Below, piece after piece: positions 1 to 58,325 of a stretch of 58,325 nt of DNA. The DNA is from an uncultured Chthoniobacteraceae bacterium (GTDB lineage: Bacteria; Verrucomicrobiota; Verrucomicrobiia; Chthoniobacterales; CAKUMP01): the NCBI GenBank assembly GCA_965365475.1, contig CBDUBV010000004.1:1-58325 (forward strand), read 5' to 3'. The translations under genes and the position numbers were made by a program. The notes under the pieces were generated by a model. It was not told where the DNA came from. It did no database searches and saw only the letters and a list, made by a program, of their open reading frames with translations. Position 1 is the stretch's first letter, and every line of letters begins with the position of its first letter.

Positions 1-118
1 TGGCGTTAGAACTCCAGTTTGCGGTTCCGCCAGTCCATGTCGCGGCAGTAGTGATTTGTGGACAGGCCAGCGCGAGCGCGGTGGCCAGCATGAGAGTGAA
101 GGGGCGCATAGTTTTCAT
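1..118 (-). CDS. 5' portion of a secreted protein (runs off the left edge); signal peptide followed by W-rich motif WTGGTANWS
   Basis: Manual translation from ATG at 118: MKTMRPFTLMLATALALACPQITTAATWTGGTANWSSNA. Sec-type signal peptide; divergent from the LacI gene; absent from the ORF track. Confidence 0.7.
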   Translation of the reverse strand, partial: MKTMRPFTLMLATALALACPQITTAATWTGGTANWSSNA

Positions 119-204
119 TAGATTATTTTGATGCAGAGGTTGAAATATGATGCTTAACAAACTGCATGAGATTTTCATTCTTTTGTTTGCTCGTCAATGC
201 ATCC

Positions 205-223
205 GATGCTTAATGGTTAAGCA
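205..223. promoter_or_regulatory. Palindromic candidate operator TGCTTAA-TGG-TTAAGCA, probably for the adjacent LacI regulator
   Basis: Perfect 7-bp arms (207-213 / 217-223) in a divergent intergenic region; half-site GATGCTTAA (205-213) recurs at 149-157. Confidence 0.55.
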
Positions 224-274
224 CGCCGCAATGTCGCAAATTGGTCACCGCCGCTTGCTGCAAATATTTTTCTC

Positions 275-1300
275 ATGAACCCAATAAAACGTGTCACCTT
301 GCGAGACATCGCCCGAGAGGCGGGGCTCACGGCGGCGGCCGTCTCAATGGCCTTGAAAAACCATCCACGCATCTCCAAGGCGACCATAACGAGAGTGCGC
401 CAGATCGCAGACCGTCTTGGTTATATCGAGAATCCGCTTCTTTCGCGGCTTATGACCGAGCTGCAACAGCAGAAAAAACGCCCCTACAGCGAGACGATCG
501 CTCTGCTGACAGCGTATGAAGATAGCACCGTCAAGCGGGAACCGTACCTGCGGGAGTTGTTTTGGGGCATTCATGATCGCAGCCGGGAACTTGGATACGG
601 GGTGGAGGAGTTTAACGCCCTAAGCCTAAAGGTAAGCGGTGCCAGACTGGCTGAGATTCTGATTGCTCGCGGCGTGCGGGGCGTGATCGTGGCACCGTTC
701 CGGGGCGGGCGGAGGCATATTTCATTGGATTTTACCAAGTTTGCAGCGGTAGCAGCTGGCGTTCGGACGCACCGTCCGCCGATAGATTGCGCAGTCACTG
801 ACCACTTTTATAATTTGTATAAACTAGCTCAACGGCTCTACCGTGCGGGGTATCGCCGCATGGCATTTGCCACCGAGCGCGAACGGCTGGCGCGCAACGA
901 ATTCCGCTGGCTGGGTGGATACCTGACCGCCCTTGCCAACATGAGCCATCGGCAAAAGCCCATGGTTTTTCAGCCAAGCGCGCCAGATGCTGCTGCTTTT
1001 CACAAATGGCTAAAGCGAGAGAAACCCGACGCGATCATATCGAGCATTCCGGCGGCACTGGTATGGCTGCGCGGGGCTGGTCTTTCAGTGCCAGAAGACA
1101 TGGGATACCTTGCTACGAGTTGCGGCCTGGGTATCTATCCGAGCGCGGTCTCGGGGACGGATGAAAGACCCTGCGAAGTCGGGCGCACCGCAGTGGACCT
1201 CCTGGCTTCGCAGCTTGCCCGCAATGAGCATGGGCTTCCGATGCTCGCCCATGCGACATTGGTAAAGGGCAATTGGGTGGATGGTGGAACGATTCGATGA
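275..1300 (+). CDS. LacI-family transcriptional regulator
   Basis: N-terminal HTH VTLRDIAREAGLTAAAVSMAL plus periplasmic-binding-protein-like effector domain; 341 aa. Confidence 0.95.
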   Translation: MNPIKRVTLRDIAREAGLTAAAVSMALKNHPRISKATITRVRQIADRLGYIENPLLSRLMTELQQQKKRPYSETIALLTAYEDSTVKREPYLRELFWGIHDRSRELGYGVEEFNALSLKVSGARLAEILIARGVRGVIVAPFRGGRRHISLDFTKFAAVAAGVRTHRPPIDCAVTDHFYNLYKLAQRLYRAGYRRMAFATERERLARNEFRWLGGYLTALANMSHRQKPMVFQPSAPDAAAFHKWLKREKPDAIISSIPAALVWLRGAGLSVPEDMGYLATSCGLGIYPSAVSGTDERPCEVGRTAVDLLASQLARNEHGLPMLAHATLVKGNWVDGGTIR

Positions 1301-1378
1301 AGGACGTTTGGGTTGAAACGCTGGAGTTTGCTGCGCCCTGCCAACCCCGCGCTGCCCTCAAGCCTACACGCACCACAC

Positions 1379-1442
1379 GGAGCACGGATATTCTCGTCCG
1401 CTCGCTTACCCGCTAAGATGCGGACAAGAATGTCCGCGCTCC
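1379..1442. repeat. REP-like inverted doublet (two 23-bp arms, 18-bp spacer)
   Basis: GGAGCACGGATATTCTCGTCCGC (1379-1401) vs GCGGACAAGAATGTCCGCGCTCC (1420-1442): 20/23 complementary. The right arm is internally palindromic (GCGGAC-N6-GTCCGC). Lies between convergent genes. Confidence 0.7.
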
Positions 1443-1455
1443 GACTGATCGATGC

Positions 1456-1980
1456 CTACCGCGACTTCGACTCAAGCTCAACAAACCAATCGAGAGCCTG
1501 CTCGACGTGCCCACGATTCAGGCTATGCCCTCCTTCGTGCATTTCGAAACGTACATTTTTAGCTAAGCGGCGAAGCTCAGCCGCTATCTCTTCACCTTCC
1601 GACACTGGCGCAATCTTGTCCGACGCGCCGTTGCTCAGGAAATAGGCGGCTTCATCGAACTTCGTTTTTGGAATCTTCAATTCCTTGCAAGCATCCTCCA
1701 GCTTGAGTTCGTTGGCGCCGCCGAGAAAGAATCCGAGCGGCTCGATTTGCATTTCTTTTATGACGTAGGCCGCGAGGTAAAAGCAGTTCTTCGCGCCGCC
1801 GGAAAAACCGGCGTGGTAGTGCCGCCAGGCTTTCGACTTCGGCCAGAGCGCGGCAAGCTCGGCGAGCGCCCGCCGCAAACAGGCGTCGCGCGCGGCATGA
1901 TAGTTGTTTTCTTTCCGCTCGGGAGTTCCCGATTCCGCTCCCAGCACGACATATCTGCGGCTCGCGCACCATTTCCCCAT
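1456..1980 (-). CDS. Alpha/beta-hydrolase (esterase-like), possibly N-terminally truncated
   Basis: Nucleophile elbow GFSGG, Asp in GASDKIAP, His in EGGHSL; only 174 aa; in-frame stop at 2038-2040 upstream. Confidence 0.65.
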   Translation of the reverse strand: MGKWCASRRYVVLGAESGTPERKENNYHAARDACLRRALAELAALWPKSKAWRHYHAGFSGGAKNCFYLAAYVIKEMQIEPLGFFLGGANELKLEDACKELKIPKTKFDEAAYFLSNGASDKIAPVSEGEEIAAELRRLAKNVRFEMHEGGHSLNRGHVEQALDWFVELESKSR

Positions 1981-2097
1981 GCGGAAGCGCGGGAGGTTTT
2001 CATAGAGTTTCAGGGGGTGAACAGCACGGCGATCAACTTAAGCCGCGGGACTTTGAATTTCGGGAGCTCTCACATATCATGGTTCGCCACGTATGCG

Positions 2098-3978
2098 CTA
2101 TTCGCTGATGTAAAAAGCGGGGTTGGGAATTTGCTCTCGGGTCAGCGATTTGTTTTCTCCATCGCGGGTCTCATCGATGACCACGGGCCACTGCCCGGTC
2201 ACTTTGAAAACGAGCGACCATTGGCCGTCGATGCCCACAAATGCAGGCTCGGGCGTTCCTTTCGGCTTCATACTCAGGGGATATATCTGGCCTCCAAGCA
2301 ACTCGACTTTTCCGCGCTCGTTGCGCAGCACTGTGCCGTAAGGCTGGCCGACCTCGATCTTGTAGCCGAAGAGCCAGAGGTTGCCGCCCTTGTTGCTGAT
2401 CAGATTCGTCCCGAATTCGGAATTGATCTGCCGCGCCCAGAGGTTGACCGGGTGCGCGATGTGCAGGTGGGCCATGTAGTCCTCGAGGAAGATGTCACCC
2501 GTGCCGCGCGCCGTGTTGGAAAGCATGCCTCCTGGGCTGCGAAGAACGATGGTCTTTGGCGAATCGAAAAGGATGGGGCGCCCGGCGTGGTGCGCCTTGC
2601 CTTTCTGCTGGCCATGAACGCGGATGTATTCCATTTCGAAAATGTCGTGATTAGTCGGCTCGATGCGGAGGATGGGATCGACACCGTTGCCGTGCGGCGC
2701 GAGAATCCATGCGCGTCCGCCGGCCATTTTGCGGACGTTGCCGCGTACGATGACGGTGTTGCTCACGTCATAGCGTCCGGGCGGGAAAAAGACGAACGGC
2801 TTGCCGGAATCGATGGCTTGCTGGATCGCGGCGCTGTCGTCGTCGCGGTTGTTTTCGGGCGAGCCCGGCGTGGCGCCGAAGTCGGTGACGATGGCCCATT
2901 GGGAGAAATCGTTCGTCCACCATTCTTCAGGCGTCTCTTTCACCGGCAGACCGAGCGAAGTCTTGCGGTTGCCGAAACCAGTTGTGGCCTCGCCGCAGTA
3001 TTCACTCGCGAGATCAGCGGCAGAGGCCTGGCCGGCTTTTCCAGACGCTCCGGCGGTGAAGCCGGTGACAACCACGTTGCGGGCGAAGAGCGTACCGTCA
3101 TTCACGATGGCGGGTCCGCTGGTTCCGGAGAGCGCGGAGTCGATGACTACGGCGAAAGGATTGCCATTTTTGCTTTCGAGCGCGGGGGAGCTTCCCTGCG
3201 ACTGCCATTTGCGCAGAAAAATGCTGTTGCTGTCGTTGAAAATAGCCGTCTTGCGCTGGCTGATCGTGACAAGGTCTTCAAAGGTCATGCTGTATTGTCC
3301 TGTGGCCATGCGAACCGCAAAGTCGAAGCCTTCGATTCGCGTCCTTTTTACCAGCGCTGGCCCGGGCCAAGGGCGTTCCATGAGGATGCCGCAGTAGCCG
3401 GAATCGGCGGGTGCACGGAGGGTGACGAATTTGATCACGCCATTATTGTTGGCCATGTAGTCGATGGCCACCGCGCCGGGATTTCCTGCGCCGGCATCGA
3501 CTGTGAGATTGATGAAGCTATTGGCAAAAGCTTGATTGCCCCCGCAAGCGCGCTTGCGAGTGTCGTTCGAGCCGCAACTGAGGATGGCTTTGGGAGTTCC
3601 GGTATCGTTGAAGCCCGGGGCGGAATCCTTCAAGCGGATGATGGTCTTGTCGCGGTTCTCGCCGAGCAGGCACATACCGCTCGCCCACCGGCCTTTGTGA
3701 TCTGCGGACCAGATGGTGTCCGAGACAAGGTAGGTGCCCTCGGGCAAATAGACAAAAGCAGGGATGTATTTGCCGTTTTGAATAGCTTGCGTCACGGCTT
3801 TTTGAATGGCAGCCGTGTCGTCGGTGACTCCATCGCCTTTGGCACCAAATTCTTCTCGCACATTGAGGACACCGGCATTCGGAGGAAACTGAAAGATCGT
3901 GGAGCTTGGCTGAACACCGAGTACCCAACGAGCACACAAAGAGAAAAGAAGAAGATAAAATGGTATGAAGGTTCGCAT
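2098..3978 (-). CDS. Secreted beta-helix glycoside hydrolase (GH55 / Pectate_lyase_3-like)
   Basis: Signal peptide MRTFIPFYLLLFSLCARWVLG; two copies of the beta-helix cap motif (FGAKGDGVTDDTAAIQKA...YLPEGTYLVSDT and FGA...DDSAAIQQA...FFPPGRYDVSNT). Start set at ATG 3978. Confidence 0.85.
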   Translation of the reverse strand: MRTFIPFYLLLFSLCARWVLGVQPSSTIFQFPPNAGVLNVREEFGAKGDGVTDDTAAIQKAVTQAIQNGKYIPAFVYLPEGTYLVSDTIWSADHKGRWASGMCLLGENRDKTIIRLKDSAPGFNDTGTPKAILSCGSNDTRKRACGGNQAFANSFINLTVDAGAGNPGAVAIDYMANNNGVIKFVTLRAPADSGYCGILMERPWPGPALVKRTRIEGFDFAVRMATGQYSMTFEDLVTISQRKTAIFNDSNSIFLRKWQSQGSSPALESKNGNPFAVVIDSALSGTSGPAIVNDGTLFARNVVVTGFTAGASGKAGQASAADLASEYCGEATTGFGNRKTSLGLPVKETPEEWWTNDFSQWAIVTDFGATPGSPENNRDDDSAAIQQAIDSGKPFVFFPPGRYDVSNTVIVRGNVRKMAGGRAWILAPHGNGVDPILRIEPTNHDIFEMEYIRVHGQQKGKAHHAGRPILFDSPKTIVLRSPGGMLSNTARGTGDIFLEDYMAHLHIAHPVNLWARQINSEFGTNLISNKGGNLWLFGYKIEVGQPYGTVLRNERGKVELLGGQIYPLSMKPKGTPEPAFVGIDGQWSLVFKVTGQWPVVIDETRDGENKSLTREQIPNPAFYISE

Positions 3979-4037
3979 GTTATCCTTAATATACTTGAGA
4001 CTAGGCGTGCGCAATCATTGTTTGTTTCCCTTTCGGA

Positions 4038-4451
4038 TCAGTGCATACTTCGTAGAAGCTCTTTGCGGACGCGATTGAGGACTAAGTCCACCGCCTGATC
4101 TCTTGATTGGTTTTCCCAAAGCGTAGGATTGCGCTGTGCCCACTCTCTCACGCGGTCCAGGGCCGCGGCCATGTCCGTCGGGAGTTCGGGGAGACAGGTG
4201 GCGGGAGATACAGGAGGCATGTGGGGAGCAGGAGCGGACTCGCCGCCTGACAGCCAGGCATGCAGAGCCGGCAAACAATCTTCTGGACGCTGGTAGATTT
4301 GCCACGTTTTGTTGTCCCGATCTGGGTCGATGCTTTCGATATACTCGGACGCCAGGTGGAAATCATTGCACTGGTTGCGGATCAAGCTTTTACAAGCATC
4401 GGCATGTTTTTCCAACCTGCCTTTAGTTCCTGTGCTGTATTTTTTGTCCAT
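4038..4451 (-). CDS. Hypothetical protein
   Basis: Open frame filling the gap, co-oriented with the GH55-like gene; two helical-looking segments joined by a Pro-rich linker; no motif recognised. Confidence 0.55.
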   Translation of the reverse strand: MDKKYSTGTKGRLEKHADACKSLIRNQCNDFHLASEYIESIDPDRDNKTWQIYQRPEDCLPALHAWLSGGESAPAPHMPPVSPATCLPELPTDMAAALDRVREWAQRNPTLWENQSRDQAVDLVLNRVRKELLRSMH

Positions 4452-4566
4452 TGCCAATGTGTAAACTTTCCATCACGAAATGGCCAACGCGGAATAATAT
4501 TGGGACGCCTACTTGTTGGATGAAGTTTTTTTATGATCTGGCAAGGATCTAGCTTGTAGAGCGTAT

Positions 4567-5067
4567 GTGAACGAGAATGAACATACGTTGGAAGACGCAG
4601 TAACCTCGCGACTACTCAATCAGATCAGCGGCTATCTGGAATTGGGGATGCCGCAGGAAGCTTTATGGGAGATTGAAGCTCTGCATGAGGATTTGCGCCA
4701 TTTGCCCGTGGTACGCAATTTTCAGCTTATGGCTTTGATTTCCATGCGGAAATTCCGGATCGCGGTGACCATCGCGCGTGATGCGATAGCGGATTACCCA
4801 GAAGTAAGTGAGTTCTACATCCACGCGGGTGCGGCATTGGCGGCCATGAAACGAGCTGGTGAAGCGCGACAGATATGGGATTCCGCCCCTAAAACCTTGC
4901 AACGAACCAGCATCTTTCAACTGAACGTCGCATTCTGCGAAGTGGAGCTTGGAGATATTCTGCGGGCTCGTGCTTCTTTGCAACGGGCCATTGCAATCGA
5001 CCCTGAGGTAATTCCACTGGCAAAGCAGGAGCCCAGGTTGTGCGAACTTTTAGAGAAGCAAAGTTAG
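4567..5067 (+). CDS. Tetratricopeptide-repeat protein
   Basis: Helical repeats with TPR-like spacing (GYLELGMPQEA..., NVAFCEVELGDILRARASLQRAIAIDP). Confidence 0.75.
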   Translation: MNENEHTLEDAVTSRLLNQISGYLELGMPQEALWEIEALHEDLRHLPVVRNFQLMALISMRKFRIAVTIARDAIADYPEVSEFYIHAGAALAAMKRAGEARQIWDSAPKTLQRTSIFQLNVAFCEVELGDILRARASLQRAIAIDPEVIPLAKQEPRLCELLEKQS

Positions 5068-5678
5068 TTGCGTCGTTGATTTTCCATATAATCGAGGACC
5101 ATCCGCAGGCGTTGGTTTATGTCGCTGCACTCGAGGATTTGCTGCTGACGGTGACAATCTGGAATGCAAGTAGCAGCGACAAGGTCGGCAAGTGCTCCGC
5201 CCTGGCCATCGACGCCGAGCATGATTTCCATGAATGGAGATGCCTTTCTAATACTGGAGGTGTTCTGGCAGATGCTTCGCAGTTGAGCAGCGAGCTGCTC
5301 GGACTCCTCCCGATTGGCCACGCTTTCTTTTACAGCCGTCAGCCGGGCTTGCCAGAAAGGTGTTCCTGGAACAAACTCTTCCAGTTTTACACGGCGGACG
5401 CCTTGAAGAATGAGATGGGATGAACCGTCGCGCTGTGTCACGCTCGCACGGATGAGCCCAAGGCCGGCGACGGAATGAAAATCTGAAGGCGAGACGGCTT
5501 TGTCTCTGCCCTGGCGGATCATTGCCACAGCAAACATCCTGTCGTGTGCGAGAGAGAATTTCAGCATGTCGCGGTAGCGTGGCTCGAAAATATAAAGCGG
5601 CAACAAAGCACCGGGAAGCAAGAGAGCATGGGAGAGCACCATCACAGGTGAAGTCGGAGGCAGTGTAATCGTATGCAT
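5064..5678 (-). CDS. Stand-alone Lon protease N-terminal (substrate-binding) domain protein
   Basis: LLPGALLPLYIFEPRYRDML signature; no AAA+ or protease domain; 204 aa. Confidence 0.9.
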   Translation of the reverse strand: MHTITLPPTSPVMVLSHALLLPGALLPLYIFEPRYRDMLKFSLAHDRMFAVAMIRQGRDKAVSPSDFHSVAGLGLIRASVTQRDGSSHLILQGVRRVKLEEFVPGTPFWQARLTAVKESVANREESEQLAAQLRSICQNTSSIRKASPFMEIMLGVDGQGGALADLVAATCIPDCHRQQQILECSDINQRLRMVLDYMENQRRN

Positions 5679-5733
5679 ACCGGCGTTACGAATTCACAAG
5701 CGGTCAAGATGCTCGTCAATGTGGTTGTGAGTC

Positions 5734-5818
5734 CGGATGGGGAGGGATTCGAACCCTCGTTACCTTTCGGTAAACACGCTTTCCAGGCGTGCGCGATCGA
5801 CCACTCTGCCACCCATCC
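5734..5818 (-). tRNA. tRNA-Ser (anticodon GGA)
   Basis: GGATGGG/CCCATCC acceptor stem, anticodon arm CACGC-CTGGAAA-GCGTG, long variable arm, GGTTCGAATCC T-arm, discriminator G; CCA not encoded. Confidence 0.97.
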
Positions 5819-6018
5819 ATCGGCTTATGAGTCGCCCCGGTGGTTCAGGGCGAGTGCGGAATGTGACGCCTCGCGATCTTCTTCGCAAGCAAGAAGCCAG
5901 CAAGTTGGATTTTTTCTGCGCAAACACAAAAGTGGGAGAAATTCGTGCCCACATGTCGATGGGAGCTTGACGATGTATTAGCTCGCGGAGGAAGTTTGTC
6001 GGCTTCAAAGTCCTTTGT

Positions 6019-7185
6019 ATGCGCCCGCTTATTTACCTCGACCACAATGCCACCACCCCGGTTGATCCAGCTGTGCTGGAGGAGATGCTTCCTTTTCTCA
6101 AGGATGACTATGGAAATCCTTCCAGCGTGTATAGTTTCGGCACGCGCGTGCGCAAAGCAATCGATCTGGCTCGCGAGCGGGTGGCTGCTTTCATAGGGTG
6201 TGAGCCTGGCGAGGTCACATTTACCAGTTGCGGCACAGAATCGAATAACGCGGTTATTCAGTCTGCGATGTGGGTGGATCGCGATCGGCAACAGTTGGTG
6301 ACTACCGCCGTGGAGCATAGCGCGATCATGAAACACGCAGAAGTGCTCGCCCGCCGAGGCCATCCGGTTACGCTTTTGCCGGTGGATGCAGAGGGACGGC
6401 TGTCTTTGGATGAAGTCGCGGCAGCCATCACCGACGAGACTGCAATCCTCAGTGTGATGTGGGCAAACAATGAAACTGGTGTGGTTTTTCCCGTCGAGAA
6501 AATCGCCGAGATTGCCCGTGAGAAGGACGTGCTTTTCCATACCGATGCCGTGCAGGCTGTGGGTAAACTCCCCATTGGCGTATCAGAGTTGGGCATACAT
6601 GCGCTGTCGATTTCCGGCCACAAGCTTTATTGTCCCAAAGGCGTGGGTGCTTTATACATAAACCGACGTTCTCGTTTCCATCCGTATCTTATTGGCGGAG
6701 GGCAGGAGGGCGGTCGGCGCGGGGGCACGGAGAATGTGGCTTCCATCGTGGCGTTGGGCAAGGCGGCGGAGCTTGCCGCAGCCTTGCAGCACACCGACCA
6801 CATGCGGGGGCTTCGGGATTATTTTGAAGCGGAGGTGTTTGCCCGGATTGAGGGCGTACAGATAAATGGTCATCGCGAAGATCGTCTGCCAAACACCAGC
6901 AACCTGAGCTTTTCTGGAGTGGAAGCAGAAGGGCTGCTTTTCCTCTTAGACAAGGACAACATCTGTGCATCTGCGGGCTCTGCCTGCACTACGGGTTCGC
7001 TGAAACCCTCCCATGTGCTTTCCGCCATGGGGCTTTCTGCTGATCGTGCCCGCAGTAGTATCCGATTTTCTTTTGGCAAACAAAATACCCACCTTGAAGT
7101 GGACCAGGTGCTGGAGGTTCTCGTCCGCGCAGTGGATAAAATGCGATCCCTTCGACCGCCCGGACCAGTTGCAATGCATCGATAG
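6019..7185 (+). CDS. iscS: Cysteine desulfurase (IscS/NifS group I)
   Basis: YLDHNATTP, HTDAVQAVGK, SGHK PLP lysine, SAGSACT catalytic Cys. Confidence 0.92.
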   Translation: MRPLIYLDHNATTPVDPAVLEEMLPFLKDDYGNPSSVYSFGTRVRKAIDLARERVAAFIGCEPGEVTFTSCGTESNNAVIQSAMWVDRDRQQLVTTAVEHSAIMKHAEVLARRGHPVTLLPVDAEGRLSLDEVAAAITDETAILSVMWANNETGVVFPVEKIAEIAREKDVLFHTDAVQAVGKLPIGVSELGIHALSISGHKLYCPKGVGALYINRRSRFHPYLIGGGQEGGRRGGTENVASIVALGKAAELAAALQHTDHMRGLRDYFEAEVFARIEGVQINGHREDRLPNTSNLSFSGVEAEGLLFLLDKDNICASAGSACTTGSLKPSHVLSAMGLSADRARSSIRFSFGKQNTHLEVDQVLEVLVRAVDKMRSLRPPGPVAMHR

Positions 7186-7321
7186 CAAAATTGCGTGTGA
7201 TAGCATGTCGAAAAGCTTGCCTGCGGACGACGATCCGAAGCAGCCGCTGCATCCGCGAGCGTAGTGAAATCGGGGCAAGGGCCTTTTTTCGTAAAATAAC
7301 TCGTTTAGAATTAAAAAAAAT

Positions 7322-7677
7322 TGGAGGCGAGGGGAGTTGAACCCCTGTCCTTAACGCTTTCCAAACAAACTTCTACATGCGTAGCCGACTCTTGTATTTA
7401 GGGTCCGTGCTGCCTGCCGGCCAGCCACACTCGCCCGATCGTCCACGAGTTGAATCTTACCCTCAGGCGCGGTCGATCCGCCCAAGAGCCAGCCTGCTGT
7501 CGTCGCATCCCCTCGTAGCAGGCGTCCAAGGGAACACGTCGCGGTCAATTAAGCCGCGAGAGCGAGATCTTCTGTCTCTGCATTTATTTGTTTTGATCCG
7601 GATTTTAACGAGGCCAACGAATCATCCTCGGCATGCAGTCTGATCTTCTAACATCAAGTCGAAACCAGTACGCCCCC
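7322..7677 (-). ncRNA. ssrA: tmRNA (transfer-messenger RNA); tag (A)AETEDLALAA encoded at 7549-7581
   Basis: 5' GGGGGCG pairs with 3' CGCCTCC-A including the G3-U wobble; GGTTTCGAC near the 5' end; T-arm GGGGTTCAACTCCCC; internal tag ORF ending LALAA-stop. Confidence 0.96.
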
Positions 7678-7696
7678 TTTCTACAAAGAGTTGCTC

Positions 7697-7725
7697 AGAG
7701 TAATAGAGAATCCTTTGCCTGACAA
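7697..7725 (-). promoter_or_regulatory. Candidate sigma70 promoter of ssrA
   Basis: TTGTCA-N17-TACTCT on the minus strand, ending about 20 nt upstream of the mature tmRNA 5' end. Confidence 0.45.
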
Positions 7726-7805
7726 GGGGGAATTTATATTTAAAATCGTCCTTTTGTGCGCACCTTGCAGCCTGTCGGCTTGCCAACGGTGTTAAGCTCG
7801 GCACC

Positions 7806-8075
7806 ATGCAAAATGAGCACGAGTGGACCGACCGCACGGAGGAGGGTGTGAAACGCACATACCGTGCGATCAAATTCGGCGGAAAGTGGAAATTCCAATC
7901 CAAGTTGCGCAGCGAAGAAAGATGGACCATCCACGACCCTCCAGCGGTTGAAGACCTTGCGAAAGTCCACGACATCCTTTTCCGGAAATACCAGCGCCGC
8001 CGCGTCCCCTACGAGGATGTGGCACACATCGAGTCGATGCTGGTCGCCGCCGGCGGCACGCCTGCACATGATTGA
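7806..8075 (+). CDS. Small hypothetical protein
   Basis: 89 aa with protein-like composition (HEWTDRTEEGVKRTYRAIKFGGKWKFQSK); overlaps the bioA start by 8 nt. Confidence 0.75.
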   Translation: MQNEHEWTDRTEEGVKRTYRAIKFGGKWKFQSKLRSEERWTIHDPPAVEDLAKVHDILFRKYQRRRVPYEDVAHIESMLVAAGGTPAHD

Positions 8076-9354
8076 TACAGCCCATTGGCAGTCGCTGGAT
8101 CGTGCGCATTCCTGGCACCCTTTTACCCAGATGCAGGATTGGTGCGCAGGCGATCCCCTCGTGCTCACGCACGGAAATGGGTGCCTGCTTTATGACAGCG
8201 AAGGCAATGGCTACATCGACGGCAACTCGTCCATCTGGACCAATATCCATGGGCATAATCATCCGCACATAAACGCCGCAGTCCGCGCACAGCTTGAGCG
8301 CGTGGCGCATACTTCATTTCTCGGCTTCACGCATCCGGGCGCTGTAGAACTTGCAGGGAGACTCTGCGATGTGTTTCCGGGCTCGGATATGGAGCGTGTG
8401 TTTTTTTCCGATAACGGCTCCACCGCACTCGAAGTCGCGATCAAAATGGCGGTGCAGTTCCGTCAGCTCCGGGGCGAGTCCGAGCGGGTACGGTTCCTTG
8501 CGTTTGCCGACGCGTACCACGGCGATACGATGGGCGCGTCGAGTCTGGGCGGCGTCCCGCTTTTTAATGAACGTTTCGCGGCGCACCAATTCCCGGTGAC
8601 CCACGTCCGCAGCATGGAAGAAGTGTATGCTGTGGAAAATGCGGACTGCATCACCGCCGTGGTCATTGAACCGCTGGTGCAAGGCGTGGCCGGCATGCGA
8701 CCGTGGCCTGCGGGCATGCTGCGCGAATTGCGTGCCTGGTGCGACGCGCAGGGAGTGCTCCTCATTCTCGATGAAGTGCTCACGGGCTTTGGGCGGACAG
8801 GCACGATGTTTGCCTGCCAGCAGGAACAGGTGCTGCCGGATTTTCTTTGCCTCGCCAAAGGTCTCACCGGAGGCTACCTGCCGATGGCCGCAACACTCGT
8901 GCGCAGGCATGTGTTCGATGCGTTTCTGGGCACATTTGCTGAGCAGCGCACCTTTTACTATGGCCATAGCTACACTGCGAATCCGCTGGGCTGCGCGGCT
9001 GCGCTGGCGTCTTTGGATGTGTTTGAAACCGAGCAAACGCTCGCACAGTTGCCGGATAAAATAGAACACATGCGCCGGGTGTTACACAGCATTGATCTGC
9101 CACACGTGGGCACCATCCGGCAGACGGGACTTATTGCTGGGATTCCGTTATTCCAGGATGTCGCCTCGTGCACGCCTTACGATTGGCGCGAGCAGCGAGG
9201 CGCGGCAGTGTGCCTCGCGGCGCGGAGACATGGGCTGCTTACGCGCCCGATCGGCGATGTGCTGGTTCTGCTTCCGCCGCTGGCTGTTTCCAGGGAGGAA
9301 ATCACACACGCGGTTCGGGCTTTGGCTCTGGCAATCGAAGAGGTGTGTGGATGA
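8068..9354 (+). CDS. bioA: Adenosylmethionine-8-amino-7-oxononanoate transaminase
   Basis: WHPFTQM, AYHGDT, LILDEVLTGFGRTG, LAKGLTGGYLP, GHSYTANP; start reset to ATG 8068. Confidence 0.93.
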   Translation: MIDTAHWQSLDRAHSWHPFTQMQDWCAGDPLVLTHGNGCLLYDSEGNGYIDGNSSIWTNIHGHNHPHINAAVRAQLERVAHTSFLGFTHPGAVELAGRLCDVFPGSDMERVFFSDNGSTALEVAIKMAVQFRQLRGESERVRFLAFADAYHGDTMGASSLGGVPLFNERFAAHQFPVTHVRSMEEVYAVENADCITAVVIEPLVQGVAGMRPWPAGMLRELRAWCDAQGVLLILDEVLTGFGRTGTMFACQQEQVLPDFLCLAKGLTGGYLPMAATLVRRHVFDAFLGTFAEQRTFYYGHSYTANPLGCAAALASLDVFETEQTLAQLPDKIEHMRRVLHSIDLPHVGTIRQTGLIAGIPLFQDVASCTPYDWREQRGAAVCLAARRHGLLTRPIGDVLVLLPPLAVSREEITHAVRALALAIEEVCG

Positions 9355-9416
9355 TTTTGTTTTCAGTCATTGAAATGCCCTGCGGCTTATGACATTTCCT
9401 ATCTGCAAATTTCACC

Positions 9417-9704
9417 ATGAGCATTCCTGAACTTGACGTGCGCTACACCGCGAAGCTGGCTAGGCTAAACCTGACCGAAGCCGAGATCGATGGGTTCCAA
9501 GCGCAGCTTGGCAAGGTATTGGAGTATGTGGAGCAATTGCGCAAGGTGGATGTGAGCGGGGTGGAGCCCACGGCGCATGCGGTGGCAGTCGCGAATGTAT
9601 TTCGCTGCGATGAAGCGGCACCTGCTCTCAGCCAGGATGCGGCTTTGGCTAATGCTCCACGCCAAGCCAACGGACTCTTTCTCGTGCCCAAGGTCATCGA
9701 ATAA
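9417..9704 (+). CDS. gatC: Asp/Glu-tRNA amidotransferase subunit C
   Basis: AKLARL...VDVSGVEPTAH...NAP...FLVPKVIE; directly upstream of gatA. Confidence 0.95.
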   Translation: MSIPELDVRYTAKLARLNLTEAEIDGFQAQLGKVLEYVEQLRKVDVSGVEPTAHAVAVANVFRCDEAAPALSQDAALANAPRQANGLFLVPKVIE

Positions 9705-9706
9705 TC

Positions 9707-11158
9707 ATGGAGTTATACCAGCACTCAATTAGTGGTCTGCAAGACGCACTGCGTTCCGGCGAGACCACGCCTTGCGAAGTTCTGCACGCCCTCAACGATC
9801 GCATTCAGTCGGTGGATGGTGAGATCGGTGGCTATGTCCATCTCGACCTGGAGCAGGCACTGGCTGCTGCACGCACTGCGGATGTGTCGCTGCCGCTCGG
9901 GGGCATCCCCATTGCGATTAAAGACGCGATCAATGTGCTGGGACAGCCCACGGGGTGTTCTTCGAAAATGCTTCGCGGCTATACGAGTCCTTACGATGCC
10001 ACAGTGATCGCACGGCTGCGAGCGGCGGGCGCCATCCCATTCGGACGCACGAACATGGATGAATTCGCGATGGGAAGTTCCACGGAGAATTCCGCCATCC
10101 AGCTCACACGCAATCCGTGGGATCGGGATCGCATTCCGGGCGGCTCCAGCGGAGGTTCGGCTGCCGTCGTCGCGGCCCGGGAAGCTTTTGCTGCACTCGG
10201 ATCGGACACCGGCGGCTCGATTCGTCAGCCCGCTGCGCTCTGTGGCTGCGTGGGACTCAAACCCACTTACGGCAGAGTCTCGCGATATGGTTTGGTGGCT
10301 TTCGCATCGTCGCTGGATCAGATCGGTCCCATGACACGCACCGTGCAGGACAGCGCGCGTGTGCTGCAAGCCATCTCGGGCCGCGATCCGTACGATTCGA
10401 CTTCGCTCGACGCTGCGGTTCCCGATTTTTCCGAGCATCTGGGCCGTGAGATTCGTGGGAAGCGCATCGCCATGCCGAAGGAATATTTCGCCGGCGGAAT
10501 CGACCCGCAGGTGGATGCGGCAGTGCGCAAAGCCATCGCGCAGTTGGAATCGCTTGGCGCCGAGATCGTGGAAGTATCGTTGCCGCATACAGAATATGCC
10601 GTCGCCGTGTACTACATCATCGCCACAGCGGAAGCTTCTGCCAACCTCGCCCGCTTCGACGGTGTGCGCTACGGTCATCGCGCCGAGTCTGCGCAGGATT
10701 TGCTGGACCAATACGGGCGCAGCCGCGAGGAGGGATTCGGCGCGGAAGTAAAGCGGCGCATTCTGCTTGGCACCTACGTGCTCAGCTCGGGGTACTACGA
10801 TGCAAACTACTTGCGCGCACAGAAAGTTCGGACGCTCATACGACAGGATTTTCAAAAGGCATTCGCCGATGTGGATGCGTTGGTGTGCCCCACTTCGCCA
10901 GGACCGGCATTTAAGATTGGCGAGCGCACGGCAGACCCGCTGCAGATGTATCTCGCAGATATTTTTACGATTGCCACCAATCTGGCAGGCAACTGCGGCA
11001 TCAGCATCCCATGCGGCTTCGCAGAGACGGCCGGGCATCGGCTGCCGATCGGTTTGCAAATCCTGGGTAAACCGATGGATGAGGCTACCTTATTGCAGAT
11101 TGCGCATGCTTATGAGCAGAGCACGGAGTGGCATCTAAAAATGCCAGAAGGGTTTTAG
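9707..11158 (+). CDS. gatA: Asp/Glu-tRNA amidotransferase subunit A
   Basis: Amidase signature GGSSGGSAA, SDTGGSIRQPA; NLARFDGVRYG; EVKRRILLGTYVLSSGYYD. Confidence 0.97.
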   Translation: MELYQHSISGLQDALRSGETTPCEVLHALNDRIQSVDGEIGGYVHLDLEQALAAARTADVSLPLGGIPIAIKDAINVLGQPTGCSSKMLRGYTSPYDATVIARLRAAGAIPFGRTNMDEFAMGSSTENSAIQLTRNPWDRDRIPGGSSGGSAAVVAAREAFAALGSDTGGSIRQPAALCGCVGLKPTYGRVSRYGLVAFASSLDQIGPMTRTVQDSARVLQAISGRDPYDSTSLDAAVPDFSEHLGREIRGKRIAMPKEYFAGGIDPQVDAAVRKAIAQLESLGAEIVEVSLPHTEYAVAVYYIIATAEASANLARFDGVRYGHRAESAQDLLDQYGRSREEGFGAEVKRRILLGTYVLSSGYYDANYLRAQKVRTLIRQDFQKAFADVDALVCPTSPGPAFKIGERTADPLQMYLADIFTIATNLAGNCGISIPCGFAETAGHRLPIGLQILGKPMDEATLLQIAHAYEQSTEWHLKMPEGF

Positions 11159-11300
11159 GCTTAGCGTTTTGAGCAAGGCGTGCACGTGGATGATGAAAAA
11201 TATAGGGGAAGAAGATTGCTCACCTCCGAAGCTTCTGAGTAATGATTGACCACCCACACAGCTTAAATCTCCTTCGCAACATCACCGGCCTCGGCCAGCC

Positions 11301-14063
11301 ATGAGCAACTTTACCATCAGCTTACAGAACGCGGAACTCCTCGATTGCGAATACCAACGCTGGCGTAAAGACCCAGGCTCGGTCGATCCGCAGTGGCGCG
11401 CTTTTTTCGAGGGCTTCGAGCTGGGTTGCGTGCATCAACAACGACGCGACACCAAAGCACTTTCCAACTCATCGGCATCTGGTGAGTCGAAGGATTTCAA
11501 CTCCGACTTTCAACGGGCCATCGATCTGCTCATTTACGGCTACCGCGACCTGGGCCACACCATTGCCAGGCTGGACCCGCTGCGGATCGACCGCCCGGTG
11601 CAGCCACTGCTGGCGCTTTCGGAATATGGGTTGTCGGATGCCGATCTGGAACGAGAAGTTTCCTCCAAATACTATCTGCGCGGCAGGAAGATGAAACTGC
11701 GCGACATGATCGCTTCGTTGCGGAAGATGTATTGTTCTTCGCTCGGTTCGCAATTTATGCACATCCAGGATCGCCACGTGCGCAACTGGCTTCGTGAGCG
11801 CATAGAAGGTTTGCCCGATGAAGTGGATGTCCCTGCCAAGGACAAAGGCAAAGTGTTGCGGGTGCTCATGGAAGCGGAATCCTTCGAGACATTTCTGCAT
11901 ACGAAATATGTTGGGCAAAAGAGGTTCTCGCTTGAAGGCGGTGAGTCATTGATGGTCATACTGGACACCATCCTGCAACGCTGCCCGGAGAATCATGTGA
12001 AAGAAATCGTCATGGGCATGGCGCATCGCGGGCGGCTCACTGTGCTGGCCAATTTCCTGGGCAAAGGCCTCGACATCATCTTCAACGAGTTCTCCGAAAA
12101 CTACGTTCCGAATCTCGTCGGCGGCGATGGCGATGTGAAATATCACTTGGGCTACATCGCAGACCGCAGGACTGACTCCGGGCAGGATGTGAACATCCGC
12201 CTCGCTGCCAATCCATCGCACCTGGAAGCGGTGAACCCGGTGGTGCAAGGCAAAGCGCGGGCGAGACAACGCATTTTAAAAGACACAGAGAAACGCAAGA
12301 AGGTGTTGCCGTTGCTGATCCATGGCGACGCGGCGTTTGCGGGCCAAGGCATCGTGGCGGAAGTGCTGAATATGTCGCAGCTCCCGGGTTACCAGACCGG
12401 TGGCACCGTGCACATCATCGTGAATAACCAGATCGGGTTCACCACGTTGCCCGCCGACGCTCGCTCGACGATGTATGCGACGGACGTAGCTAAAATGATC
12501 GAAGCTCCGATCTTCCACGTAAATGGTGATGATCCGCTTATGGTAAAAATGATTACCGAGGTTGCTTTTGATTTTCGGCAACAATTCGGGCGCGACGTCG
12601 TCATCGATCTTTATTGCTACCGTCGTCATGGACACAATGAGGGCGATGAGCCGAGCTTCACGCTGCCCAGACTTTATAATCTCATCCAGAACCATCCTTC
12701 TCCTGCGCAAATTTTTAAGCGCCGCCTTGTGGAATCGGGCGTAATGAGCCAGGCCGACGCAGAAGCACTCGATGACGAGTATCAGCAAAATCTCGAGCGC
12801 ACACTCACCGACGTGCGCAGCATGGAGGAAGAACGCAAAGAGATGGAGCACGGCGGATTTGCAGAATCCACTGCGATATTTCAGCCGCCATATTCGCACG
12901 AGCCCGTACTCACCGCGATCAATCGCGACACGCTGAGCACCATCGTGCATGCGCTGACCACCACCCCCGAGACCTTCAATGTGCAGCCGAAAATTCGGCG
13001 CATTTTGCTGGACCGCAGGGCACGCGCGTATGAGGAGGGCGGCCCCTACGATTGGTCTTTTGCTGAAGCGCTTGCGTTTGGTTCATTGATGCTGGAAGGG
13101 ACTTCCGTCCGGCTCTCCGGGCAGGACAGCCGACGCGGCACCTTCAGCCAGCGTCACTCTGTGCTCTACGATGCAGAGACGCGCGAACGCTACATCCCGC
13201 TGCGTCATCTCGGGCCGGACCAGGCAAGTTTCTGCGTGTACAACAGCTTGCTTTCGGAGGCTGCTGTGCTGGGCTTCGACTATGGCTACTCGATGGACTA
13301 CCCCACGATGCTGTGTCTGTGGGAAGCGCAGTTTGGAGATTTTGCCAACGGCGCGCAGGTGATCATCGATCAATTCATCGCGTCTTCGGAAAGCAAATGG
13401 CAGCGGCCAAGTGGGATCGTCATGTTGCTTCCTCACGGCTATGAGGGCCAGGGCCCCGAGCACTCCAGCGCCAGAGTGGAACGTTTTCTCCAGCTCTGCG
13501 CCGAGGAAAACATGCAGGTCTGCATCCCCTCCACGCCTGCCCAGTATTTTCATCTTTTACGTCGGCAGATGCATCGGAAATTCCGCAAACCCCTCATCAT
13601 CATGACTCCGAAGAGTCTGTTGCGGTCCGAGTTGTGCGTATCGCGCGAAGAAGATTTTACGGCAGGCTATTTCCAGGATGTTCTGGATTCCCCGCATCCC
13701 GATGGACACATCAAACGGGTTATTTTTTGCTCAGGCAAAATTTATTACGATCTGTTGCAGTATCGCACCGCGCGCAACATCACCGATGTCGGACTTATCC
13801 GACTCGAGCAGATTTATCCTCTGAATGAAGTCCAGCTCTTGCAGGTGGTCACCGGCTATCCGGAGATGGAGCGCGTAGTCTGGTGTCAGGAGGAGCCGCA
13901 GAATATGGGTGCATGGAATCATATTGGGCTCCCACTCAGTGCGCTGCTGGACCGGGAGATACATTACGCGGGTCGCTCTGCGAGCCCTGCTCCAGCGGGA
14001 GGCTCGCTGGCGATGCATAAAAAGAGGCAACGCAAAGTGGTCGAGGAAGCGTTTAATATTTAA
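11301..14063 (+). CDS. sucA: 2-oxoglutarate dehydrogenase E1
   Basis: [33 protein letters not shown] (TPP), [21 protein letters not shown]. Confidence 0.97.
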
Positions 14064-14074
14064 AATCAGAATTT

Positions 14075-15430
14075 ATGAAAATGGATGTAAAAATACCTTC
14101 CGTGGGAGAATCGATTTCCAGCGGGATCATTTCAGTCTGGAACCGGAAGAATGGTGACCGCGTCAAGAAAGGCGATACGCTTCTCACTTTGGAGACCGAC
14201 AAGGTCACCACGGAGATCGCTGCGGAAGCGGATGGCATCCTGGATATTCATGTGGAAGAAGGCCGAGAAGTTAAGATCGGCGAAGTCGTGGCGTCGTTGC
14301 TGCCTGCGGAAGAGCAAGCTCCCGAACAGCCTGCGGAGACGCCCGCATCCTTTGCTCCGCCCCAAGGTCCGCCCGTGGGCCCTCCACGCACGGAACCAGT
14401 TTCCACACCACCACCTCCCCCACCCTCCAAACCTACGGAGCAATCTGAGGAATCGGCTGCACCGCGCATCCTCTCGCCCGCAGCCAGACGCCTTAGCGAA
14501 GAAGAAAAAGTGGAGCCCTCGCAAGTCGAGCCCACCGGACCAGGAGGCCGCATCACCAAGGAAGACGTGATGGCTTTCCTGCAATCCCGCGCACAGGACA
14601 AAGACCAATCCACGCAGGAGGCACCCGCACAGACCGAGGAGGCCGACGCTGAAGTTGTTACATCCACACAGACGCCTGCTTCGCCTGACGCCACAGCCAT
14701 GGTGCCAGCCACGCAGGTTACCGAAAGCCATACCGAAGCCATCACGACACGCAAACGTCTTTCCCCACTGCGTCGCAAGATCGCAGAACAGCTCGTCCGC
14801 GCCCAGCAGGACGCCGCGCTGCTAACTACTTTCAACGAGTGCGATCTCACGCAGATCAAAGCGGTCCGCGAAGGCATGCAGGAAAGTTTTCAGAAACGGC
14901 ATGGCGTCAAGTTGGGTTTCATGTCGTTCTTTGTAAAAGCCGTAGTGAATGCCTTGCAGGAAATGCCCGCGCTTAACGGGCGCATCGACGGCGAAGATTT
15001 TGTGCAAAATCATTTTTACGATATCGGTGTGGCCGTCGGCACAGACCGGGGGCTCATGGTGCCGGTGATCCGCGCGGCAGACCGCAAAAGTTTTGGAGAA
15101 GTCGAGAAAGCTCTTGCTGACTATGCTGTCAAAGCCAGAGAAGGCAAAATCACTCTCGATGATTTGCAAGGTGGCGTGTTCACCATTTCCAATGGCGGCG
15201 TCTATGGGTCGCTGCTCAGCACTCCGATTGTGAACCCGCCGCAGAGCGGTATCCTGGGCATGCATAAAATTCAGGACCGTGCCGTGGTCATCGATGGCGA
15301 GGTCGTGGTGCGACCTATGATGTATCTCGCGCTGACTTACGATCACCGAGTGGTGGATGGGAAAGAAGCGGTCACGTTTCTGGTGAAAGTAAAAGAAGGA
15401 CTCGAGGACCCCATGTCGCTGCTGCTCTGA
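14075..15430 (+). CDS. sucB: Dihydrolipoyllysine succinyltransferase (E2)
   Basis: Lipoyl domain ETDKV, E3-binding domain (SPAARRL...[11 protein letters not shown]), catalytic DHRVVDG. Confidence 0.96.
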
Positions 15431-15637
15431 GCCGGGCGATAACCGACGGTGGTATCGACCTTTAGCGAGTTCGCTGGGGTTGCGCGATGCCAGACCTATG
15501 AATGCGTCTGGAGGAACATGCAACAAGTTCACCAAACTTGCACGACCCAACGATGCATCCGACAAACAGGACTTTCCAATTTACCTATTGCCATCCTACA
15601 ACTGCTGCCTAGAGTTTCGCGCATCTGCAAAGCAACC

Positions 15638-16585
15638 ATGCATCTACTCCGCATTTTATACTGTTTATCGACCGTCCTTTTTATCAGCGCAACTTCCACG
15701 CACGCCCAGTCCGCTGCTGCATATATCGTAGTGGACGATCATACCGGCCACATTCTGGATGCGGCCAACGCCACGGACAAACTACAGATTGCCAGCCTCA
15801 CCAAAGTCGCCATGGCCCTGGTGGTCCTCGACTGGGCTGAGTTGCAAAAAGAAGACTTGTCCCGCCTGGCAACCATCTCGCCAGAAGCCATGCAGCAAGG
15901 CGAGATCAACCCACTCGGGCTCCAGCCGGGCGATCAAATCAGTCTGCGCGACGCGTTGTATGCTGCTCTGCTTCAATCGGACAACATCGCTGCGCATACG
16001 CTGGCCGAGCATGTCGGGCGCGCACTCTACGAGTTGAGCCCGCCCAAGGTGCAAAAGCTCGGGCCAGTCGGTGTGTTCGTAGCTCAGATGAATGCGCTTG
16101 CCACGCGTCTCCATATGAAGCGCACCTTATTTCTCAACCCACATGGGCTGGATTCCACCGAGCGCAAGCCGCCGTATTCCACCGCAGCGGACATGGCACG
16201 TCTCACCCGCTATGCGATGAAAAAAAGCGGGTTCCGTTTTTACGTCAGTCAGCAACAACGCCCGATCACCATCCTCACTCCGGCGGGCCAGCGCACATTT
16301 GTATGCGTCAACACGAACGAACTTCTGGGCACCAATGACATCGACGGTGTGAAGACTGGCCGCACGCGTCGCGCTGGAGATTGCCTCATACTCTCCGCTG
16401 CGCGAACACCGGAGTCCCGCAAGGAGGGCGACACTTTCTATGTGACTCCGCGTCGGCTCACCGTGGTGGTGCTTGGCGCTCAAAACCGTTTTCCTGTGGC
16501 TCTTTCGCTGCTAAATCGCGGCTGGCAGATTTACGATCAATGGACATCTCAGGGGCGTCCTCTGGACCCTGATAGCACGCTGTGA
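15638..16585 (+). CDS. D-alanyl-D-alanine carboxypeptidase family protein (peptidase S11)
   Basis: Signal peptide; SxxK (ASLTK), SDN and KTG motifs, NPHGLD; start reset to ATG 15638. Confidence 0.9.
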   Translation: MHLLRILYCLSTVLFISATSTHAQSAAAYIVVDDHTGHILDAANATDKLQIASLTKVAMALVVLDWAELQKEDLSRLATISPEAMQQGEINPLGLQPGDQISLRDALYAALLQSDNIAAHTLAEHVGRALYELSPPKVQKLGPVGVFVAQMNALATRLHMKRTLFLNPHGLDSTERKPPYSTAADMARLTRYAMKKSGFRFYVSQQQRPITILTPAGQRTFVCVNTNELLGTNDIDGVKTGRTRRAGDCLILSAARTPESRKEGDTFYVTPRRLTVVVLGAQNRFPVALSLLNRGWQIYDQWTSQGRPLDPDSTL

Positions 16586-16592
16586 GTCTGGC

Positions 16593-17672
16593 ATGAGTAA
16601 AAGACGCATTGGCATTCTCACCAGCGGTGGCGATTGCCCGGGCCTCAACGCAGTATTACGTGGTGCTGTGCGAGCAGCAGAAGAAGCAGGGATGGAAGTG
16701 ATTGGATTTCTGGAGGGCTTCGAAGGGCTGCTCAACGGCGGCAGCTACCTCGTCCTGGATCGCGCACGCACAGCGGGCATCATGCATCTTGGCGGCACTA
16801 TTCTGGGCACCACAAATAAAGGCCGGTTCGGATCGAAGAAGCGCGGGGGTAGTCGCGGCTCGCAAGGGTTGGATGTGTTCGATGACGCCAGCCGCACCTT
16901 GCAGCAGCTCGGCATTGAAGCGCTGATCACGGTAGGCGGCGATGGTTCGCTTTCCACCTCATTGCAAATGTTCCGGGCAGGATTCCCGGTAGTTGGTGTT
17001 CCCAAGACCATCGATAATGACTTGCAAGCCACTGCCAAGACTTTCGGCTTCGACTCCGCAGTCGCCTGTGTGGCCGAAGCTCTGGATCGACTGCACACGA
17101 CTGCGACGAGCCACCGGCGAATCATGGTGCTGGAGGTCATGGGACGCCATGCCGGGTGGATCGCGCTTCACGGCGGACTGGCTGGCGGTGGGGACATTAT
17201 TCTGATTCCGGAAATTCCTTTTACCTTCGAAGCGATCATGCGTTGCATCGAGCAACGCGAGCGCATTGGTTGCACCAGCCACATGGTGGTGGTGGCGGAA
17301 GGAGCTTCTCCTGCAAATATGCGCCAGCAAACAGTCACTACCAGCACAGGTGATCATCGCCTGGGCGGCATCGGCGAACTCGTAGCCCGTGAGATTGGCA
17401 AACGCACCTCGCGCGAAGTGCGTTCGTGCGTGCTCGGGCACATGCAACGCGGCGGAGCACCCACCACGCTGGATCGCATCCTCGGCACACGCTTCGGAGT
17501 TCACGCGGTGCAACTTGTCCGCGACGGCAAGTTCGGCATGATGGTGAGTTACGATAATTATCTTATCAAAGAAGTCCCTCTTGCCAATGCAGTGCATCGC
17601 ATCCGGCGAATACAACGCGATGATCAGATGATTGCAACGGCACGCAATGTTGGCATTTCCTTTGGAGACTGA
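16593..17672 (+). CDS. pfkA: 6-phosphofructokinase
   Basis: TSGGDCPGLNAV, GGTILGT, GGDGS, PKTIDND, EVMGRHAGW, LGHMQRGG. Confidence 0.93.
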   Translation: MSKRRIGILTSGGDCPGLNAVLRGAVRAAEEAGMEVIGFLEGFEGLLNGGSYLVLDRARTAGIMHLGGTILGTTNKGRFGSKKRGGSRGSQGLDVFDDASRTLQQLGIEALITVGGDGSLSTSLQMFRAGFPVVGVPKTIDNDLQATAKTFGFDSAVACVAEALDRLHTTATSHRRIMVLEVMGRHAGWIALHGGLAGGGDIILIPEIPFTFEAIMRCIEQRERIGCTSHMVVVAEGASPANMRQQTVTTSTGDHRLGGIGELVAREIGKRTSREVRSCVLGHMQRGGAPTTLDRILGTRFGVHAVQLVRDGKFGMMVSYDNYLIKEVPLANAVHRIRRIQRDDQMIATARNVGISFGD

Positions 17673-17701
17673 TAGTAATCCACCGCTCACACTTTTCACT
17701 T

Positions 17702-18181
17702 ATGGATGCCCTACTTGATCTGCTTACTAAAAATGCACGCACCCCCGCAGCGGACCTTGCGCGTCTGCTTGCGATCCCCGTCGAAGAAGTCGAGGCCCGG
17801 ATGCGCGAACTCGAATCGGATAGAACCATTCTCGGCTATCAAGCCATCCTGGATCCGGAGAAAAGTCGGCATGGCGAAGTAACCGCAGTGATCGAAGTGC
17901 GCATCACGCCTGAGCGCGGCGGTGGCTTCGATCGGCTCGCAAGTCGCATCGCGCGTTTTGATCAGGTGCTTAGCTGCTACCTCATGAGTGGGGGTTATGA
18001 TCTGCTCGTAGTCGTGCAGGGGTCCGATCTGCGAGAGATCGCGCGGTTTGTTGCGGAGAAACTCAGCAGCATCGAGGGCGTGCTATCGACAGCGACGCAT
18101 TTCCGCCTCAGAGCATATAAAGAGAATGGTCTCATGCTGGCGAGCGATGGTGAAAGCAAGCGGCTTGCTGTCTCTCCCTGA
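17702..18181 (+). CDS. Lrp/AsnC-family transcriptional regulator
   Basis: N-terminal HTH and C-terminal RAM domain (YLMSGGYDL...STATHF); precedes an aminotransferase. Confidence 0.9.
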   Translation: MDALLDLLTKNARTPAADLARLLAIPVEEVEARMRELESDRTILGYQAILDPEKSRHGEVTAVIEVRITPERGGGFDRLASRIARFDQVLSCYLMSGGYDLLVVVQGSDLREIARFVAEKLSSIEGVLSTATHFRLRAYKENGLMLASDGESKRLAVSP

Positions 18182-18254
18182 GCCGGTGCCCACTTTTCGC
18201 ACACCGCAGATTACAGGCACATAGCCGACAGGTGAAATTTCAAACAAACTTTTT

Positions 18255-19421
18255 GTGAGCACATCCCGCTACATCGCACGTCACGTGCAAGAAATTCCGC
18301 GTTCCGGAATTCGTGATTTTTTTGAGGTCGTTCAGACCATGGCCGACGTGATTTCGCTTGGCATCGGGGAGCCCGATTTTGTCACGCCCTGGCATATTCG
18401 CGAGGCTGCCATTTATTCATTGGAAAAAGGGCACACCGGTTACACTTCGAATCTTGGGTTGCCCAAGTTGAGGCGTTCCATCACCCGCTACCTCGCTCAC
18501 CGATATGGGCTTTCCTACGATCCACTGAGCGAAGTACTTATCGCAGTCGGAGTCTCCGAAGCCATCGATATCGCATTGCGCGCACTGCTCAACCCAGGCG
18601 ATGAAGTGCTGTATCACGAGCCATGTTACGTATCCTACAGCCCGAGCATTATCCTCGCACAGGGGGTTCCTGTGGCCATTCCTACGCGGGAGGCGGATGC
18701 TTTTTCGCTTACTGCTGCAGCGCTCGAGTCGCGCATCACGCCACGCTCGCGTGTGCTCATGCTGAACTTCCCCACCAATCCCACGGGGGCGACTCTGGAG
18801 GGCGAAGAGCTGCGCAAGATCGCCGAATTGTGCGTGCGCCACGATCTGGTCGTGCTCAGCGATGAGATCTATTGCGAGATTATTTACGACGGCACGACGC
18901 ACACTTCCATCGCTTCGTTGCCCGGCATGCGGGAACGCACCATTTATCTCAACGGCATGTCGAAGGCATATGCGATGACCGGGTTTCGCATCGGATATGC
19001 TTGTGCGCCGGCACCTTTTATCGAGGCCATGATGAAAATTCATCAATACAGCATCCTATGCGCTCCGATTCTTGGCCAGGATGCGGCGATCGAGGCGCTG
19101 GATAGCGGTGCACCTTCTGTCGAACATATGCGCGGCGAGTATGAGCAGAGACGGAATTTTATCGTGGATGCGCTCAACGACATGGGGCTTCCCTGCCTCA
19201 AGCCCAAGGGATCATTTTACGTTTTCCCGAGGGTCAATGGCACAGGGCGAACCAGCTCAGAGTTTGCCTTGCGACTTTTGCACGAGCACAAGGTTGCGGT
19301 CGTGCCTGGTAGTGCATTTGGCCCTGGGGGTGAAGGCTATGTGCGGTGCAGCTATGCCACGGGGCTAGCGCAGATTCAGTCGGCGATGGAAATCATGCGG
19401 GAGTATGTGAAGAGCTTGTAA
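18255..19421 (+). CDS. PLP-dependent aminotransferase class I/II
   Basis: SLGIGEPDF, PTNPTG, SDEIY, SKAYAMTGFRIGY. Confidence 0.93.
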   Translation: MSTSRYIARHVQEIPRSGIRDFFEVVQTMADVISLGIGEPDFVTPWHIREAAIYSLEKGHTGYTSNLGLPKLRRSITRYLAHRYGLSYDPLSEVLIAVGVSEAIDIALRALLNPGDEVLYHEPCYVSYSPSIILAQGVPVAIPTREADAFSLTAAALESRITPRSRVLMLNFPTNPTGATLEGEELRKIAELCVRHDLVVLSDEIYCEIIYDGTTHTSIASLPGMRERTIYLNGMSKAYAMTGFRIGYACAPAPFIEAMMKIHQYSILCAPILGQDAAIEALDSGAPSVEHMRGEYEQRRNFIVDALNDMGLPCLKPKGSFYVFPRVNGTGRTSSEFALRLLHEHKVAVVPGSAFGPGGEGYVRCSYATGLAQIQSAMEIMREYVKSL

Positions 19422-21048
19422 GTCCCATGCGGGCTCGCACCACTGCTGCGGCGGTGAATAGCAATTCCGCAATCACCACCGCGATTACGATCCCGAAGCC
19501 GCCGGTGCCGAAGCCGTAGCTATGCAATCCGGCACCTAGAACAAAGTTCACTCCATACCACGCCATCACCACGCACATAAAGCCGATCACTGAGCCCACT
19601 GCCAGGCCGAACCCGCCCCAATAACCCGCGATGCGTCCGTGCAGTAGAAAAATGTAAGCCAGAAATGCGATGAGTGCCCACGTCTCTTTTGGGTCCCAAT
19701 CCCAGAATCTGCCCCAGGAATAATTTGCCCACACACCGCCCAGGATCGTGCCTGTGCCCAGGAGCAGAACTCCGATCTGGATACAGCGGTACAAATAGTT
19801 GTGCAGCACGGGTGAACTTTTTCGCCCTATCAATGCATTGCCAAGCACCATGTGCGCAACGCCCAGTGCCAGCATGAACGCAGCGTAACTCAGCGTGATG
19901 GAAAGCACGTGCGTGGTGAGCCAGAAGTTGTCGCGCAGAACGGGAACCAACGGATGGATGCCGGGGTTCAGCACCGTGGGCTGGGAGTCCGCTAGAATAA
20001 GTGCAAACACTGCCAGCGGACATGCGGCGAGAAGAAACGTTTTCGATCTGTAAATAGCGGCGAAAATCAGTGCGAAGAAAATGGTCCCAAATGCGACCCA
20101 GATCACCGACTCATACATATTCGTGACAGGCGCACGCCCTGATATCAATATCCGCGCCGCGAAACCGTAGATCATAAAAGCCAGGCCAACCAGCACGATG
20201 AGCCAGCCCACAGACATGGGCCACCTGCTGCGCACCGCACCAGTCACGAGGAGAAAGGTGCATGCGGCTGCAAAGAGTATCCACGCCACGCGGAAGGGAT
20301 GCAGTGCGAAATAACCATGCTCCAACTCCAGGAGCCATGCGGGCGGGAGCTTGTCCGGGGCGAGCGAAGCTACGGCTTTCACAAAGGGTTCCGCTTCGAA
20401 ATCTCCATTCTGATACGAAGTCTTCAGGGCCTGAAACTCAGCCTCCACCGTTTCCCCAGCCTCACCGGGATACATGCTTGTAGCGGCAGGAGCGGTAGCC
20501 CAGCGACTCTCGCCTCCCTGCGGGTTCGGCACCATGGCGAAAGCATCGCCGCGCAGCAGGCTCTCCAGCAGCGACATGCGATTGGCGACTTGCGTGACCT
20601 CCTGTTGCTCGCGATTGAGTTTGGCATTGGGATCGCGCTGCCGAAGCGTTTGCACCTCATTGAGTTTGCCGAGAAACACTTTGTTACTTATCAACGTGGC
20701 ATGGGAAAAATGTTTTACTTTTTCATCAAGCCCCATCTCGAGTTTCAGTGGCTTGTAATTGAGCAGCAACATCGGTTCCTCACGCCAGAGTGCCCCATCT
20801 CCCAGCCACATCGCAGTTACAATTTCCATGGCATTCCACCGCTCTGCTTGTGCGCGGAGTGTCGCAGCCTTGGGTGAGTACGACGCCCGACCGTGAAGAA
20901 TCTGCACGGTTTCCGTGGCAAATGTGGAGAACGGCTTTTTGCGGCCTCCATCCTGAATGGGAGCGGTTTCAATCGCGGAAAAATCGAGGTTTGGGCCCGC
21001 CAGCGCTTGGCTCAGGGCAAGGATAAAAAGAAGTGCAAAAGTTCTCAT
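19393..21048 (-). CDS. ccsA: Cytochrome c biogenesis protein CcsA/ResC (system II) with N-terminal periplasmic domain
   Basis: WWD motif GGVWANYSWGRFWDWDPKETW, conserved His (TTHV, LHGR, GLHSYG), PIQDGGRKKP. Confidence 0.92.
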   Translation of the reverse strand: MRTFALLFILALSQALAGPNLDFSAIETAPIQDGGRKKPFSTFATETVQILHGRASYSPKAATLRAQAERWNAMEIVTAMWLGDGALWREEPMLLLNYKPLKLEMGLDEKVKHFSHATLISNKVFLGKLNEVQTLRQRDPNAKLNREQQEVTQVANRMSLLESLLRGDAFAMVPNPQGGESRWATAPAATSMYPGEAGETVEAEFQALKTSYQNGDFEAEPFVKAVASLAPDKLPPAWLLELEHGYFALHPFRVAWILFAAACTFLLVTGAVRSRWPMSVGWLIVLVGLAFMIYGFAARILISGRAPVTNMYESVIWVAFGTIFFALIFAAIYRSKTFLLAACPLAVFALILADSQPTVLNPGIHPLVPVLRDNFWLTTHVLSITLSYAAFMLALGVAHMVLGNALIGRKSSPVLHNYLYRCIQIGVLLLGTGTILGGVWANYSWGRFWDWDPKETWALIAFLAYIFLLHGRIAGYWGGFGLAVGSVIGFMCVVMAWYGVNFVLGAGLHSYGFGTGGFGIVIAVVIAELLFTAAAVVRARMGLTSSSHTPA

Positions 21049-22862
21049 GATTTACGGACGGGTTTGAAATAAAACAACAGCGCGATACCGATGGAGATCA
21101 TCAGCGAACCGATCCATTTGAACAACCAGCCGGGATCATACAACACCTGAAGCGTGGTCTCTTTGAGATTCTGCGGGTTCCACGACGCCTGCGAGAATTT
21201 GTAGGTGAGTCCAGTCATTGTCCGCCACCAGCCACCAGGATAACTGGCGGGATGGTTCATCTTGCTCACCAGTTCCTTGCTCTGCCCGGACATCAAATCG
21301 GTGAACCGCACAGTGCTTATAAAATTTGCGGGCGTGTTCGTGCCTTCATCGCGTGGCACTTCGAACTTCACCAACTCCACGCTGAACGGAAGCCGGTGCG
21401 TGCGGAGACCGAACCCCACGCGCACAGCGTGATCATCGGGCATGGACACAGGTCGGCTCCGCACTTCTTCCGAGCGGCCTGAGCGAATCCAGACCGGCTC
21501 GCCCACCGTACCATCGTGCGACCGCTTGCGCACACGGATGCCTGGCACTGCGCCCTCGGCTTCCGGCGCATCCGGCTTCACGGGCGCAATCTCAAGCTTC
21601 TGCGTCGATCTAGGCAGAATTCTCGTAGGTGTGACTTGCCAGTCGGCCCAGCCTGGCGCGAAGGATTCCCCTTCACGCACCGAACCCGAAGTGATCTCTC
21701 GTTCGCCACGCAGCACGCGCCAGGCCAGTTCCTGCCCGCGCACGTTTAACTCCAGGCGCGGCTTAGCATCGCTCGCTGCAGGTGCTGCTTTGCCTCGCAC
21801 CCGAACCAAAGCTGCAGGATGGTTCGGCTCGTTGGAGGCGGTTTCCGGTTTGCCATCTTTCATCACGAAGTCAGGCCAGAAATCCACGAGTTCGATGTTT
21901 AGCTCCTCAGAGGTGACGGGATTGCCGCGCAACTCATCGATGGGACGTGGCGGTTTGTTACCGATGCGAAGCTGAAATGTGCCTTCCACGTTTTCCAATA
22001 CGATGCGAACACTCGACGGGTTGTCAGTAAATGAGTGCACGATGGGCTGCTGTGGCTGAGCGGCAAATATCACGTGTGTCTCATCCACATCCATCAACTC
22101 CACGGGCGGCAACGGTTTCATTTCCGGCACCATCGCGATGCTGGCGAGTCCGAAAAAGTCCTGCTTCGCTGTGGACTCGTCTCCCAGCCATAGATCGCGC
22201 GAGAGCTGTTGCGACATCATGCCACTGGCAAACTTCAAGGAGAGGCCAGGCGCAGATTCTGTCGCCTCGGAAGGCACCAGCACAGGGCGTTCCACCAAGG
22301 CTTCCTCATACGCCTCGACCAGCAATTGATCCCGCGACTGCGGTAGTGGCAGCTTGCGGGGTTTCTCGACTGTCGGCACTCGGGTTTGAACAGGCAGAGG
22401 TAAAATATACACCGCACCATCCTGCATATTATCGACTTGCAGGATGGTCTCGTTGATCACCAATCGCGTCGCGGGAGGGGCTCCTTGATTTAGTGTCACA
22501 CTGGCTTCGAAGCCAGCTTTCATTCCAACCACTGCGCCGATGAGCAGTATGATGATGCCCGCATGCGTGACGATAAAACCCGTATGTTTCTTCTGCCATG
22601 GCCAGCGAGTGAGCGTGGCGGCGATGAGATTCACGCAGAGCACCCCAAGCCAAAGCAAAAACCATGGCGCTTTATAGATGTAATCCTGTGCCACTCGACT
22701 GCTAAACTTCGACTCCGCAAACGTCGCCACGGCGCACGCGATGGCAATCGTGGAAAGTAGCACCAAAGCCAGCTTGAGCGAGCCAAGCGTGTGAATAAAC
22801 TTCCAAAAAACTGAAGTCCGCTGCCGCTCTTGAATCATCCGACGACGCTCGGCTTCTGTCAT
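21045..22862 (-). CDS. ResB/CcsB-like cytochrome c biogenesis protein
   Basis: GSLKLALVLL, three N-terminal TM helices with His (GFIVTHAG), large periplasmic region, MNHP...FSQAS...DPG C-terminal TM; ATGA overlap with ccsA. Confidence 0.82.
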   Translation of the reverse strand: MTEAERRRMIQERQRTSVFWKFIHTLGSLKLALVLLSTIAIACAVATFAESKFSSRVAQDYIYKAPWFLLWLGVLCVNLIAATLTRWPWQKKHTGFIVTHAGIIILLIGAVVGMKAGFEASVTLNQGAPPATRLVINETILQVDNMQDGAVYILPLPVQTRVPTVEKPRKLPLPQSRDQLLVEAYEEALVERPVLVPSEATESAPGLSLKFASGMMSQQLSRDLWLGDESTAKQDFFGLASIAMVPEMKPLPPVELMDVDETHVIFAAQPQQPIVHSFTDNPSSVRIVLENVEGTFQLRIGNKPPRPIDELRGNPVTSEELNIELVDFWPDFVMKDGKPETASNEPNHPAALVRVRGKAAPAASDAKPRLELNVRGQELAWRVLRGEREITSGSVREGESFAPGWADWQVTPTRILPRSTQKLEIAPVKPDAPEAEGAVPGIRVRKRSHDGTVGEPVWIRSGRSEEVRSRPVSMPDDHAVRVGFGLRTHRLPFSVELVKFEVPRDEGTNTPANFISTVRFTDLMSGQSKELVSKMNHPASYPGGWWRTMTGLTYKFSQASWNPQNLKETTLQVLYDPGWLFKWIGSLMISIGIALLFYFKPVRKS

Positions 22863-22944
22863 CGTAGCACCTGCCACATTCTCATGGCCAAAGCCGTTTC
22901 AAGTATTTCCATCGTGTATTGCATTACAAAGTCGTTGTTTCCCA

Positions 22945-24957
22945 TCAAGCGAGAGAAGTCTGCGGATATCCACCCGACTCGCCGATGATCTTCCGCACGG
23001 TCGGTGTGGATTGCACCTTTTCAGCACGGTGCAAAGCCCGCCACGTCACTGTGGCACTGGATACGAGCATGATCAATGCCGCCGCTACCGGATGCAGCAG
23101 CCCGGCCGCAGCCAGAACGATCCCGATGGCGTTATAAAAAAATGCAAAGACCAAATTCTGACGGACGGTGCGGATAACCTGACGGCATATAAACAAACAG
23201 TCAGATATCGACTGTAGATCATGCCCGAACCATTCTGCGTGCGCGGATTCACGCGCAAGTCCTGCTCCGGTGGCCAATGCCAGACTTGCATGAGCGCGAG
23301 CCATCGATGGAGCATCGTTTACGCCATCGCCTACAAACAACACATGCTTGCCAGCAGATTTCAGTTGTTCAACCAGACGCACTTTGTCCTCCGGCGTAAG
23401 ACGCGCATGGCAGTTCGACAACGCGACTGCGGGCAAACGGACACTGCGATCTCCGGTCATGACATGGCACTCGATCCCAGCGGCATTCAAAGCGTTAACG
23501 ACCGCAGGCACGCTCTCACGGAAACGTTCTTTTAATAAAGCAAGCGCCACGAGGTGCCCATCGCGTTTCACAAAAAGTTCATGCGAATACGAGGAGGCGT
23601 CTGGCATTGCGCTGCGCAAGTGTTTGAGCACTTCTGCATCGTCCGTGCACAGCATGGCATCGTTGCCCAGCGCGAGAGGCACACCATCCACCACGCCCGA
23701 GATGCCAATGCCAGGCACCGTCTGAATGCTGCTCGCCGTCCCCGGGCTCCCGCAGCTAGCCCACGAGTGAAATGCTCGCGCCACGGGGTGATTCGACTGC
23801 TGCTCGAGCGCGGCGATTGCGCATTGGAGCTGCGTGCGGTCTTCGCGGGGCAATGTTACGAAATCCACCACGCCGAGTTCCCCGTCGCTTAGAGTTCCGG
23901 TCTTGTCGAACACGACTGTGTCCACCTGTGCCAAAGACTGGACAAAATCTGGCGAGCGCGGGACGACGCCGCGGCGCGCCATCGCCGCGAGTGCGCTCCA
24001 GTTTCCAATCGGAGTTGCGAGACCCATGGCGCAAGGACACGCGACTAGAAGCACGGCCAGCGCATTGAAGGAACCCACGAGCCAGCCAGAATGCCACGTC
24101 CAAAAAGCAAATGTGCCAAGCGATGCACTCACCACGATGGGAAGAAAGATTCCCACCATCCGGTCCGCTTCGCGCTGCAATGTGCCGGGTCGTGACCGTG
24201 CTCCGCGCACAGTCGCGAGCATGCGGTCCAGATGCCGTTCTCCGCCCGCGCTGCTGGCCTCGATTTGCAGTGCTTGATCCAGCGCATACCCACCGGCTGC
24301 CACCTTGTCGCCTTCACGTTTGACCACGGGGAAAGGTTCGCCCGTGATTGCTGCTTCCCGCACAAATGCCACACCGCTGCATACTGTGCCGTCCACGGGA
24401 ATCCCCTCACCCGGTCGCACGAGCACAATATCTCCGGGCCGAATATCCGCCACGTCCACCAGCTCAGCGGTGCCAAAGCGGCGTAATCGTGTGCACGTGG
24501 CAAATTCGCGCCCGAGTGCATCTGCCGTGTCGAGAGCAGCAGCGCGGCGTCTATTTCCCACCACAGTGCCGAAAGTATATATGGCGAGCAACACCGCCAC
24601 CACCTCGTAATAAACGCTACCCGCGCCTGTAAGCGAGCTTTGCAGTGAGGCAAAAAACGCGCCTCCGATTCCAAGAAGAAAAAGTTGCTCCACCACGATG
24701 CGCCCCTGCCTGGCAGCGCGCAATCCCGTGCGCAGCAAAGGCATGCCAACCAGCGCGAACACCAGCATCGCTGAGCCGCACAGCAGCGAGTGCAGCACCA
24801 GCCGCGCCATCCCTTCGGGCGGAGAGACATTGATTGCCAGACCAAAAACCATCGACTGACCAGCAATCAGCGCGGCGAACCCAATGCGAAGCCATTGCCC
24901 GGCCTCCGGTGGGCGGAGAGAGTCAGGCGGTAAATCGTTGGCGCAACAAGTGGACAT
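22945..24957 (-). CDS. Heavy-metal P1B-type ATPase (Cu-type / FixI-CcoI-like)
   Basis: [24 protein letters not shown] and MxxSS in the last helices; no N-terminal HMA domain. Confidence 0.9.
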
Positions 24958-25149
24958 TAAATTTTGAAACGACGCGAGAGGCTACATGCCTTCTTATCAG
25001 CGTGCAAGTGGTCTCGGCTACGGGGCGATAATGAAGTGCAGCAAAGGGGCGTTGCCCTCCCGCTCAATTTGCGAGTCTTGAAAAGATCTCTGATTATTTG
25101 TTGTTGGTTTGTGAGACCATCGGGGGTTCGATAAGCGAACCTGTGAGTT

Positions 25150-25713
25150 ATGAACACTCAACTTACCAACAAGAAAGTCGCCATTCTCGCAGCGGATGGC
25201 TTTGAACAGTCCGAACTCGAACAGCCGATGGAAGCACTTAAGGCGGCTGGAGCAGAAGTCCAGATCGTCTCTGTGAAGACGGGTTCCATTCAAGGCATGC
25301 AACACATGGAGCAGGGAGACACGTTTTCAGTCGATATTGCACTCGACCAGGTGGACGCCGAAAACTTCGACGCTGTAGTGATACCCGGTGGACTATACAA
25401 TCCTGATACGCTTCGATCCACGCCGGAAGCGGTGGATTTCGTGCGAGCGTTCGCGTCTGCCGGCAAACCGATTTGTTCCATTTGTCACGGGCCGTGGGTC
25501 CTTATCGAAGCGGGCATTGTGAAGGGGAGAAAATTGACCTCATGGCCAGCGATCCAAACGGATCTAAAAAACGCAGGCGCGAACTGGGTGGATGAAGAAG
25601 TGGTTGTCGATAACGGGCTGGTTACAAGCCGCAAGCCAGACGACATCCCCGCGTTCAATCGAAAAATGATAGAGGAGATTGCTGAGGGAATTCATGCGGG
25701 GATGAAAAAATAG
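25150..25713 (+). CDS. PfpI/DJ-1 family protein (YhbO-like)
   Basis: DGFEQSE, PGG, ICHGPW, TSRKPDDIPAF. Confidence 0.93.
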   Translation: MNTQLTNKKVAILAADGFEQSELEQPMEALKAAGAEVQIVSVKTGSIQGMQHMEQGDTFSVDIALDQVDAENFDAVVIPGGLYNPDTLRSTPEAVDFVRAFASAGKPICSICHGPWVLIEAGIVKGRKLTSWPAIQTDLKNAGANWVDEEVVVDNGLVTSRKPDDIPAFNRKMIEEIAEGIHAGMKK

Positions 25714-25738
25714 CTAAGTTTGGCCGGAGAGTGTGAAG

Positions 25739-26854
25739 TCAAGAACTGATTCGGCTGCGCCAGGCAAGTTGATCGCGACGGCCGAGAGCGGAATGGATCA
25801 TCATAAATTCACCGACGTTTTCCGGCGTAAAAAGTCCTACCAATTGTCCTTGTGAATTGAGCACAGGCAATGCCGGACAAGCGCACCGTTGCATGGTTCG
25901 GAAGGCCTCCTCGAAATTTGTTCCAGCATGGACCGCAGGGATATCTCTTCGCATCACCTCCACCACTGCGGTATGACCTCCCGTGCGGCGCAAAGCGCGG
26001 ATCATATCGTCACGTGTGAGGATGCCCAACACCTGCCTGGCTTGGTCCACGACGGGGAATTCCTGTTGCGAAGTGGCCAGCAGCAGTTCCACAGCCTCGT
26101 CGATATCTGCATTCTCGTTCAAGGTGGAGAAATTAGTCACCATGGCACTGCGCACTGGCAGGCCCGTGGCCGCGTCTTTCATTTGTGCAAGGGCGGCCTC
26201 CTGGGAGGCACCGAAATAAATAAACACCGCGATCAGCACCAGCATAGGGTTCCAAAGCAGGCCGGCAAATCCAAACACGAACGCCATGCCCTGTCCTATG
26301 GTGGCGGCTATCTGCGTAGCTCGGGCATGGGTGAGGCGCGTCGCCAGCAAAGCCCGTAGCACTCGCCCACCATCCATCGGAAAGGCAGGCAGTAAATTGA
26401 AAAAAACAAGCAGCAGATTGACATACAGCAGCTTCACCAACAAACCGCCGCCGGGTGAACTCAATGCCCCCATATGCGCCGGGTCGATACGCCCCCCCAA
26501 CACGACAAAAAGAGCCGCAGCGATCGCGACATTCACTGCCGGGCCTGCCAATGCGACGACCAGTTCCTCATAGGGTTTGTCCGGCATCCGCTCGAGCCGG
26601 GCCACGCCGCCGATGGGCAGTAGCGTAATATCGGGCGTGTGGATGCCATAAGCCCGGGCGGCAAAAGCGTGTCCGAATTCATGCAGCAGAACACAAGCGA
26701 AAAGCAGAAGAATGAAAATCACCCCATGGATAGCTGCATCGGCTCCGCCTTGGTTGTAGTAAAGAAAACCGAAGAACGCCAACAGCAACAAAAAAGTGAC
26801 GTGCACGCGCACCTCAATTCCCAGAACTCTACCTATAAGAAAAGACCAGCTCAT
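25739..26854 (-). CDS. Site-2 protease (M50) with tandem CBS domains
   Basis: HEFGH, AGPAVN, NLLPAFPMDGGR, C-terminal CBS pair. Confidence 0.93.
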   Translation of the reverse strand: MSWSFLIGRVLGIEVRVHVTFLLLLAFFGFLYYNQGGADAAIHGVIFILLLFACVLLHEFGHAFAARAYGIHTPDITLLPIGGVARLERMPDKPYEELVVALAGPAVNVAIAAALFVVLGGRIDPAHMGALSSPGGGLLVKLLYVNLLLVFFNLLPAFPMDGGRVLRALLATRLTHARATQIAATIGQGMAFVFGFAGLLWNPMLVLIAVFIYFGASQEAALAQMKDAATGLPVRSAMVTNFSTLNENADIDEAVELLLATSQQEFPVVDQARQVLGILTRDDMIRALRRTGGHTAVVEVMRRDIPAVHAGTNFEEAFRTMQRCACPALPVLNSQGQLVGLFTPENVGEFMMIHSALGRRDQLAWRSRISS

Positions 26855-26979
26855 TGCTCGCGATCCTTGCCACTTTGTGTGCCATCACGCAAGCTGCTAC
26901 TTGGGGCGAGTCAAAAGCCGGAGCATTGCTTATTGGAATTGTCTTTGGTAAATACACACCCCTCATAGCCATAAATTCC

Positions 26980-27306
26980 ATGCCCACATACGAGTACGAG
27001 TGCAAAAAGTGCAAAAAAAGTTTCGAGCTTTTCCAATCGATGAAAGACGCTCCTCTGGAAGTATGTCCCAAAGATAAATGCCGACAGAAAACCTGGGGTA
27101 AAGGCAAGGTAAAACGCCAGCTCGGCACCGGTGCGGGACTTCTTTTTAAAGGCTCAGGTTTTTACATCACAGACTACCGCAGCGAGAGCTACCAAAATGC
27201 GGCGAAAAAGGAATCCGATACCCCCAAGCCTGCAGAGAAAAAATCGGAACCCTCAGTCAAGCCGACGGACAAAAAAACCAAAAACACAAATACCCCGTCC
27301 ACATGA
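26980..27306 (+). CDS. FmdB-family zinc-ribbon protein
   Basis: MPTYEYECKKC...CPKDKC...FKGSGFYITDY with a low-complexity tail; start reset to ATG 26980. Confidence 0.9.
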   Translation: MPTYEYECKKCKKSFELFQSMKDAPLEVCPKDKCRQKTWGKGKVKRQLGTGAGLLFKGSGFYITDYRSESYQNAAKKESDTPKPAEKKSEPSVKPTDKKTKNTNTPST

Positions 27307-28058
27307 ATAAATTAATCTGTCCAGAATGTAACTATGTGAACGAGCCAGAGCGCGTATATTGCCACAGCTGCGGGGTGAAACTGGACCGTTCCATACTGCC
27401 TGAGAACCAGCCTGCACAAGCCGGCGCAAAGCCAAGACCACTCAAGAAACGACGCGTAAGCACATTTTCTTTTGGTGCCTTTCTCGGCAAGCTGATCCGC
27501 CTTGTGCTGGGTTCGGCTGTTGTCGCGGCACTTATTTTAATGGCACTACCGCCCGAAGAAGTCCCAGAGGTTTCCGAGGAAGCCAGCATGAGCCCGCCGA
27601 TGATTCTTATGGATTTGCAAGCGTCGGCTAGCACACCGGGATCAGCCCGGCGGGTTTATACCGAGGACCAGATCAACGCGTATCTGAAAGCGGTAATTAA
27701 AGCCAAATCAAAGCCGGAGGGTTTCCTCGAAGAGAACTTCCGCTTTGGCCGTGTTTACTCCCAGATGTTTAAGGATGAGGTGTTAATCGGCGTGTCGCAG
27801 GAGATTTTTGGTTATCCATTGTATGCAGCGACCAGGCTACGACCAGAAATAGCCGGAGGTGCGCTGATACACGAAATACTGGGCGGCTACATCGGTCGAT
27901 TACAGATTCCGCAGCTTATCATGCGTCCATTGGCACCCTTGATGTTTGGGAACGTGAGGCAGGGACTCTCGCAGGAAATCGCTGTGATTGAGAAGGCCAA
28001 CAGCATTGTAATTGAGGAGGAAAAAGCGGGGGTTTTCTACAAACAACCGGGAAGGTAG
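27303..28058 (+). CDS. Zinc-ribbon-containing single-pass membrane protein
   Basis: CPEC...CHSC N-terminus, basic linker, one TM helix; ATGA overlap with the upstream gene. Confidence 0.75.
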   Translation: MNKLICPECNYVNEPERVYCHSCGVKLDRSILPENQPAQAGAKPRPLKKRRVSTFSFGAFLGKLIRLVLGSAVVAALILMALPPEEVPEVSEEASMSPPMILMDLQASASTPGSARRVYTEDQINAYLKAVIKAKSKPEGFLEENFRFGRVYSQMFKDEVLIGVSQEIFGYPLYAATRLRPEIAGGALIHEILGGYIGRLQIPQLIMRPLAPLMFGNVRQGLSQEIAVIEKANSIVIEEEKAGVFYKQPGR

Positions 28059-28067
28059 CCTAGACTC

Positions 28068-29411
28068 GTGTCAAGCCGCCACATGCGCCTAAGGCCAGGA
28101 GGAAGCACCTGGCTGCAAATCACGCCCTGCGTATTGCTGCTGGCACTCATGCAACCACTGCTGTGGGCCGAGCCATTTAGCCTGGCAGATTTAAGCGTCA
28201 GCCGATCCAGGCAGTTCTATGTGTATGCGCCGGAACGTGAATGGCGTGGAGGCGTCGCGCTGGTGGCCGATGATACGAAGGAGTGGCTGCTCCAAAAGCT
28301 CCGAATACGCGATGACTGGAAGCACCCGATAATCATCCACATCACGCGCGAATCCGCTTCACGACCAGGGGCGGACCCTGCCACTCTGCGGGTGTTCGAG
28401 ACCGAGATCGGACCGAAGGTACAGCTCGACTTGATCGCGGGACCGACGCGCTCTGGAGTATCGATTCAGCGTGAAGTGCTGCGCGCTGTGCTGACGGAGA
28501 TGGCACTGCGCGACAGCAAGACTCAGAGAATCGCCTCCGAACAGGTTCAACCGCCCGAATGGCTCATCACCGGCTTTCACGCGCTGCGCCAATCGGAAGA
28601 GGAAGGTCTGGGAGCGTCATTTTATGAAGCATTACTGGCGGCGGGCAATCTGCCATCGTTTGAAGACTTTATCCGCAGCGAGCCACAGGGGATGGATTCC
28701 ACTTCCTTGAAACTTCACCAGGCTGCTGCGGCGGCTCTAGTGCAGGCCATTCTGGATATGCCAGACGGTCGGGACGGTTTGCTTGCGTTTCTTAAAAATC
28801 GCAATCCCTCAGATGATCTCGCGCATCTTCGCGAGAACATCGCCGCCATTTCTCCGGAGACCGGTGGGCTGGAACGCTGGTGGAGTCTGGCCATTGCGAA
28901 GCTTGCAAGCCAGCAACAGCATGAAGCCCGCCGCGTTGAGACCACTGCTGCGCAGTTCGACGAGCTGCTATACTTTGAAATTAAAGATGATAACGGCCAA
29001 CAGACACTGGTGGCTTTGGAAGACTTTCGAAAACTGGATAAAAATCCCGCGCTCCCCCTTGCAAAAGCTGCGCTCACTGCCCGAGTCCGCATCTTTGCGA
29101 CCACAGCCAACCCGCTTTTTGTGCCGGTTATCGAGGCTTATCTCACCGCGATTCAATTCGTAGGAAAAGAGAAACCTGCTACTGTGCAGAAACGTCTGGC
29201 CCAGGCTGCGCAGTTGCGCTCCCAAGTCGAGCAACTTGGCACCGACATCACTGATCACATGAACTGGGTCGAAGCCACCCGGCCCGGAGGCCGCAGCGGG
29301 GATTTCGAAGATTATTTCCGTGCCGTCAAGGCTCTGGAGCAACCCGTGCCCGAACGTCGGGCGGATTCCATAAGCCGATATTTGGATTCCATGGAAATGG
29401 AACTTGAATAA
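28068..29411 (+). CDS. Secreted hypothetical protein
   Basis: 447-aa frame 9 nt after the previous stop; hydrophobic signal-like N-terminus; start codon uncertain (GTG 28068 or ATG 28083). Confidence 0.75.
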   Translation: MSSRHMRLRPGGSTWLQITPCVLLLALMQPLLWAEPFSLADLSVSRSRQFYVYAPEREWRGGVALVADDTKEWLLQKLRIRDDWKHPIIIHITRESASRPGADPATLRVFETEIGPKVQLDLIAGPTRSGVSIQREVLRAVLTEMALRDSKTQRIASEQVQPPEWLITGFHALRQSEEEGLGASFYEALLAAGNLPSFEDFIRSEPQGMDSTSLKLHQAAAAALVQAILDMPDGRDGLLAFLKNRNPSDDLAHLRENIAAISPETGGLERWWSLAIAKLASQQQHEARRVETTAAQFDELLYFEIKDDNGQQTLVALEDFRKLDKNPALPLAKAALTARVRIFATTANPLFVPVIEAYLTAIQFVGKEKPATVQKRLAQAAQLRSQVEQLGTDITDHMNWVEATRPGGRSGDFEDYFRAVKALEQPVPERRADSISRYLDSMEMELE

Positions 29412-29444
29412 GCAGAGGATTTTTTAAAAGTAGCAGTCACCAGC

Positions 29445-29891
29445 TCATGCACACGTTCCGCGCCGCAGAGAGGTCGCCAACTCTGCAAACCGCTCGCACC
29501 ATTCCTCCGGGAGACGCACGGGTTTGCCCTCAGGCATTTTCACCACTGCCATGGTCTGCTTGCATGTAACCATGTCGGTTGAAAGATCTTCTTTACGAAT
29601 GGTAAATGAGACTTGGAAACGCGATCGTTCCACGCCGCTTAGCCAGGCTTTCACCACTAAGGCATCGCCCAGCCTGGCTGGACGGCGATAGTCAATCTCT
29701 GTGCGGACGACCACCGGAAAAACGCCTGTAGCTCCACCCATGTCGGCAAGTTTCCAACCCAGCTCTTCACCAAGCACCGTGCGCGCTGTCTCGATAAATC
29801 GCAAATACGCGATGTTATGCACTACACCGGCGCAATCGGTATCGAAAAACATAACCCTCAGCGGAACAGATACTGTAGGAACCTCGTTCAT
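29445..29891 (-). CDS. Acyl-CoA thioesterase (4HBT/YbgC family)
   Basis: VMFFDTDCAGVVHNIAYLRFIETAR, EIDYRRPARLGD; start reset to ATG 29891. Confidence 0.9.
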   Translation of the reverse strand: MNEVPTVSVPLRVMFFDTDCAGVVHNIAYLRFIETARTVLGEELGWKLADMGGATGVFPVVVRTEIDYRRPARLGDALVVKAWLSGVERSRFQVSFTIRKEDLSTDMVTCKQTMAVVKMPEGKPVRLPEEWCERFAELATSLRRGTCA

Positions 29892-30073
29892 TTGACCTAT
29901 TTCTACGCAGAGATACAAGGGTGCTGCCAGCATATCGACAGTAAAATTGCAAAGATCGCGGTCAATCAACCGCTGCGCTCCCGCGAAAATTTGTTGATCG
30001 GCGGCTGGTATTTGTACATGCATAGCAGCATGCGCGCAGTAGCTATCGCTCCAGGTTGTAGGAGGCCGGTCTG

Positions 30074-32305
30074 ATGTCTCCCAAGCTGGGTGGCCTCTTC
30101 CGATGGGCCGTGGTGGTGGTGTTAATTGCACTGGCAGCAGGAATCTGGTGGACCACCCGCACGCCCGCGTGGGAGCGATTTGCTCCCGTGGCTTCCGTGC
30201 TGCCCGACGACCTGCGTGCCAGATCTGAATTTCCACCCGCAGAAGCACTGAGCTGCAAAGCATGCCACCTGGCCGAGTTTGAAGCCTGGATGGAATCCCA
30301 ACACGCTCACGCCAACCGGCTGGTCTCCGAGGCGCAGGATCAAGCCGCGTTCACACCGCCCCGATCTTTCCATGAAGGACTTCTCAAGACCGATGTGTCC
30401 AAGCGGTGGAAGACATTTCTGGTGACGCAGACTGGCCCTGGGCCTGAGACCTCCTACCACCAGGCTGTGGCAGTCATCGGCGTCGCACCGCTTATTCAAT
30501 ACTTGACTCCTTTCCCAGGCGGGCGTCTCCAGACTATCAACCCCGCTTACGATCCCGTCCGAAAAGATTGGTTCGACACGTTTGGTGGTGAGGAACGTCT
30601 CGCGCATGAGTGGGGATTCTGGAAAAACCAAGGGCTTAATTGGAATTCACAGTGCGCTTTCTGTCACACCACTGATTTTAGGAAAAACTACGACATCGCC
30701 ACCGACTCCTACGCCTCCACGTGGACCGCGATGGGCATCTCCTGCAGCCAGTGTCATGGGCCGATGGACGCTCACGTGGCGAATCCGCAGCTGCCCGTGC
30801 CCGAGCGGACAGAGCGACAGGTCATGTCCAATTGTGCTTCCTGCCATGCACGCCGCGAGGAGTTGACCGGCGATTTCCGCCCAGGCAGAGATTTTGATGA
30901 CCACTACCGGCTGGTGCTTCCCGATCTTACGGATACCTACCATCCGGATGGCCAGGTGCGGGATGAAAATTTCGAATATGCTTCCTTCATCACCAGCAAG
31001 ATGGGCCACGCAGGAGTGCGATGTATAGATTGTCACAACCCACATTCCGCCAAGCTCAAGCTTCCTGTGGAGAATAACGCCATGTGCATGTCATGCCATT
31101 CTCCGCCAGGCATCAATAACGCCACCCCCATCCACGACCCTGTCGCTCACAGCCACCACGGCGCAGACAGCACGGGCAATCGGTGCGTGGAATGCCATAT
31201 GCCTCACACGATCTACATGGCACGGGACCCGCGTCGGGACCACGGCTTCACCATTCCCGACCCCTTGCTCACTATCGAACATAATATTCCCAATGCCTGC
31301 AACCGCTGCCACACCGACCAAAGTGCAGATTGGGCGCAACGCTACACGGAACAGTGGTACGGGGAGAAAATGGCCCGTCCGTCTCGGGAGCGCGCCCGCC
31401 TGATGGCTCGTGCTCGGGCTGGCGACCCCACTGTGACAGCACCGATCCTCAGCTTTCTTGCTAAAGAGGAAAACCCAGCATGGAGAGCCGCGCTGATATC
31501 CGCACTCCAGGGTCGAGCGACAGATCCGTCCGTCGAGGCCTATCTCAAACGTGCTGTGAAGGATTCCAACGCGCTTGTGCGCAATGCTGCGGTCACGGTG
31601 CTGGCTCCCGGCTCTTCCGCCACTCTCCAAGCTGCGCTCGATGACGAGAAACGCACGGTGCGCCTCGCCGCAGCCTGGGGCCTGGCGATGAGCAGCCACA
31701 CCCTCCCCCACCCCCAACGAGAAGAGATCGTGAAAATGCTGGAAAATCAAAGCGATCAACCTACCGGTGCTCTGAGGCAGGCGCAGTTGGCCGCAGTCGA
31801 AGACCGGCCCAGTGCAGCCAACGATTGGTTGAAGCGCGCAACTTCCATGGACCCATCGTCCGGCATGTATGAACGCTCGGCCACGTTGCAGTACTCCATG
31901 GGCGACGAGAAAGCTGCTCGGGAAGCGTTCAGTCGGGCAATCACCGCAGACCCCACAAATGTGAGCGCTATTTATGGCCTTGCTCTGCTGGAAGGCGAAC
32001 TCGGCAACACTTCGGCCACCGTCGAGTTGTTACAAACCGCCACGCGATTGGACCCGGATTTTACCCGCGCATGGTATAACCTTGGGCTGGCTGAAGCCGG
32101 GCGGGAAAAACTTGCAGAAGCCTCCGTGGCACTCTCCCGCGCGGCGGACCTGAGTATGAACGATCCCTCGCCTGCGTATGCGCTCGCGACCATCCATCTG
32201 CGGCAAAACAAACCAAAGGAAGCGAGGGCGGCCGCACTGCGGGCATTGAAGATCGACCCGAACCATCGTGAATCCTTAAACTTGTTGCGGTCGCTGGACA
32301 GGTAA
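30074..32305 (+). CDS. Membrane-anchored octaheme c-type cytochrome with HEAT and TPR repeats
   Basis: N-terminal TM; eight CxxCH (CKACH, CAFCH, CSQCH, CASCH, CIDCH, CMSCH, CVECH, CNRCH); C-terminal HEAT-like then TPR repeats. Confidence 0.9.
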   Translation: MSPKLGGLFRWAVVVVLIALAAGIWWTTRTPAWERFAPVASVLPDDLRARSEFPPAEALSCKACHLAEFEAWMESQHAHANRLVSEAQDQAAFTPPRSFHEGLLKTDVSKRWKTFLVTQTGPGPETSYHQAVAVIGVAPLIQYLTPFPGGRLQTINPAYDPVRKDWFDTFGGEERLAHEWGFWKNQGLNWNSQCAFCHTTDFRKNYDIATDSYASTWTAMGISCSQCHGPMDAHVANPQLPVPERTERQVMSNCASCHARREELTGDFRPGRDFDDHYRLVLPDLTDTYHPDGQVRDENFEYASFITSKMGHAGVRCIDCHNPHSAKLKLPVENNAMCMSCHSPPGINNATPIHDPVAHSHHGADSTGNRCVECHMPHTIYMARDPRRDHGFTIPDPLLTIEHNIPNACNRCHTDQSADWAQRYTEQWYGEKMARPSRERARLMARARAGDPTVTAPILSFLAKEENPAWRAALISALQGRATDPSVEAYLKRAVKDSNALVRNAAVTVLAPGSSATLQAALDDEKRTVRLAAAWGLAMSSHTLPHPQREEIVKMLENQSDQPTGALRQAQLAAVEDRPSAANDWLKRATSMDPSSGMYERSATLQYSMGDEKAAREAFSRAITADPTNVSAIYGLALLEGELGNTSATVELLQTATRLDPDFTRAWYNLGLAEAGREKLAEASVALSRAADLSMNDPSPAYALATIHLRQNKPKEARAAALRALKIDPNHRESLNLLRSLDR

Positions 32306-32375
32306 AAAGAAGCACAAAAAGTTTGCCAAATCGCCGCGATCTTTAGAATAATCGATTCTTACACTGTTTTTGCTT

Positions 32376-34001
32376 ATGAAATTTCTCCCCAAAATCCTCA
32401 GCGCTTTCACTCTCCTGGCTGGTTTGCATAGCACTGCCGTTTCGGCGGAAACACCCCAGAAGCCCAATTTTATCATTATCTTTACCGATGACCACGGGTA
32501 CGCCGATCTCGGCGTGCAAGGCGCGGTAACCGATATTCGCACCCCTGCAACCGACACGCTTGCGACACAGGGCGTGCGGTTTACAGATGGTTATGTGACG
32601 GCGCCGCAATGTGTCCCTTCAAGAGCTGGCTTGCTATCCGGGCGATACCAGACGCGTTTTAACCTGGAATCCAACCAGCAATTCCAGGCTGATGGCGGAC
32701 TGGATGGTTTTAACGAGCAAAAGACTATTGCCGAACATCTGCGCGAAGCGGGCTACCGCACAGGGATGGCTGGGAAGTGGCATTTGGGTCCGCCAGAGGA
32801 AATCGGCGATCATGGCTTTGAAAAATTTTTAAACAAAAACAGTGGCCGCACGCCAATCGGCAATTTCACCTCGGACGGCAAGGATGTGCCTGTGGGTAAG
32901 GTGGATACCGAGCAATACCACATAGAAGCAAATACAGAAACCGCTCTGTCATTCATCCGCCGATTCGGAGATGAGCCATTTTTCTTTTATCTGGCTTACC
33001 GGGCACCGCACGTGCCGCTGGATGTCACTCAGAAATATCTCGACCGGTTTCCGGGCGAAATGCCTGAGCGCAGGCGCAAAGCTCTCGCCATGATCTCAGC
33101 GATGGATGATGGCGTGCAGGCAATCACAAGCCTGCTTAAAGAGAAAGGCTTGGAGGAAAATACGCTCATCTTTTACATCGGTGACAATGGTGCGCCACTG
33201 AAAATCCATAAACCGGACGAGCCCGGTGGTGGCCCCGGTTGGGATGGCTCGTTGAACGATCCGCTGGTTGGCGAGAAAGGCATGCTCACGGAAGGAGGCA
33301 TCCGCGTGCCCTTTGTAGCTTCGTGGCCGGGTGTCATTCCGGAAGGCACAGTTTACACCCGACCCGTGATTTCTCTGGATGTGGCAGCGACCGTGCTTTC
33401 TCAAGCGGGGCTTACGGTCCCGTCGGAGCTGGATGGCGTCGATCTAATCCCCTATTTAACAGGTGAAAAAAAAGGCGATCCGCACGAGGCACTTTTCTGG
33501 CGGTGGGAAGGCCAATCGGCCGTGCGCTCAGGAGATTGGAAATTGCTGCTTGGCGACGAACGCGAATATTTATTTAACCTCGCGGCGGAAGGAGAGCCTA
33601 AAAACGTAATTGCAGATCATGCAGACGAAGCAAAGCGACTGCGTGGGCTGTTGGAAACATGGGCTGCCGAGCAGACACCGCCCGGCCTGGAGAAAGCAGG
33701 CATGACCTCAGCGGCCAAGGACTATTTCGACTATTACTTGCATGGCGTGGACACCAGGCCCGGACTTAAAACACCGCCTGAGACCCGTACCGCTAAGGAA
33801 GAGGAGGAGGAATCCGATAGCGAGCCACGCCCCCGCCTGGGCATCCTGAAAAAGTTCGATCTTAATAAAGACGATAAACTTACTTTCAAAGAATATGTCG
33901 GCGATCGCCCCAATCCTCCGATCGATCAGCTCAAAAAACGGTTTCAACGACTAGATACTAATGAAGATGGCTTCCTGGATAAATCTGAAGTGGTATGGTG
34001 A
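32376..34001 (+). CDS. Secreted formylglycine-dependent sulfatase with C-terminal EF-hand pair
   Basis: PNFIIIFTDDHG, CVPSRAGLLSGR, GKWHLG, GDNG; DLNKDDKLTFKE and DTNEDGFLDKSE. Confidence 0.92.
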   Translation: MKFLPKILSAFTLLAGLHSTAVSAETPQKPNFIIIFTDDHGYADLGVQGAVTDIRTPATDTLATQGVRFTDGYVTAPQCVPSRAGLLSGRYQTRFNLESNQQFQADGGLDGFNEQKTIAEHLREAGYRTGMAGKWHLGPPEEIGDHGFEKFLNKNSGRTPIGNFTSDGKDVPVGKVDTEQYHIEANTETALSFIRRFGDEPFFFYLAYRAPHVPLDVTQKYLDRFPGEMPERRRKALAMISAMDDGVQAITSLLKEKGLEENTLIFYIGDNGAPLKIHKPDEPGGGPGWDGSLNDPLVGEKGMLTEGGIRVPFVASWPGVIPEGTVYTRPVISLDVAATVLSQAGLTVPSELDGVDLIPYLTGEKKGDPHEALFWRWEGQSAVRSGDWKLLLGDEREYLFNLAAEGEPKNVIADHADEAKRLRGLLETWAAEQTPPGLEKAGMTSAAKDYFDYYLHGVDTRPGLKTPPETRTAKEEEEESDSEPRPRLGILKKFDLNKDDKLTFKEYVGDRPNPPIDQLKKRFQRLDTNEDGFLDKSEVVW

Positions 34002-35890
34002 GAGTGCGCTTGATTCTAAATCTGCTCGTTCTCACCCAGCTCCTGGCAGCCGCGTCGCACGCCGAAAGTAAACGTCCGAACATTCTACTTATCGTAGCGG
34101 ACGATCTCGGGTTCTCCGATCTGGGTTGCTACGGCGGTGAGATTCACACCCCAGCTCTGGACCGCCTGGCTAAAGAAGGCGTCCGTTTCGTGGAATACCA
34201 TGTAAACCCCATGTGCGTGGTCACCCGCACCAGTCTCATGACCGGGCAGACCCATTCGCAATCAGATGAATATCGACGCTCGATTCCCCTCGCCCAGCAA
34301 ATGCGTGAAGCAGGGTATGCCACGTCCATTTCAGGGAAATGGCATCAACCCGGCCACCCCCTCGATGCTGGGTTCGAGAGATTCTACGGTTTCCTCGAAG
34401 GCGAAATCAATAGCTGGACGGGCTTCAACCTCATCCGTGAAGGCCGCGGCCAACCGGGGTCGGTGCCGAAAGGCTGGTATTCCACCGATGCATTCACCGA
34501 CCACGCTATTCAAAGCATCGATGCAGCATTGGCTTCGAAAAAACCTTTCTTCAGCTATCTCGCATACAATGCTCCTCACTCTCCCTTGCATGCGCCTCGG
34601 GAAAACGTTGAGCGATACTACGGCACCTATGATCGCGGCTGGGAAGCGATGCGCCAGGATCGCTATAAGCAAATGCTCGATATGGGAATCATCACCCGTG
34701 ATTATCACATGAGCCCGGCATTTGCCGAAGCGCGGCGCTGGGAGGAACTCTCTCCTCAGGAGCGCAAAGTAGAGTCGCGCCGCATGGCAGCATATGCCGG
34801 AATGGTGGACCGAATGGATGAGAATATAGGTCGGCTCATGCATCACCTCCGGGAGAAAAATGCGCTCGAGGACACGTTAGTAATTTTTTTCTCAGACAAT
34901 GGCGGCGACTACGGCAATGGGGACATCGCGACATACGACAAACAAATTCCGTGGGACCCAGATTCCTTACCCCACGTAAGCAACGGCTGGGGTCGGCTGA
35001 AAAACACTCCGTTTCGCTGGTATAAATCCTCCGCTTTTGAAGGGGGTATTTCATCGCCGCTCATAGTCCGCTGGCCAGATGGCATGGCCGCCAAACCCGG
35101 ATCGGTGCTGCGTCAACGCACACATGTGAGCGATTGGTACCCCACGCTGTTGGAAATTGTCGGCACCACATATCCGCCTGCAAAGGCGAACACCCCCCTG
35201 GCGCCTCTTCATGGTCGCTCGCTGTTGCCGCTTCTAAACAACCCAGAGATGGACGAACCATTTTATCATGATTTTATTTTCTGGGAATACACCGATATCT
35301 CCAAAGGATTGGTCGATGACCGATGGAAGATTGTCAGCCTCAATGATGGTCCGTGGTTTTTATTCGACATCGCCCGCGACCCCGCAGAAAGCCGCGATCT
35401 AGCGCGGCAACACCCCGAAATTCTCGCTGGACTCGCGGACAAATGGTATCGGTTTGCACGCGAAGCAACCCGCATGCCACCGGGATGGCGCAAACAAGTC
35501 GGCCCACCGCAACAAGGCTGGGGACTGCATCGCATGCGGTTGATGATGCCCGTGGTCCGCGCGGACCCCGCCCCGTCAGCCATCGACGTGCCCTTGAAGA
35601 CAACGATCACATTGGAGTTCACACAACCGGCGGACTTTTCGAAAACAAAAGGTAAAACAATCCGGCTTTACCGCGTGGGACACCCCGAGGCACCCGTCTG
35701 GCAGGCCGATCCCGATGCGTCGCATGCGGGTCATGGACAGAAAAAAGTAGTCTTTGATAATCTTCCGCTGTTGCAACCCGACACTTCCTACTACCTGCTT
35801 GCGGACATGGGGTGGGTGCGTTTTGGTGACAAGCCGCGCGGACTTCTCAATGATGGAGCCTACTGGTATCGATTTCGCACTGCGCCGTAG
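33995..35890 (+). CDS. Secreted arylsulfatase with C-terminal Ig-like domain
   Basis: PNILLIVADDLG, CVVTRTSLMTG, GKWH, APHSPLHAP, SDNG; beta-rich C-terminal extension. Confidence 0.9.
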   Translation: MVRVRLILNLLVLTQLLAAASHAESKRPNILLIVADDLGFSDLGCYGGEIHTPALDRLAKEGVRFVEYHVNPMCVVTRTSLMTGQTHSQSDEYRRSIPLAQQMREAGYATSISGKWHQPGHPLDAGFERFYGFLEGEINSWTGFNLIREGRGQPGSVPKGWYSTDAFTDHAIQSIDAALASKKPFFSYLAYNAPHSPLHAPRENVERYYGTYDRGWEAMRQDRYKQMLDMGIITRDYHMSPAFAEARRWEELSPQERKVESRRMAAYAGMVDRMDENIGRLMHHLREKNALEDTLVIFFSDNGGDYGNGDIATYDKQIPWDPDSLPHVSNGWGRLKNTPFRWYKSSAFEGGISSPLIVRWPDGMAAKPGSVLRQRTHVSDWYPTLLEIVGTTYPPAKANTPLAPLHGRSLLPLLNNPEMDEPFYHDFIFWEYTDISKGLVDDRWKIVSLNDGPWFLFDIARDPAESRDLARQHPEILAGLADKWYRFAREATRMPPGWRKQVGPPQQGWGLHRMRLMMPVVRADPAPSAIDVPLKTTITLEFTQPADFSKTKGKTIRLYRVGHPEAPVWQADPDASHAGHGQKKVVFDNLPLLQPDTSYYLLADMGWVRFGDKPRGLLNDGAYWYRFRTAP

Positions 35891-35943
35891 AGAAAAGTTA
35901 AAACCTTGTAAAGCACCTGGGCTGCAATGTCCCAAAACGTGCC

Positions 35944-37389
35944 TTACACGATTGCCACATCCACCCCGAGCAGAGAGCCCAGTTTACGCAGCTTGCCTGC
36001 GATGTGCCCTACGCCCACCGCGCAGTGGTGCGCAGGCCCGTGTGCGTTCCACTGCTCGACAAATCGCCGTGCCCCGCAGGGGAATCGATACCGACTGTTC
36101 GTGTTGCCGATCTCCAGTATCGGCCCCGACACAGATTCCCCTTCGGCGACAAGCAGCTTGAGCCCGCCCTCTGCGTTTTCTACCACGGAAAGCAGCGTCA
36201 CCGGTCCGTGTTTTACGCTCATCTCCACAGAGAGACCGCGGCCCACTTTTCCATGGTAAACTTCCAAGGGCCTAACCTTCGTTCGGCCTTCTGCAATAGC
36301 TATATGCCCCGGACCATCGTGCCCCATCAATACCACATCGGCATCGAAATCCATCGCGTAATATTCCGTGAATGAACCGCCCGCCCCGAAACTATTCATG
36401 ATCTTCATGGCTTGTGCGTTCTTTACCTCATACTCCCCGGCGACTGGCACACCACGAGCTGTAAGCAAGGAATTACCTAGAATGATGGAGCTGATCGTAT
36501 CCTCATGTTCCTCACTACCAGTGCCCATGTGGTAATATGCCAGCGAGCCCAGATCGTGCGCTGCCACCAAGCGATCGAGTGCCACCGAGGTGCGTGCTGC
36601 ACGGGCCAACTCCTCGGGAGAACAACCCTCGGTCACCTCAAACGCGTCGAGAAACATAGCCACCCTCTCGTCGATATCGGAGCTGCTGACCTCCCGGCGC
36701 AAGGCAGCAAGTTCCTCCACCTCGACGATCTCCATATGCCCGCCAAACACAGCGCATTGCCGCGTAAGATCAGAATAAATATCGAGCATTCCATTGTAGT
36801 AATGACCCATGAGCCCCAGACGATTGTGTTCCATGATATTGGCCACACGTGCCGCCTCCACCCACTCATCGATCTCACGCGCTACGTGTGCATCGCCCTC
36901 AAGCATGCCGGTGACTTGGAAAAAGGGGATCCCCGCACGCTGAAACACATTTGCAATCTCCGGCACCGGGCATGCAGCGCAATAGGCAAGCCATTCCCCG
37001 GTCATCCGCGTGCGATCACCCATCTTATTAAACGATGCATAATCAATGGCACCAGCGGGTTGTAAGTTCAGCACGATCACAGGCACCTTGGCCCTCCTGA
37101 CCACCGGAAGCACCGTCGAGGACAATGCGTATGTGGTAACATGGAGAAAAATAATATCCACATCGCCGCGCCTCAACTCATGACCAGCAATCACTGCATG
37201 CTCGGGGCTATCGACCAGCCCTACATTCACGACCTCCACGCCGTCGCGCTGAAGAGCGCCGGCAGTGAGAGTGAGATACTCCTGCAAGCGTTGTTGCAAC
37301 CCTGGAAACTGCGGCCAGTAAGCGTCCAAACCGATTCCGAACAGCCCGACACGAAGAGGAAATGTCTCTTTTTTAAGCATACCCCGCAT
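35944..37389 (-). CDS. L-fucose/L-arabinose isomerase family protein
   Basis: GLDAYWPQFPGL, AGEYEVKNAQAMKI, GHDGPGH, IGNTNSRYRF, GPAHHCAVGVGH; start 37389 or 37380. Confidence 0.85.
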   Translation of the reverse strand: MRGMLKKETFPLRVGLFGIGLDAYWPQFPGLQQRLQEYLTLTAGALQRDGVEVVNVGLVDSPEHAVIAGHELRRGDVDIIFLHVTTYALSSTVLPVVRRAKVPVIVLNLQPAGAIDYASFNKMGDRTRMTGEWLAYCAACPVPEIANVFQRAGIPFFQVTGMLEGDAHVAREIDEWVEAARVANIMEHNRLGLMGHYYNGMLDIYSDLTRQCAVFGGHMEIVEVEELAALRREVSSSDIDERVAMFLDAFEVTEGCSPEELARAARTSVALDRLVAAHDLGSLAYYHMGTGSEEHEDTISSIILGNSLLTARGVPVAGEYEVKNAQAMKIMNSFGAGGSFTEYYAMDFDADVVLMGHDGPGHIAIAEGRTKVRPLEVYHGKVGRGLSVEMSVKHGPVTLLSVVENAEGGLKLLVAEGESVSGPILEIGNTNSRYRFPCGARRFVEQWNAHGPAHHCAVGVGHIAGKLRKLGSLLGVDVAIV

Positions 37390-37483
37390 GGCAGCAGGTT
37401 CACCAATCCAAGTCAATGCAGGAAACCATTCCCAATATCCCGAACACATCCCCCCAAAGTGCTCTCACTGGAGCGTCGCTGGA

Positions 37484-38905
37484 CTAAGCTTCTGAATGTC
37501 GTGCCTTCAACTCACGGCTCATGTCGTACGCAATCTGTTCGGTGATCGGATAACGCAACACCAGCAGTATAGCCAGGCTAAGCCCGAAGGCTGGAACCAC
37601 CGCCAGCAGCAGTCGCATCCACATGATCGTGTCCGTCGATTGCGCTGCACCCAGTGCCGCATCGTAACCCGAGAATTTGATAATATATCCTGTGCCAACC
37701 AAAGCTACAGCGGCACCTAATTTGAACATCCAGGAATACACAGCGCCAAACATCCCCTGACGGGAAGTGCCCGTTCGCAATTCATCGTAGTCTGCACATT
37801 CCGGCAGCATCGCATTGGACAGCATGCCGCCAGCTGTGTAGCCAAAACCCATGATAAAATTCGGCACAATCTGCAGGTAAGGGAGCGCGGGTGTGTAAGC
37901 CCACCATTTAAAGAGCGACCCCACTATGGCTACGCAAAAGAAAACAACCAATGTGTGGCGTTTGCCGATGCGGGAGGATGTCATCGTGATGATCGGCACT
38001 GCGGTCACGGCACCAATCTGGTAGCCCAGCCCAGCCAGCGCGAACAAACCCGCCGATGCCGGTTGATCGCCTCCGTACACATGGTAAAGATTTACATAAA
38101 AACCGAGTTGATTGACCAGCAGCACGCTTAAAAGCGAAACTACGGTGATGCCGCATACCAGGCGAAATGGCCCCACCGAGAGCGTCTGCCGTGCACTGCG
38201 GAGCAGCGGCACGCGTGCCTGCTTGGAGACCGCTCTAGCCGCAGAAGGATGTTCCCGAGGAAAAATCGCTCCGATGACTCCAAATATGACTATGCAAATA
38301 CTCACGCCAAGGGCAGTCCATTTCATGCCTATGATCGGCGTGGCAAACACGGATAGAGTCGCAAACCAAAAAAGACTCTGAGCCACAAAAGAGCCTATGG
38401 GCCCGATCAAAGAGCGCCATGCCACAATACGCGTTCGCTCGTGGTAATCGGGGCTCATTTCCATGCCTAACGCAATATAAGGAACCGAAAAAATCGTGAA
38501 TCCTAAATAAAACAGAAACGTGGTTATTAGCAGCCACCAGAAATAAAATGTATCCGATCTGCCTTCCGGAAACCACCACACCAATGCGAAGAGGAATGCG
38601 CCCACCAAGGAGCCGATAAAAACCCATGGACGCCGACGCCCGAACCGACTGCGGGTGTTATCGGTGATGTGTGCCATGAAAGGGTCTGTAAGTGCATCCC
38701 ACACTCGCGCCAGCGCGGTGACCCAACCGATCATCACCGGCCCGATGCCGAGATTGACATTAAAAATGGGGTTCACCATCTGACTGTAGCCGTTTACCAT
38801 CAGGCTATAGCTCATCATTCCCACCCCGTAGGCGGCCTTGTCTCGAACAGAAACCTTGTTTTCAGGGTCGGTCTCGTGACGCTGGGGCGAATCAGATTTT
38901 TTCAT
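37484..38905 (-). CDS. MFS sugar transporter (GPH / MelB-like family)
   Basis: RVWDALTDP...DNTRSRFGRRRPW, PYIALGMEMSPDYHERT, DYDELRTG; about 12 TM segments. Confidence 0.92.
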   Translation of the reverse strand: MKKSDSPQRHETDPENKVSVRDKAAYGVGMMSYSLMVNGYSQMVNPIFNVNLGIGPVMIGWVTALARVWDALTDPFMAHITDNTRSRFGRRRPWVFIGSLVGAFLFALVWWFPEGRSDTFYFWWLLITTFLFYLGFTIFSVPYIALGMEMSPDYHERTRIVAWRSLIGPIGSFVAQSLFWFATLSVFATPIIGMKWTALGVSICIVIFGVIGAIFPREHPSAARAVSKQARVPLLRSARQTLSVGPFRLVCGITVVSLLSVLLVNQLGFYVNLYHVYGGDQPASAGLFALAGLGYQIGAVTAVPIITMTSSRIGKRHTLVVFFCVAIVGSLFKWWAYTPALPYLQIVPNFIMGFGYTAGGMLSNAMLPECADYDELRTGTSRQGMFGAVYSWMFKLGAAVALVGTGYIIKFSGYDAALGAAQSTDTIMWMRLLLAVVPAFGLSLAILLVLRYPITEQIAYDMSRELKARHSEA

Positions 38906-39002
38906 AAGCGGAAGGCTCGGGAGAAAATGCAGTTTTCAGCAATCCTAAGCAATAAGAATCGAATGCATCGCGTGACTTGCTGTCCCCTTCGAGTCGCACG
39001 CT

Positions 39003-39039
39003 AAAAAAAACGCCGCCGGAATATATCTTCCGACGGCGC
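39003..39039 (-). terminator. Rho-independent terminator of sodA
   Basis: Minus strand GCGCCGTCGGAA-GATATA-TTCCGGCGGCG followed by T8, about 28 nt after the sodA stop. Confidence 0.85.
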
Positions 39040-39066
39040 TGTGTGAAACACACTATAGTTCGTTTT

Positions 39067-39693
39067 TTAACCTACCGCTGTTTTGTAGTTCTCCGCTACT
39101 TGATCCCAATTGATTACGTTCCAGATAGCCTTGAGATAGTCGGGACGCCGGTTCTGATAGTTGAGATAGTAGGCATGTTCCCAGACGTCGATACCGAGAA
39201 TCGGAGTGCCCGTGACATCGGCGACGCCTTTCATGATAGGCGCATCTTGATTCGGCGTGGAGGTGACTGCCAGCGACTTATCATCTTTGACGATGAGCCA
39301 CGCCCAGCCGCTCCCGAAGCGGGTTGCTCCGGCTTTTTCCATCTGCTCTTTCAGCGCATCCACCCCACCAAATGCGGAATCGATCGCTTTCGCCAATTCT
39401 CCGGAAGGTGCGCCGCCATTGGCTTTGAGCAATTTCCAGAATAGTGTGTGGTTGTAGTGTCCACCGCCGTTATTGCGTACCGCAGTGCGAATGTCCGAAG
39501 GGATGCTCTCGAGATCTGCAAGCAACTCCTCGATGCTCTTGTTCTCCAACTCAGGCTTTCCAGAGATCGCATTATTTAGATTGGTCACGTAAGCTTGATG
39601 ATGCTTGCCATGGTGTATCTCCATGGTTTTTGCGTCGATATGTGGTTCAAGCGCGTTGGTTGAGTAAGGTAATTCAGGTAATGTATGTGCCAT
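39067..39693 (-). CDS. sodA: Superoxide dismutase, Mn-type signature
   Basis: [34 protein letters not shown]. Confidence 0.95.
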
Positions 39694-39828
39694 AAGACAG
39701 GAACCCTATAGCAGAGAACCAAAGTTTTCCACCAGAAATGCGTATTGCCCTGGATGCCCGGCCAAGGTGAAGCTGCGCGAAAAATCTCGTTGATCCTTGT
39801 CGCTTCATGCCGCTTACATGACCTGGCA

Positions 39829-40494
39829 ATGAATTGGAAATCTGATCCGTGGTTGTGTGTATGCGATATTGAGCCTTCGTTGCCCGGCTACAACATGGCA
39901 CTCGACGAGGTGCTGGCAGAAACGATCTGCCAACCTGTTTTGCGCATATACTCCTGGGCTGTGCCATCGGTTACCTTTGGCTATTTTGAACACTACCAAT
40001 CTGTGCGAACCCGCTGGCCCGGGGTAACCCTCATGCGTCGATGGACAGGTGGCGGTCAGGTCGATCACCGCGCGGATTTTACCTATACCGTGATCCTTCC
40101 GGCGATGCACCGCAGTGGGCTTCCCACGGCAAAAGAAAGCTATTGCTGGGTGCACGAGCGGGTGGCACGGGCTTTGCAGCAACTTGGCGTCTCGGCGACG
40201 CTGGCTTCCGCGGAGACTTTTGCACCCGATGGTCCCTGCTTTGTCAAGCCCGTGGAAGCGGACGTCATGGTCGGTCCGATGAAAGTGGCCGGTGCAGCCC
40301 AGCGCCGCACCCGCACTGCGTTGCTGCACCAAGGCAGCATACAAGGCTTAACCATTCCCTCCAATTTGCGGCGCACACTCATCGAGCAGTTCACGGTGTC
40401 TGAGATTGTCGCGCCGTCGGCCAGCCATCGCAGGGCCGCTGCCAGACTTGCCATCGAAAAATACGACACGCCTTCATGGCTCGAGCGCAGGTAA
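39829..40494 (+). CDS. Lipoate-protein ligase A / octanoyltransferase family protein
   Basis: NMALDE, LRIYSW, RRWTGGGQVDH, KVAGAAQRR, LHQGSI; start reset to ATG 39829. Confidence 0.85.
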   Translation: MNWKSDPWLCVCDIEPSLPGYNMALDEVLAETICQPVLRIYSWAVPSVTFGYFEHYQSVRTRWPGVTLMRRWTGGGQVDHRADFTYTVILPAMHRSGLPTAKESYCWVHERVARALQQLGVSATLASAETFAPDGPCFVKPVEADVMVGPMKVAGAAQRRTRTALLHQGSIQGLTIPSNLRRTLIEQFTVSEIVAPSASHRRAAARLAIEKYDTPSWLERR

Positions 40495-40552
40495 TATACT
40501 TCCCCAATATGCCACTTGCGGGCTGCTGGGGTTTGTGATGCAGTCTCCGGCC

Positions 40553-41203
40553 ATGACAGAGATCACGTTATCGGCTTCCCACGACGCCATGCAACAGGCG
40601 GCGCTCACGCGGAATCCACTGAAAAAACTTTATTTTTGGACGCTCCATTGGGCAGACACCCGCTATGCTCTGCCCGCGCTTTTTATCATCTCCTTCGCAG
40701 AATCCTCGCTGTTCCCCATCCCTCCCGACATCCTGCTCATGGCGATGTGTTTCGCCAACCCGAAGAAATGGCTCAGCTACGGATTGGTCTGCACGACCGC
40801 GAGCGTGCTCGGGGGCGTGCTCGGATGGTATATCGGGTTCGGCTTCTGGGGGGCAACGCAGGATTTTTTCTACAATGTGATTCCGGGTTTCACCGCAGAG
40901 AAATTTGCAAAAGTGGAACTGCTGTATCAGAACAACGCGTTCATCTCGATCTTCACTGCGGCGTTCACACCCATTCCCTATAAAGTGTTCACCATCGCTG
41001 CCGGCGTATGCCACGTGGGAATTCCAGTCCTGGTTGTCGCTTCGATATTTGGGCGCGGACTGCGTTTCTTTGCCGTCGCGCTGCTCATCCGCGGCTTCGG
41101 TGTCCGGATAAAACCTTTCCTGGAAAAACATTTTGAGTGGGCGGTGGCGCTTGTGACGCTGGTGGGTATTTTGGGATTTGTTGCTGTGAAATTTCTCAGG
41201 TAA
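40553..41203 (+). CDS. YqaA/DedA-family (VTT domain) membrane protein
   Basis: SFAESSLFPIPPD, FTPIPYKVFTIAAG, GRGLRFF. Confidence 0.9.
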   Translation: MTEITLSASHDAMQQAALTRNPLKKLYFWTLHWADTRYALPALFIISFAESSLFPIPPDILLMAMCFANPKKWLSYGLVCTTASVLGGVLGWYIGFGFWGATQDFFYNVIPGFTAEKFAKVELLYQNNAFISIFTAAFTPIPYKVFTIAAGVCHVGIPVLVVASIFGRGLRFFAVALLIRGFGVRIKPFLEKHFEWAVALVTLVGILGFVAVKFLR

Positions 41204-41217
41204 AGGGCACCGTCTGA

Positions 41218-41895
41218 ATGCAGATTCCACCGAAAGTCAGCGAAGGTCTCAGCAAATCTCTGCATGTGGGCAGCGGGCGCGCCGCACATGCATTGGCCAC
41301 ACTGCGCAACATGCTGTTTGCGGGAATCGTGGTGGCCATCCCTATCGTCGTTACCATCTGGGTTATCAATCTCGCCTACAATACGATCGCAGGAATTAGC
41401 CGCCCGTTTTTGACCCGCGTGGGTATTGATTTTCCCGGCATCAGCTTCGTCATCACTCTGCTGCTGCTGTTACTGCTGGGGTTCATGGCGACGAATGTCC
41501 TCGGACGCAGAGTTCTGGAAATGACTGAACAGTTTCTACTTCGCGTGCCTTTGGTGGCCACGATCTACGGCTCGGTAAAGCAGATCATCGAGTCGATAAA
41601 ACGCTTCGGTGGCGGTGCAAATTTCAAGCGTGTGGTCTATGTGGAATACCCCGTGGCTTCGCACTATATGTTGGGCTTTGTGACGGGGCGGCACTATAGC
41701 AAAGAAGACGGGCGCGATGTGACCACCGTATTTCTTCCCACTGCGCCGAATCCCATGACGGGCTTTGTTTTAATCGTGGACACGGATAAAGTCCTTGAAA
41801 GCAATCTCACCCTGGAGGAAGCCACTAAAATGATCCTCACCGCCGGCCTGGTAGGTCCGGCTCATACCAAACCTAACCTTTCCGATACTCAATGA
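41218..41895 (+). CDS. DUF502-family membrane protein
   Basis: Two TM helices, [28 protein letters not shown]. Confidence 0.9.
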
Positions 41896-43421
41896 AAATT
41901 CAGCGTGCGTTAATTTCCGTTTCCGACAAGACCGGCCTCGTGCCATTTGCTAAAAGCCTGGCCGAAGCCGGGATCGAGATCATTTCGACTGGGGGGACGG
42001 CGGGGTTGCTAAAAAAAGAAGGTATCCCCGTAATCGAGATTTCCGAATACACAGGATTCCCCGAGATGCTCGATGGCCGCGTGAAAACGTTGCATCCGCT
42101 GGTGCATGGCGGGTTGTTGTATGTGCGAGGAAATGCAGAGCATGAAGAGCAGACGGCGAAACACGGCATCCAACCGATCGATCTGGTGGTGGTGAATCTG
42201 TATCCCTTCGAGGCCACGATTGCCCGTGAGGGCGTGACACACGAGGAAGCAATCGAGCAGATCGACATCGGCGGTCCTTCGATGCTGCGCAGTGCGTCCA
42301 AGAACTACCGGTCGGTGACTGTGGTGGTGGACCCGGCCGACTACGATGCGGTATCGGAATCCATCCGCGATAACGAAGGCAATACCACGATGAAACTGCG
42401 CGAGCGGCTGGCGATAAAAGTCTTCGTCGCGACATCGCGATACGATTGCGCCATCGCCGCATATCTTAATCGGGAACAGGAAAGCGGGAGTTCATTTTCC
42501 ATCTCTCTGCCGCTAAGCATGGGGCTGCGATACGGCGAGAATCCGCACCAGAAAGCGGCGTTGTATGGTGGGTTCAACGATCACTTCGAAAAGCTGCATG
42601 GCAAGGAACTGTCGTTTAACAACATCTTGGATATCACGGCGGCCACGGATTTGATTGATGAATTTCAAGAACCTACCGTGGCGATTTTGAAACACACGAA
42701 CCCGTGCGGCGTGGCGTCGCATGCAGATTTGCGCGAAGCCTGGGAGCATGCGTTTGCCACGGACAAGCAGGCTCCGTTCGGTGGAATCATCATTTGCAAC
42801 CGGCCGCTGACTTTGTCGCTGGCGCGGGCGATCAGTGAGATTTTCAGTGAGGTGATTATTGCACCGGAGTTCGAGGCGGATGCCCGAGCTTTATTGCAGA
42901 AAAAGAAGAATCTTCGGCTCATGAAACGTCTCAGTGCGGAGGAAGGCGAGTGGGGCGGCAAGGACATGCGCTCGGTGCGAGGCGGAATACTGGTGCAGGA
43001 TAAAGACCGCGAGAACCTGAGCGATCTGGAGAGCAAGGTGGTGACCAAACGTCCGCCCACGCGCGAAGAGATGCAGACCATGCAATTCGGTTGGAAAGTG
43101 GTGAAGCATGTGAAGAGCAATGCCATCGTGTATGTGACTCACGGACGCACGCTGGGGATAGGTGCCGGGCAGATGTCGCGTGTGGATTCCTCGCGCATCG
43201 CCATCTGGAAAGCGGGGGAAGCGGGGCTTTCGTTGAAAGGAAGCATCGTGGCGAGCGATGCGTTTTTTCCATTCGCGGATGGGTTGATCGCTGCTGCTGA
43301 GGCGGGCGCAGTCGGTGTGGTGCAGCCGGGTGGCTCTGTGCGGGATGAGGAAGTGATCCAGGCAGCGGACCAGCGTGGCATGTCGATGATCTTTACCGGT
43401 GTCCGCCATTTCAAACATTGA
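41892..43421 (+). CDS. purH: Bifunctional AICAR transformylase / IMP cyclohydrolase
   Basis: [56 protein letters not shown]. Confidence 0.98.
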
Positions 43422-44152
43422 TGCAGCTTGGTGTAAACATCGACCATGTGGCCACGCTGCGGCAGGCGCGATACGCGCGCATGCAGGGCCACGCGAATGT
43501 GGAGCCAGACATTCTGCAGGCAGCATCTGCATGTGAACGCGCAGGCGCGCACGGCATCACTGTGCATTTGCGCGATGATGCGCGGCACATCCAGCGGGCG
43601 GATGTGGAGCGCTTGCGTGCGAGCGTGATGAGCAAGCTGAATCTTGAGATCGGCAACACGCCTGGGGCAGTGGCGGCGGCTTTGGAAATCCTGCCCGACG
43701 ATGTATGCATGGTGCCCGAGAATCGGATGGAGGTGACGACCGAGGGCGGATTGGATGTGGTGGACGCGGGAGAAGCTTTGGCGCGCTCGGTGGATCGGCT
43801 GCATGCCGCCGGGATTCGGGTAAGTTTATTTATCGATCCGGAAGCAGCGCAGATCGAGGCGGCAGCGCGGCTCGGGGTGGAGATGGTCGAGTTGCACACG
43901 GGTGCTTTTGCAAATGAATCGCGGGAACAAATGCGGGAGTTGCAACGCCTGCACCAGGCTGCTGTGCTCGCGCACCGGATGGGTCTGCAGGTGAATGCCG
44001 GGCACGGGATCAACTACTCCAACATCGCATTGATTCGATCACTCCCACATGTGGTGGAGTTGAATATTGGGCACGCGATCGTGTGCCGGGCGCTGTTTTG
44101 CGGGCTTGAGCAGGCGGTGCGTGAGATGCTGGCGGCGATGAATGCGGAGTGA
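43421..44152 (+). CDS. pdxJ: Pyridoxine 5'-phosphate synthase
   Basis: LGVNIDHVATLRQAR, TTEGGLD, VSLFID, ELHTG, NAGHG, ELNIGH; TGATG overlap with purH. Confidence 0.97.
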   Translation: MQLGVNIDHVATLRQARYARMQGHANVEPDILQAASACERAGAHGITVHLRDDARHIQRADVERLRASVMSKLNLEIGNTPGAVAAALEILPDDVCMVPENRMEVTTEGGLDVVDAGEALARSVDRLHAAGIRVSLFIDPEAAQIEAAARLGVEMVELHTGAFANESREQMRELQRLHQAAVLAHRMGLQVNAGHGINYSNIALIRSLPHVVELNIGHAIVCRALFCGLEQAVREMLAAMNAE

Positions 44153-44155
44153 ACT

Positions 44156-44941
44156 TTATTCTGACGCCGCGCGGCGGAGAAGTTTGTCGCGGACGCCGAA
44201 GAATTCCGGGTTTTCGACGCGGGATAGATATTGAGCTGCGGCTTCTTTGTCTCCGAGCTTGAGAGAGACCCGGGCGAGATTCAGCCAGCCGTAATCCTTG
44301 GCGGGCATCAGATTGGTGGCATGCTCCCAGGCTGCGCGGGCTGCTGCCCAATCCGGGTGTTGCAGCATGTAGAAGGTCTCGGCGTAATCGCGAGCGGCAT
44401 CGAGATTTGCGGGTTCGAGCTGCACGGCTTTTTGATAATGTGACAGGCTTTGCAAAAGAACCGCCTCGCTGTCGGCACCAAATTGCCCGTGCAGCTCGTG
44501 GCGAAAAAGTGCGAGCACGGTGGCCAGGTCGCGATGGAATTGCGCATTGTCCGGTGCGGAAACCAGTGCGCGAGCGAAGTAATCGGCGGCCCTCGGAGCA
44601 TCGCCTTCGTAGTTCAATATGAAACCGCCAAGACGGCTGAGTGCATCGGCATGCTCGGGCGCGAGCCGCAATGCCGTGCGCCACTGCGCCAGTGCGGATG
44701 GTTGATTTTTTAGATCAAAAAAATAATCGCCATAGGCCACTCGGATGTCGGGATGGTTAGGGTAGGTCGCTACAAGCTGTTGGTAAGCCTGCTCGATGGC
44801 TGCGGCGTCGGGCTCTGGCAAGGCCTGGAGGAGCTGAACCGCGAGCAGTGCTTTCTCCGGGCTATCGGATGGAGCAGACTCAGCTTTGCACAGCGTAGCG
44901 GCTGCAAAAAACATGAGCAGGAGGAATTTCATTGAAGGCAT
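44156..44941 (-). CDS. Secreted tetratricopeptide-repeat protein
   Basis: Signal peptide followed by several TPR-like helix pairs (ALRLAPEH, ALVSAPDN, AVQLEPAN). Confidence 0.8.
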   Translation of the reverse strand: MPSMKFLLLMFFAAATLCKAESAPSDSPEKALLAVQLLQALPEPDAAAIEQAYQQLVATYPNHPDIRVAYGDYFFDLKNQPSALAQWRTALRLAPEHADALSRLGGFILNYEGDAPRAADYFARALVSAPDNAQFHRDLATVLALFRHELHGQFGADSEAVLLQSLSHYQKAVQLEPANLDAARDYAETFYMLQHPDWAAARAAWEHATNLMPAKDYGWLNLARVSLKLGDKEAAAQYLSRVENPEFFGVRDKLLRRAASE

Positions 44942-44980
44942 ACTTGCGACTGCACAAAGTGCGATTACTATAGCACATTC

Positions 44981-45124
44981 ATGTTTTCACTCACCAGACA
45001 GGAACGCCAACTTGTTGTGCTCGTAGTGGTGGCGTTGCTTATCGGAACAGCCGTCAAACAGTGGCGCTCTGCACAGCGCATGGAGACGGCGGCGAAGGAT
45101 TTGGTAGTGGAAACTCAGGAGTAA
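44981..45124 (+). CDS. Small single-TM protein (47 aa), not in the ORF track
   Basis: MFSLTRQERQLVVLVVVALLIGTAVKQWRSAQRMETAAKDLVVETQE; stop 13 nt before the next gene; upstream TTGCGA-N16-TACTAT (44944-44971). Confidence 0.7.
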   Translation: MFSLTRQERQLVVLVVVALLIGTAVKQWRSAQRMETAAKDLVVETQE

Positions 45125-45137
45125 TCATTTTTTAACT

Positions 45138-45551
45138 ATGCAGAAAATTGGATTTGAAGAAGCTGTCGAAGTGTTGGTGGATAAAAACCCCAACTACGAT
45201 CGCGAGGCTTACTCGTTCATACGCGATGCGCTCGATGCCACGGTGAAAAAATTGAAGGGCGAGAAAACCACCGGTTCAAAGCATGTCACTCCTGCTCAAC
45301 TGCTGGAGGGTGTAAAAGACTACGCACTCAAGGAGTATGGTCCGATGGCGTGGACAGTGCTCAGTTTCTGGGGGCTGCACAGCTCGCGCGATGTGGGCTT
45401 TATTGTGTTCAACCTGATCGAGGCGGGTGTATTCGGTAAAACTGAGTCTGACCGCCTCGAAGATTTTGAAAATGGATTTGATTTCCATGAGGCTTTTGTC
45501 GCGCCCTTTCTTCCTGCGGGCAAAACAGCCGTCTCTGATGATAGCGTATGA
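45138..45551 (+). CDS. Minf_1886-family (Planctomycetes/Verrucomicrobia-restricted) protein
   Basis: YDREAYSFIRDAL...HVTPAQLLEG...YGPMA...WG...DVGFIVFNLIEAG...ESDRLEDF pattern recognised from memory. Confidence 0.8.
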   Translation: MQKIGFEEAVEVLVDKNPNYDREAYSFIRDALDATVKKLKGEKTTGSKHVTPAQLLEGVKDYALKEYGPMAWTVLSFWGLHSSRDVGFIVFNLIEAGVFGKTESDRLEDFENGFDFHEAFVAPFLPAGKTAVSDDSV

Positions 45552-48163
45552 AAACCCTACTATATATGATGATGCTTTCTTCTCTTGTATCCGCCTCGCC
45601 CATGGCTCGTGGCATCAATGTTCCGGAACTGGATGCGCGGGTGACGGTGCTTCCCAATGGCCTCACTATCATCATCCGCGAAGATCGCAGCGCGCCCGTG
45701 GCCAGCGTGCAGGCCTGGAATCCCTCGGGCAGCATCCATGAGGCGGAATGGCTGGGCGCAGGGTTGTCGCACATCCTGGAGCACATGCTTTTCAAAGGTA
45801 CCGAGAAGCGGACCACGGCGGATATCGTGGGGGAAATCCAGCGTGAGGGTGGCTATGTGAATGCATATACTTCCTTCGACCGCACGGTCTATTACATCGA
45901 CGTGCCCAAGGAAGGTGTTGCCACGGCATTGGATGTTCTGGCCGACGCCATGATGAACTCCACCTTGCCGGAAGATGAATACGTGAAGGAACAGGAAGTG
46001 ATCCGACGCGAATTTGCCATGGGCATGGACAGCCCCGAGCGCGTGGGACAGAAGCTGCTTTTCGCCACCGCTTACCAGCAGCATCCATATCGCGAGCCGG
46101 TCATCGGGCACTTGGATATCTACAACCGGCTCACTCGCAATGATGTGTTGAACTACTACAAAAAACGGTACGTTCCGAACAATTTGTTTTTTGTGGTCGT
46201 GGGCGATGTGGATGCCGACGCGGTTGAAAAACAGTTGCGGGAATATTTTGAAAAATATCCCCGGCAAGCTGTGGAACCTGTGCTGTGGCCAGGTGAACCG
46301 CTCCAGACCGGACGCCGCACACAGCATCAGGAGTTCCCCACGGAAGTGAGCCGACTCATGATGGCGTGGCATATACCTTCGCTGACGCATCCCAATGTTC
46401 CAGCTCTGGACTTGCTTTCCAACATCCTGGGCAGCGGACGCAGCTCCCGAATGTATGAACAAATCCGTGACAGGAAGGGGCTGGCTCATTCCATCAGCGC
46501 GTTTTCTTATACTCCCGGCGAGACCGGGCTCTTTGGAGTAAGCGCGATGTGCGATCCTGACAAACGCGACCGGGTCGAGGCCGAGGTCCTGGAAATAATT
46601 TCGGAAGTTGCGAAAGGGGGAGTGACTGAGGAAGAACTCGAGAAAGCACGGCGACAGTTGCTTCATTCTCATTTGGAATCGTTGACATCCATGTCAGGAC
46701 AGGCCTCCGATCTGGGCAGCAGTTGGTTGCTGGTGCGAGACCTGAATTTCACCAAGACGTATCTGGACGCGGTGCAGCGCGTGACCACGGAGGATGTGCG
46801 GCGGGTCGCAGCGGAATATCTCAAGGACACTTCGCTGTCGGTGACATCGCTCAATCCGCCTGGGACTTTGCAGAAGCAGGAGAAAGTCACCGACAAGCAG
46901 GGAGAATATCCGATCAGCAAATTTGAAGGCCCGAATGGACTCCCCGTGTTGGTCCGTGAAGATCCCCGGTTGCCACTGATCTCGTTGCAGATGGTGTTCC
47001 GCGGCGGTGTGCTGGCGGAGACTGCCAAGACCAATGGCATCTCGCAATTGCTCTCTTCGATGTTGCTCAAAGGCACGACAACCCGTTCCACATCGGATAT
47101 TGCAAACCGCATTGAATCTGTCGGAGGAAGTATCACATCTAGCTCGGGACGAAATAGCTTCAGTGTTGCCATCGAATGCCTGGAGCCGGACCTGGAACTC
47201 GCCATGGAGTTGCTGGCGGATGTGGTGCTCAATCCTTCCTTCCCGCAAGAAGCGTTGGATGTGGAAAAAAACACACATGTGGCTGCGATCAAAGCCAAGC
47301 AGGATCAAATCATGGCAGTTGCTGGCGATGTGATGCGCGAAGCTTTATTTTCCGGGCATCCATATGCACTCGACCCGCTGGGCACCGTGGCGACTGTGAA
47401 AAGCTTTGGCCGCGAGGATTTAAACACATTTCACCGAAAACAAGTCGCTGCCGATGCCGCTGTGCTGGCTGTGTTTGGCAGCGTGAAGCAGGACACTGTC
47501 GCTGCACTGGTGAAGAAGCATTTCGGATCGCTCGCCGCCAGAAGCGAGGCGGACAAAGCTGGTCCTCCGACACCGCTGGCTGACAGCACCGAGACGACCA
47601 AACTCATGGAGAAAAACCAGGCAGTGATGCTGGTAGGCTATCAGAGCGTGGCTTTAGACAATCCAGATCGCTATGCTCTGGAACTGGTGAGCGAGGCTGG
47701 AAGCGATATGGGTTCGCGCTTTTTCCGGCGCATACGTGAAGAACTCGGACTCGCATATTACGTGGGGTCTCAGATGACGGCTGGTCCTGTGCCGGGCAGT
47801 TTTGTATTCTATGTGGGAACGGACCCGGCCAAAATCGATCAGGTAAAAAGCGTGCTGCTAAAAGAAATCCAGCAATTGGCCACCGATGGGCTTACCGAGA
47901 AAGAACTGCTTACCGCTCGCAAGAAAATGGTAGGGCAGGCATTGATCGGGCTTCAGAGCAACAGCACCTACGCGCAGCTTGCATCCTTGGATGAACTGTA
48001 TGGTCTGGGCTACGATCACGTGCAGAAAATGCCGAAGCTCATCGACCAAGTGAGCTTGGAAGACATTCGTCGAGCATGCGCAAAATATTTTCTAAACCAG
48101 CCTTATGTACAAGCATTGGTCAGCCCGCCAGTAGCAGCAGGGGATGAAAAGACCGACAATTGA
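45548..48163 (+). CDS. M16-family zinc protease (pitrilysin-like, fused two-half form)
   Basis: HxxEH (HILEHMLFKGT), NAYTSFDRTVY; second half lacks the zinc motif; IREELGLAY. Confidence 0.93.
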   Translation: MKTLLYMMMLSSLVSASPMARGINVPELDARVTVLPNGLTIIIREDRSAPVASVQAWNPSGSIHEAEWLGAGLSHILEHMLFKGTEKRTTADIVGEIQREGGYVNAYTSFDRTVYYIDVPKEGVATALDVLADAMMNSTLPEDEYVKEQEVIRREFAMGMDSPERVGQKLLFATAYQQHPYREPVIGHLDIYNRLTRNDVLNYYKKRYVPNNLFFVVVGDVDADAVEKQLREYFEKYPRQAVEPVLWPGEPLQTGRRTQHQEFPTEVSRLMMAWHIPSLTHPNVPALDLLSNILGSGRSSRMYEQIRDRKGLAHSISAFSYTPGETGLFGVSAMCDPDKRDRVEAEVLEIISEVAKGGVTEEELEKARRQLLHSHLESLTSMSGQASDLGSSWLLVRDLNFTKTYLDAVQRVTTEDVRRVAAEYLKDTSLSVTSLNPPGTLQKQEKVTDKQGEYPISKFEGPNGLPVLVREDPRLPLISLQMVFRGGVLAETAKTNGISQLLSSMLLKGTTTRSTSDIANRIESVGGSITSSSGRNSFSVAIECLEPDLELAMELLADVVLNPSFPQEALDVEKNTHVAAIKAKQDQIMAVAGDVMREALFSGHPYALDPLGTVATVKSFGREDLNTFHRKQVAADAAVLAVFGSVKQDTVAALVKKHFGSLAARSEADKAGPPTPLADSTETTKLMEKNQAVMLVGYQSVALDNPDRYALELVSEAGSDMGSRFFRRIREELGLAYYVGSQMTAGPVPGSFVFYVGTDPAKIDQVKSVLLKEIQQLATDGLTEKELLTARKKMVGQALIGLQSNSTYAQLASLDELYGLGYDHVQKMPKLIDQVSLEDIRRACAKYFLNQPYVQALVSPPVAAGDEKTDN

Positions 48164-48228
48164 CGCCGCCATCCTGCCCTCGGCGTCGTTGAGGTGGTTA
48201 TAAGGTGTTCGGATAACGCGAAGAAAGG

Positions 48229-48269
48229 AACCACAGATGGACACAGATGGACACAGATGGACACAGATG
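48229..48269 (+). repeat. Array A: 4 tandem copies of 10-mer ACACAGATGG, beginning AACCAC
   Basis: AA CCACAGATGG ACACAGATGG ACACAGATGG ACACAGATG read directly. Confidence 0.95.
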
Positions 48270-48320
48270 TTTGGAGGAGAGGAATAGGGGATGGCATCTG
48301 GGCAAAAACATCACAAAAAT

Positions 48321-48351
48321 CATCTGTGTAAATCTGTGTCCATCCGTGGTT
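48321..48351 (-). repeat. Array B: 3 inverted copies of the same 10-mer, ending GTGGTT
   Basis: CATCTGTGTA AATCTGTGTC CATCCGTGGT T; ends 13 nt before the GxxExxY ATG. Confidence 0.92.
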
Positions 48352-48364
48352 TAAATTTAAAACC

Positions 48365-48748
48365 ATGAACCTACGCGAAGATACGTTTTTATATAAGGAA
48401 GAGAGCCACCGAATTATTGGATGCGCGTTTGAAGTGCTGAACACGCTTGGCCACGGTTTGCTGGAGAAGCCGTATGAGAACGCATTGGTGGTTGAGTTTC
48501 AACAACAGGGAATCCCTTATTCCAAACAACCAAGATTTCCGGTGATCTATAAATCAGTCCATGTCGGTGAATATATTCCTGACCTGATTGTTTTTGATAA
48601 AATTATCGTGGATGCCAAAACCGTTGAAAAAATCGGAAACACCGAAAAAGCCCAAATGATCAACTACCTCAAAATCACAGGTCTGCGCGTCGGTCTGACC
48701 CTCAACTTCAAACATGCCAAACTCGAATGGGAACGCATCGCGCTGTAA
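48365..48748 (+). CDS. GxxExxY protein (PD-(D/E)xK nuclease-like fold)
   Basis: GLLEKPY = GxxExxY; PDLIVFDKIIVDAK = PD...(D/E)xK; QMINY = QxxxY; LNF; 127 aa. Confidence 0.93.
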   Translation: MNLREDTFLYKEESHRIIGCAFEVLNTLGHGLLEKPYENALVVEFQQQGIPYSKQPRFPVIYKSVHVGEYIPDLIVFDKIIVDAKTVEKIGNTEKAQMINYLKITGLRVGLTLNFKHAKLEWERIAL

Positions 48749-48751
48749 AAA

Positions 48752-48783
48752 CCATCTGTGTCCATCCGTGTCCATCTGTGGTT
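48752..48783 (-). repeat. Array C: 3 inverted copies of the 10-mer, ending GTGGTT
   Basis: CCATCTGTGT CCATCCGTGT CCATCTGTGG TT; separated from the stop codon by 3 nt; 31/32 complementary to 48229-48260. Confidence 0.95.
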
Positions 48784-48806
48784 AAAAATTGGGCGAGGAT
48801 ATTGAG

Positions 48807-49169
48807 ATGCATCTTACTTCCCTATTCTCACCTGCAGCAGCGGCCAGATCGTTGGCATGCGGCGCTGTCAGGATTTATCTCAACCAGACTTATACTAAAT
48901 TCGGCAAAATGACTGAACTACATATCGATAGTAGCACGCGCGAGATTCGCTTGAGTGCTGAACTCGTGGGCGAAGATCAACCGCTGGATGCCACGGTGCG
49001 CTACGACGTGGTGGAGGAAGGCGACAAGACTTTTATCGTCCCGCTGCAAGTGACCACCTCGCGCCAATGGCTCACCCTGCTTGCTGATGAAATGATTCGC
49101 AAACAACCGGTGCGCATCGAGGTGCCAGCCGGGATAGCGGCGACCGCATTGCGCATCCTTAAAATCTAA
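48807..49169 (+). CDS. Hypothetical protein
   Basis: Protein-like beta-rich 120-aa frame (FGKMTELHIDS...ELVGEDQP...TSRQWL); start ATG 48807 or TTG 48789. Confidence 0.7.
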   Translation: MHLTSLFSPAAAARSLACGAVRIYLNQTYTKFGKMTELHIDSSTREIRLSAELVGEDQPLDATVRYDVVEEGDKTFIVPLQVTTSRQWLTLLADEMIRKQPVRIEVPAGIAATALRILKI

Positions 49170-49543
49170 CAGCGGCGGAAAGCTTCCAGATAGCGCTCGA
49201 CTTTGGCAATGACAGTCTCCGCCACGAATGGGTAATCGAGACAATCCGTCGCTCCGATTTCGAACACTGCTCCGCGAAGCTCCGTGTCGTGCACGCGGGT
49301 GATCACGAGAATCTGCGAGCCCTCGGGAAGGTCCATTTTTTTGAGTTCATACACCTCGGTGACCACATCGAGTATGATGATGCAAGGGAAGGTGAATTCC
49401 ACGAGTTTCTCTCGCTCTGTGATCAGCAGCAGGCTGGAGTAATAGTCTCGCAAAATCTTTTCCAGTTCCGCCGAAATCGTCAGGTCTTCAATAAAAAGAG
49501 CCACGCGCGGCATGGCTTCGATGCTGGACGAAACAGTTGTCAT
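49166..49543 (-). CDS. Stand-alone atypical response-regulator receiver domain
   Basis: FIED acidic pair, IIILD phospho-site position, ILVIT, GATDCLDYPF (YP replacing the usual KP). Confidence 0.6.
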   Translation of the reverse strand: MTTVSSSIEAMPRVALFIEDLTISAELEKILRDYYSSLLLITEREKLVEFTFPCIIILDVVTEVYELKKMDLPEGSQILVITRVHDTELRGAVFEIGATDCLDYPFVAETVIAKVERYLEAFRRC

Positions 49544-49660
49544 GGCGGCACTGTAGCGTGCTGAGCTACTAAATTCCGCATAAATTTTTTTACAAAAACA
49601 CGGCGGGCTGGATGTGGCGGTGCGACTGACAAGTGTGGCGGACACGAAACAATACTACCG

Positions 49661-51496
49661 ATGACACAAGAAAATAATACCATGAGGCTCGGGGCTGCAT
49701 TAACGGACGATGGGGTTCACTATCGCGTATGGGCGCCGGATCACCAATCGATGCGGGTGGCGGTGCGCTCTCGCGAGGAATCCACCTGGACGAGGTTTGT
49801 GGACCTTGTCCGTGATGATGCGGGGTATTTCTCCGGGTTCGATATGGAAGGACGGAGTGGCGATATTTACGTTTATGTGTTGCCGGAGGGGAAGGAGCTT
49901 CCGGACCCGGCTTCGCGCCAGCAGTGGAAAGATGTTCATGGCCCATCTGTTGTGGTGGATTCTCGATTCGATTGGACCGACAGCCACTGGCAGCGGCCGG
50001 CATTTCGCGACCTTGTTATTTATGAGATGCATGTAGGGACGTTTACCAGCGCGGGGACCTTTGCAAGTGCGTGCGCCAAGCTGCCTCATCTGCGAGACCT
50101 CGGAGTGAATGCTGTCGAGCTGATGCCAATCGCGGATCATCCCGGGCAACGGAGCTGGGGATACGACGGTGTCTTGATATATGCTCCCGCTGCATGTCTG
50201 GGAAGGCCGGAGGATTTGCGGGAGTTTGTGGACCAGGCGCATGCGCATGGCATCGCGGTCATTCTGGATGTGGTGTACAACCATTTTGGACCTGCGGGAA
50301 ATTATCTCGGACTCTACAGCAAAAATTATTTCAACCCAAAACATCAAACCCCCTGGGGCGATGGATTCAACTTCGACTCGTCCGCGAGTGCGCCCGTGCG
50401 GGATTTTTTTATCCGCAATCCGATTTATTGGATGGAGGAATTTCACATTGATGGATTCCGCATGGATGCGACACATGCCATCGTGGACCACTCGCCGGTG
50501 CATGTGCTGGCTGAGATGACCGAGGCAGTGAGGGCGCGTGGGTGCTACGCCATCGCGGAGGACGAAGCCAACAGCCGCCAGTTGCTACTCCCCATGCAGG
50601 ATGGCGGTCTCGGATTCCACGCGGTCTGGGCGGATGATTTCCATCACACTGCTCGCGTAGCGGTGTCTGGCGAACGGCATTCTTATTTTGCGGAGTTCAC
50701 TGGCACCATGGAAGAAGTGCTGACTGCGCTGCGGGATGGATGGGTGTATAGCGGACAACTACGCAGCGACGGCAAGCCGCGCGGTTCGCTTTGCAGCGAT
50801 CTACCCCCGGAGCAATTTGTGCATTGCATTTCCAACCACGATCAGGTCGGGAATCGTGCACTGGGCGAGCGGTTGTCCGAGCTGATCGAGCCGGATGCGT
50901 ATCGCGCCATGTCGGTCCTGCTTTGTCTGAGCCCTTACACGCCAATGCTTTTCATGGGCCAGGAATGGGCAGCATCCACGCCATTTTTGTATTTCACCGA
51001 TCATGAGGAAATGCTGGGAGCTGCGATCACGGCTGGGAGGCGCAAAGAGTTTGCTGCGTTTCCTGCATTCAGCGATCCGAAAGTCCGCAGCACAATTCCA
51101 GATCCGCAAAGCGTAGATACGTTTATGCGTTCCAAATTGATCTGGGAGGAGACATCGCACCTGCCGCACAAGCAAACCTTGGAACTATACCGGCACAGCC
51201 TCGCGATTCGTCGCACCATCACCGCCTTGCGTCCCACATCGCGAGAAGCCTGGCGGGTGGTGCAACTCGAGGGTGGCATGGGCGGGATACATTATCAGGC
51301 CGCCGATGAAGAGTTTATGTTAGCGTTTGATCTCACGGGCAAACACACCGGACATTGGCAGCGTGGTTGGCACGTTATCGTCAGCTCGGAAGATTGCCGG
51401 TTTGGCGGGAGCGGGCGGGAATGCTATGACAGAACGACAGGCGAAATTGTTTTCCCCTGTCGAGGCACCATACTATTTCGCAAGAACAACACGTGA
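49661..51496 (+). CDS. treZ: Malto-oligosyltrehalose trehalohydrolase (GH13)
   Basis: RVWAP, PDPASR, YEMHVGTF, WGYDGV, DVVYNHFGP, RMDATHAI, NHDQVGNRA, LFMGQEW. Confidence 0.95.
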   Translation: MTQENNTMRLGAALTDDGVHYRVWAPDHQSMRVAVRSREESTWTRFVDLVRDDAGYFSGFDMEGRSGDIYVYVLPEGKELPDPASRQQWKDVHGPSVVVDSRFDWTDSHWQRPAFRDLVIYEMHVGTFTSAGTFASACAKLPHLRDLGVNAVELMPIADHPGQRSWGYDGVLIYAPAACLGRPEDLREFVDQAHAHGIAVILDVVYNHFGPAGNYLGLYSKNYFNPKHQTPWGDGFNFDSSASAPVRDFFIRNPIYWMEEFHIDGFRMDATHAIVDHSPVHVLAEMTEAVRARGCYAIAEDEANSRQLLLPMQDGGLGFHAVWADDFHHTARVAVSGERHSYFAEFTGTMEEVLTALRDGWVYSGQLRSDGKPRGSLCSDLPPEQFVHCISNHDQVGNRALGERLSELIEPDAYRAMSVLLCLSPYTPMLFMGQEWAASTPFLYFTDHEEMLGAAITAGRRKEFAAFPAFSDPKVRSTIPDPQSVDTFMRSKLIWEETSHLPHKQTLELYRHSLAIRRTITALRPTSREAWRVVQLEGGMGGIHYQAADEEFMLAFDLTGKHTGHWQRGWHVIVSSEDCRFGGSGRECYDRTTGEIVFPCRGTILFRKNNT

Positions 51497-51510
51497 GGAA
51501 AAGATACTGC

Positions 51511-54284
51511 TTAGACACTTGAGGCAGATTTCCACAACACGCAGAACGGCAACTCTTTCAATACTTCCTCCAATTTCAGCAACTTCGAATCCGCATGAAT
51601 TCTGCTGCCTGTAAGCAGGTCGGTCCACGTGCCATTCAACTCAGGGTCGAGCGCGAGAGCAGTGTCACCCCAATTTGCGGGCACGGAACCGGTGCCGAGA
51701 TTGCTCACACACCGGCTTGTTACCACCAGCATTTTCTCATTCTTATACGATCGAACGAATGCGACCGCATTGTCAGCGCGACGGCCAAAAGTCTCCAGAC
51801 CTTCGTAGTCCGCATGCGCAAAAAACTCGGAGTTTGACCGGCGATGGCGCAATAGCCGCGCAAGCAGCGCCAATTTTATGCCGCCGCTTTTCCAGTCATC
51901 GCGCAGCTCAGCTATTGGTTTTGAGACTGATTCTTTCAGCATCTGACGACGCAGTGCATAGTCAACAGGCCGACGATTATCGGGATCGACAAGGCTGAAA
52001 TCCCACAGCTCTGTGCCTTGATACGTATCCGGCACACCCGGCACTGTGCATTTCAATATGGTCTGGGAAAGTGAGTTCCACATCCCAAGCCAATGTGTCT
52101 TTTCGACAAATGCTCCAATCGCTTTGCGGAATGCTTTGCCTGTCTTGGCATCAAGAATGCGTTGCACGAATTCCGTAACCGCTTGCTCCCATTCTGCATT
52201 CGGCTCAGTCCAGCTACTGTTTACTTTGCCCTCCTTTAGTGCTTTGAGCATGTAGTCCTGAATGCGTTCCACATACGTCTTCCACTGCTCGGGATCCTGC
52301 GGATGCAATGGCCAGGTTCCTACCAGCGTTTGGTAGAGCAAATACTCCTCATTGGCGGATGGTGCGAACTCGTCCGCAACCAGCGTGCGGTGTTGTTTAT
52401 TTAGTCTCTGCCAGCGATGCACCGATTTATGCCACTCACCGGCAAGCTCCGAGATCGTCAGCATACGCATGCGAGTGTCTTCACTACGCTTGGTGTCGTG
52501 CGTGGACGTCGCCAACATGGAATGCGGAAATGACATGCACCGACTTTTGTTCAACCGATGAAAGTCTCCTGCCGACAAACCAATATGCCCTGGGTTACCC
52601 CCGACCTCGTTCAAGGCCACCAGGCGATGATACAAATAAAGTGCAGTATCTTCGAGACCCTTGGCAGTCACGGGGCTTGTGAACTGCTGGAAGCGCATGA
52701 CGAAGCGTAAATGCTGTGCAGTTTCAGCCGCAGATAGATTCTCAGGAAACTTCAACAGCAGTAGATTCCGGAGAAAATCAAAAACCGGTTTATCGATCGA
52801 CGGGTTTCGTCTGCGCGCCGCAGATACCGCTTTCAAAATCGCTTTTTGGTCTGCCTCGCTTAACGCAAACTTTTCGGATGCATACGTGCGATACACCGGG
52901 AAGCAGGCCGCCACTTCACGGATTGCTTTGGTGAGAACATTGCGCGTGAAATCGCGGAACAGCCGATGCTTTTCACTGAGCCGGTCGAGGTCGCGCCCGA
53001 GGGATGCAAGCTCGCTGGCAAATGAGAATTCCATTACTTGCAGCTTCTTCTCATAGACCAGGTCTGCAAACTTCTCGGAGTTGCCCGTGAATGTCTCGTA
53101 GGTGCGAGTGAGTCGGGCCGAGGCCTGTGCATCGGCAAGGAGATGCACGACATGGTTTGCGAACTCGTAGCCTGTGGTTCCATGTACCGGCCACGTCTCG
53201 GGCAATGACTCATCCGCAGCCTCAAGGATTTTTTCGACCACCAGATAGATGTTGTTGTCATCGACCATGCCGCCGTCGGGCACCGCGCGTTGCTGGAGTT
53301 GTTCGAGGTAACCACGCGGATCCCACAACCCGTCCACATGATCTATGCGCAATCCGGTGATGTAGCCTTTGCGCAGCCAATCGAGCACCATCCGGTGGGC
53401 TTCCTCGAAGACTTCTTCTTTCTCAACGCGAATGGCTGCGAGGGTGTTGATATCAAAGAATCTGCGGTAGTTGATTTCTTCAGCAGCAGCTCGCCAGTAG
53501 CATAGCCGATATGCCTGCTCCTCTAGCAGCTCATGCAAACGGTCAAACGATTCTGGCTGGCCGACCACGCCTTGAAGTTCTTTTAGGCGCGTCTGGACAG
53601 CATCACGGAGATCGGGTGTGTCGCGCAGTAGTGCGGCAAGTTGTTTCTTGGCGGTGACTTTGTCGCCCGATTGAAATGCGCTCAGGCATCGAGCGAAAGC
53701 ATCGCTGACATTGCTGCTCTGTTGCGAGGCCAGGTCCTGCAGAAACGGCACCATGCTCGCGCCGTTGATTGGTATGCGCGTATCGAAATATTGCAAATGG
53801 AAGCCGCCCTGCTCGCAGATCAGTTGAAACTCGCCCTTCTCCAGCACCACGCCATAGCGATCTCCGAGTATCGGAAGCAGCAGTTTCTCTTCCATGGCTT
53901 TTTTACCGGGATACCAATCGATGTCGAAATAATCCGCGTAGGGTGATGCCAGGCCGTCTTCGAGAACCTCCATCCACCAGGCGTTCAACGACTCGCTGAC
54001 GCCCATGTGGTTGGGCACAAAATCGAGCACCATGCCCATGTTGCGTCCCCGCAACTCGCCTACCAGACGCCGCAAATCGGCGGAATCGCCGACATCGGGG
54101 TTGAGACGATTGTGGTTCGCCACGTCGTAACCGTGCGTGCTATCCACACCGGCTTGAAAAAATGGAGAAGCGTAAATATCGCTGATGCCAAGCTCGTCGA
54201 GATAACCGACAAGCTCTATTGCATCGTGGAATGTAAACTTCGAATTGAATTGCAACCGATATGTGGCTGAAGGAATGCGTGGAG

Positions 54285-54288
<4 letters not shown>
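51511..54288 (-). CDS. treY: Malto-oligosyltrehalose synthase (GH13)
   Basis: ATYRLQF, STHGYDV, DFVPNHM, INYRRFFDIN, LRIDHVDGL, STHDTKRSED, PGVPDTYQG, SLVDPDNRRPVD. Confidence 0.96.
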
Positions 54289-56450
<2,162 letters not shown>

Positions 56451-56460
56451 ATAGTGTGTA

Positions 56461-58325
56461 TCACTGCCCCAAAGCTCGCGCTTCACGAATAAGTTCGCCT
56501 GCAGCCCGCAGCGGGATTGCCACAAGATCAGGACGGTAACTCAATTCGTAGCCTACCTCGTAGAGCGCCTTATCAATGAGAAAAATTTGTAAGAGAAAAC
56601 TCATATCCTCCTTGCCCACCGGCTGAAAGCCTTTCTCTTCCAGAGCTTGATGATAGCCTAAAAGGAAACGCTTGTTCACTTCCTGGTTCCATCTATCTGC
56701 CCAAGGTGCCAGCTTCTCACGGTCCGACGCAGTCTGGTGCGAGAGTGCGCTCTCTACGGCGTAGTTAAAGGACCGCATCATCCCGGCCACATCGACAAGG
56801 GGCGATTTTTTCAACAGCCGTTCACCAATGCTACGCTTGGGTTCGCCTTCGAAATCGAGAATGACAAAGTCTTTCCCCGTATTGAGCACCTGACCGAGAT
56901 GATAATCGCCATGGATGCGAATCTTCGCCGCGCTCAATTTACGTTTGAGCAGCATCTCGTAAATGTTCATGAGCGGCTCGATCTGAGCCAGGAGCGTGTC
57001 CGCCAGTGTTCGCGTCTCGTTTTTCAAGCTCGACAGCTTGGAGTGAAGTTCGGCCTCAGTGCGGCGTGCGTGGGAGCGCAGACTTTGATACAACGAACGC
57101 TGATACATGGTGGAGAATGGTTCCGGCTGAAAACTCGGCGCCTGGATCGAGTTGAGTGCAGCATGGAGTTCACCCGTGCGGATTCCCAACTGCCATGCAC
57201 GCTCGGAGTAATTCGCGCCGAAAAGTTCTTCGAAATGCTCGTCCGGTGACGCCTCACACGCAGCCATAACCCGCTCGAAATATCGTTCCACCGCGTCCAG
57301 CGTGAAACTCCATCCATCCCCCTGCGCTTGCACGAACTCTGTTGCCAGAGCCAGCACAGATGTTTCTCCCTGAGCGGTAAAGAGCAACTCTCCGAGATAG
57401 CGCGGCACATTATTGAAGGTAGTCTCTCCAAGGGCACGCAAGACATCCGCATCCGGGTTCGGCCCGGACTCAATCTTGCGGAATAGTTTTAACGCGACTG
57501 CATTGTCGAAAACAAAGGAACTGTTGGATTGCTCTGCGGACAACGCGTGCACCGCATCGGCATTGACTTCGGTGTGGCATCCACGTGAGCTAATTTGGTA
57601 GCTCTCCCCCTTGAGCCGCTGCCCCTGCTGCATAAACCGTAACAACCCGGATTGAAATTCCGGCTCGCTCGTGGCATCGAGCAGCAGCGCGCCGTTCGAG
57701 AAATGAGCAATGATATCGCGCGTGTGCACAGGGCTTTCCGTGGCGATTTTCATGGCCATGAGATAGACCGACGCCGAGCCTTCGGAGAAAGAGACTTCAA
57801 TTATGAGAATGCGATATGTTTCCAAAAACGGAATGATTTCCGAAAGCTTGATATCGCGGATAGCTCTTTGCTTCCCACCGAACCACCTCGCACCCGGCAG
57901 ATACGACGGAAGGATGATTTGTTCGATTTCGCGTTGGAGCATTTCGCCCCACTCCGCCTTCCCGTGCAGCTCGGGAGTCTGTGCCTCAGGGACAATCGCG
58001 TGGTCTGGAGCAGTGAGATGAAACCAGTAGAAACTATGCGGCCCGAGTGTAAACAGATAAGGCGCCGTAGTAATCTCCGGCAGCATCGACGATCCGAATA
58101 TCTCACGCGGAATGTGGCCCTCGTAACTGGATAGATCGAGACTCGTGGCCTGCGTGAAACGGGATAAATTTGCCACCACCAGGAGCGTGGATTTTTCATC
58201 CTTGCGCAGGAAACTCAGGACACGTGCATTACCGCCGGTCAGAAACTCAATCGTGCCGACAGAAAATGCAGGGAATTGCTGACGGATTTTTAAGATGCGC
58301 CGCATCCACCAAAACAGTGAGGACA
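56461..58325 (-). CDS. treS: C-terminal part of a trehalose synthase-maltokinase (TreS-Mak/Pep2) fusion, running off the right edge
   Basis: TreS-like C-terminal domain (LVVANLSRF...PYLFTLGPHSFYWF) fused to a maltokinase domain (RWFGGK, AEQSNSS, RIHGDYHLGQVL, DFEGEP, DVAGMMRSF). Confidence 0.88.
   Translation of the reverse strand, partial: SSLFWWMRRILKIRQQFPAFSVGTIEFLTGGNARVLSFLRKDEKSTLLVVANLSRFTQATSLDLSSYEGHIPREIFGSSMLPEITTAPYLFTLGPHSFYWFHLTAPDHAIVPEAQTPELHGKAEWGEMLQREIEQIILPSYLPGARWFGGKQRAIRDIKLSEIIPFLETYRILIIEVSFSEGSASVYLMAMKIATESPVHTRDIIAHFSNGALLLDATSEPEFQSGLLRFMQQGQRLKGESYQISSRGCHTEVNADAVHALSAEQSNSSFVFDNAVALKLFRKIESGPNPDADVLRALGETTFNNVPRYLGELLFTAQGETSVLALATEFVQAQGDGWSFTLDAVERYFERVMAACEASPDEHFEELFGANYSERAWQLGIRTGELHAALNSIQAPSFQPEPFSTMYQRSLYQSLRSHARRTEAELHSKLSSLKNETRTLADTLLAQIEPLMNIYEMLLKRKLSAAKIRIHGDYHLGQVLNTGKDFVILDFEGEPKRSIGERLLKKSPLVDVAGMMRSFNYAVESALSHQTASDREKLAPWADRWNQEVNKRFLLGYHQALEEKGFQPVGKEDMSFLLQIFLIDKALYEVGYELSYRPDLVAIPLRAAGELIREARALGQ

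What the first reader, a model, noticed from the sequence alone, without database searches (positions are those of the whole stretch)
48229..48783. GxxExxY nuclease-fold gene packaged inside inverted arrays of a 10-bp repeat: candidate uncharacterised mobile/selfish system
Seen: a 555-bp unit begins AACCAC and ends GTGGTT, bounded by 32-bp inverted repeats (48229-48260 vs 48752-48783, 31/32 complementary), each made of tandem ACACAGATGG 10-mers (about one helical turn). It holds one 127-aa ORF with GxxExxY, PD...DAK and QxxxY motifs, looks more AT-rich by eye than its neighbours, and sits between an M16 protease and an unrelated hypothetical gene. Established: GxxExxY proteins are classed in the PD-(D/E)xK nuclease superfamily and to my knowledge have no demonstrated function. 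Inference: the arrays are binding or cleavage sites (DNA, or hairpin RNA) for the encoded protein, forming a minimal element analogous to REP/RAYT or intervening sequences but without a DDE, HUH or tyrosine/serine recombinase.
Basis: partly seen in the sequence, partly recalled or inferred. Interest (0 to 1): 0.88.

Follow-up and report, generated by a model that had tools for sequence, protein, structure and literature searches.

The report
Nuclease gene cassette bounded by repeat arrays
A small nuclease gene of unknown function sits between mirror-image arrays of a 10-base repeat, and relatives of this gene in many bacterial phyla are packaged the same way, which points to an undescribed kind of compact, occasionally mobile gene cassette.

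Summary
It is also incomplete: there are three arrays, not two. L (48229-48270) is followed by an inverted copy M (48318-48351), then the GxxExxY gene (48365-48748), then the inverted array R (48750-48783).

The packaging is a property of the whole protein family. Flanking inverted arrays scored at or above threshold in 27 of 33 GxxExxY genes of the same order and in 51 of 77 from other phyla. Controls gave 0 of 33, 1 of 77 and 2 of 400.

- **Array grammar:** arrays have 8-10-nt units, a conserved outer end ACCRC-N-R-A-G, and a variant specific to each cassette that tracks the protein.
- **Parallel family:** four-helix-bundle (23S-rRNA-IVS-protein) genes are packaged in inverted 7-nt arrays, including two in this genome.
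- **Mobility:** a metagenome contig carries the same cassette (90% nt identity) in an unrelated context, and the homology ends at the arrays. Congeneric genomes show filled and empty sites. Gene-less hairpins with these arrays lie in 78 different contexts.
- **Residence:** cassettes are co-oriented with host operons, low-copy, and under purifying selection.

Binding or cleavage of the arrays by the protein remains an inference. I found no description of this in print.

The parts
48222..48228 (.). A/G-rich border (AGAAAGG) that still aligns with the 90%-identical cassette of metagenome locus L234. This is the probable outer left limit of the conserved block.
   Evidence: L234 762-798 matches window 48258-48222 at 94.6%
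48229..48270 (.). Left array L: AACCACAGATGG followed by three more ACACAGATGG-type 10-mers. Its outer end is AACCAC.
48271..48317 (.). Loop of the upstream L-M hairpin, containing a purine-rich GGAGGAGAGG stretch. It is absent from the otherwise 90%-identical cassette in L234.
48318..48351 (.). Middle array M: an inverted, degenerate copy of L (31 nt, 90% complementary). With L it forms a 123-nt hairpin like the gene-less hairpins found elsewhere.
48365..48748 (+). GxxExxY gene, 127 aa (PF13366 / TIGR04256). A minimal PD-(D/E)xK nuclease fold with D73, D83-x-K85 and Q97xxxY101.
48750..48783 (.). Right array R: three inverted 10-mers ending GTGGTT. It is complementary to L (31/32) and a direct repeat of M.
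48784..48786 (.). AAA border, the last bases that align with the L234 cassette.

Best explanation
The locus is one copy of a widespread, family-wide cassette. A about 125-aa GxxExxY nuclease gene is carried between inverted arrays of a short tandem repeat. The units are 8-10 nt with core CRC-N-RA, and the outer ends read ACCRC...GYGGT.

**Shown**
- Gene plus arrays are inherited and moved as one block.
- The block sits in intergenic spots, usually inside an operon and in the operon's direction, so it is probably expressed by read-through.
- It is gained, lost and transferred now and then.
- It can decay by internal deletion, at least in some cases, to gene-less hairpins that keep the arrays.
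- Otherwise it persists for long periods, with both the protein and the arrays under purifying selection.

**Inferred**
- The arrays are sequence-specific cis sites on DNA for the cassette's own protein. Several protomers would bind the repeated units at each end, as at multi-site transposon ends or iterons.
- The nuclease would cut at or beside the arrays, or at cruciforms or hairpins they extrude. This would promote copying or insertion of the block, in a homing-like or cut-and-paste-like way, without a target-site duplication.
- In this window the cassette carries an extra L-M hairpin in front of the gene.
For: **Association**
- The best inverted match between the 300 nt upstream and the 300 nt downstream of the gene core scored 14 or more in 27 of 33 loci of the order. 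The reversed-sequence control gave 0 of 33.
- Across other phyla the figures were 51 of 77 against 1 of 77 (3 of 80 loci dropped for short flanks).
- All 16 full-length genes of two genomes scored 14 or more, with controls at 11 or less (6 fragmentary matches of 22 dropped).
- Random positions in the window's own genome gave 2 of 400.

**Sequence constraint beyond pairing**
- Among arms anchored on ACC[AG][CT], position +6 is A in 26 of 26 and 41 of 41, and position +7 is G in 81-88%.
- Periods are 8, 9, 10 or 11, never 7.

**Cassette-specific variants**
- Within one genome each cassette has its own unit variant.
- Array similarity rises with protein identity: Spearman 0.37, 0 of 999 permutations as high, n = 113.

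**DNA level, not RNA level**
- Arm mismatches on the sense strand show no G:U excess over A:C: 30 vs 44 and 96 vs 84.

**Mobility**
- L234 holds a 401-nt block 89.8% identical to the window cassette. The homology ends at the arrays, and the block lies between unrelated genes.
- A decayed copy, 80% identical, lies in another family's genome in another context.
- In one genus, ureB|ureC is filled in 2 genomes and empty in 2. ureA|ureB is filled by a different cassette in 1 and empty in 3.
- None of 19 orthologous M16 loci carries the gene.
- 82 arrays of the window's type lie in 78 different flank contexts, with locus GC from 0.41 to 0.69.

**Nuclease**
- D73, K85 and Q97 are invariant and position 83 is acidic in 33 sequences.
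- The AlphaFold model has pLDDT 94. The nearest solved folds are lambda exonuclease, Cas4 and Hjc.

**Function kept**
- dN/dS is 0.04-0.19 at dS 1-3. The arrays are more conserved than third codon positions.
Against: - No binding or cleavage data exist.
- Four-helix-bundle (PF05635) genes, which are not nucleases, have the same architecture with 7-nt arrays: 22 of 30 loci, plus 2 in this genome. A nuclease is therefore not required for the architecture.
- Gene-less hairpins outnumber gene cassettes 47 to 4 among 82 metagenomic arrays.
- Such hairpins occur in a genome where no PF13366 gene was found: G006, 91% complete.
- Their loops are mutually unrelated. Only 1 of 29 keeps a trace of the gene, so most are not demonstrably deletion derivatives.
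- No recent paralogues were seen. Within G078 the copies share at most 74% nt identity.
- Copy number is low: 1-9 arm matches per genome.
- There is no target-site duplication (41 of 44) and no clear target motif.
- The Foldseek matches are weak: all E above 1e-3, TM 0.3-0.54.
Confidence: 0.5

Rival explanations
1. RNA-level, IVS-like element. The two arrays pair in the operon transcript and loop out the cassette. The long stem is cut by RNase III or acts as a stabilising or coupling structure, which makes the insertion harmless. The protein is cargo, and the arrays are not its binding sites.
For: - The anatomy equals that of 23S rRNA intervening sequences. Those are 428-444 nt with a 28-bp terminal stem and a about 120-aa ORF in the loop, and RNase III cuts mid-stem (PMC4990558, abstract and passages read).
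- The IVS protein family itself shows the array packaging outside rRNA.
- In the minimum-free-energy fold of 48200-48810, L pairs with R: -191 kcal/mol, z -4.9.
- Between co-directional neighbours, cassettes point with the operon 19 times and against it once.
- In G085 the cassette ORF overlaps ureB's stop and ureC's start with ATGA at both ends.
- Cyanobacterial 7-bp STRR hairpins between operon genes have been proposed to act on transcript stability or translational coupling (PMC2670836, one passage read).
Against: - Arm mismatches on the sense strand show no G:U excess over A:C: 30 vs 44, 96 vs 84, and 23 vs 39 for the 4HB set.
- A stem needs neither tandem units nor a conserved ACCRC-N-RAG end nor a family-specific period.
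- 11 of 33 cassettes lie between convergent or divergent neighbours.
- No RNA data could be obtained.
Confidence: 0.2
2. Resident, host-serving or self-regulating module that no longer moves. The protein is a structure- or sequence-specific nuclease or binding protein kept by the host, for example to process hairpins or cruciforms. The arrays are its operator-like autoregulatory sites. The scattered distribution reflects old transfers and losses.
For: - dN/dS is 0.04-0.19 with saturated dS at conserved sites: purQ|purL, ureB|ureC and a sugar operon.
- The arrays are conserved across genera.
- No recent duplicates were found in G078.
- Copy number is low.
- The family is very large: 12,879 clusters at E up to 1e-3.
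Against: - A 90%-identical cassette lies in an unrelated context, with homology ending at the arrays.
- Congeners show filled and empty sites.
- Decayed copies and gene-less hairpins exist.
- The presence pattern is patchy: 116 of 151 genomes, with 0-14 matches per genome.
Confidence: 0.15
3. Addiction or defence-type selfish gene. The nuclease harms cells or invaders that lack a protecting feature, and the arrays are decoys or immunity sites.
For: - It is a small nuclease without a partner gene.
- Related 4HB cassettes were seen inside defence loci, between cas2 and cas1 and between drmD and pglX.
- The L234 cassette lies between ORFs that I read by eye as type I restriction-modification hsdS and hsdR. 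No family search was run on them.
Against: - No PADLOC or PHROGs family matched.
- There was no match in 50,697 phage records and only 7 of 72,556 plasmid records.
- Most cassettes sit in housekeeping operons.
Confidence: 0.05

Closest known systems
23S rRNA intervening sequences (IVS) with an S23p / four-helix-bundle ORF (Leptospira, Coxiella, others)
   Same: Size of about 0.45-0.55 kb. Terminal inverted repeats form a about 30-bp stem. A single about 120-aa ORF of unknown function lies in the loop. GC is lower than the host's. Distribution is patchy and horizontal transfer has been proposed (PMC4990558). The IVS protein family shows the same array packaging outside rRNA in this very genome.
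   Different: This cassette lies between protein-coding genes, not in helix 25 or 45 of 23S rRNA. Its ORF is a PD-(D/E)xK nuclease, not a four-helix bundle. Its arms are built of tandem 10-mers with a conserved end motif. RNase III processing is not shown here, and the mismatch spectrum gives no sign of RNA-level pairing selection.
Cyanobacterial STRR (short tandemly repeated repetitive) hairpins
   Same: Hairpins are made of short tandem repeats in inverted orientation and sit between genes of an operon. Their function is unknown (PMC2670836 passage). The gene-less hairpins found here have the same build.
   Different: STRRs are 7-bp units. The papers I could search did not link them to a gene. 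In the 3 of 3 cyanobacterial plasmid loci I looked at, 7-nt arrays bracket four-helix-bundle genes. GxxExxY arrays have 8-10-nt units and a different motif. The published STRR consensus sequences are recalled only and were not compared.
REP/REPIN-RAYT systems (recalled, not read here)
   Same: A single small gene is flanked by its cognate repeats in inverted orientation. Gene-less repeat hairpins occur elsewhere. The gene is vertically kept and under purifying selection.
   Different: There is no HUH/Y1 transposase. Copy number is 1-9 arm matches per genome, not hundreds. The arrays are tandem short units, not one imperfect palindrome.
MITEs and their autonomous parents; IS200/IS605-type elements without target duplication (recalled)
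   Same: Terminal inverted repeats. Short gene-less derivatives outnumber gene-bearing copies, 47 vs 4. At least two derivatives keep gene remnants. No target-site duplication is seen.
   Different: No DDE, HUH or serine/tyrosine enzyme is present. The loops of the gene-less copies are unrelated to each other, unlike MITE families. Copy number is very low.
Multi-site transposon ends (Tn7, Mu) and PD-(D/E)xK proteins in transposition or recombination: TnsA (recalled), and PDDEXK_2 listed as 'putative transposase' in PMC3424549 (table passage)
   Same: Several short direct repeats sit at each end, inverted between the ends. There is precedent for restriction-endonuclease-fold proteins acting at transposon ends.
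   Different: Those systems need a DDE transposase as well. Here the nuclease is the only gene.
Free-standing homing endonuclease genes (recalled)
   Same: A small nuclease gene is inserted between genes of an operon. Presence or absence varies at the same site among relatives.
   Different: The flanking inverted tandem arrays have no counterpart there. Cleavage of empty sites is untested.

Membership tests
GxxExxY protein (Pfam PF13366 PDDEXK_3; NCBIfam TIGR04256) | Profile score above the curated cut-off over the full length | tested here: met
   PF13366 scores 129.9 bits against a cut-off of 22, covering profile positions 2-117 of 117. TIGR04256 scores 137.7 bits against a cut-off of 35.
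GxxExxY protein (Pfam PF13366 PDDEXK_3; NCBIfam TIGR04256) | GxxExxY motif and PD...(D/E)xK catalytic residues | tested here: met
   G31, E34, Y37, D73 and K85 are invariant and position 83 is acidic in 33 aligned sequences. The window protein reads GLLEKPY, PD and DAK.
PD-(D/E)xK nuclease fold | alpha-beta-beta-beta-alpha-beta core resembling solved nucleases | tested here: inconclusive
   The model is confident (pLDDT 94) and has the expected order of elements. The best PDB matches are lambda exonuclease, Cas4, Hjc and restriction-endonuclease-like proteins, but all have E above 1e-3 and TM 0.3-0.54. There is no sequence match in the PDB.
23S rRNA intervening sequence | Inserted in a helix of the 23S rRNA gene | tested here: not met
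   It lies between an M16 peptidase gene and a protein-coding ORF. Only generic hairpin hits far below gathering scores came back from Rfam.
23S rRNA intervening sequence | Terminal inverted repeats forming a about 28-bp stem around a small ORF | tested here: met
   A 32-nt inverted repeat, 31/32 complementary, surrounds a 127-aa ORF. L pairs with R in the minimum-free-energy fold.
23S rRNA intervening sequence | ORF of the S23p / four-helix-bundle family (PF05635) | tested here: not met
   The ORF matches PF13366 only.
23S rRNA intervening sequence | Excision by RNase III | not testable with these tools
   No RNA run was listed.
REP/REPIN-RAYT | HUH/Y1 (IS200/IS605-like) transposase gene | tested here: not met
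   The only ORF is a PF13366 protein.
REP/REPIN-RAYT | Many dispersed copies of the flanking repeat in the same genome | tested here: not met
   The array is unique in the 3.45-Mb assembly. In 151 genomes of the order there are 1-9 arm matches per genome, in 25 genomes.
Classical IS / MITE | Terminal inverted repeats plus a direct target-site duplication | tested here: not met
   Inverted repeats are present, but there is no duplication at 41 of 44 gene-less hairpins. None is visible at the window's ends.
Free-standing homing endonuclease gene | Filled and empty alleles of the same intergenic site among close relatives | tested here: met
   Shown for related cassettes. ureB|ureC is filled in G036 and G085 and empty in G009 and G057. 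ureA|ureB is filled in G057 only. For the window's own site no close relative was available: the M16 orthologues share 33-47% aa identity.
Free-standing homing endonuclease gene | Encoded nuclease cuts the empty allele | not testable with these tools
   Needs an enzyme assay.
Intrinsic terminator | G+C-rich stem followed by a T run | tested here: not met
   The scan found no terminator-like site at the arrays, and counts were at the shuffle level. The arrays are followed by A runs.

The most novel reading that the evidence does not exclude
GxxExxY genes with 8-10-nt arrays and four-helix-bundle genes with 7-nt arrays would together define a new class of minimal array-bounded cassettes. In this class a about 125-aa protein recognises short tandem repeats at both ends of its own gene. 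The GxxExxY protein would then be the smallest self-sufficient DNA mobility or homing nuclease known, working without a DDE, HUH or serine/tyrosine enzyme and without target duplication. 23S rRNA intervening sequences and the cyanobacterial STRR hairpins would be special cases or relics of the same class.
Probability: 0.3. Interest if true: 0.92.

Novelty: new variant of a known kind. Interest (0 to 1): 0.8.

Why it matters
**Two large families get a testable partner.** PF13366 alone has 12,879 clusters at 50% identity, and neither it nor the 23S-rRNA-IVS / four-helix-bundle family has a known function. Here each gets a concrete cis-partner: its own flanking repeat array.

**Three puzzles are joined into one question.**
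- What rRNA intervening sequences are.
- What the tandem-repeat (STRR-type) hairpins inside operons are.
- Why these small genes are scattered through operons in many phyla.

**Possible outcomes.** If the protein does act on the arrays, this would be a new and very compact protein-DNA recognition and mobility module. If it does not, the arrays are a general device for lodging foreign genes in operons without breaking them.

**Annotation.** Arrays are often translated as false N- or C-terminal extensions of these proteins.

Tried and rejected
- **Sequencing runs:** none was listed and no RNA holder was listed, so expression and processing could not be examined.
- **Complex prediction on two copies of the protein:** no verdict.
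- **Nostoc flagelliforme plasmids:** identical 4HB genes on three plasmids turned out to be segmental duplications that share the neighbouring genes. They are not cassette transposition.
- **Paralogues within G078:** at most 74% nt identity, so there was no recent duplicate to define the ends. The other repeat that this comparison showed is an unrelated inverted-repeat element.
- **Palindromic targets:** flank complementarity of 3 nt or more occurs in 6 of 44 hairpins against 4.7% expected. That is weak, so this was not adopted.
- **Loops as gene remnants:** only 1 of 29 loops is detectable as one.
- **Empty site at the window's own junction:** the relatives are too distant, with 33-47% aa identity in the M16 gene. 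Only absence of the gene at the orthologous position could be shown.
- **Promoter and terminator scan and Rfam:** nothing above background.
- **PADLOC, PHROGs, phage records:** no match.
- **Literature:** searches found no paper that links GxxExxY or four-helix-bundle genes to flanking tandem arrays. One further search failed on term syntax and was not repeated. Subscription journals and supplements were not searchable.
Full report
**1. Observation**

The 555-bp unit is as described.
- It begins AACCAC and ends GTGGTT.
- Its ends are a 32-nt inverted repeat, 31/32 complementary.
- The left arm holds four ACACAGATGG-type 10-mers, 48229-48270.
- A 20-mer of two units, at up to 3 mismatches, matches 6 times in the window. 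All are in this locus, against 0.02 expected.
- In the whole 3.45-Mb assembly (335 contigs), all 6 matches at up to 3 mismatches are also here.
- GC falls to 0.41-0.46 inside the unit. The flanks are 0.52-0.58 and the genome 0.564.

- It is inverted to L (31 nt, 90%).
- L and M form their own 123-nt hairpin upstream of the gene: -55.9 kcal/mol, z -8.0.
- In the fold of the whole unit, L pairs with R: -191 kcal/mol, z -4.9.
- M and R are direct repeats around the gene, 44 nt at 84%.

**2. The protein**

ORF 48365-48748 is a full-length GxxExxY protein: PF13366 at E 7.7e-38 and TIGR04256 at E 2e-40. It is the only one in this genome.

In an alignment of 33 family members, G29, G31, E34, Y37, E44, Q55, Y62, D73, K85, Q97 and F115 are invariant, and position 83 is acidic.

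The AlphaFold model is confident (pLDDT 94). Its best solved look-alikes are lambda exonuclease, Cas4, Hjc and restriction-endonuclease-like proteins, but only weakly: all E above 1e-3, TM 0.3-0.54. No PDB sequence matches.

The D...(D/E)xK...QxxxY arrangement is, from my recollection of the RecB/Cas4/lambda-exonuclease group, typical of DNA-acting nucleases. That is a lead, not a test.

The only classification paper I found lists the family's function as 'Unknown' and notes multiple transfers (PMC3424549, table passage). The family is large: 12,879 clusters at 50% identity at E up to 1e-3, and 2,941 at 1e-10.

**3. The packaging is family-wide**

PF13366 genes occur in 116 of 151 genomes of the window's order, with 0-14 matches per genome.

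For each gene I scored the best ungapped inverted match between the 300 nt upstream and the 300 nt downstream of the gene core.

| Set | Score 14 or more | Control |
|---|---|---|
| 30 best-scoring loci plus 3 others, same order | 27 of 33 | 0 of 33 (downstream reversed, not complemented) |
| Other phyla, 80 loci fetched, 3 dropped for short flanks | 51 of 77 | 1 of 77 |
| Full-length genes of two genomes (G078 9 of 9, G040 7 of 7; 6 fragmentary matches of 22 left out) | 16 of 16 | 11 or less |
| Random positions in the window's own genome | 2 of 400 | n/a |

The other phyla named in the records' titles include Planctomycetota, Acidobacteriota, Bacteroidota, Chloroflexota and Pseudomonadota.

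Where my first look saw no downstream array, it was hidden inside an ORF extension. Arrays are often translated as false N- or C-terminal tails.

**4. Grammar of the arrays**

- The outer end reads (A)ACC[A/G]C-N-[G/A]-A-G.
- Among arms anchored on ACC[AG][CT], position +6 is A in 26 of 26 and 41 of 41. Position +7 is G in 81-88%.
- Anchored arms were 26 of 31 for the order and 41 of 68 for other phyla.
- Where a period can be called it is 8, 9, 10 or 11, never 7.
- The unit differs from cassette to cassette, even within one genome: CACAGAGG, CGCGAAGGA, CGCAGATTA, CACAAAGGT, CACGAATGG and others.
- Array similarity rises with protein identity: Spearman 0.37, 0 of 999 Mantel permutations as high, 113 cassettes.

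The last result shows that gene and arrays travel together. On its own it cannot separate linkage from co-adapted specificity.

**5. A second family with its own array class**

A census of my own for tandem arrays (period 7-11) with an inverted partner within 1.2 kb found four sites in the window's genome:
- this locus;
- two loci whose 7-nt arrays enclose PF05635 (23S-rRNA-IVS-protein, four-helix-bundle) genes;
- one gene-less hairpin of a 10-mer, CGCAGATTTT.

In the order, 22 of 30 PF05635 loci scored 14 or more against 0 of 30 controls. The period was 7 in 21 of 21 callable arms. The GxxExxY unit core does not occur in those arms at all.

All three cyanobacterial plasmid loci I opened show a four-helix-bundle gene between inverted heptamer arrays.

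Hairpins of 7-bp 'STRR' repeats between operon genes are known in cyanobacteria, with unknown function (PMC2670836, one passage read).

The 23S rRNA IVS has the same anatomy. It is 428-444 nt with a 28-bp terminal stem and an S23p ORF, and RNase III cuts it mid-stem (PMC4990558, abstract and passages).

**6. Evidence that the block moves**

(a) *Same cassette, unrelated context.* Metagenome locus L234 holds a 401-nt block 89.8% identical to window 48386-48786.
- The adjoining left array matches up to window 48222.
- Its flanks match nothing in the 58-kb window.
- They encode what I read by eye as type I restriction hsdS and hsdR (no family search was run).
- In L234 the left array abuts codon 7 and supplies an in-frame ATG. 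The window's loop-plus-M segment is absent.

(b) *A decayed copy.* G021, from another family of the order, carries a decayed copy in a different context.
- It is 80% identical to the window cassette.
- It lacks the 5' part of the gene and has one internal deletion, but keeps its arrays.
- The M16 gene, by contrast, aligns only at 64-69% over short stretches.

(c) *Filled and empty sites in one genus.*
- ureB|ureC is empty in G009 and G057, where stop and start overlap as ATGA. It holds a about 550-nt cassette in G036 and G085.
- ureA|ureB is empty in G036, G009 and G085. In G057 it holds a different cassette whose 10-mer resembles the window's.

(d) *Orthologous M16 site.* None of 19 orthologous M16 loci carries the gene; the best tblastn E was 0.63. 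In at least 10 of them a conserved neighbour gene, missing from the window, follows directly.

The 80 loci returned held 82 arrays.

| Class | Count |
|---|---|
| Gene-less hairpins | 47 |
| Gene cassettes (48-90% aa identity to the window's protein) | 4 |
| No partner found | 24 |
| At contig ends | 7 |

- The 82 arrays lie in 78 different flank contexts, in DNA of 0.41-0.69 GC.
- The hairpins are 64-266 nt long and end AACCAC...GTGGTT. 41 of 44 have no target duplication.
- Their loops are unrelated to one another, and 1 of 29 keeps the gene's C-terminal codons.

**7. Evidence that it mostly stays put**

- Between co-directional neighbours, the cassette points with them 19 times and against them once. 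For the four-helix-bundle genes the count is 15 to 3. Neighbours were called by a crude ORF rule.
- In G085 the cassette ORF overlaps ureB's stop and ureC's start by ATGA at both ends.
- dN/dS is 0.04-0.19 wherever dS could be estimated (dS 1-3). Many pairs are saturated.
- At purQ|purL the arrays are better conserved across genera than third codon positions.
- Paralogues within G078 share at most 74% nt identity.
- Arrays of the window's type occur in 25 of 151 genomes of the order, at 1-9 arm matches each. The reversed control pattern hit once in all.
- The family is rare on plasmids (7 of 72,556 records) and not found in 50,697 phage records.

**8. RNA or DNA?**

If arm complementarity were kept by pairing in the sense transcript, G:U-type mismatches should outnumber A:C-type ones. 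They do not.

| Set | G:U type | A:C type |
|---|---|---|
| GxxExxY, same order | 30 | 44 |
| GxxExxY, other phyla | 96 | 84 |
| Four-helix-bundle | 23 | 39 |

Three things together favour sequence-specific recognition on DNA over a mere RNA stem: this result, the conserved end motif, and the family-specific period. The test is indirect, and no RNA data were available.

**9. Reading**

- **Most likely (about 0.5):** a compact cassette whose arrays are multi-site cis elements for its own nuclease. It moves rarely and then resides.
- **RNA-level, IVS-like reading:** about 0.2.
- **Immobile resident or autoregulated module:** about 0.15.
- **Addiction or defence gene:** about 0.05.

The strongest points against the main reading are these:
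- the four-helix-bundle cassettes share the architecture without a nuclease;
- gene-less hairpins have unrelated loops;
- hairpins occur in a genome without any PF13366 match (G006, 91% complete).

Why the arms are tandem arrays at all remains unexplained.

**10. Novelty and limits**

My searches found only three papers that contain the word GxxExxY, none functional. None links either gene family to flanking tandem arrays. Subscription journals, database family comments and supplements could not be searched, so prior notice elsewhere is possible.

I file it as a new variant of a known kind (IVS- or STRR-hairpin-like selfish cassettes), not as a member of any of them. The IVS, REP/RAYT and IS/MITE definitions each fail on a tested feature.

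Noticed in passing
own genome G000:C114:8759-9203 (locus L213) and G000:C145:4803-5356 (locus L212): Two four-helix-bundle (PF05635, 23S-rRNA-IVS-protein) genes each lie between inverted arrays of a 7-nt repeat, GAAGAGT-type and CGAACTT-type. This is the same architecture as the GxxExxY cassette but with a different repeat class.
   Followed up: yes
own genome G000:C1:41607-41782 (locus L214): A gene-less 175-nt hairpin made of inverted arrays of a 10-mer (CGCAGATTTT), ending ...GCGGTTT. No cognate gene was found in this genome.
   Followed up: partly
L215 (Anabaena cylindrica plasmid), L216 (Nostoc punctiforme plasmid), L217 (Planktothrix agardhii plasmid): Four-helix-bundle genes between inverted heptamer arrays (AGTAAAA; AATTCGC; AATCCCC/AATCGTA). 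Two of them are lodged inside defence loci, between cas2 and cas1 and between drmD and pglX. The arrays look like the cyanobacterial STRR repeats. The published STRR consensus sequences are recalled only and were not compared.
   Followed up: partly
L183 (G085) and L023; also L024, L034, L035, L037: Cassette ORFs that start at the ATGA overlap with the upstream gene's stop. In G085 the ORF also ends in an ATGA overlap with ureC's start. The arrays are translated as N- and C-terminal tails, for example MNHQDTK... and ...SRLGGSTL.
   Followed up: partly
L234 (metagenome contig), about 567-1004 in reverse-complement orientation: The 10-mer unit supplies an in-frame ATG (AGATGGAC) that would start the protein as MDTDEHR-FLYKEE. 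The window's own copy starts at a separate ATG after the extra L-M hairpin.
   Followed up: no
L177 (G007), just downstream of the M16 peptidase gene: Three tandem copies of TCCAACCCTGAAG-like units lie at the position where the window has its cassette. No inverted partner was looked for.
   Followed up: no
window 48164-49169 against L163-L181: In at least 10 of 19 relatives, a conserved about 137-aa ORF (M.EVQ...GEM.QRFIEFV.M...) follows the M16 peptidase gene within about 170 nt. This neighbour is missing from the window. There the cassette and an unrelated 126-aa ORF without Pfam match follow instead, so the cassette sits at a synteny break.
   Followed up: partly
L199:103-334 and L204:2632-2819 (G078): Another small inverted-repeat element (arms ...CGTGGAGCG.GCCTCGCTTGCGAGGCC...) is shared at 93-95% between two loci. 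It is unrelated to the tandem arrays.
   Followed up: no
proteins P0009, P0021, P0040, P0061 and others: Some family members are 250-390 aa long with two matched stretches, which I read as probable tandem-duplicated GxxExxY domains in one protein.
   Followed up: no
L004 (G002:C137), 1332-1960: This cassette has four nested layers of ACCACTGATGGACACTGAT-type arms on each side of the gene, spaced about 28 nt apart. They would form a long interrupted stem.
   Followed up: no
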